This document shows positions 1 to 64,000 of a stretch of DNA of 64,000 nucleotides, piece by piece (the stretch's first letter is position 1; each line of letters opens with the position of its first letter). The stretch is from assembly GCA_049968515.1 (NCBI GenBank), contig JBMFQR010000003.1:6477-70476 (forward strand), written 5' to 3'. Under the pieces are notes generated by a model that was not told the DNA's origin, searched no databases, and saw only the letters and a list, made by a program, of their open reading frames with translations. Origin of the DNA: Brevinematia bacterium (lineage in GTDB: Bacteria > Spirochaetota > Brevinematia > Brevinematales > JAOACQ01). Position numbers and translations under genes: made by a program.

Positions 1-1
1 A

Positions 2-1075
2 GAGGACTTTGTTACCGGGAGCAATGCTGCTGCTAAAGGTGGAATTACAACTGCCATTGCAATGCCAAACACATCGCCTCCCATTGACAATCCGGCAATA
101 CTAAGAGAGATTTGCAAGAGGGCTAAAAAAGAAGGGGAAATAGAAATATTCCTTTCCTCAGCAATCACAAAGAATAGAGAGGGAAAAGAACTTGTCTCAA
201 TAAGGAACAACAAAAAAGCTGGTGCTATCTTCTTTACAGATGATGGAAGTGATATAAATGACTTGAGTCTTATTTTTGAGATGTTGAAAGAAGCAAAAAG
301 AGAAAGGGTATTAATTTTTGTTCATCCTGAGTGGCATTCTCTAACAAGGGGAAAATTTTTCAGCTATGGAAGGCTAAATGAGCATTTTAAAATGGAAGGG
401 CAACTTGATGATGCAGAAAGTCTATCAATCATTATTGAAGGACTTGTGGCTGGTTTTTTAAAATCGAGAATTCATTTTACTCATATTTCTACAGAGAAAT
501 CCATAAAAGCTTTAAATTTTTTGAAATCAAAATTCCCCAATCTTATAACGTGTGATACAACCCCACATCATCTAATTCTCAATGATATGGACTTGATTCA
601 GCCCTCAATTGATACAAACAAAAAGATTAATCCTCCACTGAGAAGTGAAAAAGACAGACTGTCTCTTGAGAAAGGAATTATAGAGGGGGTTATAGATTGT
701 ATTGCTACTGATCACGCTCCCCATTCTGAAAAGGAAAAAAATCAAAAAATAGAAAAAGCACCATATGGGACAATCGGATTTGAGACTTTTTTGCCTGTGA
801 CTTTCACTTACCTTGTTAAACAAAAAAATTTTTCTATACTTGACTGGATAAAGCTTGTAAGTTATAATCCTTCTCTGATTGCCAAAATAAAAAAAAGAGG
901 GAGTATAAAAGTTGGAAATGTAGGAAATATTACTATCTTTAATCCTGACGAAGAAATAAAAGTAGAAAGGAAGTTTTTTCTTTCAAAATCAAAAAATAGT
1001 GCTTTTATTGGAAAAAGCTTTTATGGCAGGGTATACTTTACTATCTGCCAGGGTAAAATAGTATTTAAATCTTAA
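2..1075 (+). CDS. pyrC: Dihydroorotase (amidohydrolase superfamily); 5' end lies outside the window
   Basis: The frame of ORF 62..1075 stays open back to nt 2 (..GGITTAIAMPNTSPPIDN). FFTDDG, VHPE and ATDHAPH motifs are typical of class I dihydroorotases. Confidence 0.8.
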   Translation, partial: EDFVTGSNAAAKGGITTAIAMPNTSPPIDNPAILREICKRAKKEGEIEIFLSSAITKNREGKELVSIRNNKKAGAIFFTDDGSDINDLSLIFEMLKEAKRERVLIFVHPEWHSLTRGKFFSYGRLNEHFKMEGQLDDAESLSIIIEGLVAGFLKSRIHFTHISTEKSIKALNFLKSKFPNLITCDTTPHHLILNDMDLIQPSIDTNKKINPPLRSEKDRLSLEKGIIEGVIDCIATDHAPHSEKEKNQKIEKAPYGTIGFETFLPVTFTYLVKQKNFSILDWIKLVSYNPSLIAKIKKRGSIKVGNVGNITIFNPDEEIKVERKFFLSKSKNSAFIGKSFYGRVYFTICQGKIVFKS

Positions 1076-1092
1076 ACTGGGTATAAATTATT

Positions 1093-3606
1093 ATGACAGT
1101 AAGTAAAAACATAGCTGTTGTCGCACCGGATATAAGACATCCTTATACATATAAAATGTGGGTCAATCTTTTAAAGTTTTCTGAAAATTATAATTTCAAC
1201 CTTTACTTCTTCGTAGGCAACCAGTTAAACGATATTGACATAGAGAAAAGAGGCTGGAATTTTATATATGATTTAATAACTCCAGAAAAGTTTGATGGGC
1301 TTATTGTATTTGCTGGCTCGCTGTTCCACTATGTTGGTGTTGAAGAAGCTGTCAACTATTATAAAAAGCTAAAAAAAATCCCGATTGTTAATATTTCTCT
1401 CGATATTGGAAATTTCCCAGTGGTACTCACGGATAATAAGTCTGGTATTAAAGAGGTGATAAAGCACTTTGTCTCTGTCCATAATAGAAAAAAGATTCTC
1501 TTTATTACAGGACCGAAACAACATCCTGAAGCTATTGATAGATTTGAAGCCTATAAGGAAGGGCTTAAAGAGAATGGCCTTGAATTTAATCCAGAATTTG
1601 TACTTGAAGGAGATTTCCATCCAGAAAAAGCTCTGAATTCAATAAAAAAGTTCATCACAAAAAAGATTGATTTTGACGCGATAGTGGCATCAAATGATCT
1701 TTCAGCACTAACTGTAATGGACTTTCTCCAGAAAAATGGATACAGAGTACCTGAAGATTTCATAATAGCTGGTTATGATGACAGCTATGAGGCACAGTTT
1801 TCCATCCCATCTTTATCATCTGTTCATCAACCACTTGAAAAGATGGTTAAAAAGGCACTTGAAATGCTTTCAATGCTTCTGGAAAACAAAAAATTCGAAA
1901 GATCTTTCACTTTCAATACCTATTTTGTCCCAAGGGAATCCTGTGGATGTATAAGCGAGCAAACAAGCTATTTTGTTTTCAAGCAGATGTTTAAGGGTGG
2001 AGCCTATTTATCTTCTATAGAGTTTTATAATTCTGAATGTGAACAGATTATTAACCTTATTCACAAGGCGATGAAAGGTCTTGGCTTTAAAGATGATGTA
2101 GAACTCGAAAGGATTGTTTCTCTTATTGAAGACATCTTTTTTCTTATTGATGGCTTTTCAAGCTCAAGAATTAAGGGATTTATAAAAACTCTCTCTGAAT
2201 TTTTAATCAAAGCCAGCTACAATGAAGTCGAATTAAAATTTTTACACAAGTTGTTTGGGGAGTTAAGGCATCTTATCATTTCAAGAGTGATAATGAATGA
2301 AGAACTTCTGGGAAATCTTGACAGAATTTTCAAAGAGGTAAATGATGTCATTTTTGCTTATACAATAAACTATTTTAAGAAATCCGAGCTCGAAAACAAA
2401 AATTTCTCAGAAAAACTGGACTATTTAATTCAGAAGATTCTTAGCAGCCACAATAATACAGAGCTTAAGGATTCTTTTAAAGGCTTACTACCAGAGCTAA
2501 ATGATGGCTTATTTATCTTTAACCTCTTTGAAAACCTTGATGAGGAAAAAAAGCAGGACATATCAATATCGAGGGTGGTTTCGATAATAAAAGATTCTGA
2601 AGGTGTTGATTTTGAGGAAAAAGATGCCCTCTTTGATTCTGTAAAATTGTTTCCAGACTTTCTGGAAACTAAAAACCATAAAAACTTTCTTGTCTTGCCA
2701 CTTGTCGTAAGAAACAGTAAGTTTGGTTTTTTAGTGATTGAAATTAAGAACATTGATCCACTCTTTTACCTCTCTCTCCGCCAGCAGCTGAGCATTTCCA
2801 TTTCAAACAATCTGCTTTTATACGAAGTCATAAGAAAGAATTTCAGTTATCAGAAGGAACTTGAAATGGCAAGAAAGGTTCAGCTACAATTGCTTCCCTC
2901 TTCGGTTCCAAATCAAAAAATATCATTTTTTTATCAACCCATTGCAAATGTTGGTGGGGATTTCTTCTACTTTATTGACAATCCAGAAAAGAAAGAGATA
3001 ACTTTCTTTATATTTGATGTTGCAGGTCACGGAATGGCAGCAGCCATAATAACCTCTATGATTAAAAGTTTTATTCTTCAATATAAAAGGGAAAATCTAA
3101 GCGATCCAGCCCAGTTTTTATCATATCTCAATAACAGTCTCGCCGAGGAGGAATTTGACCAGTACGTAACCGCATTTCTTTCCACATTTAATTTTGAAAC
3201 ACTTGAATTTACATATTGCAGTGCAGCACATCCAATGCCTTTCGTTATCAATAACAGTAAGGTTACTCAAATTGAAAACAAAAATGTAAGATCACTTGCT
3301 CTCGGCATATACTGTGGCAATGAAAATATTTGTTACTACAACAATTATACTATAAGAATTGAACCAGACACAAGAATCATCTTTTATACTGATGGTCTGC
3401 TTGACTGGATTCACAATAACAACTATGACAAATCAAATGAAGAGATGAACAAAGAAAGGGAAAAGTTTTTCAAATTTTTGCTTTCCACCAAAAAAATGGC
3501 ACCAAAATTGTTTATCAAAGAACTGGAGAACAAGATAAATTCAGATGTAAAAAGGGAAAAATCCAGACATCAGGATGATATATGTGTGGTATGTTTTGAT
3601 GTGTAA
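1093..3606 (+). CDS. Cytoplasmic sensor phosphatase: LacI/RbsB-type sugar-binding (PBP type 1) domain without HTH, then a helical/GAF-like linker, then a PP2C/SpoIIE phosphatase domain
   Basis: 837-aa ORF. N-terminal ILFITGP, IVASNDLSALTVMDFLQKNGYRVPEDFIIAGYDD and LSSVHQP match the PBP1 fold. C-terminal GGDFFYF, FDVAGHGMAAA, YTDGLLD and DDICVV match PP2C metal-binding motifs. No signal peptide or TM segment. Confidence 0.8.
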   Translation: MTVSKNIAVVAPDIRHPYTYKMWVNLLKFSENYNFNLYFFVGNQLNDIDIEKRGWNFIYDLITPEKFDGLIVFAGSLFHYVGVEEAVNYYKKLKKIPIVNISLDIGNFPVVLTDNKSGIKEVIKHFVSVHNRKKILFITGPKQHPEAIDRFEAYKEGLKENGLEFNPEFVLEGDFHPEKALNSIKKFITKKIDFDAIVASNDLSALTVMDFLQKNGYRVPEDFIIAGYDDSYEAQFSIPSLSSVHQPLEKMVKKALEMLSMLLENKKFERSFTFNTYFVPRESCGCISEQTSYFVFKQMFKGGAYLSSIEFYNSECEQIINLIHKAMKGLGFKDDVELERIVSLIEDIFFLIDGFSSSRIKGFIKTLSEFLIKASYNEVELKFLHKLFGELRHLIISRVIMNEELLGNLDRIFKEVNDVIFAYTINYFKKSELENKNFSEKLDYLIQKILSSHNNTELKDSFKGLLPELNDGLFIFNLFENLDEEKKQDISISRVVSIIKDSEGVDFEEKDALFDSVKLFPDFLETKNHKNFLVLPLVVRNSKFGFLVIEIKNIDPLFYLSLRQQLSISISNNLLLYEVIRKNFSYQKELEMARKVQLQLLPSSVPNQKISFFYQPIANVGGDFFYFIDNPEKKEITFFIFDVAGHGMAAAIITSMIKSFILQYKRENLSDPAQFLSYLNNSLAEEEFDQYVTAFLSTFNFETLEFTYCSAAHPMPFVINNSKVTQIENKNVRSLALGIYCGNENICYYNNYTIRIEPDTRIIFYTDGLLDWIHNNNYDKSNEEMNKEREKFFKFLLSTKKMAPKLFIKELENKINSDVKREKSRHQDDICVVCFDV

Positions 3607-3622
3607 CTTTATGGAGGTAAAG

Positions 3623-4375
3623 ATGCAGATAAAAACAAAAAAAACCATCATCTACATTTTGATAATGGCTATCTTATTCCTTTCCGGTGCACTTCTTACA
3701 GGAGACTATCTCGCAATGAAATTTGATTTCACACAAAATATTTCTCCAATAGCCAAGATTACTATCTCTTTTCTTGCGATGCTTATTGCGTTACTGACAG
3801 GAAAGAATGGTATTTCAAGAAGCGATACTGTAATGCTTTATATCGCTTTTCCCCTCACGTTCATAGGGGATGTTTTTGTAACCACCTCCATTTACTGGAA
3901 TGATGCCTCTATTATCTTCAAGCTCGGTGGCATCTCATTTATCTTTTCTGTTTTGGTTTTTACAATAAGACACTCACGATATTTTTCTTTTCTTAAGAAG
4001 CCAACTTTTTTCAAAATTTTGCCAGCTATTGTGTTTTTTCTGATTCTTACATTTATGGTGGTATTTTTCTATAAACAGCTTCTCGAAAAGAAGCTGTTTA
4101 TACTGGCCATTGTTTATGGATCTTTAGTTGTTTTATTTATCTGGGCTGGCATTGCAGCAAAATTCTGTAAATTATTTCCAAAGACAAATGCAAATTTGAT
4201 ATTTTATGGAAGTATTTTCTTCTTTCTAATGGAATTAACAGGGCAGCTTTTCAATCTGAAAGTGCCTTTTTTTACCGCCGCTGGCTTTTTACTTTCCTGG
4301 ACATTTTATGTTCCAGCACTTATACTTATTGCTTTAAGTGGCTATAAATTTAATGACTCTGAAAGCGGCAAATAG
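3623..4375 (+). CDS. Multi-pass integral membrane protein (possibly YhhN/lysoplasmalogenase-like; function uncertain)
   Basis: ATG at 3623 lies 5 nt after GGAGG (3613..3617). The ORF-track start at 3575 overlaps the upstream gene and has no RBS. About 8 hydrophobic segments; the FIGDVFV motif is weakly YhhN-like. Confidence 0.6.
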   Translation: MQIKTKKTIIYILIMAILFLSGALLTGDYLAMKFDFTQNISPIAKITISFLAMLIALLTGKNGISRSDTVMLYIAFPLTFIGDVFVTTSIYWNDASIIFKLGGISFIFSVLVFTIRHSRYFSFLKKPTFFKILPAIVFFLILTFMVVFFYKQLLEKKLFILAIVYGSLVVLFIWAGIAAKFCKLFPKTNANLIFYGSIFFFLMELTGQLFNLKVPFFTAAGFLLSWTFYVPALILIALSGYKFNDSESGK

Positions 4376-5757
4376 ATAAAGAATGTGCTTCCAACACCAA
4401 CCTGGGATATTACATCAATATAGCCTTTGTGATTTCTCACTATAGAAAAGGATATGCTAAGGCCAAGTCCACTGCCATCTTTTTTTGTGGTAAAGTAAGG
4501 ATCGAATATTCTTGAGATTATAAAGGGGGGGATTCCTTTTCCTGTATCCTTGAAGTATGCACATATGTATTTTCCCTCAGATATGGGAAGGTAATTTTTC
4601 CCCTCCACCAACTCAATGAGCTTTAGTCCTACAGTAAGACTGCCACCATCCGGCATCGCCTGACAGGCATTTGTAACTATATTTTCAATAACCTGAATGA
4701 GCTGACCTTCATCAGCAAATACAACAAAATTTTCTTTTTCAAATTCAAAATTTAATTCAATTTTCAGGTTTTGAAATTTTCCCCTGATGACAAAGTTTGT
4801 TGTTTCTACAAGAAGCTGATTGAAGTTTATCTCTTTCTTGAGCATAGGAAGGCCTTTTGAAATTGTAAGAAGTTTTAGACTTAAATCCTTTGCCCTGTTA
4901 CATGCCTTTTCTGCCTCTTCAAGAAAATGGTAGTTGGAATCCTCTGGTTTTGTAAAGCATTTCGCAAGTGAGATATTTCCTATTAAAGCAACAAGCATAT
5001 TGTTTAAATCATGGCTTATCCCATCTGTGATTATTTTGAGAGAATCAAACTTACTCATCTTTGTAAGCTCTTCTGCCATTTTCTTTTGTATTTCCAGATC
5101 TTCAAAAACCAGAACGAAGCTTTCAACACCTAACTTTGCGATTTTTATGGGAAAGGAAGCTAATAAGAATGTTAATTCTTTATTTTTGACTTTTATCTCC
5201 ATCTTTCTTTTCAGCTCGGATTTTCTATCGATGCTTTCTTTTAATTCTTCTATAAAATCCTTTTCGACTCTATCCTTTAAAAAATCGCAAATAGAAGTTC
5301 TTTTTACCTTATCTTTCTCAATATTGAAATAAGTTACAAATGCATCGTTAACAAAATCTATATTTCCGTTTTTATCAAGCACTATAAGAATATTATGATT
5401 TTTTTCTGCAATCTCTTTAAAAATGTTCAACTCATAAATTAGAGCTTCCAACTTTGAAAAATCCATAATACTTGCATAAAAATAGCCTTCTCTTTTCACG
5501 AATTTAAAACAAAACATCTTCGATTCTATTCTCTGAAGCATTTCAAAAAACGAATCATTCTCAAGCCTTATAAGCCTGCTTTTAATATCATTCTTTATAT
5601 CATCAGGGAACAAATCATAAAAATCAGTTAGGAAAAAAGTGCTTTTGAAAAGATGATTGGAAAATAGAATTCTTCCTTCATTATCGAAAATGCAGATTGC
5701 TTCTCCCGGATTTCTTAAAATGGAATCAAAAATTAACTCCTTAATGTTCTCACTCAT
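4342..5757 (-). CDS. Cytoplasmic PAS-domain sensor histidine kinase (orphan, no response regulator nearby)
   Basis: 471-aa ORF with two PAS-like segments, an H-box GISHDLNNML, an N-box NIVTNACQAMPDGG, G1 DTGKGI and G2 GSGLGLSIS. Its 3' end overlaps the convergent membrane-protein gene by 34 nt. Confidence 0.85.
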   Translation of the reverse strand: MSENIKELIFDSILRNPGEAICIFDNEGRILFSNHLFKSTFFLTDFYDLFPDDIKNDIKSRLIRLENDSFFEMLQRIESKMFCFKFVKREGYFYASIMDFSKLEALIYELNIFKEIAEKNHNILIVLDKNGNIDFVNDAFVTYFNIEKDKVKRTSICDFLKDRVEKDFIEELKESIDRKSELKRKMEIKVKNKELTFLLASFPIKIAKLGVESFVLVFEDLEIQKKMAEELTKMSKFDSLKIITDGISHDLNNMLVALIGNISLAKCFTKPEDSNYHFLEEAEKACNRAKDLSLKLLTISKGLPMLKKEINFNQLLVETTNFVIRGKFQNLKIELNFEFEKENFVVFADEGQLIQVIENIVTNACQAMPDGGSLTVGLKLIELVEGKNYLPISEGKYICAYFKDTGKGIPPFIISRIFDPYFTTKKDGSGLGLSISFSIVRNHKGYIDVISQVGVGSTFFIYLPLSESLNL

Positions 5758-5773
5758 AAGACCTTCAAAAATA

Positions 5774-5802
5774 TTGAAAAATAAAAAAAAATAAAGTATA
5801 AT
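5774..5802 (+). promoter_or_regulatory. Sigma-70-type promoter for the tRNA-Val pair
   Basis: TTGAAA (5774..5779), a 17-nt spacer, then TATAAT (5797..5802), about 40 nt upstream of the first tRNA. Confidence 0.5.
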
Positions 5803-5842
5803 TAAAATAATCTATTGTCGGAGGCATTGGACTATATTTGAT

Positions 5843-5916
5843 GGTTGATTAGCTCAGATGGTTAGAGCGCTTGCCTCACATGCAAGAGGTCGCTGGTTCG
5901 ACTCCAGCATCAACCA
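5843..5916 (+). tRNA. tRNA-Val (anticodon CAC)
   Basis: Manual cloverleaf: acceptor GGTTGAT/ATCAACC, D arm GCTC..GAGC, anticodon arm CTTGC-CTCACAT-GCAAG, T arm GCTGG-TTCGACT-CCAGC. No encoded CCA. Confidence 0.9.
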
Positions 5917-5926
5917 TTTTAAGTCA

Positions 5927-6001
5927 GGGCGGTTAGCTCAGATGGTTTAGAGTACCTGCTCGACACGCAGGGGGTCACTGGTTCGATTCCAGTACCGCCC
6001 A
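5927..6001 (+). tRNA. tRNA-Val (anticodon GAC), with C rather than U at position 33
   Basis: Manual cloverleaf: acceptor GGGCGGT/ACCGCCC, anticodon arm CCTGC-TCGACAC-GCAGG, T arm ACTGG-TTCGATT-CCAGT. No encoded CCA. Confidence 0.8.
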
Positions 6002-6025
6002 TATTCTCTCTTAAAGTATCACCCT

Positions 6026-6838
6026 TCAAAATTCCTCACTTTTGTACAAAGAAGAAATCTTCTTTGCTTTTGAAAGATAGTACTCTGAAAGTTCTGTGTT
6101 GCCAAGTTTTTCGTACAATGTTCCTATTTTTTTAAGGTTGAGATATATACCACGTGTGTTCTCAACAAGTTTGTCATTTTCAAGTGATTTTTTATAATTC
6201 TCAATGGCTTTTTCATATGATTTCTTCTCCTCATAGACTCTGCCAATATTGTAATAACTATCAGCTGTCACAAGAAAATTCTTCTTGTTCTCACACAATT
6301 TGAGAGCTTTTAAAAAAAAGTCCAGTGCCTTTTCATAATTCATAATTTTAAGCATTAATTTTCCATAGTTGTTGTAATATCTCGCCCTTTCTTCGTCACT
6401 CTTTATGGATTTTTCAGCAACATTAAAAGCCTCTTTCGATTTCTCAAGATAAAAATTGCTCTGTGTCTTCTCATAAAGTTTCATCCAAAGTCTTGCAATA
6501 TTTAACATTGTATCAAATGAAAAGTTTCTTCCCTCCACTTTTTCAATATTGTATGCATTAAAAATATAGTTTGAAGCTGAGATAATATCACCGGAATTTA
6601 TATATATCTCTGCAACCAGGTTATTAATCTCCACAATTTGCTTGACTGAATCCACTTTGTATGCCATTTCCAGGGATTGGCTAAGATAATTCAGTGCAGT
6701 ATCAGTATCCCCCTTCATATAGGAGGAAATAGCAGATTTTTTATACTCTTCAACATTATTCTTTATATCGCTCTTAATTCCAGTCTCTTTTGCTCCACAG
6801 GAAGTAAGTATTATTAAAAATACAAAAAGAAACTTCAT
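6026..6838 (-). CDS. TPR-repeat lipoprotein, last gene of the sigma-mla operon
   Basis: 270 aa. Signal peptide with lipobox ILTSC. Repeated 34-aa TPR-like units (A..Y...A......G....A...). Start overlaps the MlaD stop by 4 nt. Confidence 0.75.
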   Translation of the reverse strand: MKFLFVFLIILTSCGAKETGIKSDIKNNVEEYKKSAISSYMKGDTDTALNYLSQSLEMAYKVDSVKQIVEINNLVAEIYINSGDIISASNYIFNAYNIEKVEGRNFSFDTMLNIARLWMKLYEKTQSNFYLEKSKEAFNVAEKSIKSDEERARYYNNYGKLMLKIMNYEKALDFFLKALKLCENKKNFLVTADSYYNIGRVYEEKKSYEKAIENYKKSLENDKLVENTRGIYLNLKKIGTLYEKLGNTELSEYYLSKAKKISSLYKSEEF

Positions 6839-7710
6839 CTTTCCTCCGGGATAAATTTATCTTGCTTTTCCTTTTCACCACCTAAAACATTTTTCACTCC
6901 GATAAGCACCTTTTTTAATTCTATGAGGTTCTGCTGAAGCAGGTCCATTGTCCTATCAACGTTAACAGGTGTATTTTGAAACTTTGACGATAAATCCTTG
7001 ATATTCTTAAGTGTAACATCAACCGACAATAATATATTTTCAACTTTCCCAAGCAATGCTTTTCTATCTTTAACTATACCTCCAATTGTGTTGTTTGTAG
7101 AATTAATTTCATAGGAGAGTTCTTTGAGATTTCGAACCATTATTTTCAGTTCTTCTGTGACATCCTTAACATTATACATTGTCTGATTTATTACAGGCTT
7201 TAAACTATCGATGTTATCAAGTATCTTCTTTGCTGTAGCAGTTAAATCATCTTTCTTTTGCATTGTTGCATCATATTTTTCAAGAATGGCAAGTCCCTCC
7301 TTGTCATCAGAAGATAATACTCTGCTTCCAGGCTCCAATATCTTGTAGCCTTTCTCAGGAGGATGAATGAGTACAAAGGTTGCCCCACCAAGAAGTGTTG
7401 GTTGAACTTTCATCACACTGTTTTCTCTTATGAGCTTTCTGTACTCCCTGAGTATTATAAAATCAACTCTGACAGTTTCATCATCCAGCAATCTTACTTC
7501 CTTTATTTTTCCAATATTTATTCCCTTATATTTTACCGCATTACCAGCTGCAAATCCATAACTATCATTCAGGATAGAATAGTAAGTGTCCTTAAATTTA
7601 AATATATAACTTCCTCTTCCAAGAAGGATTATAGTGACTATAAATAATATTAATCCGATTATTACAAAGGCTGCCACCATCTTTTGCATTGCTCTAAAAG
7701 TAAAGGGCAT
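6835..7710 (-). CDS. mlaD: MlaD/MCE-family substrate-binding protein
   Basis: 291 aa. N-terminal TM anchor followed by an MCE core (GNAVKYKGINIGKIKEVRLLDDETVRVDFII), then a long helical C-terminal region. Confidence 0.8.
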   Translation of the reverse strand: MPFTFRAMQKMVAAFVIIGLILFIVTIILLGRGSYIFKFKDTYYSILNDSYGFAAGNAVKYKGINIGKIKEVRLLDDETVRVDFIILREYRKLIRENSVMKVQPTLLGGATFVLIHPPEKGYKILEPGSRVLSSDDKEGLAILEKYDATMQKKDDLTATAKKILDNIDSLKPVINQTMYNVKDVTEELKIMVRNLKELSYEINSTNNTIGGIVKDRKALLGKVENILLSVDVTLKNIKDLSSKFQNTPVNVDRTMDLLQQNLIELKKVLIGVKNVLGGEKEKQDKFIPEER

Positions 7711-7725
7711 TTCCCCTCCTCTTTT

Positions 7726-8448
7726 TTAAATTCCTAAAAACTCTTTTACTTTTTCGTTTCCTGTATTTAAAATATCCTCTTTGCTACCCTTTTCTATTAT
7801 AACACCTTCATCCAAAATTGCAATCCTTTCCCCTATTTCAATAATAGTTTTTGAATCACTTGTAGCAAAAACCACAGTTTTATTTTTTTCCTTGAATTCA
7901 ATCATTACTTTTTTTAGCTTTCTTTGGGTATGAACATCAAGACTTGAAAATGGATTGTCAAGAAAGAGAAAATCCGGTTCATGACTTATAGCTCTCACAA
8001 TACTTACAATCATTTTTTCTCCACTTGACAGAGAAGCTGGTCTTAAGTTTATATCATTGTCAAAGCCAAAATAATCAAGATAAAATTGGATAATCTCTTT
8101 TACCTCTCTTTCTCTTAAACTAGTGTGATAGTCATAATAAAGGGAAAGATTTTCATATACTGAAAGATTGCTTATCAGAGCAGCATTTTGAAATACAAAA
8201 CCACAATTTTTATGAAAATCAAGTAGTTGTCTTTGTGAAAATTTGAAGATGTTTTTACCATTTACCTCAACCCTTCCACTTTGAGGAAAAACAAGCCCCA
8301 CAATTGCTTTTAGAAGCGTCGTTTTTCCACATCCTGCGGGTCCAAAGATACAATATAACTCTCCAGTGGAAATAAAATCTGAAATATCTCTCAGTACAAT
8401 ATAATCATCAAATTTAACAGTAAGATTCTTGATTTCAATTGATACCAT
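7726..8448 (-). CDS. mlaF: MlaF-like ABC transporter ATP-binding protein with degenerate catalytic motifs
   Basis: 240 aa. Walker A GPAGCGKTT and Q-loop FQN are present. The signature is LSSGE (not LSGGQ/M), Walker B is FLFLDN (Asn for the catalytic Glu) and the H-loop is ATSD (Ser for His). Confidence 0.85.
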   Translation of the reverse strand: MVSIEIKNLTVKFDDYIVLRDISDFISTGELYCIFGPAGCGKTTLLKAIVGLVFPQSGRVEVNGKNIFKFSQRQLLDFHKNCGFVFQNAALISNLSVYENLSLYYDYHTSLREREVKEIIQFYLDYFGFDNDINLRPASLSSGEKMIVSIVRAISHEPDFLFLDNPFSSLDVHTQRKLKKVMIEFKEKNKTVVFATSDSKTIIEIGERIAILDEGVIIEKGSKEDILNTGNEKVKEFLGI

Positions 8449-8457
8449 ATCTCTCTC

Positions 8458-9234
8458 TTACAAATAACTTACCAGAGTAATTACAAGGTCAAAACCAAAG
8501 AGGGCAAATATAGAACTTACGACTGCTTTTGTAGCTACCTGTGGAACCTGTGTAGATGTAACCGCCTGAAAGCCATAGTAGATAGATATAGCAGAAATAA
8601 ATATTCCAAAAAGCCCTCCTTTAAATAAGCTCATAAATATGTCAAAAAAGTTTATAGCATTAAGCACATATCTTGAAAACATCTCAAATGAGATATTGAA
8701 TAAAGCCCCAACAATCATTCCTCCAATAATACCAACTGCATTGAAGTATATAGTAAGAAGCAATATCGAGACAATCATCCCGGCAATTCTCGGAAAAACG
8801 ATATATCTTAATGTGTTAATACCGAGCATCTCAAGTGCATTGACCTCATCATTTACCATCATTGTACCAATTTCAACAGCAATGGCTGTACCAGAACGGC
8901 TTAAGACAATGAAGGAAGTAATAACCGGTCCAAGTTCTCGCACAATTACAATGTTGAGTAGCTTTCCTACCAAATCAAGGGCTCCAATCTGACTTAGCTG
9001 GGTGAAAAGCTGTAAGATAGTTATTGCTCCAAGTGAAAAAGAAACAATGGTGATGATTTTTAAGGCCATATTGCCAGTAAAGTAAATTTGTGATATTAAA
9101 ACTCTATTGATCCTCTTTTTCCCCGCGCTGCTTGAAAAATAAGCTATAAAGGAATAGAAGATTAAGGCAAGCACTCCACCATAATATTTTAGCTTTGTCT
9201 TAAACCACTTAGTAATTATTCCAAACACTTTCAT
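8458..9234 (-). CDS. mlaE: MlaE-type ABC transporter permease
   Basis: 258 aa, multi-TM. RELGPVITSFIVLSRSGTAIAVEIGTMMVNDEVNALEMLGIN matches the conserved MlaE/Ttg2B core. Confidence 0.85.
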   Translation of the reverse strand: MKVFGIITKWFKTKLKYYGGVLALIFYSFIAYFSSSAGKKRINRVLISQIYFTGNMALKIITIVSFSLGAITILQLFTQLSQIGALDLVGKLLNIVIVRELGPVITSFIVLSRSGTAIAVEIGTMMVNDEVNALEMLGINTLRYIVFPRIAGMIVSILLLTIYFNAVGIIGGMIVGALFNISFEMFSRYVLNAINFFDIFMSLFKGGLFGIFISAISIYYGFQAVTSTQVPQVATKAVVSSIFALFGFDLVITLVSYL

Positions 9235-9799
9235 TTCTTTTCACCTGTCTTATATACTCTGCGAGTCTTTTCCTTATCTTTGAGAGTATATTATCGACCT
9301 TTTTTATTGAGATTCCAAGTTCAGAAGCTATAGTCCTGTAGCTTTTACCTTCGAGAAACTTCTCTATAACACCCTGTTCAAGTTTTTCAAAACCCTTTAT
9401 AAAATCCATTATTCTATCGTTATAATCTTCTTCTATAGCTTTCAGTTCAGGACTTCTCAGCTCTATAAGCTCGTCAATTTTCTCATCTGAAGAGACTTCA
9501 TTAAGTTTGTATTTCCAGAAAGTATTGAGTGCATTTTTAATCTGATTTTCTATACACTTCTTTGAGTAAGTTGAAAATTTTATGCCAAGCCCCTCATTGA
9601 AGGTATGAATGGCTTTAAACAAACCAATCATACCCTCCTGTATTAAGTCTTCTCTCTCAAGGGAATTAAGTTTGTACTTTTTTATGATGTTCACCACCTT
9701 TTTTTTATACCTTTTATAAAATTCTCTTTCTGCTATCCTGTCATAAGGCAACAATGTAAAAAGCTCCTCATCCGTAAGAATTTCATAAAAGCTTCTCAA
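9209..9799 (-). CDS. Sigma-70 family RNA polymerase sigma factor, SigH-like
   Basis: 196 aa. TTG start at 9799 with a GGGAGA RBS (9810..9805). Region 2 is REDLIQEGMIGLFKAIHTFNE...FSTYSKKCIENQI. Region 4 HTH is SYRTIASELGISIKKVDNILSKIRKRL. Its 3' end overlaps the mlaE start by 26 nt. Confidence 0.8.
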   Translation of the reverse strand: MRSFYEILTDEELFTLLPYDRIAEREFYKRYKKKVVNIIKKYKLNSLEREDLIQEGMIGLFKAIHTFNEGLGIKFSTYSKKCIENQIKNALNTFWKYKLNEVSSDEKIDELIELRSPELKAIEEDYNDRIMDFIKGFEKLEQGVIEKFLEGKSYRTIASELGISIKKVDNILSKIRKRLAEYIRQVKRNESVWNNY

Positions 9800-9834
9800 A
9801 ACTTTCTCCCGTGGTGAAAAGTCTATTCTTAAAG

Positions 9835-9863
9835 AGTATAACTTTTTGGCAAAAAGTTGTCAA
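9835..9863 (-). promoter_or_regulatory. Consensus sigma-70 promoter for the sigma-mlaEFD-TPR operon
   Basis: On the minus strand: TTGACA (9863..9858), a 17-nt spacer, then TATACT (9840..9835), about 35 nt upstream of the TTG start. Confidence 0.55.
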
Positions 9864-9878
9864 AAAAGTTTCATCATA

Positions 9879-9896
9879 GACTGCCCTCTGGCAGTC
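9879..9896 (-). terminator. Perfect 7-bp hairpin (GACTGCC-N4-GGCAGTC), possible birA terminator
   Basis: The inverted repeat was read directly. On the minus strand a T6 run follows, but only after an 11-nt gap, so it is not a textbook intrinsic terminator. Confidence 0.3.
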
Positions 9897-10052
9897 TGTT
9901 GCTACGCTATCTCGCCGCTTAGAGATGAGAAGTTGAATTCTTTTTTCCCTTCACTAAGGTCTTGCTCATAAGTTTCAAACGGAAAAAGCACCTCCACACA
10001 TTCGACATCCTGTACAGATATAAAGAATAGCGGTAAAACAACAAAAAAACTT

Positions 10053-10985
10053 CTAACTTAAAAACTCACCTGAATAGAATGAAAGAGTTTCACTATCAGT
10101 TTCAATAACTATAGTGCCATCTGAACTGACATCGATGAATTTTCCAGTGATGGTATTTTCATGCACCCTGAATTTAACAATTTCACCCAAATTCTTCAAA
10201 TTTTTTTTCCATTCTGCAAAGATCTTTTCCCATTCTTTCTTGCCAGAGTAGAAATGGTAAAAATTCTTCAAGAATGAGGATAGCAAAAGATGTCTATCAA
10301 GCTCTTTGCCAGTTATTTCATGTAATGATATGGCATTTTGCAACCTGGAGATGGAGTTTACATTTATTCCCACTCCGATTATTAAACTCTTAAGAATTGC
10401 TTCCTCTGAAATCATTTCAGAAAGAATCCCACACAATTTCTTATTTTCATAATATAAGTCATTTGGCCATTTTATCTTAAGCTTTTCATTTTCTGGCAAA
10501 AATTTTAGAGTTTCATAGACTGCAAGGGAAGCCATAATTGTAAAGTTGTAGAAATATTTTATTTCTATAGCAGGATGAAGAATAAGTGAAAATGTGAGGT
10601 CTTTACCTTCACTGCTTTCCCAGACACGGTCGAACCTTCCTCTACCCTTTGTCTGTTTATCGGTTATGATAAGATAATCTCTATCATTTAAGTTTGCTAT
10701 GTTTCTCTTTGCATAGTCATTGGTGGAATCAACCTCTTTGAGATAAATAATTTCGCATGGAATATCAGAAAACTCACTATAAATAAGCTCTGAAATTAAT
10801 CTATCGGGGGGAAACTTCTTTATTCTATAGCCTTTACCGGCTACTGATTCTATTTCAAAACCATTCTCCTTTGCCATCTTCATGTGTTTCCAGACAGCAG
10901 TCCGGGAAATAGAGAGATTTTCTGAAATCTCTTCACCTGAGACAAAATCCTTTTTCTTCAAAAGATAGAGTAAAACCTTGTCCAT
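10053..10985 (-). CDS. birA: Bifunctional biotin-[acetyl-CoA-carboxylase] ligase / biotin operon repressor
   Basis: 310 aa. N-terminal winged HTH (LSISRTAVWKHMKMAKENGFEI), the biotin-binding loop TKGRGRFDRVWES, and a C-terminal SH3-like domain. Confidence 0.9.
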   Translation of the reverse strand: MDKVLLYLLKKKDFVSGEEISENLSISRTAVWKHMKMAKENGFEIESVAGKGYRIKKFPPDRLISELIYSEFSDIPCEIIYLKEVDSTNDYAKRNIANLNDRDYLIITDKQTKGRGRFDRVWESSEGKDLTFSLILHPAIEIKYFYNFTIMASLAVYETLKFLPENEKLKIKWPNDLYYENKKLCGILSEMISEEAILKSLIIGVGINVNSISRLQNAISLHEITGKELDRHLLLSSFLKNFYHFYSGKKEWEKIFAEWKKNLKNLGEIVKFRVHENTITGKFIDVSSDGTIVIETDSETLSFYSGEFLS

Positions 10986-10988
10986 CTT

Positions 10989-12128
10989 TTAGTACCATCT
11001 ACCCCTTGCTTTTCCGAGACCGGAAATTCTTAGAGGATTAACCGGCCTTCCAAACCTTCTTACCTCAAAATGAAGATGTGGTCCTGTTGATCTGCCACTG
11101 TTGCCTATTCTTCCGATATATTGACCTGCTCTTATCTTCTGACCTATTTTCACATTTATGCTTGAAAGGTGCCCGTAAAGAGTCTCAAAGCCAAATTGAT
11201 GTTTTATTACCACACATTTACCATAGCCACCATTCCATCCGGTATATGTTACAATTCCATCCTTTGAGCTATAAACAGGCGAACCATAACCTGCTGCAAT
11301 ATCTATACCAGTGTGATAACCCTTTTCTCCTGTAAAAGGATCCCTGCGAATACCAAAGCCGGAGGTATAAAAACCTCTAATTGGCTTTTGAAAAAAGTAG
11401 CCCAGTATTTTCTGTTTTTCTATTTCTGTAAGTCTAGCTCTCGGAAGAAAGAGAATTCTGCCCTCATAAAGCTCTTCCTCCTCAAGCTCATTTGCATCCT
11501 TTATATCATCAACAGAGATTTTATAATTTGCAGCTATCTTTTCAATTGTGTCATCCTTTTTTACTGTATAGATTATGCCTTCAATCGAAGGAATAAGAAG
11601 TTCCTTGCCCTCGGAAATATTGTGAGCATCAACCATTTTATTCAAGCTTATCAAAGTATCCATTGATACTCCGAGCTTTTCTGCAAGTTTATAGATGGAA
11701 TCCCCCTTCTGAACTTCATAAAAATAAAACTTAAGTGTATCTTTCTTTTCTATACAGGGTACTTCAGGCCCTCCAATACCACCTTCATTTTTCTCAAGCT
11801 CCTGATTAATCTTTGCCTTACCTACAAAAGAGGTGTCATAGATATTCTTTTTTCTTTCAGGCCTGGAAAAAACCAGCGACACACCCATAAAAATCATTAT
11901 GAAAATTGAAAGAATAACAGAGGTTTTAAAGAGATTTTTGAAATAGAGGACTCTAATACCATTAAGAGTTTGAAAAAGTTTTGAGAAAAAATTTAAACTC
12001 AATTTATTTCTTTTCCAGCCAAATGAATTAGTAGTATAATTTCTTTTGTTTATCTTATTAAATGTTTTTTTTAGTTCCTTTTCAAGCCTTTTCCACCTTT
12101 TTTCAAACAAATAATTATAATCTTTCAC
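10989..12128 (-). CDS. Membrane-anchored LysM-domain M23 metallopeptidase
   Basis: 379 aa. One TM segment and two LysM repeats (YEVQKGDSIYKLAEKLGVS.., YTVKKDDTIEKIAANYKIS..). M23 motifs HTGIDIAA and GPHLHFEV. Confidence 0.85.
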   Translation of the reverse strand: MKDYNYLFEKRWKRLEKELKKTFNKINKRNYTTNSFGWKRNKLSLNFFSKLFQTLNGIRVLYFKNLFKTSVILSIFIMIFMGVSLVFSRPERKKNIYDTSFVGKAKINQELEKNEGGIGGPEVPCIEKKDTLKFYFYEVQKGDSIYKLAEKLGVSMDTLISLNKMVDAHNISEGKELLIPSIEGIIYTVKKDDTIEKIAANYKISVDDIKDANELEEEELYEGRILFLPRARLTEIEKQKILGYFFQKPIRGFYTSGFGIRRDPFTGEKGYHTGIDIAAGYGSPVYSSKDGIVTYTGWNGGYGKCVVIKHQFGFETLYGHLSSINVKIGQKIRAGQYIGRIGNSGRSTGPHLHFEVRRFGRPVNPLRISGLGKARGRWY

Positions 12129-12144
12129 CAGGCCTCCAGAAAAA

Positions 12145-13011
12145 TCAGGATTTTAATGCTAAAAGCAGTTTGAAAAACTCAAAATGCTCTTTTACATCAT
12201 GAACCCTGAATATATTAGCCCCCTTAAAATATGCATATGCATTTACTGCAAGTGTGCCATATAGTCTTTCTTCAGGTGGTTTCACCTTCTCATTCATTTC
12301 ATCAGTCTCACCAAGAACCATACCTATCATTGACTTTCTTGAAACCCCTATAAGCAGGGGAAGATTTAGTTTTTTAAAATAATCCAGCTTTCTTAGCAGT
12401 TCAAGATTATGAATAAGTTTTTTACCAAAGCCTATCCCAACATCGAGTATCAGGTTTTCTCTTTTTAGTTTGGCCTTTATGGCTTTTTCTATTGAATTTT
12501 TGAAAAATTTAAAGACCTCGACTTTCACATTCTTATATTCCGGATTTTTCTGCATATTTTCCGGTTTGCCTTTAATATGTGTTATAACAGCAATGGCATT
12601 ATACCTGCTAACAATCTCCGGCATTCTTTCATCAAAGGTAAACCCACTTATATCGTTTATGATGTCAGCCCCGGCTTTCAAAGTTTCTTCTGCAACCCTT
12701 GATTTATATGTATCAACAGAAACAATCACATCAAACTCTTTACAAATTTTCTCTACAACTGGAATAACTCTCTCTATCTCCTCATTTTCAGAAACTGGCT
12801 TTGCACCGGGACGAGTTGATTCCCCACCAATGTCTATTATCTCTGCCCCATTTTTTACCATAAATTCGGCGTGTTTTAAGGCAGAATCAAAATCACTATA
12901 TCTACCACCATCAAAGAAAGAATCCTCAGTAACATTAAGAATTCCCATTAGGACAGGATGATCATAACATATTTTTTTGCCATTTCTGGTGGTCTGAGAA
13001 ATGATCTTCAC
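12145..13011 (-). CDS. folP: Dihydropteroate synthase
   Basis: 288 aa. MGILNVTEDSFFDGGRY, IIDIGGESTRPG, INDISG and LDVGIGFGK are classic pterin-binding DHPS motifs. Confidence 0.9.
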   Translation of the reverse strand: MKIISQTTRNGKKICYDHPVLMGILNVTEDSFFDGGRYSDFDSALKHAEFMVKNGAEIIDIGGESTRPGAKPVSENEEIERVIPVVEKICKEFDVIVSVDTYKSRVAEETLKAGADIINDISGFTFDERMPEIVSRYNAIAVITHIKGKPENMQKNPEYKNVKVEVFKFFKNSIEKAIKAKLKRENLILDVGIGFGKKLIHNLELLRKLDYFKKLNLPLLIGVSRKSMIGMVLGETDEMNEKVKPPEERLYGTLAVNAYAYFKGANIFRVHDVKEHFEFFKLLLALKS

Positions 13012-13012
13012 C

Positions 13013-13942
13013 TTATTTTACCCTCAACACTGTATAATCGTAAATTTTCCATTCGTCAAGAGAGTTTTTATAAAGCTTAAAAGTATACCTTAAAACATAG
13101 CTATATTCTCTAACTTTATATTCCACATCAGCATCAACAGTTGCCTCATTAGGTCTTACATAAGACTCAAGAACTTTATAGCTCAATATTCTATCCTGCC
13201 AGTGAGTTGTAAGATACTTCTTAAAGTCCTCAAGTATTTCAAGCTTGTATTTACCACCTCTTGCAGCTTCATAAGCCTTTCCATAATTCTGAAATGAATA
13301 TATAAGCCTTTCAACATCAAAATGCAATAAGAACCTATCCCAGTCTTTTTTCATTTTTGCATCAAGCATATTGTCAACAACCTCATAAGGCGGAAGTTTT
13401 TTAATATCCTCCAGTTCAATCTTTCTTTTTTTATCTCTTTCCTTAATTTCCTGCTCAACTACTGAAGGTGGCTTCAACAAAAATTTGTAATATTCAGATT
13501 CGATAAACTCAGTCTTCACATCAGGATCGGGATAGTACAGGATTTTTATATAATAGTATCCTTCTTTTCTGAAATCAAATATTCTGGAAAGGTCAATTTT
13601 TCTTGATATTGACTCTCCGGGGAGAAGCCTGATTTCTTTAACTTCGTCGTATGAGGATGCACTCTCATCAACTTTAAGTTTGTATTCATCCCTGTATTTA
13701 AGCAATTCATTCTCCGGAGTTCTTACCATAAAATAAAGAGATTCATAATCGAGTGGAGAAAGCTTCAATAATTTTTCGCCCTGAGATAAATTAACTATCT
13801 TTATCTCAATATCCACAGAGGAGCTTAACCTGAAGGTGTTTTTTTCAAAGTCAATAATCAGCTTAATATCTGAATTATCGAGCCCATAAATTCTTGCGAA
13901 AAATAACAGTGTTAAAACCAAAAAAAATTTTCTCATCTTCAT
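13013..13942 (-). CDS. Secreted hypothetical protein (no recognisable family)
   Basis: 309 aa with a signal peptide (MKMRKFFLVLTLLFFARIYG). 1-nt gap to folP downstream. Charged, Tyr/Lys-rich, with no motif I can name. Confidence 0.6.
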   Translation of the reverse strand: MKMRKFFLVLTLLFFARIYGLDNSDIKLIIDFEKNTFRLSSSVDIEIKIVNLSQGEKLLKLSPLDYESLYFMVRTPENELLKYRDEYKLKVDESASSYDEVKEIRLLPGESISRKIDLSRIFDFRKEGYYYIKILYYPDPDVKTEFIESEYYKFLLKPPSVVEQEIKERDKKRKIELEDIKKLPPYEVVDNMLDAKMKKDWDRFLLHFDVERLIYSFQNYGKAYEAARGGKYKLEILEDFKKYLTTHWQDRILSYKVLESYVRPNEATVDADVEYKVREYSYVLRYTFKLYKNSLDEWKIYDYTVLRVK

Positions 13943-14032
13943 AACCCCAAAAAATATAATAGCTTTATTATACTATCGGAATGTTGAAAATAAGTATTTA
14001 ATAATACCAGATTGGCGAAACTCACAACTTAA

Positions 14033-14061
14033 TTGAAATTTTAGTCTTTAAGTCATATAAT
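14033..14061 (+). promoter_or_regulatory. Consensus sigma-70 promoter for the GalT-like/AEC gene pair
   Basis: TTGAAA (14033..14038), a 17-nt spacer, then TATAAT (14056..14061). Confidence 0.5.
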
Positions 14062-14099
14062 ATAAACTTACTGTTTGTAAACCAATAGATGGAGTGTAT

Positions 14100-15437
14100 A
14101 TGCGAGACTATAGTCGTTTCTACCACAAGATGCCAGATGGAACATTGAAACAGATAAACCCATTTTCAGATACAGAGGTCTGGTGTGTTGAGGAAAGGAG
14201 AAAAGGACCTGCAATAAATGGGAACTCTATCGAAAAAGTTCCTTTTGTTCCGGCAGAAAATGAGGAATATTGCGATTTCTGTGAGAAAAACTTCTTAAAC
14301 TGCACACCTGAAAAGCTTAGGTATTTTAAGAATAAAGATAATGAGTGGGAGAAGTTATACTATCCGGATTATGAAGTTATATCTAATATCTTTCCCGAGT
14401 TTAAAACAGTAGGAAATCTTTTTGAAATAGTAACATACGACTACTGGAGAAAAAACTACAATTATGAACCGCCTGCTTACCTGAGAGAGTGGAGAGATAG
14501 TTACCTTTCCATACCGGATGGCTATCATCATGTAATGAATGTCCTTAAAATAAAGCTTGAAAGACTTGGTATAAACTTTGAAGATCTTTCTGAAAAAGAA
14601 AGACTAGAAAGGATAAATGCATTTTTCTTTGGTTCTCACGACCTTATAATTTCAAGAAGACATTATAAAAAAGGGGCAAGGTATAAACATGAACTTGCTT
14701 CTTCTGGAGAGCTCGGTGAAGAATACCATTTCTATTATACATCCATTACAATCGAGAACATTGAAAGGTTAATAAAGCAAAACCCATTCATAAGCTACAT
14801 AAGTGTATTCCAGAACTGGCTAAAACCAGCAGGTGCAAGCTTTGACCATCTACACAGACAGCTTGTCAGCCTTGATGAATGGGGAGTGCAGATGGAAAAA
14901 GAGATTGAAAAGCTTCACGAAAACTTAAACCTCTACAATGAGTTTGCAATAAACTTTTCTATCGATGAGGGGCTTCTTATAGCAGAAAATGACTATGCCA
15001 TTGCAGTCCCGGAAATAGGAAGCAATTTCCCAACAATTTCAATATATTCAAAAAGCAAAAACTGCCGTCCTTTCGAGCATACTCAGGAAGAAATAAGAGG
15101 TATAAGTGACCTTGTCTATGCAATTCATTATGTCATTACAAGTCAGACTACCTGTAATGAGGAATGGTATTACTCCCCTTTTGACTCAGTTCTTCCCTCT
15201 CCTTGGAGAATATCGATAAAAATCAGAGTTACAAACCCTGCTGGATTTGAAGGTAACACAAGAATATACATTAACCCAATAAGCCCTCTCAAACTCAAGG
15301 AAGAAATATGTGAGGCTCTCTTCTCCGCAAGGGAAAGGAATGGAATAAGCAAAAATATAAGGATTGACACAGAGGTTTCAAAAACATATGACCCACTGCA
15401 GTATTCAAAAAATACAATGATAGGGAGAATTAGATGA
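14100..15437 (+). CDS. GalT-like HIT-superfamily nucleotidyltransferase/phosphorylase homologue (DUF4921-like)
   Basis: ATG at 14100 lies 5 nt after GGAG (14091..14094). A CxxC motif (YCDFCEKN) and HxHxQ (FDHLHRQLV) resemble the galactose-1-P uridylyltransferase active site. About 445 aa. Confidence 0.7.
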   Translation: MRDYSRFYHKMPDGTLKQINPFSDTEVWCVEERRKGPAINGNSIEKVPFVPAENEEYCDFCEKNFLNCTPEKLRYFKNKDNEWEKLYYPDYEVISNIFPEFKTVGNLFEIVTYDYWRKNYNYEPPAYLREWRDSYLSIPDGYHHVMNVLKIKLERLGINFEDLSEKERLERINAFFFGSHDLIISRRHYKKGARYKHELASSGELGEEYHFYYTSITIENIERLIKQNPFISYISVFQNWLKPAGASFDHLHRQLVSLDEWGVQMEKEIEKLHENLNLYNEFAINFSIDEGLLIAENDYAIAVPEIGSNFPTISIYSKSKNCRPFEHTQEEIRGISDLVYAIHYVITSQTTCNEEWYYSPFDSVLPSPWRISIKIRVTNPAGFEGNTRIYINPISPLKLKEEICEALFSARERNGISKNIRIDTEVSKTYDPLQYSKNTMIGRIR

Positions 15438-16351
15438 TTTCCATATTTCTTAAGGTCATTATACCAGTGATAATAATCTTTCTTATAGGTTTTATATTCG
15501 GGAAAAAGTTTTCACCTGATCAGAAAAGCTTTTCGAGTGTATCAATCTACATACTTACCCCTTGTCTTGTTTTCATTTCACTTCTTGAATCAAATGAATT
15601 CTTTAAGATTTCAACATTGAAGATATTTACATCTGTAACAATCCTTATTATCATTACCTATATTCTTGTGGAATTAATATCGAGAATATTCAGGATAAAA
15701 AAGGAGTTAAAAACTATACTACTTCTCACTCTTATTCTACCAAATACTGGAAACTACGGGATGCCAGTAATCGAATATGCATTTGGCAAAGAGGCATTAC
15801 CCATTGCTTCAATTCTTTTAATAATCTACATTTTTTTCACCAATACTCTCGGAATTTACATTGCCTCAAATGAAAAAAATGACTATAAATCTGCTTTTAA
15901 GAACGTATTGAAGATACCAGTATTCTATGCGATGCTTCTTGCAATTATTTTAAGCTTTTTTAAGATTAAAGTTCCAGAACAACTTTTAGCACCAATAAGG
16001 TCAATTGGCTATTCTGCAATTCCGGTCAACCTTCTTCTTGTGGGAATAAATCTATCAAATGTAAAAATTGACAGAGGTGTCTTAAAGGTAGTTGTAATAA
16101 GCCTGATAAAGCTTATTGTTATACCAGTTGCAGGTTTTGTAATTCTAAAAATTTTTGGAATTGAGGGAATGGCTTTCAAGGTTAGCATAACACAGATCGC
16201 AATGCCATCTGCAATTTATTCTTCAATACTTGCCACTCATTTTGAGGGAAACGAAAAGCTTGCAAGTGAGGTTGTTCTAATTTCTCTGCTAATGAGCATG
16301 CTCACACTTCCAGCGGTAATATATCTACTCAACTTTACCCTGCTACCATAA
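15434..16351 (+). CDS. AEC (auxin efflux carrier) family transporter
   Basis: 305 aa, about 10 TM, with the two-halves architecture typical of the membrane transport protein family. The ATGA overlap with the upstream gene implies translational coupling. Confidence 0.8.
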   Translation: MISIFLKVIIPVIIIFLIGFIFGKKFSPDQKSFSSVSIYILTPCLVFISLLESNEFFKISTLKIFTSVTILIIITYILVELISRIFRIKKELKTILLLTLILPNTGNYGMPVIEYAFGKEALPIASILLIIYIFFTNTLGIYIASNEKNDYKSAFKNVLKIPVFYAMLLAIILSFFKIKVPEQLLAPIRSIGYSAIPVNLLLVGINLSNVKIDRGVLKVVVISLIKLIVIPVAGFVILKIFGIEGMAFKVSITQIAMPSAIYSSILATHFEGNEKLASEVVLISLLMSMLTLPAVIYLLNFTLLP

Positions 16352-16407
16352 AAACTGTTTTTGCTTACTTCATCCTTTGTTCCGAGTTGACCTTTTAAGT
16401 TGCAAAA

Positions 16408-17766
16408 TTATCCAAGCATAAAGTAAGCTATTGTCAGATAGATACCAGTTCCGATTATATCAGCAAGTGTTGTAATTAGTGGTGTGCTTGCAGTAGCCGG
16501 GTCTTTTTTCAGACCTACAAAAATAAATGGTAAAATAATTCCGATTAGAGAACCAATAACAACATTCACAAACATAGTTGTAACAACAACTTTTACTACA
16601 TTGGCTCCACCTCTTAGAAACCCCATAAATGAAATTCCAACACTCATTGTAATACCGAGCAGGGATGATACAAAAATCTCCTTCAGAAAAAGCCTTATCC
16701 AGTCTTTTGGATTGACAGTTCCAAGTGCCAGAGCCCTTATGGTGAGAGTTGCTGATTGAGAACCAGCATTTCCAGCCGTATCAACAAGAACCGGTAAAAA
16801 TGAAACGAGAACAACATATTTGCCAATAAGTATCTCAAAACTCTGGATAATTCCACCTGTAACAAGATCCATAATAAGCAATGCTACAAGCCAGAAAACT
16901 CTACTTCTGTATAACTTCGATATGGGTGATTTCAGAAGATCTGTGATAAACTCAATACCCACGTTTTCAGAACTAATAGCTGAAACCTTTGTGAAATCTT
17001 CAGTATCTTCTTCTTCCATAATCTCAACCATATCATCAATTGTGACAATTCCTAAGAGTATTCCATCTGCATCAACAACAGGTAAAACATTAAGTCTGTA
17101 ACGTTTCATAATTTTTACAGCATTTTCCTGATCCTCATTTACATTTATGGAAATAAACTTTCCATCCATTATGCTTTCTATTGAATTTTTGGGATTGGAA
17201 AGAATAAGACGCCTGATGGGAATATCATCTATAAGTTTATTTTTATCATCAATTATATATACCATATTTATTGTTTCTGCATCAATGCCCTTTTCCCTAA
17301 TATGTTTTATTGCCTCCTCTATTGTCATGCCGGGTTTCAAAGACACATAGTCCGGTGTCATTAACCTACCAACACTGTCTTCAGGATAGCCAAGAAGCTG
17401 TAATGCCTCTTTTCTATCCTCTGGAGGAAGTAAGTTAATAATTTTTTGTGTTACTTCAGGAGGCAATTCTTCAAAGAGCTCTGTCCTATCGTCAGGTGAT
17501 AATTCAAGGAAAATCTCTTTAATCTGAGCATTTGTTAGCTGAGAAAGTATTGACTCATGTTTTTCAGAATCAAGTTCGCTAAAAACCTCACTTGCTGTCG
17601 TCTTTGGAAGGAGTCTAAAAATAATGAAGGCTTCTTTTTCGTCAAGGCTTATTATAAGACTTGCTATATCCTGAGGCGGCCAGTCAGATATAACCTCTTT
17701 TAACATCCTCCATTGCTTTTCCTCTATAAGCTCTATTATTTCAGGTCTGAAAATCTCCTTTAACAT
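16408..17766 (-). CDS. mgtE: Magnesium transporter MgtE
   Basis: 452 aa. N-terminal MgtE_N domain, tandem CBS domains and a C-terminal 5-TM domain (PVLVDTAGNAGSQSATL). Confidence 0.9.
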   Translation of the reverse strand: MLKEIFRPEIIELIEEKQWRMLKEVISDWPPQDIASLIISLDEKEAFIIFRLLPKTTASEVFSELDSEKHESILSQLTNAQIKEIFLELSPDDRTELFEELPPEVTQKIINLLPPEDRKEALQLLGYPEDSVGRLMTPDYVSLKPGMTIEEAIKHIREKGIDAETINMVYIIDDKNKLIDDIPIRRLILSNPKNSIESIMDGKFISINVNEDQENAVKIMKRYRLNVLPVVDADGILLGIVTIDDMVEIMEEEDTEDFTKVSAISSENVGIEFITDLLKSPISKLYRSRVFWLVALLIMDLVTGGIIQSFEILIGKYVVLVSFLPVLVDTAGNAGSQSATLTIRALALGTVNPKDWIRLFLKEIFVSSLLGITMSVGISFMGFLRGGANVVKVVVTTMFVNVVIGSLIGIILPFIFVGLKKDPATASTPLITTLADIIGTGIYLTIAYFMLG

Positions 17767-17886
17767 ACTGGCCTCCTGAAAGAAAGAGAATGTAATAATC
17801 TCTTACATTGAGCTTCTCTTTAAGATTGAAGAAGGTTGCCTCTGCCGACTTCACAAGCCACCCATCTATTTATAAGAAGGTCAAAA

Positions 17887-17915
17887 ATTATAACATAATA
17901 ATATATTATTTGCAA
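17887..17915 (-). promoter_or_regulatory. Consensus sigma-70 promoter for mgtE
   Basis: On the minus strand: TTGCAA (17915..17910), a 17-nt spacer, then TATAAT (17892..17887). This predicts a 5' UTR of about 113 nt. Confidence 0.55.
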
Positions 17916-17939
17916 AAAAATAAAAAAATTATTTAAAAC

Positions 17940-17953
17940 TGACCATTCGGTCA
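17940..17953 (-). terminator. Weak intrinsic terminator candidate after gltX
   Basis: TGACC-GAAT-GGTCA hairpin, followed on the minus strand by GTTTTAAATAATTTTTTTATTTTTTT. Confidence 0.3.
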
Positions 17954-18007
17954 ATAAAGAAACAAAAAAATATAGACGCTTGACAATGTCATACAATACA
18001 AATATAT

Positions 18008-19387
18008 CTACAATCTTTTCTTCAATTTTTCCCCGAGGAGGTAAAGTACTGTGATTATGTCCGGGCTTTTATTACTCCCACAAAGTTTTAGCCTTAAAAG
18101 TCTGACAAGATCGCCAAACTTAACACCATACTTCTCCGCAATTTCTCTGAGAGCTTTTTCAAGTACATTTCTTTCTAAGAGTTCAACATTTTCAAGCTTC
18201 AAAAGGTATTCTCTTGTTTCATCAAAGGCATCTTTTAATTTAGTTGTGTTGAGCAAGGCGTTAAGTTCATCCTCAAAACTCTTTTCTGTTCTAACCTCGT
18301 CAATTGCAAAGATAAGCATTTCATCATAAAGTGTCTTCAATGTTGAATGTCTCTCTCTAAGATTAAGAATAGCCTTTTTTAGCCATTTTTCATCCTCCAT
18401 CCTGCCACTGAGAATAAGCCCGGCTGAAGAGACAAACTCCTTAAAGTGTTTTATGAGCTTCTCAATTTCGATTTGTTTAATATGTCTTGAATTGTAAAAT
18501 AAGATCTTTTCTTCATCATATATTGCATTTGAACTATTAAGTCCCTTTATGTCAAATTTTTCAATTAGATCATCAACAGTAAAAATCTCCACATCCTTAT
18601 ATCCCCAGCCAAGCCTTGCAACAGCGTTAATTAGTGCCTCTGGGATAATTCCAGTCCTTTTGTAATACTCTACATCTGTAGAGCCCAACCTCTTTGAGAG
18701 AGGCTTTCTGTCTTTTCCAAAAACCAGCGGTAAATGTGCAAACTCAGGTGGCTTAAATCCAAGAGCCCCATAAACAATGAGTTGCTTGAAGGTATTCGTA
18801 ATGTGATCCTCACCCCTGATTATGTGAGTAATGCCCATCTCTGCATCATCCACCACAACAGCAAAATTGTATGTAGGTGTAAGATCCTGCTTTATGATGA
18901 CGAAATCATCGAGTTCATCAGTGTTGATTTTGAGCTCTTTCTTTACTTGATCAAAGAAATTTATCTCCCTCCCTCTTTCTACAAGAAGCCTTATAACGTA
19001 TGGTCTATCCGGCTTTTCAAATCTACCCCTGCAGAAGCCATCATAGGAAAACACTTCATCTGTCCCCTGCCTTTTTAAAATATCTTCTCTCTCACAGGTG
19101 CAATAATAAGCTTTTCTTTCTTTCACAAGCTTTTCTGCATATTGCAGGTAAATATCAAATCTTTCACTCTGTTTGTAAAATTCATCGTAATCAAGCCCGA
19201 GCCACTTCAAGTCCTCAATTATTGAAGCTAAGTATTCTTCTTTTGAACGGGCAGTATCTGTATCTTCAATTCTTAAAACAAACTTTCCACCTGTGTGTTT
19301 TGCATAAAGCCAGTTGTAAAGAGCTGTTCTCAGACTACCAAGATGAAGTCTACCAGTAGGAGATGGAGCAAATCTAACCTTTACCAT
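18008..19387 (-). CDS. gltX: Glutamyl-tRNA synthetase
   Basis: 459 aa. RFAPSPTGRLHLGS (HIGH-type motif) and PLSKRLGS (KMSKS-type motif). Confidence 0.9.
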   Translation of the reverse strand: MVKVRFAPSPTGRLHLGSLRTALYNWLYAKHTGGKFVLRIEDTDTARSKEEYLASIIEDLKWLGLDYDEFYKQSERFDIYLQYAEKLVKERKAYYCTCEREDILKRQGTDEVFSYDGFCRGRFEKPDRPYVIRLLVERGREINFFDQVKKELKINTDELDDFVIIKQDLTPTYNFAVVVDDAEMGITHIIRGEDHITNTFKQLIVYGALGFKPPEFAHLPLVFGKDRKPLSKRLGSTDVEYYKRTGIIPEALINAVARLGWGYKDVEIFTVDDLIEKFDIKGLNSSNAIYDEEKILFYNSRHIKQIEIEKLIKHFKEFVSSAGLILSGRMEDEKWLKKAILNLRERHSTLKTLYDEMLIFAIDEVRTEKSFEDELNALLNTTKLKDAFDETREYLLKLENVELLERNVLEKALREIAEKYGVKFGDLVRLLRLKLCGSNKSPDIITVLYLLGEKLKKRL

Positions 19388-19538
19388 AAAAAATCCTTTA
19401 AAATTTCCACTATTATAAAGAATATTCTGATTATTTTCAAGAGAAATCTTGCTTTGTGGTAATGCAGAAAAAATAGATTTTTCAATAGAAAAAATATATA
19501 ATCTTTAAAATAAAAATATACATTTCGGATAAATTCTA

Positions 19539-22500
19539 ATGTTAAAGGTCACCCTCTCTAATAATATTGGCGAATTGTTAAACCTGCTTTATGAAAAAAT
19601 AAAGGAGAAAAGAAAGAGCTTTTTTGATTACTTTGATATTCTTGTCTCAAGTGTCAACTACAAAAGGACAATAGAAGAACATTTTTTAAAAAAAGAAAAT
19701 GTTTGTATGAACCTTAAATTCTCCTTCCTTGAATATTTTCTGGCAGAAACCTTTATCAAGATGCTCGGGCTTGATGAAAATAAGGTTGTAATTCTAACAC
19801 TTGAAAGAAATAAGGTAATTTTGAACTCCCTCATTTTTTCTATTTTGACTGATGAAGATTTCGAGAGAAAATACAAAGAAATTTTTAGAATGCTTTTGAG
19901 GGATAATTTCAGCGAAAATTATAAAACAAACTTCCTGTGGAATCTCTCTGAAAAGCTTACTGATCTGTTTAGAGAATATGAATACCACAGATATAACGAA
20001 ATAATAAAGAACTGGAAAAACTCATCTTTTGCATATGGACTGAACCCCCAGAAGATTGAATTATTTCAAAAAGAAATATTCTCTAAGATATTCTTTAGTG
20101 GTAAAATGCTCAATTCAGATGAAAAAAAATACTTTTCCCTTACCGGCCTATTTGAGGAGTTTATTAATAATAAGTCAAATCTTTCTTTTGATGAATTAAA
20201 AAAGAAAAAGACAATCTATCTTTTCGGTTTTAGTCAGATTTCAAAAATCCATCTCGAAATGCTTTTGAGTCTTGAAAATTACTTTGATTTTAAAATTTTT
20301 ATGCCGGCCTATGCTGGAACTATTTTAGAGAAGAACAATTTATTTGACAGCTTTCCCTATCAACTCAGCATAGAAAACGAAGGCGAGAAGCTTTTACCTA
20401 TCGACCGCGAGTTTGATATTATAGATGACTTACTCTCACCTGTAACAGGTACATTATACCTGATAAGATCACTTCTCAAACCAGAGAATGTTTCAATAAG
20501 CTGGAGCAAAAATGAAGCTAATTCTCTTTTATCAGGTGTAAAAAGGCTTTTTATGGAAAGAAGAAAGAGCAAATTCAGTCTGGATGACAGCATTATTATC
20601 TTTTCAGCCTCTTCAAGAATGCAGGAAATTGAAGCTATATACAACAGCATTCTTTACAATATTCAAAATGATAAAAATCTCAAGTTTGATGACATTCTTA
20701 TTTTAGTTCCTGATATGAAAGAATATAGAAATATCATAAAAGATGTTTTTGGAAGAAATCCATTTCTCTTACATCCGAACATAAAGAAAGAGAAAAGTAT
20801 CCCATTTCATATTTATGAGAAAAACGCCTTTAAAGAAAGCCTTTTTAATTCATTACTCTCCAGTTTTTTTAATATAATTGAAAATAACCTATCGAAGTTT
20901 GATCTCTTGAGTTTTTTAGAAAACCCCCTCCTCATAAAAAAATTCAATATCGAAACAGATGATCTGATTTTCTTAAGAAAGTGGATAGAAAGTCTGAATG
21001 CTTTTGATGAAGATAACAAATTCAAATTCTCCACATTTTCTAACCTGTTAAAAAGATTAAAGCTTGGATTTATTATGGAAAGTAATAACCTTAGCTACAA
21101 TGGAATATTGCCATATGCCGATAAATTTACCGATATAAAAAGGCTTGATGCCTTCGTGCAAATAATAGAAAAGCTACTCTTCTATAGAAAAGAAGCCAGT
21201 GGAGAAAAAAGACTTACAGAATGGATTGAAATCATAAAGAAATTTATTAATGACTTTGTCCCTGCTAAATTTGATGATGAGATTTCTGAAGAAAATCAGA
21301 TTATTCACAACTTTATGAGAAATCTCAAGCTTCTTGAGGAAATAGAAAATCTACTTAAAGATAAGGTATATTCATTTGATAAGGCAAAGCTGCACTTTCT
21401 TAATATTATGACTGAAATCCTTGAAAGAAACGTATCAAGCCTTTTCAATGGAGTAACAGTGTCAAACTTTCTGCCAATGAGATCAATCCCTTTTAAGATA
21501 ATTTACATCACTGGAATGAACGAAGGCGAATTTCCTTCAGAACCTGACAGAAGTTCATTAAACCTGAGAAACTTAAAAAGCTTTTATAATGATATAGACA
21601 GAAGGCATATGGATAACTTTCTATTTCTGGAAGCAATATTTGCTGCAGAAAAAAAGGTTTACATTTCATATACCGGCATGAACCTTGAGGAAGATACAGA
21701 ATTATATCCATCAAGTACATTATTAGCCTTTATCAATGTGATTAGCGAATTTCTTCTTGAGGAAGAATTAAAGATTTTAAAGCTCCCGAAAAGCTCTCTT
21801 AGCGAAGAATATATTAAATTTGATGAAAAAGCAGATGTCCTTACAAATATATTTTACACTCCACACAGAATGATTTCATACCTGAAAAGCGGAATGAAGC
21901 TTCACGGTGAAGATAAAAAGCCTGTCAGACATTTAGAACAAAAAGAAACCTCTGGAAAAATTAAAATAAAGAGTCTTGCAAGCTTCGTAATCAACCCAAT
22001 TGAAGAAACAATAAGAAGGAAGGATGGAATTTACAATAATATGGATATAGAGCTTGAAACAAAGGAAACGAGAGCACTTGAATTGGATTCAAGGTGCAGG
22101 GCAAAAATCTTTAACACAGCAATTCCTTTGTTTATCAAAAATTATCTTTTAGGTCAAAAGAGAATATTCAGGGAGATATATGAGGAAGTTTATAAGTTTT
22201 ATTATTACAACGGCGATATTCCGGATGTCGAAATACTCAATAAGATTGAAAAGGAGAGAATTACCTGTGAGACAATTGAAAAAAACTTGACAGAAGTTTT
22301 GACAAACATTAATGAGGATCAATTTTACGAGGCTATTTATATAGGTTATACCTCAAAGGAAATGGAGAACAAAAAATATTATGAAATAGATATTCCTGTG
22401 GAGGGAGTTATTGAAAATATTATTTTGAAAGAAGATACATTGCTATACCTTAGAGGAAAAAATAAAATCGATAAGACTAAAATTAAATTTGATTTTCATT

Positions 22501-22877
22501 ACATATTCTATAAGCTTTTTGCTTCTTTTTTAGCTCTATGTGATAAAAATATAGACAAAGGAAAAATTATATTTTTAGATCTTGAAGGAAAAAAGGAGGA
22601 ACAGAACATAACCTTGCTTGATAGAGATACAATTAATGAGCTTATTTCATACTATACAGAGGAAGAAAATTTTGATCTTCTTCCTCTCTCAATAATAAAT
22701 AAAACTGAAGATGGAAACGAAATTATTGAAATGGTAGAAGAGCAACTAAAAGAAGAACATAGCTTTTTTGACCTCTGTCCACCTTTAAAAACAAGAAGAG
22801 ACTTAAATAAATTTCTGCCTGAAAATGAAAGACTCACAAAAAGAATTAACTTGTTAAGAAAAATTATTTCCGCTTAA
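19539..22877 (+). CDS. recC: Exodeoxyribonuclease V gamma subunit (RecC)
   Basis: 1112 aa. The N-terminus MLKVTLSNNIGELL resembles the RecC N-terminus. PMRSIPFKIIYITGMNEGEFPS closely matches the conserved RecC block PMRSIPFKVVCLLGMNDG.YP. No Walker A motif. Confidence 0.8.
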   Translation: MLKVTLSNNIGELLNLLYEKIKEKRKSFFDYFDILVSSVNYKRTIEEHFLKKENVCMNLKFSFLEYFLAETFIKMLGLDENKVVILTLERNKVILNSLIFSILTDEDFERKYKEIFRMLLRDNFSENYKTNFLWNLSEKLTDLFREYEYHRYNEIIKNWKNSSFAYGLNPQKIELFQKEIFSKIFFSGKMLNSDEKKYFSLTGLFEEFINNKSNLSFDELKKKKTIYLFGFSQISKIHLEMLLSLENYFDFKIFMPAYAGTILEKNNLFDSFPYQLSIENEGEKLLPIDREFDIIDDLLSPVTGTLYLIRSLLKPENVSISWSKNEANSLLSGVKRLFMERRKSKFSLDDSIIIFSASSRMQEIEAIYNSILYNIQNDKNLKFDDILILVPDMKEYRNIIKDVFGRNPFLLHPNIKKEKSIPFHIYEKNAFKESLFNSLLSSFFNIIENNLSKFDLLSFLENPLLIKKFNIETDDLIFLRKWIESLNAFDEDNKFKFSTFSNLLKRLKLGFIMESNNLSYNGILPYADKFTDIKRLDAFVQIIEKLLFYRKEASGEKRLTEWIEIIKKFINDFVPAKFDDEISEENQIIHNFMRNLKLLEEIENLLKDKVYSFDKAKLHFLNIMTEILERNVSSLFNGVTVSNFLPMRSIPFKIIYITGMNEGEFPSEPDRSSLNLRNLKSFYNDIDRRHMDNFLFLEAIFAAEKKVYISYTGMNLEEDTELYPSSTLLAFINVISEFLLEEELKILKLPKSSLSEEYIKFDEKADVLTNIFYTPHRMISYLKSGMKLHGEDKKPVRHLEQKETSGKIKIKSLASFVINPIEETIRRKDGIYNNMDIELETKETRALELDSRCRAKIFNTAIPLFIKNYLLGQKRIFREIYEEVYKFYYYNGDIPDVEILNKIEKERITCETIEKNLTEVLTNINEDQFYEAIYIGYTSKEMENKKYYEIDIPVEGVIENIILKEDTLLYLRGKNKIDKTKIKFDFHYIFYKLFASFLALCDKNIDKGKIIFLDLEGKKEEQNITLLDRDTINELISYYTEEENFDLLPLSIINKTEDGNEIIEMVEEQLKEEHSFFDLCPPLKTRRDLNKFLPENERLTKRINLLRKIISA

Positions 22878-24203
22878 TTTTTCTTTTAGCTTTCTCAATC
22901 TGATATTATAGCTTATTTCTGGAATAAAGAATAAAATTATAATCAGCAAATAGAAGCCAGTGAGTTGAAATACTCCAAACTTATTTACTTCTACATTCAG
23001 CGGAAGAAATGAAAAAATTTCAACAATCTTATTGATTAAGTCAAAAACATGCTCTGTAATATTGCTAAAAACAAATCTACAAAATAATGGGCTTAAAAAG
23101 AAAATAATGAAGTTCAAGAATAAAATCACAAGAAATATAGAAAATAACGGTATCACTATAAGGTTAGAAATAAAGCTTACAAGACTCACACTTTTAAAAA
23201 CATAAAGCAACAGTGGAAATATTGCAATGTTTGCAGATAGAGTTATCGAAAAGGATTCACTAAATATCTCTGAAAGATTTGAAAAGAAGGTTTTTAGTGG
23301 TCTTGAAAAGAAGTAGATTCCGGCAAAAGAAAGATAGGAAAGCCAGAAGCTTAGCTTAAAAACTATTTCAGGAGAAATAATTACTGAAATGGCTGATGTA
23401 AAAAGTAGAATGTCAAGCATTTCTACATTCTGACCTTTCATCTTAAAGTAAAAGTAAATCAAAAAGATTATCCCGGCTCTCATTACCGAAGGATTAAGAC
23501 CTGAAAGTGCAATATAAAGCAGTATTGAGATTGCTATAATCGGATAGCAAAAGTGCCTTTTTAAAAATAACCCAGCCACAAAACCTACAAACATTGCAAT
23601 AATCCCGACATGAAGCCCTGAAACAGCAAGCAGGTGAAAAAGCCCAGTAAACCTGAAATTTTCCTTTGTTTCAAAATCAAGTTGAGATTTATTCCCCATT
23701 ATGAAGGCATAAATGAGGCTTTTAAATCTTTTATTCTCTATCTTTTCAATCTGGCCTGTAAAATACTCTCTAACCATGCTAAAAATCTTTAATAATATAA
23801 AACCATTCCTCTTTACCTTTATCTCTTTTACGAGTATAAGATTCTTGTTTCTCACAAACCCAGCCACACTTATTTGCTGAGATCTGTATAGATAAACCGG
23901 GCTTTCGAGTATCAACTTGAACGGATATGCCTCTACATAGTATGAAGAATCATCTTTTTTTTCCAGAAAACCTGTGACAATAAAATCGGCATGGATAAAA
24001 CCTGAATTTACAGAATTAATATTATTCCTACAATTAAAAAACGTAGCAAAAAAGGAAGTTAAAAGTAAGAAAAGATAGATATATTCCCTTTTTATAAGAA
24101 AAAAAGCAAGAAAGCAAATTAAAAGAGCTATTGCTATCCATAAAAACGAAGAATAAACAAGGAAGGAATTAACAAGAATTAATAAATAAAGCACCACCGG
24201 CAT
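22854..24203 (-). CDS. comEC: ComEC/Rec2-family DNA internalisation channel protein, short form without a metallo-beta-lactamase domain
   Basis: FRFTGLFHLLAVSGLHVGII is the ComEC competence-domain signature, and the protein is multi-TM. ATG at 24203 lies 1 nt after the upstream stop; the ORF-track start at 24278 overlaps the flippase gene. Confidence 0.8.
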   Translation of the reverse strand: MPVVLYLLILVNSFLVYSSFLWIAIALLICFLAFFLIKREYIYLFLLLTSFFATFFNCRNNINSVNSGFIHADFIVTGFLEKKDDSSYYVEAYPFKLILESPVYLYRSQQISVAGFVRNKNLILVKEIKVKRNGFILLKIFSMVREYFTGQIEKIENKRFKSLIYAFIMGNKSQLDFETKENFRFTGLFHLLAVSGLHVGIIAMFVGFVAGLFLKRHFCYPIIAISILLYIALSGLNPSVMRAGIIFLIYFYFKMKGQNVEMLDILLFTSAISVIISPEIVFKLSFWLSYLSFAGIYFFSRPLKTFFSNLSEIFSESFSITLSANIAIFPLLLYVFKSVSLVSFISNLIVIPLFSIFLVILFLNFIIFFLSPLFCRFVFSNITEHVFDLINKIVEIFSFLPLNVEVNKFGVFQLTGFYLLIIILFFIPEISYNIRLRKLKEKLSGNNFS

Positions 24204-24204
24204 T

Positions 24205-25473
24205 TTAATTATTCCATTTTTTTCTACTTGCCAGAAAGTGACTAATTCTTGCTTCAAAGAGTAAAACAACAAGCACAAATATTCCGGTTAAACCCACCAC
24301 ATTTGCTACATCCACCAGATTTTTGCAGAAAAAAACAATCAGAATAATCTGTATAATTATGGCAAGGAAAATAGAAATGTCATAAATCCTTTTATTCTTT
24401 ATTACATAATAATTAACAAAGTAAGTGATATAAGCATAAGGAATAAAAATGGTTGAATAATAAGGTAAGAGATTTTCAAAACCATAATACTGGCCTTTCA
24501 AAATGTAAGCAGAAATAAATGGTGAAAACAAAAAGAGGACAAGCACAAAACCTGCAAGAAAGATAGAAAGAAAAAGGACGGCAAGCCTATTTGCCCTTTT
24601 TAAATCGTCCGTCTTTGAGAGGATGGGCAGGAAAACAGTGGAGACAGATAAGGCAATGTAAAATGGGGCTTTTCCAATAACACTCACTGAAGAGTAAATG
24701 CCTGAAAGCTCGGGAAGTGAAAATCTTACAATTATTGAATCAATGTTTGAGAGAATTATAAACCCGCTTATAGCTGGAAAAGTTTTAAGAAAGGAGATGA
24801 AAAATTTCCTTACATCAAATTTGTAATCAATATCTTTCCTGATGGGTTTTTTATTTGACCTGCTGAATTCCAGAAGGAGAATAATGATAGTAAAAACATT
24901 GGCAATAATAAAACTTGCCAGCACACCAATATAGTCTTTCGTATAATAAACAATCAGAATACCAGATAGGAGTTTTATCAAGGTTGGAACTATCTGGAGA
25001 ATAGAATAAAAGAAAAATTTCTCCCTTGCCTGAACAAAAGAAACAAATGTATTTATAAAAAAGGGGAATGTTGTCATTATAATAAGATAATAAAAATCCA
25101 TATCAGTAGTTATATGCATTAACCTTTTTAACAATGGTAGAGAAACAAAAAATATAAAAATCAAAGCTAAAGCAGAAAGAGAAAGATAAAAGAAACAGCT
25201 TTTTATATACCCATAAACCAGTTGCTTCTCTTTTCCATGCAAGATTAAAGAAGCCTCTCTGGTAATAACAAACTGAAATGTGCTTGGAATAAGGCTTATA
25301 AACATTGACAGGATAATTAATGGATAAACTATGCCATACTTTTCAGGACCGAGCATTCTCTGCATTGCTATGTGAAAGATAAAATTTATACCACCAACAA
25401 AGAAATTGGAAAAAGAAACGAGCGAGGAGTCAAAAAACTCCCTTCTTAAAAAGATTTTCTTCAAAAAATCCAT
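24205..25473 (-). CDS. Wzx/MurJ-like oligosaccharide flippase family membrane protein
   Basis: 422 aa, about 12 TM. The N-terminal pattern (..NFIFHIAMQRMLGPEKYG..) is typical of polysaccharide-biosynthesis flippases. Start overlaps the uvrD stop by 1 nt. Confidence 0.65.
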   Translation of the reverse strand: MDFLKKIFLRREFFDSSLVSFSNFFVGGINFIFHIAMQRMLGPEKYGIVYPLIILSMFISLIPSTFQFVITREASLILHGKEKQLVYGYIKSCFFYLSLSALALIFIFFVSLPLLKRLMHITTDMDFYYLIIMTTFPFFINTFVSFVQAREKFFFYSILQIVPTLIKLLSGILIVYYTKDYIGVLASFIIANVFTIIILLLEFSRSNKKPIRKDIDYKFDVRKFFISFLKTFPAISGFIILSNIDSIIVRFSLPELSGIYSSVSVIGKAPFYIALSVSTVFLPILSKTDDLKRANRLAVLFLSIFLAGFVLVLFLFSPFISAYILKGQYYGFENLLPYYSTIFIPYAYITYFVNYYVIKNKRIYDISIFLAIIIQIILIVFFCKNLVDVANVVGLTGIFVLVVLLFEARISHFLASRKKWNN

Positions 25474-27617
25474 CAGTTTAAAATCCTTATATTTGAAAGA
25501 TTGTTTTTTGAGATTATCTGAATTCCAAAATCCTCAAAGTTAATTTTATAAAAATTTTCAGAAACAGAGGTAACAATACCAAACCCAAAGCTTGTGTGAA
25601 ATATCTTCATACCGCTTGAGATTTCATCAATGCTTTCTGCCTCTTTCAATTCATTAAAGTTTTTCCTTGTGGGATTCTTTGCCATAGATCTCTTTTCACA
25701 AACATACTCTACACAATCCTCTGGAATGTCATCTATAAAACTTGATGGGGAACATTCTATAATTTCTCCATAACTCATTCTGTTTCTTGCATATGAAATA
25801 AACAATCTTTCCTTTGCCCTTGTTATGGCAACATAAAATAGCCTTCTCTCCTCATTCATTTCTTCTACAGATTCACTTGAAGATATGTGTGGTAATAGCC
25901 CTTCCACCACACCCACCACAAAAACTACTGGAAATTCAAGTCCTTTCGCATTGTGTATTGTCATAAGAGAAACATAATTCCTCTCACTCTCATCTCCAAT
26001 CTCATCAGCACTTGTCTGGAGAGTTATATCATTTATATAATCCACAATGGTAGCATCCGGTTTCCCGCTCTCATAAACCTTTATAGAATTGATAAGTTCC
26101 TCAACATTTTCCCACCTCTCTTCTCCATTTTCTTCATATTTGAGAAGATAGTCCCTGTAATTAATGGAATCAATGAGAATCTTCACAAAATTGGCAGGTG
26201 AAATTTCCTCTTTGCTTTTGTTTAAATCCTTTGCTATCTCACCAAGCTCTATTAAAGAACTGGTACAGCTTTTATTTACCCTATCGAGATTTTCTGCATT
26301 GCAGATTATCTCAATGATTGGAAACCCCTGATCATAAAGCATTCTTATCTTATTAATAGTAGCTTCCCCTACTCCTCTTTTCGGAACATCAACAATCCTT
26401 TCAAATGAAGCCCAATCATCTGGATTAATTATGAATTTTATGTAAGCAAGTATATCTTTAATCTCCTTTCTTGCATAAAACCTCTGTCCACCAAAAACTT
26501 TATATTTTATATTTCTGAAAAGCAATTCTTCTTCAAAAATTCTTGATTGTGCATTTGTCCTGTAAAATATTGCAATGTCATTATAATCATATTCGCCAAG
26601 TAACTCATCGATTTTATTCACAACCCATCTTGCTTCTTCCTTGTCCGTTAATGCCTCATAAATTTCAATCTTTTCTCCAGATTCTTTCTCTGTCCATAGT
26701 CTCTTTTGCATTCTACCATAGATTTTTACAACCACATTATTTGCAGCTTCAAGAATTATAGGTGTCGATCTGTAATTCTGTTCAAGTGCAATTACCCTTG
26801 CATTGTATCTATCTTTAAAGTCATAAATATTGTTAATATTTGCTCCTCGCCAGCCGTAAATGGATTGATCATCATCTCCCACAACACATATGTTTTTATT
26901 CTTCTCTGCAATTAGACTTAATAGCTTGTACTGGGAAAGATTTGTGTCCTGAAACTCATCTATCATTAAATAATGCCAGAGGTTCTGGTACTTTTTTAAA
27001 ATCTCTGGATTCTCTAAAAAAAGCTTTATAGGCAAAATAATGAGATCTGAAAAATCCACTGCTTTGCTCTTTCTCAATCTTTTTTCATATTCATCATAAA
27101 CCCTTAGAACAATCTCATCAAAGTTGCTTGAAACCATTGTTTGAAATTTATTTACATCTATATTATCATCCTTTAATGAAGATATTTTATTTAATACAAT
27201 AGCAGGTGAAATCTTTTCCTTGCTGTAATTAAACTCCTTCAGGATTGTAGAAATAAGAGATTTTGAATCAAGCTCATCATACACCACAAAATCTTTTGGA
27301 TAAGAAATAAGATGAGAATTCTGTCTTAACAACATCAGACCTGTAGAATGAAAGGTTCGTATCCAGACATTAGAGAGATCATAGCCAACAAGGTTTGAAA
27401 TACGGCTTTTCATTTCAAAGGCAGCTTTATTGGTGAAAGTTACTGCGAGTATATTCAGTGGCTTTAAGCCCTTCTCTCTTAAAAGATAGGCAAATCTGTG
27501 GGTTATTACCCTTGTTTTTCCCGAACCTGCTCCTGCCAGTACAAGCAAAGCCCCCTCTGTATTTAATACAGCCTCTCTTTGCCTGTCATTCAATAAATCT
27601 AAAATTGGATCCTGCAT
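25473..27617 (-). CDS. uvrD: UvrD/PcrA-family ATP-dependent DNA helicase
   Basis: 714 aa. Motifs include Walker A AGAGSGKT, DEFQDTN, VGDDDQSIYGWRGA, QNYRS and TIHNAKGLEF. Confidence 0.9.
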   Translation of the reverse strand: MQDPILDLLNDRQREAVLNTEGALLVLAGAGSGKTRVITHRFAYLLREKGLKPLNILAVTFTNKAAFEMKSRISNLVGYDLSNVWIRTFHSTGLMLLRQNSHLISYPKDFVVYDELDSKSLISTILKEFNYSKEKISPAIVLNKISSLKDDNIDVNKFQTMVSSNFDEIVLRVYDEYEKRLRKSKAVDFSDLIILPIKLFLENPEILKKYQNLWHYLMIDEFQDTNLSQYKLLSLIAEKNKNICVVGDDDQSIYGWRGANINNIYDFKDRYNARVIALEQNYRSTPIILEAANNVVVKIYGRMQKRLWTEKESGEKIEIYEALTDKEEARWVVNKIDELLGEYDYNDIAIFYRTNAQSRIFEEELLFRNIKYKVFGGQRFYARKEIKDILAYIKFIINPDDWASFERIVDVPKRGVGEATINKIRMLYDQGFPIIEIICNAENLDRVNKSCTSSLIELGEIAKDLNKSKEEISPANFVKILIDSINYRDYLLKYEENGEERWENVEELINSIKVYESGKPDATIVDYINDITLQTSADEIGDESERNYVSLMTIHNAKGLEFPVVFVVGVVEGLLPHISSSESVEEMNEERRLFYVAITRAKERLFISYARNRMSYGEIIECSPSSFIDDIPEDCVEYVCEKRSMAKNPTRKNFNELKEAESIDEISSGMKIFHTSFGFGIVTSVSENFYKINFEDFGIQIISKNNLSNIRILN

Positions 27618-27640
27618 AGAGACCTTAAATTTATTTTAGG

Positions 27641-27667
27641 ATAGAGACGCAGAGCATGCGTCTCTAT
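27641..27667 (-). terminator. Perfect 10-bp stem-loop between eno and uvrD (terminator/attenuator candidate)
   Basis: ATAGAGACGC-AGAGCAT-GCGTCTCTAT was read directly. It is the most GC-rich hairpin in the window, with no clean U-tract on either strand. Confidence 0.35.
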
Positions 27668-27676
27668 CTTCTCACA

Positions 27677-28987
<1,311 letters not shown>

Positions 28988-29014
28988 TTACCTCCAGATG
29001 ATTTTTAATCATTT

Positions 29015-29043
29015 ATTTTATATATAGATCATAAAAAAGTCAA
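29015..29043 (-). promoter_or_regulatory. Sigma-70 promoter candidate for eno
   Basis: On the minus strand: TTGACT (29043..29038), a 17-nt spacer, then TAAAAT (29020..29015). A GGAGG RBS precedes the eno ATG. Confidence 0.45.
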
Positions 29044-29242
29044 AATATCAGTTAAAAGTTGAAAGTTAGGAAAAATAGTGAAGCTGGGGATTAAAAGCAA
29101 AGCTTTTTGTTTAACAACAGATTGTTGGTTAGAGCCAATTGGCTGACGGATTGGTACAAATAGTTAACCATTGGATTTAAGGAGCAAAAGCTAAAAGCTT
29201 TTGGTACAATGTTAATGGCAATGAGAGATATAATATTCATTT

Positions 29243-29677
29243 TCACAGGCGAACACAGGAGGTGAAGTTTTGTCCAATTTTGCTTAAGGCATATGTTTCT
29301 ATGGCTGTAACCTCAGCCATTTTTCTTATAAGTTCAGGATCTCTGGTACAACCAAGCCCTATATTGTGTGGAAAAATTACCGTGTCCACTGTCTTGCCAT
29401 TTCCATTCACTGCATCAACACCATAAAGCAAAGGGATTTTAAGCCTTGTAGATAAGGCTATGGATTGGTAACTATCTATCATTTTTGCCCATTCCTCCGG
29501 AGTGTTCGTAGCTGGCTTTGAGTCTCTCCCGCTTAATAAAGCACCAATACAATAATTTTTTATTTCAACAGGGCTTGCAAGATAATCCTTCTCCACCATT
29601 ATCATCTGTCCAATTTTTTCGTCGAGTGTCATCCTTGAAAGAAGTTCTTCAACTCTCCTTTCTACCTCTGGATTCAA
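29243..29677 (-). pseudogene. N-terminal remnant (144 aa) of a glycoside hydrolase family 3 beta-glucosidase
   Basis: LSRMTLDEKIGQM, GVDAVNG and FPHNIGLGCTRDPELI match the GH3 N-terminal domain. Full-length enzymes are several hundred residues longer. The ORF ends with only 258 nt of non-coding DNA before eno. Confidence 0.65.
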
Positions 29678-30069
29678 ATCCTGAGAATAGAGATTGATAA
29701 GAAAGGCAGAAAGAAAAGCAAAAATGTAAAGATTAAGGCAGCCTCTTTGCCAATTATCTTTCTCACATAAGTCAGAGCAAGTATAGCTATACCAAGAACT
29801 GAAAGGAAAGATAAAAACCTCAAGGCAAATGGACTATACCCGAAAAACCTGCTGTATAAAGAAAGCGTAACATAATAAAGTGGTGGATGAGAATCTGTCG
29901 CTGTTATTTTCACTATTTCCGGGAAGGTGTGTTTGATAATCATTGCAGAGTATGATTCATCATACCAGAGTGACTCCTTATTCAGTCCTGAAATGAGATA
30001 TAAACTTCCGCATATCACAATAAAAAGCCAGATTAAAACAAAAACAACTATGGGTCTTTCCCCTTTCAT
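29674..30069 (-). pseudogene. N-terminal remnant (131 aa, about 4 TM) of a GT39/ArnT-like glycosyltransferase
   Basis: WYDESYS and DSHPPLYY are hallmarks of the PMT_2/GT39 N-terminus. Family members are typically about 450-550 aa. Its stop overlaps the TTG start of the GH3 remnant. Confidence 0.6.
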
Positions 30070-30077
30070 TTAATCTC

Positions 30078-30638
30078 TCATCTGTTTTTCTCAAATTCAA
30101 TAATGGCCATTCCACCTTCATCTAAAAGCTTTATAATAAATTCGTCCGAAGGATTTTCGATAAATCCTGTATTTACAAGTGCCGCAAGACCAAAAGTAAA
30201 TATCCAGAGTCTGAAAAGTATCTCCTCAAGCTGTTTTTCATCAAGCTCCTTTAAATATTCTACTTTTTTCATCACCTTAATGATTTCTGCTCCTGTAGCT
30301 CTTTCAACAAACTCACTTCCGGATTGTCTTTTCATAAAACATTCTCTGAATAAGACCCTTTCCTCAAGTGCAAATTTTATGTATCCAATACCTGTATCAA
30401 GAAAGGACTCCCCAGTATAATTCTTCAACTGATAAGTAAGAAGGAGTTCGTGTGCCTTTTTAAGCAAAATTTCTTTTAGCTCTTCTATTGACTTAAAATG
30501 GCAGTAAATAGGCATTGTAGAAATACCAAGTTCCTTTGCTACACGTCTTGCTGTTATTGCATCAAATCCCTCTTTTCTTAAAACCTCAAAAGCCTTTTCT
30601 ATAATCTTTTCTTTTGAAATTATGTTCTTAGGTGGCAT
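30078..30638 (-). CDS. TetR/AcrR-family transcriptional regulator
   Basis: ATG at 30638 is preceded by GGAGAG. The HTH is FDAITARRVAKELGISTMPIYCHFKSIEEL. About 186 aa. Confidence 0.85.
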   Translation of the reverse strand: MPPKNIISKEKIIEKAFEVLRKEGFDAITARRVAKELGISTMPIYCHFKSIEELKEILLKKAHELLLTYQLKNYTGESFLDTGIGYIKFALEERVLFRECFMKRQSGSEFVERATGAEIIKVMKKVEYLKELDEKQLEEILFRLWIFTFGLAALVNTGFIENPSDEFIIKLLDEGGMAIIEFEKNR

Positions 30639-30681
30639 GCTTCTTCTCTCCATCTTACTTTGCCAGAGGAAACACAAAATA

Positions 30682-30710
30682 ATAACTATAGTTATATAAC
30701 ATAAGTTATA
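30682..30710. promoter_or_regulatory. Two abutting AT-rich palindromes, candidate TetR operator
   Basis: ATAACTATAGTTAT (30682..30695, perfect 14-nt palindrome) and TATAAC-ATAA-GTTATA (30695..30710) lie 45-70 nt upstream of the TetR start. Confidence 0.4.
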
Positions 30711-30874
30711 TTATAATACACTCTTTTTTCTGTGTCAATAGATTTTTGAAAATTTTTCGTTTTGAGAAACAAACTCTATGAAACTTTTAACATTGTCACT
30801 TTTGTCAACATTAGCGTATTTCTTGAAATTTTGTCTAAAATATATTACTCTAATATAAACTATATGGAGAAGAT

Positions 30875-31168
30875 ATGCCAGAGATAGGTATCGAAGATGT
30901 AAAAAAAATCGCAGCCCTTGCCAAGTTGGAGTTCTCTCCTGAGGAGCTTCAGGATTTTACAGAGCAGTTCAAAAAAATTGTCAGCTTTATCGAAAAGATA
31001 AGCGAACTTGACACATCCAATGTAAAACCTATGGTTTATCCAGTAGAAAACAAGAATATAACAAGGGATGATGTTATAAAAGCCTCGGCAAAGATTGAAG
31101 ACATTGAAGCAATAGCACCAGAATTTTCCAATGGATGTATTGTCGTTCCAAAAGTTATAGAATATTAG
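30875..31168 (+). CDS. gatC: Asp/Glu-tRNA(Asn/Gln) amidotransferase subunit C
   Basis: 97 aa. VKKIAALAKLEFSPEEL...F...KI..F.E...ELDT..V.P is the typical GatC pattern. Confidence 0.9.
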   Translation: MPEIGIEDVKKIAALAKLEFSPEELQDFTEQFKKIVSFIEKISELDTSNVKPMVYPVENKNITRDDVIKASAKIEDIEAIAPEFSNGCIVVPKVIEY

Positions 31169-31174
31169 TTACAT

Positions 31175-31789
31175 ATGGAAAAAAACACCTTCCCCTTTAT
31201 AAAAAACGAAATCAGCCCCAAAAATATAGACAGCCTGAGAGATTTTCTACTCGATATTGAGAAAAAAAAAGTTGTGCTTGATATTGGATGTGGACATGGA
31301 GATTTTTTAATCAGGTGTACATTGAATGATAAAGAAACTCTTTTTGTGGGAATAGAAATATCAAGAAAGAGAGCATTTAAAACTTCGGAAAGATTAAATA
31401 AAAGAGGTATTGAAAACTACAGGGTAATAAATGGGGATGGCGAATTTATACTTAAGACCTGTTTCCCTGATAGTTCTATTGATGAGATAAATGTCCTCTT
31501 TCCAGATCCATGGCTTAAGAAACATCAATGGAAAAATAGAATTTTCAAGCCTTCATTCATAATCCAGCTTATAAGGGTATTAAAAAACAATGGTGAAATA
31601 TTTTTTGCAACAGATGTAAGGGAGTATGCAGAAGAGGTTTATAGCCTTCTCAGGGAATTTAAGGAATTGAAAAATAAATACTCCAATCCATTTGAGGTAG
31701 ATATTTATCCAGACTTTCCCACATTATTTTTTAAGAAAATGAGCCCTTTAAGACCGATAAACTACATCTGTTTTAAAAAGATAAAATGA
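31175..31789 (+). CDS. trmB: tRNA (guanine46-N7)-methyltransferase
   Basis: 204 aa. Carries the SAM-binding motif LDIGCGHGDF and the motif FPDPWLKKHQWKNR. Confidence 0.9.
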   Translation: MEKNTFPFIKNEISPKNIDSLRDFLLDIEKKKVVLDIGCGHGDFLIRCTLNDKETLFVGIEISRKRAFKTSERLNKRGIENYRVINGDGEFILKTCFPDSSIDEINVLFPDPWLKKHQWKNRIFKPSFIIQLIRVLKNNGEIFFATDVREYAEEVYSLLREFKELKNKYSNPFEVDIYPDFPTLFFKKMSPLRPINYICFKKIK

Positions 31790-32696
31790 ATTTTTCAATC
31801 TCAAGAAAGGCAAAATCAACACTCATGGTCTTTGATACAATTTCAACTCTTTTAACCAGAGAAAGCACACTGCTTATGAATTTCAAATCTACCTTTGAAG
31901 AATAAAAGGCAAGCTTTTTAATTTCAAATGGTTTTATTTTAAGTTTTTCTTCCAGATTGGCTTTGTTCTTATCACCTAAAAATGACCACATAAGCTTTGC
32001 AGTCCTATAAATCATATAATTAATTTGAATTGCCGATTCCTTTGAGTCCTTTAAATCCTGAAGCGCAGTATAAGCCTTTTTCCTGTCCTTCGTGAAAATA
32101 CCATCAATCAAATCAAAAACACTATATCCCTTCTCACGGGTGAAAAGTGAACCAATAACCTCCACTGTAAGCTTTTTATCCTTCTCATAATATGAAAGAA
32201 TTATATCAAGCATTTTTATTACAGATTCAAAATTATCACACGATAAATCAGATAGGTACTCCACAATGTCCGGTTCATATAATACACCTTCTTCATTCAG
32301 TCTCTTTCTTATATAACTTAGTATATCATTCCTGTAAAACTTCTTAAAATCAATCACATCTATTCTTTCATTTTCTCCAAAGATATTATCCTCAAGCAGA
32401 ATAACAACAAATGTATCTGACACATCTCTTGAAACAAAATTGATAAGCTTCTCCTTTACCTCCCTTTTAATAGACGAATTACATCCATCAAAATTCTTTA
32501 TCACAAACAACCTTCTTGTAGAAAATAAAGAATATCCTTCCAGTTCTCCTGAAAGAAAATTGGAGCTGGCTTCATCAAGATAGATAACTTTTACATCATC
32601 ACCCTCAAAATTCTTAAGGATTTCCTCTAGATAAGTTAGCTTTAAAATCTCATTTTGTCCTGTTAGTACGGTTAGTTGTTTCAACCTTTCCTCCAA
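31773..32696 (-). CDS. holA: DNA polymerase III delta subunit
   Basis: 307 aa. The length, the SLFSTRRLFVIKNF segment, the helical C-terminal domains and the position directly after an LptE-like lipoprotein (lptE-holA synteny) support the call. The start codon is uncertain because of a 47-nt overlap. Confidence 0.65.
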   Translation of the reverse strand: MEERLKQLTVLTGQNEILKLTYLEEILKNFEGDDVKVIYLDEASSNFLSGELEGYSLFSTRRLFVIKNFDGCNSSIKREVKEKLINFVSRDVSDTFVVILLEDNIFGENERIDVIDFKKFYRNDILSYIRKRLNEEGVLYEPDIVEYLSDLSCDNFESVIKMLDIILSYYEKDKKLTVEVIGSLFTREKGYSVFDLIDGIFTKDRKKAYTALQDLKDSKESAIQINYMIYRTAKLMWSFLGDKNKANLEEKLKIKPFEIKKLAFYSSKVDLKFISSVLSLVKRVEIVSKTMSVDFAFLEIEKFILSF

Positions 32697-33261
32697 GAAT
32701 GATTACTTTATCATCAGTCTTTGAATAATCACTCTGCCACCCAAATTTTACCCTTTCTGCAAGGTGTCTTGCAGATAAATCGGAAAGATAAAGAAGAACA
32801 GCCTCATTGTTATACCTGTTGGTATCAAAAACCAGCACATATTCTTTAATTGTCTTGTCCTTCTGTAAATAATTGCGAGAATTATCAAGCAAAGAAAAGG
32901 ATAACTCGAGCGTATAAAGTAGATTATAAATATTTGTAATTTCTGTCGATTCCTTTGCATTAATTGAATCTATTGAGACAAACAAACTGGCAAAGTTAGT
33001 TTCATCACCCTCATATTCCTTTAGCCTCAAGCCATATGATTCAAAATAGAATTCAAGCTTTAACTTAAAAGGAGTGAAAAATTCTCTCTCATACTCAATA
33101 AGATTTGTAAGATTTAATCTAATGTTCTTTATGTAGTCCGGCAATCCCGCATCCTTGCCAATAAGCTCGACATTCTTGCTGGAATATAATACCCTTTCTG
33201 GCTTGTTTTTCCACGTTGTAGAGCATGAAAAAAACAGAAGCAAACAAAATAAAAAAAGCAT
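32650..33261 (-). CDS. Lipoprotein, LptE-like by position
   Basis: ATG at 33261 lies 4 nt after the tilS stop. Lipobox LLLFFSCS. It sits immediately upstream of holA, as lptE does in many diderms. There is no strong sequence motif. Confidence 0.5.
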   Translation of the reverse strand: MLFLFCLLLFFSCSTTWKNKPERVLYSSKNVELIGKDAGLPDYIKNIRLNLTNLIEYEREFFTPFKLKLEFYFESYGLRLKEYEGDETNFASLFVSIDSINAKESTEITNIYNLLYTLELSFSLLDNSRNYLQKDKTIKEYVLVFDTNRYNNEAVLLYLSDLSARHLAERVKFGWQSDYSKTDDKVIILGGKVETTNRTNRTK

Positions 33262-33265
33262 ATGA

Positions 33266-34708
33266 CTAATCCTTTGAAATCTCAAGTATTCCAACCCTTC
33301 TGGTCTCATCTGTCACATAAAATCTCTTTGAGACCCTCGCAAATTTAAAAGGAATAAAAACCAGAGCTATGACTTGATGTTCATTGGTAACCACAAGTGC
33401 ATTTCCTCTATCAAGTCTACTTATCCTGCTATCTATGAAAACATCACTGAGTTTTTTGGTTTTACCTGTATCAATTTCTATTCTATCCCCTTTTTTCACA
33501 TTTCTCAAAAAAATCTTATCAGAAAAATCCATATTGAAGAATACTTTATTCATGCAGGATTTAAAATCTTTAATTTTCACTTCATTCTTCAATGCCACAT
33601 AAAATTTAAATCTGAAATTATTTATCTCAAAACACCTTTCTTCAGAATCAATTTCAAAAATAAAGTCTGCCTCTTTTAGCCTTTCCTGTCCAGCCTCAAA
33701 TATTAAGTCCCCATAACTTGTATAAATGTTTAGCTTACTGGAAAGATAAAGTGATTTTGTTCCATTTGTCGAATATTCTTCAATCACTTTATCTATAACT
33801 CTCAAAGGCAAATAGAATTCATTCCCTGCAACCTCACTAACCACATATCTCACAAGTCTCCTTTTTAACGCAAGAGGTGGACTTAAATCAAAAAATGCCT
33901 TTTTTATCCTGTAACCCTTATCAGAAATTAGAAAGGTAGAATATCCCTTCATTTTTTCACTCCAGAATTTTTCCTCCTCCCAGATGATTTTATAGAAATC
34001 TTCTATCTTTTCTCTAAATAAAGGGAATCTTTCTTCAATCAGTGGAACAATTCTTTTTCTTATAAAATTCCTTGAATATCCAGTATCCATATTTGATGAA
34101 TCAAAAACAAAATCCATTTTCTTAATTTTTATATAGCTTTCGATCTTTTTCTTTTCAATAAAAAGAAGGGGCCTTATTAAATCATATTCTGGACTAAAAA
34201 AGCTCTTTTTTATTGGAATACCAACCAATCCGCTACCACCACACCCTTTAAGAATTCTATAAAGAATAGTTTCAAATAAGTCATCAAGATTATGTGCAGT
34301 TGCAAGCCTGTTGATTTTAAAATCCTTTATAACTTCCTCAAATTTTTTATATCTCAGTACTCTTGCAGCTTCCTCAATTGAAAGTTTATTGTTAAAAGCA
34401 AACTCCCTGACATTTACCCTGAAAGAAAAAAAAGGAATGGAAAGCCTTTCTGCTAAAGATTTACAGAAAGCCTCGTCCCTATCACTTTCATCTCCCCTTA
34501 ACATATGGTTGATATGACATAAAAACAACTGAAGAGAAAAGCTCTCCTTGATGGAGTAAAAAAGATTTGTCAATAAAACTGAATCAGCTCCACCTGATAA
34601 ACCGATAAGAACTCTATCATTCTTTTCAAGAAGGGAAAATTTCTCAAGCGTTTCAAGAAATTTATTGTTTACATAATCAATGAGGGAATTACTTTCAAGA
34701 CTACTCAT
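33266..34708 (-). CDS. tilS: tRNA(Ile)-lysidine synthetase
   Basis: 480 aa. Carries the PP-loop motif LIGLSGGADSVLL. Confidence 0.9.
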   Translation of the reverse strand: MSSLESNSLIDYVNNKFLETLEKFSLLEKNDRVLIGLSGGADSVLLTNLFYSIKESFSLQLFLCHINHMLRGDESDRDEAFCKSLAERLSIPFFSFRVNVREFAFNNKLSIEEAARVLRYKKFEEVIKDFKINRLATAHNLDDLFETILYRILKGCGGSGLVGIPIKKSFFSPEYDLIRPLLFIEKKKIESYIKIKKMDFVFDSSNMDTGYSRNFIRKRIVPLIEERFPLFREKIEDFYKIIWEEEKFWSEKMKGYSTFLISDKGYRIKKAFFDLSPPLALKRRLVRYVVSEVAGNEFYLPLRVIDKVIEEYSTNGTKSLYLSSKLNIYTSYGDLIFEAGQERLKEADFIFEIDSEERCFEINNFRFKFYVALKNEVKIKDFKSCMNKVFFNMDFSDKIFLRNVKKGDRIEIDTGKTKKLSDVFIDSRISRLDRGNALVVTNEHQVIALVFIPFKFARVSKRFYVTDETRRVGILEISKD

Positions 34709-35261
34709 TATATAAATTCATTGCTTTTTCTATCTCACCCTTAATTATTAATTCTATTGCATCACAGGCTTTTTCCATTGCTGGAATAATTACCTCCATT
34801 TCCTCTGGAGTAAACTTATCAAGAACATATTTTTCAAGCTCAACTCCGGGAGGTGGTGAACCTATACCAACTCTCACTCTCGGGAAGTTATCTGACCTGA
34901 GAAACTGAATAAGTGATTTTACACCATTATGCCCGCCACTTGAACCATATCTTCTCACCCTGATTTTTCCGGGAGGAAGATTCACATCATCACAGACAAC
35001 AACAATATTTTCCGGCATAACCCTGAGAAAACTTGCCATATAAAGAACGGCTTCCCCGCTAAGATTAACAAATGTTTGAGGCTTTAAAAGAATAACTCTT
35101 TCTTTATCAATCTTAATACGTCCTACCATTGACTTTTTCTTTTTGATATCAACTGCAGTCCCATAACGTGCAGCAAGCCTGTCCAAAACCATAAAGCCTA
35201 AATTATGCCTTGTTCCTTCATAGGTTTCTCCTGGATTACCCAGACCTACTACCAGCTTCAA
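34701..35261 (-). CDS. pth: Peptidyl-tRNA hydrolase
   Basis: 186 aa. Carries MKLVVGLGNPGETYEGTRHNLGF and GGHNGVKS. Confidence 0.95.
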   Translation of the reverse strand: MKLVVGLGNPGETYEGTRHNLGFMVLDRLAARYGTAVDIKKKKSMVGRIKIDKERVILLKPQTFVNLSGEAVLYMASFLRVMPENIVVVCDDVNLPPGKIRVRRYGSSGGHNGVKSLIQFLRSDNFPRVRVGIGSPPPGVELEKYVLDKFTPEEMEVIIPAMEKACDAIELIIKGEIEKAMNLYNE

Positions 35262-35283
35262 TTTATCACCCCCAGTGGAAAAC

Positions 35284-35832
35284 TTATTTTACTTCCACCA
35301 AAGTTGTCCCTTCATATGTTAAAATCTTATAATTACCCTTTGGTAAATCTCTAACAATTATATATTGCCCTACTTTAAGATTGGAAATGTCAACTTCAAT
35401 CTCATCAGGAAGCTTTTCTGGAGTTACAAGTATCTTTAACTTCTTTGTAAATGTGTAAAGGCTTCCACCTTCTTTAACACCAACTGGAGTTCCCTTGTAA
35501 ACAACAGGCACCTCCGTTATAAATGGCTTGTTAGGAGCAATTGCATAGAAATCAACATGTAGCAATTTCCTCGTTATCGGATGTACCTTATAATCTTTCA
35601 CAACAACCTTGTAGCTCGTTTTATCAATTACAAGATTGAGAAGATGATGTTTACCATAAAGTTTAAGAATCCTTTCAAATTCCCTGTAGTCAATACAAAG
35701 GTATAGGTTTTCCTTAATTTCAGGTCCATAAAGAACAGCTGGAATTACCCCCTCATCTCTTAATCTTTGAGAATATGATTTTCCAACCTTTTCCCTGAGA
35801 TTAGCTTTGATTGTTAATTCTTTTTTAGCCAT
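35284..35832 (-). CDS. rplY: 50S ribosomal protein L25 / general stress protein Ctc
   Basis: ATG at 35832 lies 4 nt after GGAGG (35841..35837). The sequence LRDEGVIPAVLYG fits L25, and the prs-ctc-pth synteny supports the call. Confidence 0.9.
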   Translation of the reverse strand: MAKKELTIKANLREKVGKSYSQRLRDEGVIPAVLYGPEIKENLYLCIDYREFERILKLYGKHHLLNLVIDKTSYKVVVKDYKVHPITRKLLHVDFYAIAPNKPFITEVPVVYKGTPVGVKEGGSLYTFTKKLKILVTPEKLPDEIEVDISNLKVGQYIIVRDLPKGNYKILTYEGTTLVEVK

Positions 35833-35868
35833 AAATCCTCCCATTAATTGCAAAACAAAAAAGCCATT

Positions 35869-36834
35869 TTAAACCTTTTTCTCCCAGAAAAATAGAGAAC
35901 TTACTGAGTGATTTAAGTGTATTCTTTCAATTGCTTGTCCAAACAATTCATTAACAGATAAAACAACAAGTTTATCACCTATTTTCTTTTTTTTCTCCTC
36001 TTCAATTAAAATTGTATCTGTAACAAAAATCTTATCTATGACAGAAGCCGCAAGTCTTTCAGGTGCATTGCCTGAAAAAACTGCATGAGAAGAGTACACA
36101 TAAACCTCATCAGAGCCATGTTCTTTAATAATTTTTGCAGCCTGACATATTGTACCAGCTGTATCAATCATATCATCTATCACCAATGCCTTTTTACCTT
36201 CAACACTTCCTATGAGGTGAACCACCTCGGATTCATTCTTTTTTTCTCTCCTCTTATCAAGGATCGCCATACCCACACCGATCTGCTTGGCAAAGTATCT
36301 TGACCTTTCCACTCCCCCGGTATCCGGAGAGACAACTACATACTTGGAGGTGTCAATTCCCTTCAGAGTATTCAAAAAGATTGGTATACCGTAAAGATGA
36401 TCTACCGGAATATCAAAAAACCCCTGAATCTGGGCTGTATGGAGATCCATCGAAAGAACCCTGTTAACACCAGATACTGTTAGCAAATTAGCAACCAGCT
36501 TTGCTGTAATTGGCACTCTCGGTTCGGCCTTTCTATCCTGTCTGGCATAACCGAAGTACGGTATTACCGCAGTTATCCTCTCAGCTGATGCCCTTCTTAA
36601 AGCATCCACAATTATCAAAAGCTCCATCAGATGCTTGTAGCCCGGATTACATGTGGATTGAACTACAAAGACATCCTTTCCCCTTACGTTTTCCTGTATT
36701 CTTACAAATATCTCTCCATCCTGAAACTCGGTTATCAATATATCCGTAAGATTTATACCAATATAATCTGCAATTTTCTTTGCAAGAGGGGGATTTGACC
36801 TCCCCGAAATAATACACAACTTGCTTATTGGCAC
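35869..36834 (-). CDS. prs: Ribose-phosphate pyrophosphokinase
   Basis: GTG at 36834 lies 6 nt after GGAG; the ORF-track TTG at 36852 is only 10 nt from the tRNA. Motifs include YFGYARQDRK and DLHTAQIQGFF. Confidence 0.9.
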   Translation of the reverse strand: MPISKLCIISGRSNPPLAKKIADYIGINLTDILITEFQDGEIFVRIQENVRGKDVFVVQSTCNPGYKHLMELLIIVDALRRASAERITAVIPYFGYARQDRKAEPRVPITAKLVANLLTVSGVNRVLSMDLHTAQIQGFFDIPVDHLYGIPIFLNTLKGIDTSKYVVVSPDTGGVERSRYFAKQIGVGMAILDKRREKKNESEVVHLIGSVEGKKALVIDDMIDTAGTICQAAKIIKEHGSDEVYVYSSHAVFSGNAPERLAASVIDKIFVTDTILIEEEKKKKIGDKLVVLSVNELFGQAIERIHLNHSVSSLFFWEKKV

Positions 36835-36862
36835 ATCATACTCCAAAAACAAACTAACGACA

Positions 36863-36934
36863 CTGGGGTGGAAGGATTCGAACCCTCGAATGGCGGGACC
36901 AAAACCCGCTGCCTTACCACTTGGCTACACCCCA
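36863..36934 (-). tRNA. tRNA-Gln (anticodon TTG)
   Basis: Manual cloverleaf on the minus strand: TGGGGTG..CACCCCA acceptor, anticodon arm GCGGG-TTTTGGT-CCCGC, T arm GAGGG-TTCGAAT-CCTTC. No encoded CCA. Confidence 0.9.
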
Positions 36935-36992
36935 ACACACAGTTAACTAAAAAATCAAGCACAATCTATAAAGATAAATATAAAATATAATA

Positions 36993-37244
36993 CTACTCTG
37001 ATTGATATGCTTCTAAAATAGCATTCTGCATTTTCTCTCTAAATTGAGAATTAATAGGATGAGCTATATCCTTTAATTCCCCATTTTTCGTTTTTCGAGA
37101 TGGCATTGCAATAAAAGGCCCATTATTTCCCTGAATTACCTTGATATTGTGAATAACAAAGCAATTGTCAAAAGTCACAGAAGCATAGGCCCTCAACTTA
37201 TTCTCTCCCTGCACCTTCTTAATTCTGATGTCGGTAATCTCCAT
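36993..37244 (-). CDS. spoVG: Regulatory/nucleic-acid-binding protein SpoVG
   Basis: 83 aa. [11 protein letters not shown]...[33 protein letters not shown] is the canonical SpoVG pattern. AGGAGG RBS. Confidence 0.9.
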
Positions 37245-37397
37245 AAAGTTTATCCTCCTGAAAATATTTAAAGAACATCTAAAATCTTAAAAGTCTAAAC
37301 AAATATCGGTAATTATGTGTAAAATCTGAAACAAAGGCCCCTCACAAAAAATTTAGCTTTATCGTCCAAAGAAGTTTCACTTTTAGGAGGATAAATT

Positions 37398-38243
37398 TCA
37401 TCTGTAGTAAGGTTCATCTTTTGAAACAAAACAATGTGTCATTTGTTTCAGATGCAAAAAATCTTCCTCTCTTTGAGTTTTCTCTCCATAAACTGCAACA
37501 AAAGAAGAACCACTACCACTCATAAAAAAAACATCACAATTCAGTAAACTTCTCAAACTGCTATAAACCAGTTTAAGCTCAGGAAAACCATCGAGCACAA
37601 ATTTTTCAAACTTATTATACACTATTTTCCTTAGAAAATCAACTGTTAAACAGGAAATATTTTCAAGAGAAGGCAAATTGAATGAAGGCCTTTTGTCCTT
37701 TACTAAAGAATATGCATAAGAAGTCTTTACATTAATATGAGGATAGATGATTATAAAATAAATATCTTTTAGTTTAATATTAAGTTTTTCTATTTTTTCT
37801 CCCTTTCCGCCAACTCTGCACAGACCACCATAGAGAAAAAATGGCACATCGCTTCCTGTTTCCTTGGCAATTTCAAGTATTAAATCCCTTTTAAGGCTAT
37901 ATCTGTCAGCAAAAAATTGCAATACTGCTGCCGCATTTGAACTGCCACCGCCGAGCCCAGCACATAGTGGGATATTTTTTTTTACACGGATATGGAAATA
38001 TTCCTTAAAAGAAACCCTTTTTCTCAATAGATTGATTGCCCTGTGAATTGTGGAATCTTGAGATAAATCCGGGTACTTATCAAACTCTATCCTATCTTTA
38101 TCAAGGGTTGAAACCTCAATATCAATCTCATCACAAAGAGTAACTTCCTGAAAAAGACTATCTATAAAGTGATAACCATCTTTATCATCCTGTCCCACAA
38201 TGTCAAGAAAAAGGTTTATCTTTGCCCTTGAAAATAACTTCAT
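37398..38243 (-). CDS. ispE: 4-diphosphocytidyl-2-C-methyl-D-erythritol kinase
   Basis: 281 aa. Carries AKINLFLDI and the GHMP kinase motif PLCAGLGGGSSNAAAVL. Confidence 0.9.
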   Translation of the reverse strand: MKLFSRAKINLFLDIVGQDDKDGYHFIDSLFQEVTLCDEIDIEVSTLDKDRIEFDKYPDLSQDSTIHRAINLLRKRVSFKEYFHIRVKKNIPLCAGLGGGSSNAAAVLQFFADRYSLKRDLILEIAKETGSDVPFFLYGGLCRVGGKGEKIEKLNIKLKDIYFIIIYPHINVKTSYAYSLVKDKRPSFNLPSLENISCLTVDFLRKIVYNKFEKFVLDGFPELKLVYSSLRSLLNCDVFFMSGSGSSFVAVYGEKTQREEDFLHLKQMTHCFVSKDEPYYR

Positions 38244-39150
38244 AATCCAGCCAGTTTACTATATCTTTAAAAACCCTTTCTCTGCCAGTTTCATGCAGAC
38301 ACTCATGCCTGAAATTTTCATAAATGTTTACTTTTATTGAACTAATACCCCTTTTAACATATTCCTCTGAAAGCCAGCTTATAGTTTTCAGGTTATCTCC
38401 AACTGGGTCACGAGAACCAGCTATTATTAAAACCCTTAAATTTTTAGGAATTAAAGAAAGTCTTTTCTTTCTATGGATAGTAATTAATCCCTTAAAAATA
38501 TTAAAGAAAAAGTTAAGAGAGCAAATTCTTCCACAATAAGGATCATCCAAATATTTATCAACCTCAACTTCATCAGAAGAAAGCCAGTCAACCTTTGTTC
38601 TGTTTGGTTTAAATCCAGAATTATATGGAGCAAAGGTAAGAAAATTCAATAGTTTGCTCTTGTGCCTTCCTCCGAAAATAATTTTCAGAAGGTAAGAAAG
38701 TATAAGACCAGAATAAGCCTTCAAGCCCATTTTTCCAGTTGTACCAGAAAGAATAACACCATCAATATTGCTTCCATATGTCTCGATATAAGCCTGTGAG
38801 AGGAAAGAACCAAAGCTATGCCCGAAAAGTATTACAGGTAGTCTAAATTCTTTTTTTATAAAGTCAGTAATCTCCCTGAGATCAAGAACCATCCTGTTAA
38901 AAGTGTCAGTTTTTTCAGTTATTCCAACCATCTCAACAGATTCCGAAGTTTTTCCGTGCCCCCTGTGGCTGTGTCCTACCACAAAATATCCATTTTCTAA
39001 GAGAAAACTGGCAACTTCATCATATCTCTCGATGTATTCCATCATTCCATGAGAAATCTGAACTACTGCTTTTGGATTGAAACTTCCAACCCACTTAACA
39101 CAATGTAGCTTCTTACCATCAGAGGCACTAAAATAAAATTCTTCTCTCAT
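38203..39150 (-). CDS. Alpha/beta hydrolase (lysophospholipase / monoacylglycerol-lipase-like)
   Basis: 315 aa. HGMMEY (oxyanion region), nucleophile elbow GHSFGS, and C-terminal Asp/His (SRDPV, RHECLHE). Confidence 0.8.
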   Translation of the reverse strand: MREEFYFSASDGKKLHCVKWVGSFNPKAVVQISHGMMEYIERYDEVASFLLENGYFVVGHSHRGHGKTSESVEMVGITEKTDTFNRMVLDLREITDFIKKEFRLPVILFGHSFGSFLSQAYIETYGSNIDGVILSGTTGKMGLKAYSGLILSYLLKIIFGGRHKSKLLNFLTFAPYNSGFKPNRTKVDWLSSDEVEVDKYLDDPYCGRICSLNFFFNIFKGLITIHRKKRLSLIPKNLRVLIIAGSRDPVGDNLKTISWLSEEYVKRGISSIKVNIYENFRHECLHETGRERVFKDIVNWLDYEVIFKGKDKPFS

Positions 39151-41597
39151 AAAAAATCACCATAATTTTTTATTTTTCCCATTAAAACAACAACCTCATT
39201 AAAATTCTTCATACTGGCAAAAGGAATAAAATTACCTTCTAATTTAACGCCATTAAGCTCAATATATTTTACACCCTTTTCAATACCAGCGGGATTCTTA
39301 ACAGAAATCTTCAACTTTTTGCCCCTGAATACTCTCTCTATGTAAAACTCTTTCCAGTCAGAGGGAACGCATGGATCAATTCTCAAGCCATCATAATCCG
39401 GTTGAATTCCAAGTATTCCCTCAACCGCAGCAACCTGCATTGTAGATGCTGTACCGGTTAACCAGTGCACATTTGCCCTGCCATGATGAGGACTATCTTT
39501 ACCCTCTGTAAACTGGCAGTGAATGTACGGCTCTGATTCTCTTATTTCGGCTTTATCATTCATTTCTGCCGGATTATTCTCCCTGTAATACTTATAAGCT
39601 CTATTGCCATTACCAAGAATTGTTTCTGCTCTAATAAGCCAGCCCTGTGTCTGGGAAAAAATTGAGGAGTTCTCCTTCAAACCCGGCAGGAACAATATCA
39701 TCCTTGCAACCGGAAAACCATATGTTAGAAATGGTGGATAGCATATCATAGCACCATAATCTGTATTCAAAATCTTCTCAACGTTATCAAGAACTATCTT
39801 TCCCTCTTCTTCGGAAGCAAGCCCACTTAAAACAGCCCAGCTCTGGGGATTTAACCAAAAGCTCGCCTCTTTATTGTTCCTTGAACCAATAACCTCATCA
39901 TTGTTGAATCCTCTCACAAACCTGTCTTTTTCCCACGCATACTTTTTAATGTTATTCTTTAATTTTTCAAGCTCACTGGTAGCCCAAACTACATCTTCCT
40001 GTTTTCCAAGCTTCTCTGCAAACTCCTTAAATATTCTCAAAGCCAGATAGAGTTGCAATGAGGCAAAAACACTCTCTCCCTCTTCACCGAGACGCAAACA
40101 ATCATTCCAGTCAGCATCAAGACCAAGCACAAGACCATGTTTACCAAGTTGCTTCAAACTGAAAAGCAAAGCATTTCTTAAATGTTCGTATACACTATCT
40201 TCTCCTCTATCAGAATAAGGGATAACCTCTTCAAGAAATTTTAAATCTCCAGTTTCCTTAACATATTGCTGAACTGTCGGAAATAGCCAGAGTGCATCAT
40301 CACAGCGATATTCAGTATAGCCAGTTTGCTTAACATAGTCCGGATTTTCAAGAGTCTGATTCGTGCCGGGCCTATGGTCAAACAAAACGAGAGGTAAGCC
40401 AGCTCCATTCGAGACCTGTCCCGAAAGCATATATCTCAATCTTTCACCTGCGGACTTACTATCGAGATGCATAATTCCCTGAATGTCCTGAACTGTATCC
40501 CTGAAACCAAGACCATTTCTTAAACCAATATACATAAGGGATGCTGCTCTCGACCAGAAAAATGTGATAAAACACTGATAGGCATTCCATATATTCACCA
40601 TCGTATCAAAATTTTCATCCGGGGTTTTCACCTTTAAATTTTCAAGTTTTGAGTGCCAGTATCTCTTGAGTTCATCAATCTCCTCATAAACCTTTGAGGT
40701 ATTCCTATATTTATCCATTATCTTTCTTGCAAAAAACTCATTACCTCTTCCTAATAGATAAACCACTTCTTTTTCTTCACCATCAGCTAACTCAAGCAAA
40801 ACCTGCATCGAATTACAACTGTTACCACCGTAGTTCAATGAATTACTACAGCTTCCCTTTTCTACAGCAACTGGATTTTCATATCCCCTGTATCCACCTA
40901 TAAAAACCTCTCTATCACCATCATAAGATATAACATCTGCCCCAACCACTGCTGTAAACCTATTCTCTCTTTTCCCACCCAGTCCGGGATCAAGCTCTAT
41001 TTTTTCTCCTATAGACTGTGCATTCTCATTCAATGTCTGTATCATCAGATTGTCTTTATAATACGTTCTGGAAATAAAAAGTGTATACTGCAAGTTAACA
41101 AGATCCTGATTTTCGTTGGATTCATTGGTCAACTCAACATAATTAAATAAAGAGAGCTTTCTCTTTCTCCCGGAAATATTCTTTATCTTTATTGCCCATA
41201 CTTCATAATGCTCATTTAATGGAACATAATATTTTGTTTCTGTTTCAATACCTTCATATTTTGAAGAAATTATCGTATATGCTATACCATGCCTGCAAAT
41301 TGATTCATATTTTTCAAGGTTTTTCTTTACGGGCATCCAGCTTGAAGACCAGTAATCACCACTCTCCATATCTCTTATATAGATATACCTTCCCGGAAGG
41401 CTACCCTTTATCCCATTAAATCTATCTCTTATTAGTCGACCATTGGCTCCAGAGCCCACAAAGCTATAACCACCAGCATTATTGGTGATAATTGCACCAT
41501 ACACTACAGAACCGAGATAATTTACCCATTGACGCGGCGTATCCGGTCTGGTAATTACATATTCTTTTGCTTCATTATCAAAATAGCCAAACCTCAT
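39147..41597 (-). CDS. GH94 glycoside phosphorylase (cellobiose/chitobiose/laminaribiose phosphorylase family)
   Basis: ATG at 41597. MRFGYFDNEAKEYVITRPDTPRQWVNYLG matches the cellobiose phosphorylase N-terminus. The catalytic-region motif is YRCDDALW. About 816 aa. Substrate cannot be assigned. Confidence 0.85.
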   Translation of the reverse strand: MRFGYFDNEAKEYVITRPDTPRQWVNYLGSVVYGAIITNNAGGYSFVGSGANGRLIRDRFNGIKGSLPGRYIYIRDMESGDYWSSSWMPVKKNLEKYESICRHGIAYTIISSKYEGIETETKYYVPLNEHYEVWAIKIKNISGRKRKLSLFNYVELTNESNENQDLVNLQYTLFISRTYYKDNLMIQTLNENAQSIGEKIELDPGLGGKRENRFTAVVGADVISYDGDREVFIGGYRGYENPVAVEKGSCSNSLNYGGNSCNSMQVLLELADGEEKEVVYLLGRGNEFFARKIMDKYRNTSKVYEEIDELKRYWHSKLENLKVKTPDENFDTMVNIWNAYQCFITFFWSRAASLMYIGLRNGLGFRDTVQDIQGIMHLDSKSAGERLRYMLSGQVSNGAGLPLVLFDHRPGTNQTLENPDYVKQTGYTEYRCDDALWLFPTVQQYVKETGDLKFLEEVIPYSDRGEDSVYEHLRNALLFSLKQLGKHGLVLGLDADWNDCLRLGEEGESVFASLQLYLALRIFKEFAEKLGKQEDVVWATSELEKLKNNIKKYAWEKDRFVRGFNNDEVIGSRNNKEASFWLNPQSWAVLSGLASEEEGKIVLDNVEKILNTDYGAMICYPPFLTYGFPVARMILFLPGLKENSSIFSQTQGWLIRAETILGNGNRAYKYYRENNPAEMNDKAEIRESEPYIHCQFTEGKDSPHHGRANVHWLTGTASTMQVAAVEGILGIQPDYDGLRIDPCVPSDWKEFYIERVFRGKKLKISVKNPAGIEKGVKYIELNGVKLEGNFIPFASMKNFNEVVVLMGKIKNYGDFL

Positions 41598-41657
41598 TTT
41601 AACCAATCCTCCACAAGAAAAATTTTATTTAACAATAAATATTTGTAAGAGAGATAA

Positions 41658-42122
41658 TCAACCAATCGTTTTTTGCATTGCCACCTCATCACATTGCATT
41701 ATTTTTGAACAATTCAAACAATCCCTCCAGATCTTTTGCGGAAAGGAACTCTTGTCAACGATGGAATAACCAAGCTTTCTGAAAAACTCAACCTGATAGG
41801 TAAGCACAAAAACCCTTTTTATTCCCTCCTCTGATAAAAGTTTTTCTGCATTCAAAACAAGCTCCTTACCAATCCCTTTGCCCCTGTAATCCTCTCTCAC
41901 AGCGAGTGATCTTATTTCAGCCAGTGTCTCCGTAAAAAACGAGACTGCACAGCAACCAACCACTTCATCCTTAATAACTACAACAAGATAATTTCTTATG
42001 CCTTCAATTATATTTTCTTTTTTCCTTGATAACATCAAGCCTTTTCTGGCATATGAATTTATAAGCTCCTCAATATATATCGCATCGGTAAGCTTCGCAC
42101 TGCGTATAGTAATCCCTTTCAT
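41658..42122 (-). CDS. GNAT-family N-acetyltransferase (short ArgA-like)
   Basis: 154 aa. Acetyl-CoA motif RGKGIGKELV and a C-terminal Cys cluster, CLNCSKIMQCDE. Confidence 0.8.
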   Translation of the reverse strand: MKGITIRSAKLTDAIYIEELINSYARKGLMLSRKKENIIEGIRNYLVVVIKDEVVGCCAVSFFTETLAEIRSLAVREDYRGKGIGKELVLNAEKLLSEEGIKRVFVLTYQVEFFRKLGYSIVDKSSFPQKIWRDCLNCSKIMQCDEVAMQKTIG

Positions 42123-42452
42123 TTATGCACTCAACATACTATCCAGAACTTCTTTTATCCTCTGTTTGGGAACTGCCCCCACAATTTTCTGATAAGGTGT
42201 CCCCTTATTGAAGAAAATCAAAGTAGGAATATTAGTAATATTATAGGTCGTTGCAATTTCGGGATCATTATCAACATTTATCTTCACAATCTTGGCCTTT
42301 CCTGCATATTCATCAGCAAGCTGATCAAGAAGTGGTGCAATCATTCTGCAGGGAGGACACCACTCTGCCCAGAAATCAACAACGACTGGTATTGAGGATT
42401 TTAAAACCTCACTTTCGAAATTACTTGCGCTTGCATAAACCACATTTGACAT
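42123..42452 (-). CDS. trxA: Thioredoxin (CPPC active site)
   Basis: ATG at 42452 lies 5 nt after GGAGG. VVDFWAEWCPPCRMIAP is a thioredoxin fold with Pro-Pro rather than Gly-Pro in the active site. Confidence 0.9.
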   Translation of the reverse strand: MSNVVYASASNFESEVLKSSIPVVVDFWAEWCPPCRMIAPLLDQLADEYAGKAKIVKINVDNDPEIATTYNITNIPTLIFFNKGTPYQKIVGAVPKQRIKEVLDSMLSA

Positions 42453-42469
42453 ATAAACCTCCATTTAAT

Positions 42470-43825
42470 TTAAAAACATAGCTCTCTTATTTTCAAAAAG
42501 ACACTCTCAAGCAAAGCCTCATCCTCAGATTCACCAATAATTCTAATAACTGGCTCCGTATTTGATGGCCTTATGTGTATCCAGCCTTTTTTATTCCCCT
42601 TGAAATTAGCCCATAGACCATCAATCACAGAAATATCTGAAAAATCTTTACATAAATAATTATAAACCCTTTCACTAATTTCTTTCCAGTTTTTTGAGAC
42701 AGAAATTTTATCTTTTTTCATAAAGAACTTTGGCAATGATGAAACCTCTTCAGATATTTTTTTTCCGTTCAGCGCAAGCATTTCTAATATTATTGCAATT
42801 CCAGTGAGGCTGTCTCTTGCAAGATTTATTTGAGGATAAATCACCCCTCCATTCCCTTCCCCTCCTATTATTGCTTTGTACCTCACAATACCTTCAACCA
42901 CATTAGCTTCCCCAACCTTTGTTCTGTAACACTTACAACCATAGCTTTTAGCAATCTCCTCAGACATCATAGAAGTTGAAAGATTTATAACCACATCACC
43001 CTTTTGCATTGATAGTATATGTTTAACACAAAGAGCAAGTGTAAATTCTTCACTGAGAACATTTCCATTTTCATCTACAATCACAAGCCTGTCAGCATCC
43101 GGATCCTGTGCAAAGCCGATAGTGGCTCTGTTTTTTAAAACAATTTTTTTCAAATGAGTTAGATTTTCAGGGGTTGGTTCTGGTTTTCTGCCAAAAAAGC
43201 CATTAACCTCTCCATTAACCATAACAACATTGCATCCGAGTTTGTTTAGAAGCTCAAATGTGATTTCTCCACCAGCACTGTTTACCGGATCAAGAACAAC
43301 TTTAAAGCTTTTTGCTCTTATAACATCTGAATCAATATGCTTCAAAATGGAATCAATATGAAACTTACAAATATCGCCATAATTGAATTGTTTTCCTACC
43401 TTTTTATACTGCACTGGTTCAAATTTAAGATCAATATAAGAAAGCAATTCATTCAATTCACTTTCTGAAAAAAAGTATCCCTTCCCTGAAACAAATTTTA
43501 AAGCATTCCATTCTTCAGGATTATGAGAAGCTGTAATTATCAAGCCACCATCAAATCTTCCTCTTCTTACTTCAAAGAGAACAGTGGGAGTTGGTATTAT
43601 CCCACCATCATAAACGTCTATGCCGTAAGAAGTAATAACATAGTTGGTAAGATTTAATATTAACCCTCCGGTAATTCTGCCATCTCTTCCTACCAGTATT
43701 TTTTTTGCCTTTCTCTTTAATAAAAAATTTGCAAAAGCGTTCAGATATTTAAAAAGAACTTCAAAGGTAAGGCTTTCATTCCATATGCCCCTTACGCCCG
43801 AAATACTGATTTTTAATTCACTCAT
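42470..43825 (-). CDS. Phosphoglucomutase/phosphomannomutase family protein
   Basis: 451 aa. Phosphoserine loop TASHNPEEWN, metal loop QDPDADR and sugar loop GGEGNGG. Confidence 0.9.
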   Translation of the reverse strand: MSELKISISGVRGIWNESLTFEVLFKYLNAFANFLLKRKAKKILVGRDGRITGGLILNLTNYVITSYGIDVYDGGIIPTPTVLFEVRRGRFDGGLIITASHNPEEWNALKFVSGKGYFFSESELNELLSYIDLKFEPVQYKKVGKQFNYGDICKFHIDSILKHIDSDVIRAKSFKVVLDPVNSAGGEITFELLNKLGCNVVMVNGEVNGFFGRKPEPTPENLTHLKKIVLKNRATIGFAQDPDADRLVIVDENGNVLSEEFTLALCVKHILSMQKGDVVINLSTSMMSEEIAKSYGCKCYRTKVGEANVVEGIVRYKAIIGGEGNGGVIYPQINLARDSLTGIAIILEMLALNGKKISEEVSSLPKFFMKKDKISVSKNWKEISERVYNYLCKDFSDISVIDGLWANFKGNKKGWIHIRPSNTEPVIRIIGESEDEALLESVFLKIRELCF

Positions 43826-45330
43826 AACTCACCTTTTTTTATCTTTATAGCTTTTGTATATAAACTCTCATACTCTCGGGCACTTTTCTCCCACGAAAAA
43901 TCTCTGCTCATTGCATTTTTAATCAACTTTTTCATATGATGCTTTCTGTCAAAGTATGTGCTTACTGCCCATCCGACAGTATAATAGATTGCCTTGGAAC
44001 TTGCCTCATAAAACTTAAATCCAGTTCCTTCACCAGTTGATTCATCATAGTTTTCAACTGTATCGTCAAGTCCACCCACAGCTCTCACAATTGGAAGCGT
44101 TCCATACCTCATAGAATAAATTTGATTTAGTCCACATGGCTCATATAGAGAAGGCATAAGAAAAAAATCACTTCCAGCCTCTATAAGATGTGCAAGCTCT
44201 TCATTATAGCCTATATAACTTCCTATTCTGCCGGGATATTTTGAAGGAATATAGTAAAAAAAAGACTCAAGACTCTTATTACCTGAACCGAGAACGACAA
44301 ACTGAACGACCATATTATTCAGAATATCATCAAGACATTCCATTAAAAGGTGTAGCCCTTTTTGCTCAACAAATCTGCTCACTATCCCGATTATTGGAAT
44401 ATTATCGTCCTGCTTTAATCCCATCCTCTTTTGCAGCTCCCTTTTACAGATTTTCTTTCCGCTCAAATCATCCTTTGAATAATGTGCTGGTAAAAAAGAA
44501 TCCTTCTCGGGATTCCATACATCATAATCCACACCATTAAGAATACCAATATATCTATCACCCTTTGCATTAAGATAGGGTGCAAGTCCAAAACCACCGA
44601 AAGGCTCTTTTGTCTCTCTGGCATACTTTGGACTTACAGTTGTAATAAAATCAGAGAAGTATATCCCCGCCTTAAGAAAATTGATTGCTCCATAACATTC
44701 AAAAATATCAGGTATAAAATATTCTCTACCAAAACCAAGATATGGGTAGTTATAAGCCGGATAAATTCCCTGATAGGCAATATTATGTATGGTCAAAATA
44801 CTTACAGTGCTTGTAAAGACTGGATCATTCCAGTGCCAAACTTTCAGGTATCCAGAAGATAGTGCTGTCTGCCAGTCATGAGAATGTAGGATATCAACAT
44901 AAAACTTCTTTTCTCTACAGATTTCCATCGCTGCGCGTGAAAGAAAGGCAAATCTTCTCGGATTATCTTCATAATCATTAAAGGCATTGTCATGATATAT
45001 ACCATTCCTTTCAAAATAAAGGTTAAACTCAACAAAATAAACTGTAACACCTTTGTAGTCAGTTGAATAAACAGAACACCACTCCTCTTTATTGCCCATC
45101 CAGACACTCATAATGGAAATATCTTTTTTTGCACTAAATCTTTCAATATCGATAAAACCATATTTAGGAATTACAACCCTTACATCATGACCCATTCTTC
45201 TCAAAAAAACTGGAAGAGAACCGACTACATCGGCAAGTCCTCCTGTTTTGGCAAAAGGAGTACATTCTGAGGCTATCATTAAAATATTCAACTCTTTCTC
45301 CTGAAAAATGTTAAGAAGGCATTTTGCCAT
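43822..45330 (-). CDS. glgA: Glycogen synthase (ADP-glucose type)
   Basis: ILMIASECTPFAKTGGLADVVGSLP is the GlgA N-terminal signature. ATG at 45330 is preferred over the TTG at 45357, which has no RBS, but the start remains uncertain. Confidence 0.9.
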   Translation of the reverse strand: MAKCLLNIFQEKELNILMIASECTPFAKTGGLADVVGSLPVFLRRMGHDVRVVIPKYGFIDIERFSAKKDISIMSVWMGNKEEWCSVYSTDYKGVTVYFVEFNLYFERNGIYHDNAFNDYEDNPRRFAFLSRAAMEICREKKFYVDILHSHDWQTALSSGYLKVWHWNDPVFTSTVSILTIHNIAYQGIYPAYNYPYLGFGREYFIPDIFECYGAINFLKAGIYFSDFITTVSPKYARETKEPFGGFGLAPYLNAKGDRYIGILNGVDYDVWNPEKDSFLPAHYSKDDLSGKKICKRELQKRMGLKQDDNIPIIGIVSRFVEQKGLHLLMECLDDILNNMVVQFVVLGSGNKSLESFFYYIPSKYPGRIGSYIGYNEELAHLIEAGSDFFLMPSLYEPCGLNQIYSMRYGTLPIVRAVGGLDDTVENYDESTGEGTGFKFYEASSKAIYYTVGWAVSTYFDRKHHMKKLIKNAMSRDFSWEKSAREYESLYTKAIKIKKGEL

Positions 45331-45490
45331 TGCTTCTTTTCGAGGCAGATCTGGCAAAATGTAGAAAGAAAATTATTTTAACATATGAATTTTTTTTTCA
45401 CAAGAAATATAGGTGGATTTGCCCATGCTAAAGAATTTCAAAAGCATCCTTTCAAAAAAATAGAATTGTTTAACTCAGTTAAATTTTATT

Positions 45491-45519
45491 TTGACATAAA
45501 ACACAAAACTCTATATAAT
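45491..45519 (+). promoter_or_regulatory. Perfect consensus sigma-70 promoter upstream of tRNA-Ser
   Basis: TTGACA (45491..45496), a 17-nt spacer, then TATAAT (45514..45519), 14 nt before the tRNA 5' end. Confidence 0.6.
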
Positions 45520-45533
45520 ATTACATTCCTTAT

Positions 45534-45621
45534 GGAAGGATGTCCGAGTGGTTTAAGGAGCGTGCTTGGAAGGCACGTGTACGCCAAAAGCGTACCGGGG
45601 GTTCGAATCCCCCTCCTTCCG
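45534..45621 (+). tRNA. tRNA-Ser (anticodon GGA), class II with a long variable arm
   Basis: Manual fold: acceptor GGAAGGA/TCCTTCC, anticodon arm CGTGC-TTGGAAG-GCACG, variable arm GTACGC-CAAAA-GCGTAC, T arm GGGGG-TTCGAAT-CCCCC. Confidence 0.9.
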
Positions 45622-45647
45622 TTTTAAAATTCTTGTGGATATTCTCT

Positions 45648-46136
45648 ATGCAAAAAGAATCCTTTTATATTTCAAAAAATGGGATTGGTATTGAATTTTG
45701 CATAGAAGGTAGTTTTATCTCATCAATCTCTCTTAAGCCTGCAAAAACAGATTTTTTTCCTTCAGTAAAATCAGATTCCTTTTCAGAACTCATTAAGATG
45801 CTTTCTTTCTATCTTGATGGAAAGAACGTTGATTTCTCTTTATACTTAGATAAACTTTTCTGGCAAAAATGTAGTAGTTTTCAGAAAAAGGTATATGAGG
45901 CACTTTCCAAGGTCAAATTTGGTCAATATATTTCATATGAAGAACTTGCCAAAACGGCTTGCTCAGGAAATTATGCAAGGGCAGTGGGAAATGCAATGTC
46001 AAGAAATCCTTTTCCCCTTATAATTCCCTGTCACAGAGTATTACCAAAATCTTTTCCTATGACTAAAAAGCTTGGGGGATTCAGCTGTGGTTTAGAATTA
46101 AAAGAGAAACTCTTAATGATAGAAAAGATTCTATAA
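45648..46136 (+). CDS. ogt: Methylated-DNA--protein-cysteine methyltransferase
   Basis: ATG at 45648; the 5' part of the ORF-track ORF overlaps the tRNA. The active site is IIPCHRVL. About 162 aa. Confidence 0.85.
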   Translation: MQKESFYISKNGIGIEFCIEGSFISSISLKPAKTDFFPSVKSDSFSELIKMLSFYLDGKNVDFSLYLDKLFWQKCSSFQKKVYEALSKVKFGQYISYEELAKTACSGNYARAVGNAMSRNPFPLIIPCHRVLPKSFPMTKKLGGFSCGLELKEKLLMIEKIL

Positions 46137-46145
46137 GGAAATAAC

Positions 46146-47168
46146 ATGAAAGCATATTTGATAAAAAGATTCTTGCTTATATTTCCAACTCTCTTTGGTA
46201 TAACACTTGTATGCTTTTTGATTATGAATGCAGTTCCGGGTGGACCTGTTGAACAGGCAATATATAAGTTGAAACAGGCACAAATGAAAGAGGGAAGCAG
46301 TTCAACAAAAGGACAGAGTGCAATATATTCCGAAGAAATAGAAAATATTAGAAAATACTATGGGTTTGATAAACCTGTTATAGTAAGGTATTTTAGCTGG
46401 CTTTTCAAAATAATAAGAGGTGATTTTGGTTATTCATACATCTATGAAAAACCAGTTCTTAATGTTATAGTTTCAAGAATACCAATTTCGCTATTATTCG
46501 GGCTGACTGGTTTTTTTCTCAGCTACCTGATATGTATTCCCCTCGGTATAAAAAAGGCACTTGAAAACAATAAAGCATTTGATCACTACACAAGCTTCAT
46601 CATCTTTGCTGGCTATTCAATCCCATCCTTTGTAATGGGCATAGTACTTATAGTTCTTTTTGGGGGTGGAAGTTTTTTTAATCTTTTTCCTATAAGTGGC
46701 ATAATCTCTGATAATTTTGAAGAGCTGTCTTTGTTTGGTAAAATACTTGATGTCCTTCATCATATGGTTTTGCCAATATTTTGTTATATGATTGGAAACT
46801 TCGCTACTCTCACTCTTTTAATGAAAAATTCTATGCTTGAAGAATTACAAAAAGATTACATAAGGACTGCAATGGCAAAGGGTATGAGTTTTAAGATGGC
46901 CGTGTTCAGACACGCCTTACGTAATGCCCTCATTCCCTTAGCCACAAATATAGGAATGATTCTTACAGTCATCCTTTCGGGTTCTGTATTGATTGAAACC
47001 ATATTTACAATAGACGGAATGGGTCTCTTAGGGTATGAGGCTATCTTAAACAGGGATTATCCGGTGGCACTCGGATTAACTTTTATTTCAAGCCTTCTTG
47101 TGCTTACCGGCAGGATTTTATCCGATATAGCACTTGTAATTGTGGATCCGAGAATAAGGTTCAGATAA
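46146..47168 (+). CDS. ABC peptide/opine-type transporter permease (OppB/YejB-like)
   Basis: 340 aa. N-terminal YLIKRFLLIFPTLFGITLVCFLIMNAVPGGPVEQ plus an EAA-loop region, typical of the binding-protein-dependent permease family. Confidence 0.85.
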   Translation: MKAYLIKRFLLIFPTLFGITLVCFLIMNAVPGGPVEQAIYKLKQAQMKEGSSSTKGQSAIYSEEIENIRKYYGFDKPVIVRYFSWLFKIIRGDFGYSYIYEKPVLNVIVSRIPISLLFGLTGFFLSYLICIPLGIKKALENNKAFDHYTSFIIFAGYSIPSFVMGIVLIVLFGGGSFFNLFPISGIISDNFEELSLFGKILDVLHHMVLPIFCYMIGNFATLTLLMKNSMLEELQKDYIRTAMAKGMSFKMAVFRHALRNALIPLATNIGMILTVILSGSVLIETIFTIDGMGLLGYEAILNRDYPVALGLTFISSLLVLTGRILSDIALVIVDPRIRFR

Positions 47169-47214
47169 TTGTTGCTTCTGGCAGCTTTAGATAAAGAATT
47201 GTAAGGTAATAATT

Positions 47215-48255
47215 ATGGAATTTTTTTCTCCTATTACGAAAAAGAGAATCGAAAGATTTAAATCTCAAAAAAGGGCATATTATTCCCTTGTAATAATACT
47301 TTTAATTTATTTCATTTCTCTTTTTGCTGATATAATTGCAAACAACAAGCCCATAATAATGAGATACAATGATAGGTATTACTTCCCCGCATTCAAATTT
47401 TATTCAGGTAACAACTTTGGAATGAGTGAAATGGACATTCCGGATTACAAAAAAATTGTAAAAAGTGAAAGCTTTAAAAAAGACAGGAGGAATTTTGCAA
47501 TATTTCCATTAATTCCATATTCTCCAAACGAAACAATGGAGGATCTTGCCTCTCCTCCACCATCCCCTCCCTCATTAAAAAATCTGCTTGGAACAGACGA
47601 TAGAGGCAGGGACATTCTGACAAGACTAATCTACGGATTCAGGATAAGTTTTAGTTTCGCTCTTCTAATTACTTTTATCAGTATAAGCATAGGTGTATTT
47701 ATTGGCGCACTACAGGGATATATAGGAAAAATTTTTGATATTACGGTTCAGAGAATCATTGAAGTCATATCAGCATTGCCCTTTCTTTACATCATTATCA
47801 TACTCGGAAGCTCTATTGGAAATAGTCTTTTAATGTTAATTATTGTCTTTTCTCTCTTTGATTGGATAGGAATTTCATATTACATCAGGGCAGAATTCTA
47901 CAGATTGAAAGAAATGCCTTTTGTTGAAGCCGCTAAATCCATTGGACTTTCAGACACAAGAATAATGTTCAGACATATACTTCCGAATGCCCTCACGCCA
48001 GTTATTACATTCCTGCCTTTTGACCTTATCGGTGCTATATTTTCGTTATCTGCACTTGATTTTTTAGGTTTCGGACTGCCAGCTCCTACGCCAAGCATTG
48101 GAGAATTATTAAGGCAGGGAATAGGAAACATCTCGTCATACTGGCTGTCTCTCTTTCCAGCCCTCTTTTTGTTTTTAATTCTTTTGCTCATTGCTTTCAT
48201 AGGTGAGGGCATTAGAGAGGCTTTCAGTCCAAAAACCTTTTTCAGAATAGAATGA
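47215..48255 (+). CDS. ABC peptide/opine-type transporter permease (OppC/YejE-like)
   Basis: 346 aa. LLGTDDRGRDILTRLIYG and FVEAAKSIGLSDTRIMFRHILPN are typical of OppC/DppC/YejE. Confidence 0.85.
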   Translation: MEFFSPITKKRIERFKSQKRAYYSLVIILLIYFISLFADIIANNKPIIMRYNDRYYFPAFKFYSGNNFGMSEMDIPDYKKIVKSESFKKDRRNFAIFPLIPYSPNETMEDLASPPPSPPSLKNLLGTDDRGRDILTRLIYGFRISFSFALLITFISISIGVFIGALQGYIGKIFDITVQRIIEVISALPFLYIIIILGSSIGNSLLMLIIVFSLFDWIGISYYIRAEFYRLKEMPFVEAAKSIGLSDTRIMFRHILPNALTPVITFLPFDLIGAIFSLSALDFLGFGLPAPTPSIGELLRQGIGNISSYWLSLFPALFLFLILLLIAFIGEGIREAFSPKTFFRIE

Positions 48256-48275
48256 TTTATCTTTTATCTATGGAT

Positions 48276-49802
48276 TTATTTCTTCTTTTGTTCCTGTTGC
48301 TTCTGTTTCTGGGCTTTTCTAAACTTATCAATATAACCTCTTTCCATTGAGATCAATGCTCTTATAGCACTATCATTGAAAGTTATTCTGTATTTCTGCT
48401 CAAGCTCTTTATCCCATTCTGCTTTAATTGCTTGAACATTTGAAGATGCAATCTGATTTAGAATATTACTTTTCACATCTTCAAACTTTGAAACGATTTT
48501 TTTCCCTTTCTCTTCTTTTGTAAACTTTTGCTTATTGTTGTTGTAAAAGCTTCTTAAATCTTTTTCAGTTATCTGAGATTTTACTTTCTCAAGAAGCTCA
48601 TTATCATAACTCTGCGTCACAAGATTTTTTGTATATCTATCAAGATTGTCTTTATAGTCTTTTTCAAATTCTTTAGTCTTTTCATAATTCTGACTTTTTG
48701 CTATATCTCTAAAGTAAAGAAACCTTTTCAGATTTCCCATCTGCTCTTCAAACGAATTTATGTCAAGCTTTTCCAAAAACATAGGAACGTAAAAAGAGAT
48801 AACTTCCTTGCATTCTCCCCATGTATATGTCTTCCCATAAACACTTAAAATCTTTGCCTCATCAGGTATGCCCTTCACATCATAGTTTTTTCCTTCCGTT
48901 GTAATTTTTTTATTCGCAACATCTAATGTAAACAATTCCTTCACATTTTTCTGTTGATCTGCATCCTGAAATCTAAAGGCTAATGTCCTTTCAAGTCTTT
49001 GATATGTATTTCCTGGAATCTTTGATTTTATCTCAGAAAGAGTCCTTTCTTTTGCAGGGTCAGTTACATATACAACATGAAAACCATATGTCGTTTTTAC
49101 AGGTTCGCTAATAACTCCAGCTTTTTTAGCAGAGAAAACAGCATCTTCAAACTCCTTAATCATTGTTCCCTCTGTAAAGTAACCAAGATCACCACCATTT
49201 GCTGCACTGCCCGGATCCTTTGAAACCTCTTTTGCAGTCTTGGCAAATTCTTTTGCAACATTCTTTGAGCTCTTCAGACTCTCGATAATGTTCTTTGCCT
49301 TCGTTTCTGCTTCCTTCATTTCCTGTTCAAACTCATCGGCTGATTTCTCTACCTGCTTATTGCTAACCTCTTTATATCTTGGCACAAGTAACAAAATGTG
49401 TGAGGCCCTTGCAACTTTATACCTGGCCCCCTTACTCTTTTCCATTATCAGACTCTGCCCCTTTCTAATCAAAGCACCATCATAAATATTTCTTTTTAGC
49501 CTCTCATAATCCTTTTTAAAGTTATCATTATTGGTTATTCCCTTCTCAATAAGATCGGCATATCTCATTTCAGACATCAGATATCTGTACTTTATTACAT
49601 CTTTGTACCAGCCGAGATCCTTATCCACCAAACTCTGGTCATACAGGGCATAATTTAAAAACTCATTCTTGATGTCTTTAAGCTTTAAAGTAAAATTTGA
49701 CTTCCCGAGTTTGCATTCTGCGACAACTTTCTCATCCTTAGAACAGGAAAGTACAAAAATAAAAGTAAAAGCTACCACGACTAATATTGAATACTTCCTC
49801 AT
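48276..49802 (-). CDS. Parvulin-type peptidyl-prolyl isomerase lipoprotein (PrsA/SurA-like)
   Basis: ATG at 49802 lies 5 nt after AGGAG. Lipobox FVLSCS. The parvulin core is ASHILLL...GGDLGYFTEGTMIKEFEDAVF...GFHVVYV. Confidence 0.8.
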   Translation of the reverse strand: MRKYSILVVVAFTFIFVLSCSKDEKVVAECKLGKSNFTLKLKDIKNEFLNYALYDQSLVDKDLGWYKDVIKYRYLMSEMRYADLIEKGITNNDNFKKDYERLKRNIYDGALIRKGQSLIMEKSKGARYKVARASHILLLVPRYKEVSNKQVEKSADEFEQEMKEAETKAKNIIESLKSSKNVAKEFAKTAKEVSKDPGSAANGGDLGYFTEGTMIKEFEDAVFSAKKAGVISEPVKTTYGFHVVYVTDPAKERTLSEIKSKIPGNTYQRLERTLAFRFQDADQQKNVKELFTLDVANKKITTEGKNYDVKGIPDEAKILSVYGKTYTWGECKEVISFYVPMFLEKLDINSFEEQMGNLKRFLYFRDIAKSQNYEKTKEFEKDYKDNLDRYTKNLVTQSYDNELLEKVKSQITEKDLRSFYNNNKQKFTKEEKGKKIVSKFEDVKSNILNQIASSNVQAIKAEWDKELEQKYRITFNDSAIRALISMERGYIDKFRKAQKQKQQEQKKK

Positions 49803-49949
49803 AATTTCTCCTTTAAGCATATTTTTACCTATTTATCTTAACTGAACAGAAAAAAATTATCAAATTTCAGAAAGTTTATTCAATCTCTTTGATAATAAAA
49901 TATCCTGTCAACAAAATCGCATCTGTCAGAATAAAAAGAGGTGTCCCTA

Positions 49950-51455
49950 TCAATAGGCCGGAATTATTAAAGAGAATTTTGTTCCCTCTCCATACTCACT
50001 CTGGAAACTGATATTCCCTCCATAGCTATGGACAAGATTCTTTACCATATAGAGACCAAGCCCAGCTCCTTTTTGATTAAGTGATGGTGCATACTGACCT
50101 CTATAGAATTGCTCGAATATCTTTTCTTTCTCTTCTTCTTTAATCCCCTCACCCGTGTCTATTATTTCAAATTTATACCTTTCGCCATTAAAGTTCACCT
50201 TTATTGTCACCATTCCTTCTGGTTTATTATAGAAGATTGCGTTTGAAATCAATTCATCAAGCATTGTTTTAAATAATGTATAATTTCCTTGTATCTTTTC
50301 AGCATCATCAGATATAGATATTGAGATATTGAGTTTTTTGGCTTCAATTTCCTCTTTGTAATTCTCAATTATTTTATTGATTAAACCTTTAAGGTCAATG
50401 TCGTCCTTAAACAATTCATCAGTAGAGGTCTCAAGAGAAACAAAATTTACTACCTTATTTACAAAATGCAAAAGTTTTTCAACCCTCAGAATCAATGCAG
50501 AAAGTATTTTATTTCTCAACTCGAGGGGAAGATTGCCACCCTTATATAGTGATTTTAGTTCGTCAATTATATGATTTAAAGGAGAGGTCATATACTCAGT
50601 CATCTTGTTGATAAATTCATTCTTAACATTTATAAGCTTGATAAGATTTCTGTTCTGTCTTTTGATTTCAGAATATAGTATTGAATTATAAAGGGAAATC
50701 GAAGCCTGTGAACAGAATATTTCACCTATTGCAAAGTCTGACTCTGAAAATGTATCAGTTTCTGAAATCATATCCACATATACTATACCAAGAAGCTTAT
50801 CTTTGTGCATAAGTGGAATAGACATAAATGAAATCTTTTTCTCAGTTTCTCCATTCAATGGATGGTTTATTACCAGGTTGCTCTCCTTTGTTCTGGCAGT
50901 CTCATAAATACTATTATACGAAAATTCAAAATAATCCTTTTTTAATTCATCTTGAGTAAAATTTAAAAAAATTGTGGGAATCAGTCTATTTGACTTTCTT
51001 AAAAAAATAACCCCTCTCTCTGCCCTCACAGAATCTATAAGATATTTTAATATCTTGTGAAGAAGAATATCGGTATTTAAGATGAAGCTTAGATTCTTAT
51101 TAATTTCAAGAATTCTTCTTATCACATTTTCCTTGTGTAATAATTCCTCATAAGAAAGCTGGCTTACTGCTTCCTGTGCCTTTAGCAACTTCTCTGTCTC
51201 AAGCTTTTCTGTCATACTTAATTCTTCAATGTTCTCATATGCCTGAATGGTTTTATCTGCATCCATTTTTTCATTAAGAATTATCTCCTGCAGAGACTCA
51301 TAGGCTTTAACTGTTTTATCAGCCTCCAAAAGCTCCTGATTGAATGCATCAGTCAGTCTATTGTAAGCTTCTGCGATTTTTTCAAGATGTTCTATCTTCT
51401 CATCCTTTTCCTTAAGCAGCTTCTCAAGTTCCTTGACCTTCTTAACGTAATCCAT
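49950..51455 (-). CDS. GAF-domain histidine-kinase homologue lacking the phospho-acceptor His (Glu at that position)
   Basis: 501 aa. Coiled-coil repeats, a GAF domain, a DHp-like helix EFINKMTEYMTSPLNHI (compare F...SHELRTPL..I), and an intact HATPase domain (NAIFYN, DTGEGI, GAGLGLYMV). Confidence 0.8.
   Translation of the reverse strand: MDYVKKVKELEKLLKEKDEKIEHLEKIAEAYNRLTDAFNQELLEADKTVKAYESLQEIILNEKMDADKTIQAYENIEELSMTEKLETEKLLKAQEAVSQLSYEELLHKENVIRRILEINKNLSFILNTDILLHKILKYLIDSVRAERGVIFLRKSNRLIPTIFLNFTQDELKKDYFEFSYNSIYETARTKESNLVINHPLNGETEKKISFMSIPLMHKDKLLGIVYVDMISETDTFSESDFAIGEIFCSQASISLYNSILYSEIKRQNRNLIKLINVKNEFINKMTEYMTSPLNHIIDELKSLYKGGNLPLELRNKILSALILRVEKLLHFVNKVVNFVSLETSTDELFKDDIDLKGLINKIIENYKEEIEAKKLNISISISDDAEKIQGNYTLFKTMLDELISNAIFYNKPEGMVTIKVNFNGERYKFEIIDTGEGIKEEEKEKIFEQFYRGQYAPSLNQKGAGLGLYMVKNLVHSYGGNISFQSEYGEGTKFSLIIPAY
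51138..51389 (-). repeat. Four tandem in-frame coding repeats of about 21 aa (63 nt) in the N-terminus of the kinase homologue
   Basis: EKIAEAYNRLTDAFNQELL / EADKTVKAYESLQEIILNEKM / DADKTIQAYENIEELSMTEKL / ETEKLLKAQEAVSQLSYEELL share the pattern ..K....AY..L......E. Confidence 0.5.
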
Positions 51456-51510
51456 TCTTAACCTCTTTAGATTAACTTATCGGATATTAATATTTACAAA
51501 ATTGAATTTT

Positions 51511-52470
51511 TCAATAATTTATACAGCTTAAAAAATGATCTTTTTTTACTTCTTTGAGTTCAGGTGAAATATTTATGCATTCTTTTTTTCTTTCAGGACA
51601 AATATTGAAAAACCTGCACCCCTTCTGAACAGGATTTTCAGCCTCTGTAATGTTGTCACCAAGATTTTTTCTCTTCAAAGGATCTAAAGAAAGTATGGAG
51701 GAAAACAAAAGTCTAGTGTATGGATGAATAGGATTTGAAAACAATTCCTCTGTTTTTGCCAGTTCAACTATTCTACCAGCATACATAACAGCAATTCTTT
51801 CAGAAATTGTCTTCACAACGGCAAGATCGTGGGCTATAAACAGATATGAAAGCTTTAATGTCTTTTTCAACTCAATCAAAAGTGAGATTATCTGTGCCTG
51901 TATTGAAACATCGAGAGAAGATACAGCCTCATCGCATATTAAAAGCTCAGGATTCAATGAAATGGCTCTTGCTATAGCAATTCTTTGTTTCTGCCCTCCT
52001 GAAAATTCATGGGGATAGCTGTATAATGAAGTCTCTGAAATACCCACCCTACTCAACAGCTCTGTTACATATCGCTCAGCCTCTCTTTTTGATCTGACAA
52101 TCCCATGTATCAAAACACCTTCTGAAATTATATCAAATATGGTCTTTCTCGGATTAAGTGAGCTATTGGGATCCTGAAAGACAATCTGGACCTTTCTTCT
52201 CAATGGAAAAAGTTTCTTATTCGATAAATGCGTAATATCAACATCATCAAGTAGAATTTTGCCTTCATCAGGCTCAATAAGTCTCAATATGCAGCGAGCA
52301 AGTGTAGTCTTTCCACATCCAGACTCTCCTACAAGCCCCAGTGTTTCGTCCTTCTTTATTGAAAATGACACTCCATCAATTGCTTTATTATAAAGCTTAC
52401 TTTCTCCAAATATCCCTTTACGAAGAGGGAAATACTTTTTCAAGTCTATAACTTCAAGAATATTATCCAT
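51511..52470 (-). CDS. ABC peptide transporter ATP-binding protein (OppF/DppF-like)
   Basis: ATG at 52470 follows GGGAGA. Motifs are GESGCGKTT, FSGGQKQR, LLICDEAVSSLD, IAHDL and a C-terminal oligopeptide-type Cys motif. Confidence 0.85.
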   Translation of the reverse strand: MDNILEVIDLKKYFPLRKGIFGESKLYNKAIDGVSFSIKKDETLGLVGESGCGKTTLARCILRLIEPDEGKILLDDVDITHLSNKKLFPLRRKVQIVFQDPNSSLNPRKTIFDIISEGVLIHGIVRSKREAERYVTELLSRVGISETSLYSYPHEFSGGQKQRIAIARAISLNPELLICDEAVSSLDVSIQAQIISLLIELKKTLKLSYLFIAHDLAVVKTISERIAVMYAGRIVELAKTEELFSNPIHPYTRLLFSSILSLDPLKRKNLGDNITEAENPVQKGCRFFNICPERKKECINISPELKEVKKDHFLSCINY

Positions 52471-53467
52471 TGCGTTCTCCCGATTTATCATATAACCAGC
52501 AGGCTACAAAATGGGATTTTTCTATTTCGTTAAATGGGGGTTCTTCAACCTCACAGACTTTCATCTTCTTTTCACATCTTGTATGAAATGGACATCCTGA
52601 TGGGATACTTGAAGGTTCTGGAGGTATTCCGGGAATACTTTTAAGTTTTGAACCTTTCTGAAGAGAGGGAACAGACTCAAGCAAGCCTTTTGTGTAGGGA
52701 TGAAGTGGCTGTCTGAACAAATCCACAACATTAGCATATTCTACCTCTTTGCCCGCATAAATTATAAGCACATTCTGGGCTATCTGTGCAACAATACCAA
52801 GATTGTGAGTTATAAAGATCATGCTTAACCCATATTCTTCTTTAAGCCTCTGTATGAGCCCGAGAACCTGTGCCTGAATTGTCACGTCAAGTGAGGTTGT
52901 TGGTTCATCTGCAATCAAAAGCTCCGGTTTTAATATTATTGCCATTGCAATCATGGCACGCTGTCGCATCCCGCCTGATAGCTCATGAGGAAAAAGCTCA
53001 TACTGCTGAACAGGATGCTTGAATCCGACATGCTTAAGAATTTCGTAAACCATCTCCTTTGCAATTTTCATATCTGTATCAGTATGAAGCTTTATAACCT
53101 CAAGTATCTGATCTCCTATCTTTTCAACTGGATTAAAACTTGTCAATGGTTCCTGAAATATTATTGCTATTTCCTTTCCCCTTATATCATACATTCTTTT
53201 AATGTCAGTTGATAATAAATCCACATCCTTCCAGAATATTTTTCCATTGATTTCAAAGGGAGGAACCGGTAAAAGCCTCATTATGGAAAGAGCTGTTATA
53301 CTCTTTCCACACCCTGACTCTCCTACTATACATAGAGTTTCGTTTCTGAAGAGATTGAAAGAGAGATTTCTTACGATTGATAGATTTTTTTTATTTTCTT
53401 TAAGGTTTATTTTGAGATTTTCTACCTTGAGAAGAAATTTGTTCTCCATAGCATCCCTTATATTCAA
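52463..53467 (-). CDS. ABC peptide transporter ATP-binding protein (OppD/DppD-like)
   Basis: 334 aa. Motifs are GESGCGKS, LSGGMRQR, LLIADEPTTSLD and ITHNLG. The start may instead be the Met 6 codons downstream. Confidence 0.85.
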   Translation of the reverse strand: MNIRDAMENKFLLKVENLKINLKENKKNLSIVRNLSFNLFRNETLCIVGESGCGKSITALSIMRLLPVPPFEINGKIFWKDVDLLSTDIKRMYDIRGKEIAIIFQEPLTSFNPVEKIGDQILEVIKLHTDTDMKIAKEMVYEILKHVGFKHPVQQYELFPHELSGGMRQRAMIAMAIILKPELLIADEPTTSLDVTIQAQVLGLIQRLKEEYGLSMIFITHNLGIVAQIAQNVLIIYAGKEVEYANVVDLFRQPLHPYTKGLLESVPSLQKGSKLKSIPGIPPEPSSIPSGCPFHTRCEKKMKVCEVEEPPFNEIEKSHFVACWLYDKSGERNG

Positions 53468-53563
53468 TGGTTAGACTATCCTTATCAAACAGCCCGATTA
53501 TTAATATTATAAATTGCCGGTTAATTTTTTACAAATATCATCCCGAAATCCTCACTAAATATC

Positions 53564-55234
53564 TTACCATTCTCCTTCAAGGTAAAGTGAAAATCTATGC
53601 TCGTTTCTTGGCATAAGATTTTCAATCCTTCTTCTGTCATAACTATATCCTGCTCCAAGGGCAAATAAGCCAGCTATCTTTAACTCGGAAAACACTGCAT
53701 ATTCACTTCCAATTCCATAGTAAGAATTTATAGAGAAATCACCCCTGAAAAAATCCTCTTCTGTGTAATACAGGTCTGAATAGTAGCTTTTTGCCTTATA
53801 AAAAATTACCCTTCCTTTAAGTTTCAAAAAATCGGTCAAGTATAATCTGAGCCTTGATAAAAACATATTTCCCATTTCTTCTCTGTCAAATTCAAGAAGA
53901 TTCTGATATCTTAATTCTAAGATTATTCTGTCCCTCAAAATGCCAGCATCTATATATGCAAAGCTTCTTAAATTTCTTGTCCTTAATATATCGGAGTAGC
54001 GAGATTTAAGTTCAATAGAAAGTGTAGAAAATAATGGATTATCAATATCAATGCCAGCTCTGATTTCATACTTTTGGTAAGTCTTTTCGTTTGTGGAATG
54101 TATATATAAATTTAGATATAGCTGTATAAAAAAGCTTTCAAACTCATACCTTATTCCAGCAAAGAAACCAGCAACATCTTTTTTGTAATCAATTATCTTC
54201 TGTCCATTTATTGAATTAAAATTGCTTTCTGAATAATAAATTAGTGTTGAAATTCTTATTGTTTTAGAACCAGCCATAATACCCTGCAGTGTAGAAAATC
54301 CATCAGAGAAAGAGATTTCTCCATATGGATGAAAAGTCTCACCTTCTATGAAGTCATAAAAAAAGCTAAACTGATTGGTATAAGAGTGTATGTAGTTGTA
54401 AACCACACCAACTTCAAAATTTTCTTTGTATAGCAGAGAAGAGGTAAAATTGATAATTGAGTTGGTTTTTCTTATTATCTGCTCTGCAACCGAAAAAAAA
54501 GGAAAAAGATTATCATTTATCTTTAGATTAAAGGCAAATCCATTAAGATAGTCATAATTTTTATCATTATCAAAATCATCGGTCAAACTCTTATATGAAA
54601 CAATTCCCTTTCCCCTTTTATAGATCGGAGGCTGGTTGATTTTATCTATTGCAGAAATGCTGCTCGTCCCGAAAAGAAGACTTTGACCAAAGGATAGCTG
54701 ATAATGCCCGAAAATTGCCTTAATAAAATCATCCTCATATTTAATGTTATATCTTGTATTTGTAGCATATCCCTCATCAATTATGTTTGAGTAGCTTTTC
54801 ATTCCAAAATAAAGCTGTAGGTTTTTAACAATCATTTCAGACTGAAACGCCTGATAATTTGTGTTGGTATTATTAAGAGTTCTCTGCTTTGTTAGTATTC
54901 TGTAATTAAAATAAATCTCCTTATTTGTTATATACTTAATAGTTATGTATGGTAGTATGTCTTTTATCTCCGCACTTGTAAGGCCAAAATTTGTAAGCTC
55001 ATAGAGAGAGGTAAAATAGTTATTTCTTCTGTATTCTTCAAAAAGAATAATGTTGGTAGGAGTAAGATTTAATACTTCCTGTAAATATTCAATTCTGGTA
55101 GTGTTAATGTCCATTGGATTAACCAGAAGATCCTGATAAAAGATTATCTTTTCTTCATCAGTAATAGAAAAGAGCCTTGTAGAGATGAGAAGGATGAATA
55201 AGAAATAGAGTTTTTTATTCAATCCTTGAAACAT
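53564..55234 (-). CDS. Predicted outer-membrane beta-barrel protein with an N-terminal ComEA-like helix-hairpin-helix module
   Basis: ATG at 55234 with signal peptide MFQGLNKKLYFLFILLISTRLFS. The HhH-like segment is DINTTRIEYLQEVLNLTPTNIILFEEYRRNNYFTSLYELTNFGLTSAEIKDILPYITIK. The remaining ~450 aa form an alternating aromatic/polar pattern ending in ...SLYLEGEW. Confidence 0.65.
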   Translation of the reverse strand: MFQGLNKKLYFLFILLISTRLFSITDEEKIIFYQDLLVNPMDINTTRIEYLQEVLNLTPTNIILFEEYRRNNYFTSLYELTNFGLTSAEIKDILPYITIKYITNKEIYFNYRILTKQRTLNNTNTNYQAFQSEMIVKNLQLYFGMKSYSNIIDEGYATNTRYNIKYEDDFIKAIFGHYQLSFGQSLLFGTSSISAIDKINQPPIYKRGKGIVSYKSLTDDFDNDKNYDYLNGFAFNLKINDNLFPFFSVAEQIIRKTNSIINFTSSLLYKENFEVGVVYNYIHSYTNQFSFFYDFIEGETFHPYGEISFSDGFSTLQGIMAGSKTIRISTLIYYSESNFNSINGQKIIDYKKDVAGFFAGIRYEFESFFIQLYLNLYIHSTNEKTYQKYEIRAGIDIDNPLFSTLSIELKSRYSDILRTRNLRSFAYIDAGILRDRIILELRYQNLLEFDREEMGNMFLSRLRLYLTDFLKLKGRVIFYKAKSYYSDLYYTEEDFFRGDFSINSYYGIGSEYAVFSELKIAGLFALGAGYSYDRRRIENLMPRNEHRFSLYLEGEW

Positions 55235-55955
55235 AAATATCAATTCTTCTGTTGTAGGCCCTGCCTTCAGGAGTAGCATTAGACTCGAGAGGCTCATATT
55301 CACCACGTCCTTCTGCATACATCCTTACCGGATTTATGCCAAGTGCCTCAAAATACCTTACAACAGAAGAAGCTCTTGCTGTCGAAAGCTCCCAGTTTGT
55401 TGGGTAGATTTTTGCCATTTCTGAAGTTTTAGGAATGGGGGTGTTATCAGTATGTCCGACCACCTCAATTTTAACATCATCCCCCGTCTCTTTAAGTAAT
55501 AGCCCAACCTTTCTTAAAACCTCTCTACCTTCCTCAAAGTCAATCTCTGCACTTCCCGGCCTGAAGAACAAATCACTTGAGAGGCTTATCTTGTAACCTT
55601 TTTGTGTTTCCTGAATTCTTACCTTTTTTGCCTTAATTTCTGGAATAAAGAACTGAGCCGCCTTTTGCAAGGCTTTTGCAAGTTTTGCACCTATATCCTG
55701 TGAAGGAAGGCTTTCAACTGTATTGCCAAATTCAGCAAGAGGCCCCTTCGTAAGTGTGTTTCCACCTTCAAGTGCCCCGAGAGAACCTTTAAAAGCAGAG
55801 AGTATTAGCTGCATTTCGGTAGTTGCCGTGTTTTTACTGAGGGTTGCAATAAGCATTATGAAAAATGTTAAAAGAAGACTATTCATATCACCAAAGGTAG
55901 TCATCCATGCTGGTGTACTATAAACAATCTCCTCCCTTTTCTTTTTTCTTGGCAT
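55215..55955 (-). CDS. motB: Flagellar motor stator protein MotB (OmpA-like C-terminal domain)
   Basis: ATG at 55955 lies 1 nt after the motA stop. The TM segment carries the conserved Asp (PAWMTTFGDMNSLLLTFF). OmpA-like motifs are GHTDNTPI, NWELSTARA and NRRIDI. Confidence 0.85.
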   Translation of the reverse strand: MPRKKKREEIVYSTPAWMTTFGDMNSLLLTFFIMLIATLSKNTATTEMQLILSAFKGSLGALEGGNTLTKGPLAEFGNTVESLPSQDIGAKLAKALQKAAQFFIPEIKAKKVRIQETQKGYKISLSSDLFFRPGSAEIDFEEGREVLRKVGLLLKETGDDVKIEVVGHTDNTPIPKTSEMAKIYPTNWELSTARASSVVRYFEALGINPVRMYAEGRGEYEPLESNATPEGRAYNRRIDIYVSRIE

Positions 55956-55956
55956 T

Positions 55957-56733
55957 TTACCTTCCTGTCTCTTCAGGTTTTGGCCTCTGTGAAGGAGCAA
56001 GGAATGAATTCAATTTTTCTCTTAAGATTGTAGGATTATCCCCTGCCTGAATTGAAAGAACCCCTTCGAGAACAATCTCCTTTTGAATAACATCATATTG
56101 ATTCCAGAGATACAGCTTTGCGGCGGATGGCAAGAAGAAATGGTTTGCCATAATTGCACCGTAAAGGGTGGTAATCAAAGCAGTAGCCATATTCTTACCA
56201 ATACTTGACACATCCTGCATACTTCTTAACATAGCTATAAGACCAATCAATGTTCCTATCATTCCCCACGTAGGAGCAAAGTATCCCCAGTCATCAAGAA
56301 TCTTTTTTGCCTGGGCATGTCTCGCCTCCATCTGATCAAGTTCTGAATACATTATGTTTTTTACTATTTCGGGGTCAGTTCCATCAACCACAAGTTGTAA
56401 AGCTCTCTTAAGAAAAGGATCAGGCACCTCTGCAACATCATCCTCAAGAGAAAGAACTCCTTCTCTTCTTGATTTCTCTGCAAATGTTATCAGAGTCTCT
56501 ATTGTAGAAGATGGGTCAAAGGTTTTGTTCTGTAAAACTAGCCCGAATAAGGTCTTGAGCATTTTAATTCTTGCAAATGGAATACATATCATTAATGAGG
56601 AAAACGAACCACCAATGGTAATAAAAACCGATGGGAGATCAAAATAAATAGAGAGATCACCTGTGTTAAGCCAGGCTCCCCACATCCAGAGTATTGTACC
56701 TGCTATCATTCCTATTAATGTACCTTTTTCCAT
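55957..56733 (-). CDS. motA: Flagellar motor stator protein MotA
   Basis: 258 aa, 4 TM, a MotA/TolQ/ExbB channel family core (GMIGTLIGLI), located between flbD and motB. Confidence 0.9.
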   Translation of the reverse strand: MEKGTLIGMIAGTILWMWGAWLNTGDLSIYFDLPSVFITIGGSFSSLMICIPFARIKMLKTLFGLVLQNKTFDPSSTIETLITFAEKSRREGVLSLEDDVAEVPDPFLKRALQLVVDGTDPEIVKNIMYSELDQMEARHAQAKKILDDWGYFAPTWGMIGTLIGLIAMLRSMQDVSSIGKNMATALITTLYGAIMANHFFLPSAAKLYLWNQYDVIQKEIVLEGVLSIQAGDNPTILREKLNSFLAPSQRPKPEETGR

Positions 56734-56737
56734 ATGG

Positions 56738-56947
56738 CTATCTCTCCCTTGATTTTTGTAATGCTGATATAATGGATTGACTTAGGAAATCTATAAACAT
56801 AGATTTAATCTCTAAGGTTTTTTCTTTTACTACCATTCTCCTTCCAGAATTGAAGACAATTACTGTGTCTGGAGTCTCTTCTATTGTTTCAATTAAAAAA
56901 GGATTGACATTTACCTTAGTGTCATTTAATCTTGTAAGTTCTACCAT
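56738..56947 (-). CDS. flbD: Flagellar protein FlbD
   Basis: 69 aa. MVELTRLNDTKVNVNPFLIETIEETPDTVIVFNSGRRMVVKE matches the FlbD family, and it lies directly upstream of motAB as in spirochaetes and Firmicutes. Confidence 0.8.
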   Translation of the reverse strand: MVELTRLNDTKVNVNPFLIETIEETPDTVIVFNSGRRMVVKEKTLEIKSMFIDFLSQSIISALQKSRER

Positions 56948-57075
56948 AATTACCCTTATTAAGTTTTTCGGATATTTTGTAAATGAATTAAGTTTTTGAA
57001 ATTAAAAATCAACAGAGACGAGGTAATCAATGCTAAAACTTTATAAATATCCAAAAATATGCTATTATAAAATAA

Positions 57076-58752
<1,677 letters not shown>

Positions 58753-59301
58753 GTGAGAGAAAAAGAAAAAATGCTTGCTGGAGAACTTTACAACCCTATG
58801 GAAAGAGAGTTAATGAAAGATAGATTAAGAGTAAGAAGATTGTTGTATAGATATAACCATTTTAGACCAACTCAATTCAAAAAAGATTGAAACTATTAAA
58901 GAAGATTATAAAGTTAAAAGGAACTGGGTATATTGAGCCACCATTTTATTGCGATTATGGATATAACATAGAGGCGGAAGGATTTTTATTTGCAAACTTT
59001 GGCTGCATAATTTTAGACGTCAACAGGGTTATAATTGGAAAGAATGTACTGCTTGGTCCCAATGTTCAGATTTATACAGTAAATCATCCTCTTGACCCTG
59101 AGGAAAGAAATAAGATGCTTGAATACGCAAGACCAGTTGTCATAGGAAATAATGTCTGGATTGGTGGAAATACAACAATATGCCCCGGAGTTAAAAATTG
59201 GTAGTAACACCAAAATAGGTGCTGGAAGTGTTGTGGTAAAGGATATACCGGAAGGTGTTCTCGCTGCTGGAAGTCCATGCCGGGTAATAAGAAGTCTGTA
59301 A
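58753..59301 (+). pseudogene. maa: Maltose/galactoside O-acetyltransferase (left-handed beta-helix) disrupted by two frameshifts in A-runs
   Basis: The homology is split over three frames. Segment 1 is (GTG)[22 protein letters not shown], which stops at 58888. Segment 2 is RLKLLKK..GYIEPPFYCDYGYNI..VWIGGNTTICPGVK, which stops at 59202. Segment 3 is IGSNTKIGAGSVVVKDIPEGVLAAGSPCRVIRSL. The shifts occur at A6 (58879..58884) and at the A5 run in gttaaaaattgg (about 59194). Confidence 0.75.
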
Positions 59302-59350
59302 GTTTAATGTATTGCCATAAACAAGATATTAAAAATTAGAGTAGGCTCAC

Positions 59351-61057
59351 ATGCATTTTTTAGATGAAAGTCATCTGTTTCTATTTCTTGTCCAGCTCGG
59401 AATCATAATTTTGCTTACCCGTTCGCTGGGAGAGATATTCAGAAGATTCAATCAAACAGTTCTTACTGCAGAACTTCTTGTTGGAATATTATTGGGTCCA
59501 ACCATTTTAGGCCGCTTTTTTCCTCAAGTATTTGAAATCCTATTCCCCAGGGATATAATTCAACAAAACATGCTTGAAACTGTTGCATGGATAGGAGTAC
59601 TTTTCCTTCTTTTAGACACCGGGCTTGAGATGAATTTTTCATCTGCATGGAAACAGAAAAACAATGCGTTGATAATTGCAACTTCTGATATTATAATTCC
59701 GATGGTTATTGCTTTCATACCATGCTACTTCATTCCAGATAGTTTTCTTATAAATCCAGACAAAAGGATAGAGTTTTCATTATTTATGTCTGTAGTAATG
59801 ACAATAAGTGCAATGCCAGTTGCCTCAAAGGTAATGCACGATCTAAAATTACTAAAAACAGATCTTGGATTTTTGACAATGTCTGCACTTGCAATAAATG
59901 ACATCATCGGCTGGGGATTATTCACCATAATACTCGGTATCTTTGCCCAGAATATATTTAATTTTGGTAATGTTTTGATTGTTTTGCTTTCAACTGTTGG
60001 ATTTACTGTAGTGGCTTTGACTTTTGGAAGATACTTTTCTGACAAAGCCATTGATTTTTTTCACAAAAATAGCTTTCCTGAACCATCAACTTCATTTGCA
60101 TTTGCTTGTTTTATGGGAATTATATCAGGTGCAATTACGCAAAAAATTGGAATACATGCTCTATTTGGTTTTTTTGTAGCCGGCGTGATTGTTGGTGAAG
60201 CTAAAAAATTAAGGGAGGAGACAAGAACCACCATTTCGCAGATGGTTCATGCACTTTTTGTGCCTGTTTTCTTTGTAAATATAGGTCTGAAGCTCGATTT
60301 CATTTCAAATTTTAACATTTTCCTCGTACTAACAGTAACACTGGTTGGTATAATTGGCAGATTTTTTGGAGCGTGGATTGGGGTCTATATAAGCAAAGTT
60401 CCTTCTATAAACAGAAACTTAATTGCGATCGCACATACGCCGGGTGGAATGATGGAAATAGTTGTAGCTCTTATAGCTCTTGAAATGAAACTGATTACCC
60501 CTGAAGTATTTGTGGCTATTGTATTTGGCGCCGTTGTTTCTTCTATAATTATGGGACCATGGATGAGCCTTGAACTTATGAGAAGGAGAAAAATAAAACT
60601 TTCAGATTTTATCGACTTCAAAGAGGGAATTGTCATTTTAGAAGGATTTGATAAGAATGAAACAATAAGAAAACTTGCCGAGAAAGCCTCCCAGATAGAG
60701 AAAAGCATCTCTGCGGATGAACTTTTCCGTTACATCATAGAAAGAGAAGAGGCATTCTCAACAGGCATAGGTAACAGGATAGCAATACCACACATAAGGA
60801 CAGACTCAATTAATAGCCCACTTCTTTTGTTTGGTTATTCCAGAAATGGCGTAGACTGGAATTCACCTGATGGACAACCTGTAAACTTTGTATTCTTTCT
60901 TATCTCCCCTACCACAACAAATGACCTGCATATTGAAATACTTTCAAGAATAGCAAGGATTATGCAAAATAAGGAAAACTATGAAAAAATATCCTGTTCT
61001 ACTGACCCAATGGAAATTTCAAGAAATCTAAAAATAATATTTGAAGCTGTGAATTAA
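59351..61057 (+). CDS. CPA2-family cation:proton antiporter fused to a C-terminal PTS EIIA-2 (PtsN-like) domain
   Basis: 568 aa. About 12 TM with a Na+/H+ exchanger pattern (LLLDTGLEM, ALAINDIIGW), then about 145 aa with REEAFSTGIGNRIAIPHIR...PVNFVFFLISP, the EIIA-2 phosphorylation-site region. Confidence 0.85.
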   Translation: MHFLDESHLFLFLVQLGIIILLTRSLGEIFRRFNQTVLTAELLVGILLGPTILGRFFPQVFEILFPRDIIQQNMLETVAWIGVLFLLLDTGLEMNFSSAWKQKNNALIIATSDIIIPMVIAFIPCYFIPDSFLINPDKRIEFSLFMSVVMTISAMPVASKVMHDLKLLKTDLGFLTMSALAINDIIGWGLFTIILGIFAQNIFNFGNVLIVLLSTVGFTVVALTFGRYFSDKAIDFFHKNSFPEPSTSFAFACFMGIISGAITQKIGIHALFGFFVAGVIVGEAKKLREETRTTISQMVHALFVPVFFVNIGLKLDFISNFNIFLVLTVTLVGIIGRFFGAWIGVYISKVPSINRNLIAIAHTPGGMMEIVVALIALEMKLITPEVFVAIVFGAVVSSIIMGPWMSLELMRRRKIKLSDFIDFKEGIVILEGFDKNETIRKLAEKASQIEKSISADELFRYIIEREEAFSTGIGNRIAIPHIRTDSINSPLLLFGYSRNGVDWNSPDGQPVNFVFFLISPTTTNDLHIEILSRIARIMQNKENYEKISCSTDPMEISRNLKIIFEAVN

Positions 61058-61234
61058 TCATCCGGAAGTTACCCAAAAAGTATAAAACCACCATAATTAC
61101 AAGTAGAATCAAGCCTTAAAGACTGCTATGTTCTTAAGATATCTCCAGAAAAATATTTTAAGTGGCTTTTAAAAGCAATGTAAAAATTTGACAAAAACTA
61201 ATATATATAGCAAAATCTAATTGAAGTACAAATT

Positions 61235-62428
61235 ATGAAGATAAAGACTTTATTTTTCCTCTTTATTATCCTTTGCCTGCCACTTTATGGAGCAGAATTA
61301 ATTCCACAAAAGGTTATAATACAGATTTCAAAAGAAAGCCCAAACCATAATATGGAGCTAATAGTCCAGAAGCTCATTCTCTCAAAATCCTCTTCGAAGA
61401 AGGATATTTATATATTTTCTGATGATTCAACCGAGCTATCTGGCTTTGGAATCTCACAGGTAAACGCACGGGTTTTGCTTTCTATAAGTGAAAATGGAAA
61501 TCTTTACAATTTGTTTTTAACTGATATTACAAAAGAAACCAATATTTTCTCCACAAACATAATTTTTACAAAAGGTGATTTTATAAAAAATGTAGAAGCT
61601 ATTTCTGAAGATATTATAAGCATTTTGAGTGAGAAATATCCTCCCAAAGAAAAAAAACAACTTGTTACTGTTGAGACAAAAAAGAAAAAAGTGAGTGAGT
61701 TTCAGAAGGAAAAACCTTCTTTCTCTGCAGAAGTTACTTTTAATCTTGATAGACTAAAGTTTACAGATATTTACTTCTCGTACTTTAATTCGGCGGGGGA
61801 TGGTTCTGATCTGAGTTCTTCATATAGCTTTGCACCATCGGTTAAACTTGAATTTGAATATATGTGGTTTTTGCTTTCACTTAAAGGAAAACTAAGAATT
61901 GGAGAAGATTATAATTATTCTCTATTTCTTTTACCTGCTTTTGGCTTATTTGGAAACCTGTTTTTCCTTGGAACATACATAGAACTTGATTATGGAGAAG
62001 CTAAAAAACTCGGTACGATTAAAATAAATATTACGAATTCGTTTGAAATACCTTCATTAGAATATTACAGGTCGGTACTTGGAATTTATTTAAGATTTAA
62101 TGCGACAAAAAACTATTACTTTTCTATGGGTATAGGTATTATTCCACTCGGAACTTTAATATTACGTTCAAATGAAGGCAATATATCTATTCCATTCTCA
62201 CGAGGAGATGGACCACCAGACATAAATATGGAATTTGTTTTCAGGGTGCTCGGAAGATTTTTTCTATCCTTTCAATTTGGAAATTATGAAGTAGCAGTCA
62301 GAAGAGAATGGGGTTCTGATAAGTATGAAGATCCAGTAAAAGTAGGAAACTCAGGGGGTGATATATTTATTAAAAATTTAAGAATTTCAAGTTCTTATAT
62401 AGGACTGGGGATTAGATATGAATTTTAA
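61235..62428 (+). CDS. Secreted hypothetical protein: N-terminal globular domain plus C-terminal beta-barrel-like domain
   Basis: 397 aa. Signal peptide MKIKTLFFLFIILCLPLYGA. The C-terminal half has an alternating aromatic pattern ending in ...YIGLGIRYEF (terminal Phe, as in many OMPs). Confidence 0.6.
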   Translation: MKIKTLFFLFIILCLPLYGAELIPQKVIIQISKESPNHNMELIVQKLILSKSSSKKDIYIFSDDSTELSGFGISQVNARVLLSISENGNLYNLFLTDITKETNIFSTNIIFTKGDFIKNVEAISEDIISILSEKYPPKEKKQLVTVETKKKKVSEFQKEKPSFSAEVTFNLDRLKFTDIYFSYFNSAGDGSDLSSSYSFAPSVKLEFEYMWFLLSLKGKLRIGEDYNYSLFLLPAFGLFGNLFFLGTYIELDYGEAKKLGTIKINITNSFEIPSLEYYRSVLGIYLRFNATKNYYFSMGIGIIPLGTLILRSNEGNISIPFSRGDGPPDINMEFVFRVLGRFFLSFQFGNYEVAVRREWGSDKYEDPVKVGNSGGDIFIKNLRISSSYIGLGIRYEF

Positions 62429-63710
62429 AAGTTTTATTTTAACATCCCTTTTCTTATTAATACTTAATGTTTGTTTTTCTGAAAGCAAATGGAATATAAT
62501 TCTTGGAAACTGGCGTGACTTATCGGATTACAAAGACAAATCTATAAGCGTAATGTTAAAAAAATCAATTCTTTCCCAACTAAAAAGGGAAAAAGAGTTC
62601 GAGGTAAGAGATATAGAAGAGAATGACATATTTTTTGATAATGTTTCGGAAGCTCATAACTATTGTATTTCAAATAAATCAGACATAATAGTCTATGGTT
62701 ACTATTACGTAGAAGGAAAATCTCTTTATGTTATCACAGAGGTATGGGATGCATTGAAAAAACAAATCAAAATGAGAAATGAGGCAAGAGGAGTTGTAAC
62801 AATTGACATATTCGATACCATTGATCAAATTGCATTGAATATAAAAGAGAAAATAAAAGAGGTCTTGCCTTCACTGACATTTGAGGAGGAAGTAGAAATA
62901 AAAAAACTCAGGCAGACAGTCTACGAAAAGGAAGAGGTTAAAATTGAAAGAGTTTTTTACTCAAAGATAGGATTTAACTTTGAAACTGGACATAAAAAAG
63001 TTAACTTTGCCACTGCTTATAACAATGAAGTTCCGATCCAATGGTCAACAATTGAGGGAAACTTCCCTGAGATTTTTCCAATACTTGGCTTTATGATAAG
63101 AATCTGGGATATAAGAGTTGATTTCTCCGGAGGTTCTATGCCAGGCTGGCCTGTATATAGAGTTGAAAGGAACGAAATTTCTGACACAACACTATATACC
63201 ATGGTAGATTCTTCAATTTCGTACTACTTACCATTCTGGGGGAAAAAATTTGCCTTTGGAGTGGGTATATTAATTGCTAACACATTAGCATCTGCCTGGA
63301 TAAGAGATGGAGAAACAAACCTGAGTATCGAAGGTGGTGAATTTAATCCACTTACTCTAAAGTTTTTATGGAATCCAGACAGGAATCTTGAGTTTGCCTT
63401 TTCACTCAAGCCTTTTTTAAACCAAAGCGAGACTTATGTTACTGAAAACGAGAGAAAAGAATACAAAGAAGTTAAATATAAGATTCCTCTTTTTTCAATA
63501 TCAGCAGCATTTTTCTTTTTAAAAGAAGCAGGCATAGAAGGCAGAGTTGTTTACTCAAGTGCTGAATATATTAGGGGGAGTTTTGCTTCCGACAACACAA
63601 CAAAGCTGGATCCCCAGTCACATTCATTTTCTGAAATTTTATCATTATATTTAGGGATAATATACAGAGTTGATTTTTTAGAGATAGAAAAAGAAAAGAA
63701 AAATGAATGA
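62418..63710 (+). CDS. Secreted hypothetical protein with the same architecture as its upstream neighbour
   Basis: 430 aa. Signal peptide MNFKSFILTSLFLLILNVCFS. The N-terminal domain includes ..SDIIVYGYYYVEGKSLYVITEVWD. The C-terminal beta-rich half ends in ..LYLGIIYRVDF plus a short charged tail. It overlaps the upstream gene by 11 nt. Confidence 0.6.
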   Translation: MNFKSFILTSLFLLILNVCFSESKWNIILGNWRDLSDYKDKSISVMLKKSILSQLKREKEFEVRDIEENDIFFDNVSEAHNYCISNKSDIIVYGYYYVEGKSLYVITEVWDALKKQIKMRNEARGVVTIDIFDTIDQIALNIKEKIKEVLPSLTFEEEVEIKKLRQTVYEKEEVKIERVFYSKIGFNFETGHKKVNFATAYNNEVPIQWSTIEGNFPEIFPILGFMIRIWDIRVDFSGGSMPGWPVYRVERNEISDTTLYTMVDSSISYYLPFWGKKFAFGVGILIANTLASAWIRDGETNLSIEGGEFNPLTLKFLWNPDRNLEFAFSLKPFLNQSETYVTENERKEYKEVKYKIPLFSISAAFFFLKEAGIEGRVVYSSAEYIRGSFASDNTTKLDPQSHSFSEILSLYLGIIYRVDFLEIEKEKKNE

Positions 63711-64000
63711 AGAAATTCTTGATATTTTTCTAAAATACATAAAGTATGAAAAGGGCTTTTCAAAACATACGATAAAATCATACAATATTGACATCAGTGA
63801 ATTTCTAAATTTCCTCGAAAAGGAAAAGGTTAAAGATATTAAAGCAGTCTCATATCAGAATATCTATAGCTTCATAACAGACCTCGGCAAAAAGGGGATT
63901 GCACCTTCTTCGCTCGAGAGAAAAACTGCGGCATTAAAGACATTCTTTAAGTTTTTAAAAAAGCAGGGGCTTATAGAGAAAAACCCAGCAGAGCTTATTT
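63703..64000 (+). CDS. XerC/XerD-family tyrosine recombinase, N-terminal part only (runs off the window)
   Basis: MNEEILDIFLKYIKYEKGFSKHTIKSYNIDISEFLNFL...LERKTAALKTFFKFLKKQGLIEKNPAE is the typical Xer N-terminal SAM-like domain. Its start overlaps the preceding stop by 8 nt. Confidence 0.85.
   Translation, partial: MNEEILDIFLKYIKYEKGFSKHTIKSYNIDISEFLNFLEKEKVKDIKAVSYQNIYSFITDLGKKGIAPSSLERKTAALKTFFKFLKKQGLIEKNPAELI

Follow-up and report, generated by a model that had tools for sequence, protein, structure and literature searches.

A ComEA-like helix-hairpin-helix module joined to a predicted outer-membrane barrel at the end of flagellar operons in Brevinematia-type spirochaetes

We analyzed a stretch of 64,000 nucleotides (the window) from contig JBMFQR010000003.1 of a Brevinematia bacterium, in which a flagellar stator operon ends with a gene, here called X, for a protein that joins a ComEA-type tandem helix-hairpin-helix (HhH) module to a large predicted outer-membrane barrel. 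NCBI lists the same protein from a MAG as ACP5QT_01295, 'Brevinematia bacterium', and by sequence comparison it is a member of a widespread HhH-barrel family. The fusion is not peculiar to the window genome, as the family is large and has already been named by PGAP and UniProt. The clade of the window protein is limited to Brevinematia-type spirochaetes, where the position of X in flagellar operons is conserved. Our best explanation, which we put forward tentatively, is that a member of the family joined the periplasmic-flagellum regulon, where it acts as an envelope accessory.

The four genes of the operon, flbD, motA, motB and X, lie in that order on the minus strand (Table 1). A sequence-only reading of this DNA had described short gaps between the first three genes and a start codon for X inside motB; both hold, and the coupling is tight and conserved. 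The ATG at 55234 is backed by eight orthologues with a matching N-terminus, M1 being invariant, and the identical 20-nt overlap is found on four other contigs, so that in five loci, including the window, the ATG is embedded in the conserved MotB codons ...D-I-Y-V-S-R-I-E*. The motB product matches the NCBIfam model PRK06667 MotB (E 3.6e-67), and the motA product scores under the cut-offs of the NCBIfam MotA, MotP and PomA models. In spirochaete operons, the position after motB is normally occupied by FliL. As had been noted earlier, no fliL follows motB in the window operon; two ABC ATPase genes come next instead. X is probably co-transcribed with flbD, motA and motB. Upstream of flbD, both blocks of a sigma-28-like element are conserved in the window and in the four orthologous upstream regions L001-L004 (five loci), and this candidate may act as the promoter for flbD through X. 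Taken by itself, its octamer shows no enrichment in the window (3 occurrences vs 2.8 expected), and a scan with the sigma-70 consensus gave no match above chance.

Table 1. Features of the operon, of the HhH-barrel protein and of two distant genes in the window
Feature	Coordinates	Strand	Details
sigma-28-like promoter candidate	56965..56997	-	AAAAACTTAA, 15 nt, TCCGAAAA; upstream of flbD
flbD	56738..56947	-	69 aa; Pfam FlbD E 3.6e-19
motA	55957..56733	-	258 aa; 4-nt gap after flbD; Pfam MotA_ExbB E 9.5e-29
motB	55215..55955	-	246 aa; 1-nt gap after motA; Pfam MotB_plug E 4.7e-10, OmpA E 1.3e-18
HhH-barrel gene (X)	53564..55234	-	556 aa + stop; ATG 20 nt inside motB; from ORF and junction
signal peptide	55163..55234	-	about residues 1-24, non-lipoprotein; MFQGLNKKLYFLFILLISTRLFS
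ComEA-type tandem HhH module	54935..55129	-	residues 36-100; hairpins NLT and GLT
predicted 24-strand outer-membrane beta-barrel	53570..54916	-	residues 107-555; AlphaFold2 strand map; end ...LYLEGEW
most conserved segment	54539..54709	-	residues 176-232; end of strand 5 and long loop L3
comEC-like gene	22854..24278		PF03772; about 30 kb from the operon
small sigma-70-family factor	9209..9799		about 44 kb from the operon

The protein begins with MFQGLNKKLYFLFILLISTRLFS, which has a basic n-region and a hydrophobic core and lacks Cys, as expected of a signal peptide that is not of the lipoprotein type; the region appears as a low-confidence helix in the AlphaFold2 model. The module that follows had been read as a ComEA-type tandem HhH with degenerate hairpins, and profile matches and the structural model agree with this. 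With hmmscan, proposed earlier as a check, the window protein gave no Pfam or NCBIfam match to the HhH module, even at E<=1, but HHH_3 (PF12836), the Pfam model for ComEA-type HhH domains, matches three of the eight close orthologues (best E 5e-5). It also exceeds the Pfam gathering score at the equivalent position in distant relatives (P0013, 41 bits; P0020, 34.9; P0041, 45.4; P0038, 55.9). A profile of the family-wide module matches the solved ComEA structures 8dss (2.6e-17), 8dfk (2.1e-14) and 2duy (3.3e-10), as well as GspK and PsbU. At the level of sequence profiles, the window module is homologous to the ComEA-type tandem HhH. The model places four helices at residues 48-55, 59-71, 77-83 and 87-93 (pLDDT 85-90), with hairpins at 56-58 (NLT) and 84-86 (GLT). 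Thus, the claim that both GIG turns are replaced is right save for the first Gly of hairpin 2: the Gly-hydrophobic-Gly (GhG) turns of ComEA are absent, and G84 is the sole conserved Gly. P40, R69, T81, N82 and G84 do not vary among 18 sequences, and no other part of the protein is as well conserved as the module (mean column identity 69%, overall 64%). Degeneracy of the hairpins runs through the whole family, the comEC-linked clade described below included, and on its own speaks neither for nor against a role with DNA. All modules of the family range from neutral to acidic; those of the Brevinematia and comEC-linked clades differ neither in net charge nor in hairpin degeneracy, and net charge and pI gave no information on DNA binding. 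Hence there is no sequence sign of a functional change, and, as the hairpins lack GhG and the modules are neutral to acidic, DNA binding is only putative, even for the comEC-linked members.

The barrel fold and its topology are AlphaFold2 predictions, confidently modelled from 18 sequences (pLDDT 84.1, pTM 0.69, 24 strands). Together with the signal peptide, the even strand number, the periplasmic termini and the long loops on one face (182-229, 336-353 and 482-506, each after an odd-numbered strand) point to an outer-membrane barrel. Foldseek against the PDB returned outer-membrane barrels exclusively; FimD/PapC ushers came first (E 9e-10, TMq 0.47), and the matches included the porins and substrate channels OprD/Occ, MOMP and AlgE. 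Neither Pfam nor NCBIfam matched the barrel, and we found no solved structure related to it in sequence. The C-terminus reads ...RFSLYLEGEW, and each of the 20 close relatives ends in W, F, L, Y or I, in keeping with the earlier prediction of a beta-barrel with an aromatic end. One might object that the likeness to barrels and HhH modules is an artefact, produced by chance patterns in a non-membrane ORF of AT-rich DNA, since the window sequence has no Pfam or NCBIfam match and a first AlphaFold2 model from 9 sequences reached a pLDDT of only 70.7. This is contradicted by orthologues that are 44-63% identical and conserved over their full length, by the 174 relatives and the full-length alignment reported below, by the HHH_3 scores and by the second model, and we give it hardly any credence.

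The most conserved segment carries the motif GHYQLSFGQxLLFG and an acidic DxDxD...D stretch, presumably resembling a calcium site; G176, G183, L186, L187, G189, P203, D220 and G232 are the same in all 18 sequences compared. In the model, this L3 segment may serve as a plug or gate. The window sequence GHYQLSFGQSLLFG...IVSYKS aligns with GDFQLQxGQGL...PYTS of the Bacteroidota family, giving the shared motif GxYxLxxGQxL...P-Y-(K/T)-S, and a metagenome scan with the L3 motif as pattern (G-x-Y/F-x-L-x-x-G-Q-x-L...P-Y-x-S) recovered the HhH-barrel family.

The relation to the Bacteroidota family extends over the full length of the protein (hhalign probability 100%, E 1.4e-45, 505 aligned columns), BLASTP finds two members directly (P0021, 3.5e-15; P0038, 2.6e-6), and a profile search found 174 relatives. 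Both sides share the signal peptide, the N-terminal tandem HhH, the large C-terminal barrel and a hydrophobic or aromatic end, whereas the protein from the window has about 120 aa fewer and lacks several loop inserts. The genomic contexts differ as well. A survey of the wider family returned 80 loci (77 distinct), none with a flagellar gene, which indicates that the switch of context is clade-specific. A small FadL-like barrel gene lies directly upstream in 45 of 57 loci of that family, and comEC, with Competence and DUF4131 domains, directly downstream in 33 of 63 Bacteroidota-type loci with enough flank, abutting or overlapping (gaps mostly -4 to +6 nt). This operon of small barrel, HhH-barrel and comEC is apparently undescribed. 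In a rough neighbor-joining tree, all members with an adjacent comEC fall in one large clade, and the Cyclobacteriaceae-like and P0038-like clades have no such neighbor; Cyclobacteriaceae members sit among envelope-biogenesis genes (lgt and an Omp85-family gene).

These neighbors bear on the main alternative, in which the window protein would keep the part that the family probably plays elsewhere, serving a comEC-linked uptake system that works without a pilus as its outer-membrane conduit or docking site, and merely be co-expressed with motility. An usher-sized barrel would pass DNA or another polymer, and the tethered HhH module would receive it on the periplasmic side and hand it to ComEC. 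The full-length homology and the comEC adjacency favor such a role, as do the homology of the module to solved ComEA DNA-binding domains, the similarity of the Brevinematia and comEC-linked modules, the 24-strand polymer-translocating usher pores among the best fold matches and the presence of a comEC gene in the window. Bacteroidota can be naturally transformable. In Riemerella anatipestifer, a member of this phylum, natural transformation requires an HhH-domain protein, the newly identified essential genes all lack resemblance to transformation machinery known so far, and the DNA route through the outer membrane is a speculative model (PMC8459023). On the other side stand the restriction of comEC adjacency to one clade, and the family-wide lack of GhG turns together with the neutral-to-acidic modules. 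Furthermore, neither comEC nor the small-barrel partner occurs close to X in any Brevinematia locus; with an HMM trained on 48 small FadL/UPF0164-like barrels, the window and L001-L017 gave no match. To our knowledge, natural competence has not been reported in spirochaetes. For the window protein, we consider the uptake role possible but rather unlikely. The sequence-only reading had offered DNA uptake as its alternative because of the window's comEC and sigma-factor genes; the real support comes not from these, at 30-44 kb from the operon, but from the comEC adjacency in Bacteroidota.

Within its own clade, X is the 3'-terminal gene of a flagellar hook/stator operon in 12 of the 13 loci, and the linkage holds down to relatives of 24-30% identity. 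Its proximity to motAB thus recurs in relatives, as the earlier reading had asked, and extends beyond the stator to hook genes. Three arrangements occur: flbD-motA-motB-X (the window, L001-L004 and L009), fliK-flgD-flgE-flbD-motA-motB-(response regulator)-X (L010 and L013) and fliK-flgD-flgE-flbD-X (L005, L011, L015 and L017). X is always on the same strand as the upstream gene, at gaps of -20, -14, -4, 34, 73 or 122 nt, and the downstream genes vary; in the exception, P0019 (L012), there is no flbD within 235 nt upstream. The third arrangement shows that motAB moved off without X, so a strict partnership with the stator is unlikely. As the three arrangements may represent only two or three rearrangements, the position could also have been retained passively. 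A general porin or envelope tether with no specific flagellar or DNA link might have come to lie at the operon's end by accident and been kept there through read-through expression. The porin-like Foldseek matches, the envelope-biogenesis neighbors in Cyclobacteriaceae and the use of HhH as a protein-binding domain in GspK and PsbU are compatible with this, as is the place of the barrel, always the terminal cistron and followed by varying genes, where hitch-hiking genes tend to gather. However, the position is kept in 12 of 13 loci to about 25% identity despite the changing downstream neighbors, the coding overlap with motB is conserved, and the strong conservation of the surface loops and the HhH module would be unusual for a generic porin; we regard this explanation as distinctly improbable.

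We therefore return to recruitment as a flagellar envelope accessory. The 12 of 13 flagellar loci, the five-locus motB overlap, the conserved sigma-28-like element, the clade-specific switch of context, the 24-strand model and the well-conserved HhH module speak for it. Against it, the only functional hint for the family is the comEC coupling in the large Bacteroidota clade, the protein has no kinship to known flagellar proteins, and its HhH module gives no sequence sign of a functional change; the locus without flbD, the loss of motAB from the third arrangement and the possibly passive retention of position also count against it. Our model suggests that the protein would be exported through its Sec signal peptide and inserted in the outer membrane as a 24-strand barrel with both termini in the periplasm, the HhH module hanging below on a short linker. 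The long and unusually conserved surface-side loops L3, L7 and L11 would probably fold into or over the lumen. In Brevinematia-type spirochaetes, X would have left its usual neighborhood to become the last cistron of the hook/stator operon; in the window genome its translation would begin 20 nt inside motB, with transcription probably from the sigma-28-like promoter before flbD. Taking co-expression with flagellar genes as functional, we hypothesize that the barrel anchors the protein in the outer membrane over the motor and hook region, and that the HhH module is an adaptor for a periplasmic partner, either a stator or hook component or peptidoglycan, and not a free DNA receptor. Both the flagellar role and the binding partner are inferred.

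A bolder hypothesis, which we consider unlikely as a whole, is that in Bacteroidota the HhH-barrel and the small FadL-like barrel make up the outer-membrane half of a comEC uptake machine that works without a pilus, and that this module was rewired into the Brevinematia flagellar regulon either as the first outer-membrane part of a periplasmic flagellar apparatus or as a link between motility and DNA uptake. If this were true, the family would be the missing outer-membrane DNA route in Bacteroidota, for which it offers a concrete gene candidate. A class-wide outer-membrane barrel from the hook/stator operon, whose translation is coupled to motB in the window, is likewise an unexpected candidate for periplasmic flagella. 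Should neither idea be true, a conserved envelope module would be tied to two unrelated inner-membrane machines in different phyla.

Among flagellar systems, the disk and ring proteins of Vibrio and Campylobacter/Helicobacter, such as FlgO, FlgP, FlgT, PflA and PflB, are outer-membrane-associated motor accessories of external flagella. The likeness of the window protein to these, and to the stator partners FliL, MotK and MotE, consists of flagellar-gene linkage and envelope location; Pfam, NCBIfam and Foldseek revealed no sequence or fold kinship to known flagellar proteins. A full-text literature search found no outer-membrane component of the spirochaetal periplasmic flagellum, and we know of none. 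The window gene differs from its Bacteroidota relatives in lying in a spirochaete flagellar operon, with no FadL-like gene upstream and no comEC downstream. In structure, FimD and PapC come closest (E 5e-11 to 9e-10, TMq 0.46-0.49, 24 strands each), and a pore of this size may in principle be wide enough for a polymer. The window barrel, however, lacks the usher plug domain (between strands 6 and 7) and the periplasmic N- and C-terminal domains; with 8-11% identity, a TM-score below 0.5 and no usher Pfam domains, the likeness lies in barrel size and not in family membership. ComEA, the competence DNA receptor, is a periplasmic binder of double-stranded DNA, and uptake depends on it. The NCBIfam ComEA models (TIGR01259/TIGR00426) do not match the window protein, and relatives stay at or below 49 bits, far under the cut-off of 152. 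ComEA itself is small, soluble or membrane-anchored, with a C-terminal HhH and GhG hairpins, whereas the window protein has 556 aa, an HhH module N-terminal to a 450-aa barrel, the hairpins NLT and GLT, and putative DNA binding. What the two have in common is a tandem HhH of ~65 residues with an equal four-helix layout and a ...PYITIK end.

The last of four tightly packed minus-strand genes spanning 53564-56947 encodes a protein that is well supported as an outer-membrane barrel carrying a periplasmic ComEA-type tandem helix-hairpin-helix (HhH) module. The sequence-only reading had described such a protein, translationally coupled to flbD-motA-motB; overall its observation was borne out, including the gaps between the genes and the position of the ATG. 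The start codon of the HhH-barrel gene and its overlap with motB are real: the N-terminus is common to eight orthologues at 44-63% identity, with M1 invariant, the identical overlap recurs in four other contigs, and the ATG is embedded in the conserved MotB C-terminal codons ...D-I-Y-V-S-R-I-E*. In L009, the locus of a more distant relative, the barrel gene overlaps motB by 4 nt. As that reading also stated, no fliL is found 3' of the motB operon, where two ABC ATPase genes come next. The encoded protein is identical to a hypothetical protein from the metagenome-assembled genome of a 'Brevinematia bacterium', which places the window in a spirochaete of this class. A profile search with the alignment of the window's clade (A3) for further homologous proteins returned only the nine orthologues already known.

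Features of the HhH-barrel locus, of other window genes and of related loci (X, HhH-barrel gene)
Feature	Position	Strand	Description
flbD	56947..56738	minus	Pfam FlbD 3.6e-19
motA	56733..55957	minus	4-nt gap after flbD; Pfam MotA_ExbB 9.5e-29
motB	55955..55215	minus	1-nt gap after motA; Pfam MotB_plug 4.7e-10 and OmpA 1.3e-18
X	ATG 55234 to stop 53564	minus	556-aa ORF; start 20 nt inside motB
Strand 5 end and loop L3	54539-54709	minus	residues 176-232; contains the acidic stretch TDDFDNDKNYD
Sigma-28-like candidate motif	56965-56997	minus	AAAAACTTAA, 15 nt, TCCGAAAA; conserved at four orthologous loci
Small sigma-70-family factor	9209-9799	minus	196 aa; regions 2 and 4 only
comEC-like gene	22854-24278	minus	474 aa; Competence domain only
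ORF	29243-29677	minus	144 aa; match confined to the first third of the Glyco_hydro_3 N-terminal domain
Relative P0010	L005:6001-8076		second HhH-like module
Response regulator	L013:5292-6014		Response_reg and Trans_reg_C; between motB and X, overlapping the X start by 14 nt
Two conserved proteins	L010:8050-10183, L011:2622-4700		between X and rpsB-tsf in two divergent loci
Three-gene unit	L025:7100-12019		small barrel (~270 aa), HhH-barrel (~680 aa), comEC, on one strand
Small barrel with C-terminal HHH_3	L007:4849-5949, L020:1224-2543		70-78 bits

When 53300-57300 was scanned for promoter and terminator consensus signals, nothing exceeded the shuffle expectation, and a hairpin within motB (55393-55368) was not significant. 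A shared element, AAAAACTYAA, 15 nt and TCCGAAAAA, precedes flbD in the window and at four orthologous loci. It lies some 20 nt upstream of the start codon and resembles the sigma-28 consensus TAAA-N15-GCCGATAA. Within the window the octamer TCCGAAAA alone is not enriched, and what speaks for it is solely its conservation across the orthologous regions. Because of this lack of enrichment, we treat a putative sigma-28-like promoter before flbD as a lead, not a result. The small sigma-70-family factor, presumably the gene that had been called SigH-like, is some 44 kb away from the operon; we found no link between the two. The 144-aa ORF may be a gene fragment or stem from a mis-split gene.

At its N-terminus the barrel protein carries a tandem HhH of the ComEA type, in diverged form. 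The window protein itself has no Pfam or NCBIfam match even at E<=1, yet HHH_3, Pfam's ComEA-type model, matches three of the eight close orthologues (best 5e-5) and, in more distant relatives, exceeds the Pfam gathering score at the corresponding position (P0013, 41 bits; P0020, 34.9; P0041, 45.4; P0038, 55.9). Against solved structures, a family-wide profile of the module matched ComEA (8dss, 2.6e-17; 8dfk, 2.1e-14; 2duy, 3.3e-10) as well as the HhH modules of EEPD1, GspK, Tex and PsbU. In the structural model the four helices occupy residues 48-55, 59-71, 77-83 and 87-93. The proposal that both GIG turns are replaced agrees with the modelled hairpins, NLT and GLT, but not with G84, which is invariant. 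A leucine-rich-repeat identity was also considered, as a profile of the HhH module of the close orthologues (A2) matched a Roco 'Rab family protein' and internalin in the PDB at a summed E of 7e-11; we rejected it because every single stretch had an i-Evalue >49, the match arising by summation over repeats. Net charge and pI of the module, used as a proxy for DNA binding, were the same in the Brevinematia, comEC-linked and other clades; genuine multi-HhH proteins are acidic too, so these values are uninformative for DNA binding.

In the 667-697-aa Brevinematia relatives (P0010, P0011, P0013-P0016 and P0019), a second HhH-like module of about 90 residues, more degenerate than the conserved one, lies upstream of it. 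Its match to the module HMM is weak (E 1e-2 to 1e-4) and was seen in five of the seven (P0010, P0011, P0014, P0016, P0019).

The remainder of the protein is predicted to form an outer-membrane barrel. AlphaFold2 models built from 9 sequences (pLDDT 70.7) and from 18 sequences (pLDDT 84.1, pTM 0.69) both contain 24 antiparallel strands over residues 107-555. Three long loops (182-229, 336-353 and 482-506) each come after odd-numbered strands in the models, the topology to be expected with a periplasmic HhH module and a periplasmic C-terminus. The barrel C-terminus is aromatic or hydrophobic in every relative. Foldseek against the PDB returned outer-membrane barrels only, with the usher pores FimD/PapC, also of 24 strands, as the best matches (E 5e-11 and 9e-10; TMq 0.46-0.49). 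The likeness is one of barrel size, not family; membership of the usher family is ruled out by the absent usher domains and the identity of 8-11%.

Conservation across the protein peaks at the end of strand 5 and in loop L3 (GHYQLSFGQxLLFG...PIYKKxRG...D.D.D...DYLxG). A surface loop is not usually so conserved, which suggests that L3 folds into the barrel lumen. The acidic stretch of L3, which reads DPDGDGKRD or DSDGDGKPD in relatives, presumably resembles DxDxDG-type calcium-binding loops.

The fusion of HhH module and barrel defines a large family that is already annotated yet uncharacterised. Searching 1.84 billion representatives by profile yielded 174 relatives (E<=1e-3), mostly of 600-700 aa, and a search seeded with the relative P0079 found at least 811 proteins; further members come from Bacteroidales and Solitalea canadensis (WP_014680365.1, UniRef name 'DNA uptake protein'). 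Comparing the profile of the window's clade with that of the wider family gave a probability of 100% (E 1.4e-45, 505 columns), and the match extends over the HhH module and the L3 motif as well as the entire barrel; solved structural relatives exist for the HhH part only. That the barrel and HhH module are an artefact is very improbable.

The genomes that carry members of the window's clade are labelled Brevinematales, Brevinematia or 'uncultured Spirochaetota', and in 12 of the 13 loci the barrel gene (X) is the 3'-terminal gene of a flagellar operon. Three arrangements were observed: flbD-motA-motB-X (window, L001-L004, L009); fliK-flgD-flgE-flbD-motA-motB-X (L010, and L013 with a response regulator before X); and fliK-flgD-flgE-flbD-X without motAB (L005, L011, L015, L017). 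At L012, on a contig edge, no flbD was present within the 235 nt available. Which genes lie 3' of X depends on the arrangement; they encode ABC transporters with a histidine kinase, an ankyrin-repeat protein, or two unknown proteins ahead of rpsB and tsf. The two proteins (~298 aa and 360-409 aa, no Pfam match) are conserved in the two divergent loci L010 and L011 (57% and 31% identity), and might be part of the same unit as the barrel gene.

We tentatively read the barrel gene as a flagellum-linked envelope accessory. Across the clade it stays in place as its neighbours change; its coding overlap with motB is retained, and the switch of context is clade-specific. Against this, the protein showed no homology to flagellar proteins, we know of no outer-membrane component of periplasmic flagella, motAB can relocate without the barrel gene, and the three arrangements may stem from only a few rearrangements. 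A generic porin or tether hitch-hiking in the operon is an unlikely explanation.

By genomic context the family is divided in two. None of the 80 metagenome loci of the wider family (77 distinct) contained flagellar genes. Instead, a FadL/UPF0164-like small barrel of ~270 aa, at times with its own C-terminal HHH_3 domain, lies directly upstream in 45 of 57 loci, and comEC (Competence and DUF4131) directly downstream in 33 of 63, with gaps mostly of -4 to +6 nt. The resulting three-gene unit of Bacteroidota-type contigs (L025, L038, L052, L064 and about 30 others among L019-L098) is apparently undescribed. In a rough neighbour-joining tree, comEC-linked members make up one large and diverse clade, and the other clades keep the small-barrel partner only. 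At L007 and L020 both outer-membrane partners carry a ComEA-type module. Neither partner was found beside any Brevinematia copy. The comEC gene noted in the window is present, 30 kb from the barrel gene; it adjoins a polysaccharide-flippase-like gene, not any HhH protein. A comEC with the Competence domain only is reported to be typical of spirochaetes (PMC6299819).

These contexts bear on a DNA-uptake reading, in which the barrel would be a retained conduit partnering comEC and co-expressed with motility. The comEC coupling in the family, the homology of the module to ComEA, the usher size of the barrel, and HhH modules indistinguishable in charge and hairpin degeneracy between Brevinematia and comEC-linked members all speak for it. 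However, comEC linkage is limited to one clade, and family-wide the modules range from neutral to acidic and have no GhG turns; we regard this reading as somewhat doubtful. It is surprising to see an outer-membrane gene conserved in a flagellar operon of spirochaetes, and the comEC coupling makes the question of DNA uptake directly testable.

In full-text literature searches we found neither HhH-barrel proteins nor their comEC operon described, nor any outer-membrane protein encoded in a flagellar operon of a spirochaete. The closest study was a transposon screen of Riemerella anatipestifer, where natural transformation required the HhH-domain protein RA0C_RS02645 (HhH at residues 236-301) and the newly identified essential genes bore no resemblance to known transformation machinery (PMC8459023). 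In layout, RA0C_RS02645 resembles the small-barrel-plus-HhH neighbour of L007 and L020. The barrel gene of the window is a variant, in a flagellar-operon context, of a known, uncharacterised family.
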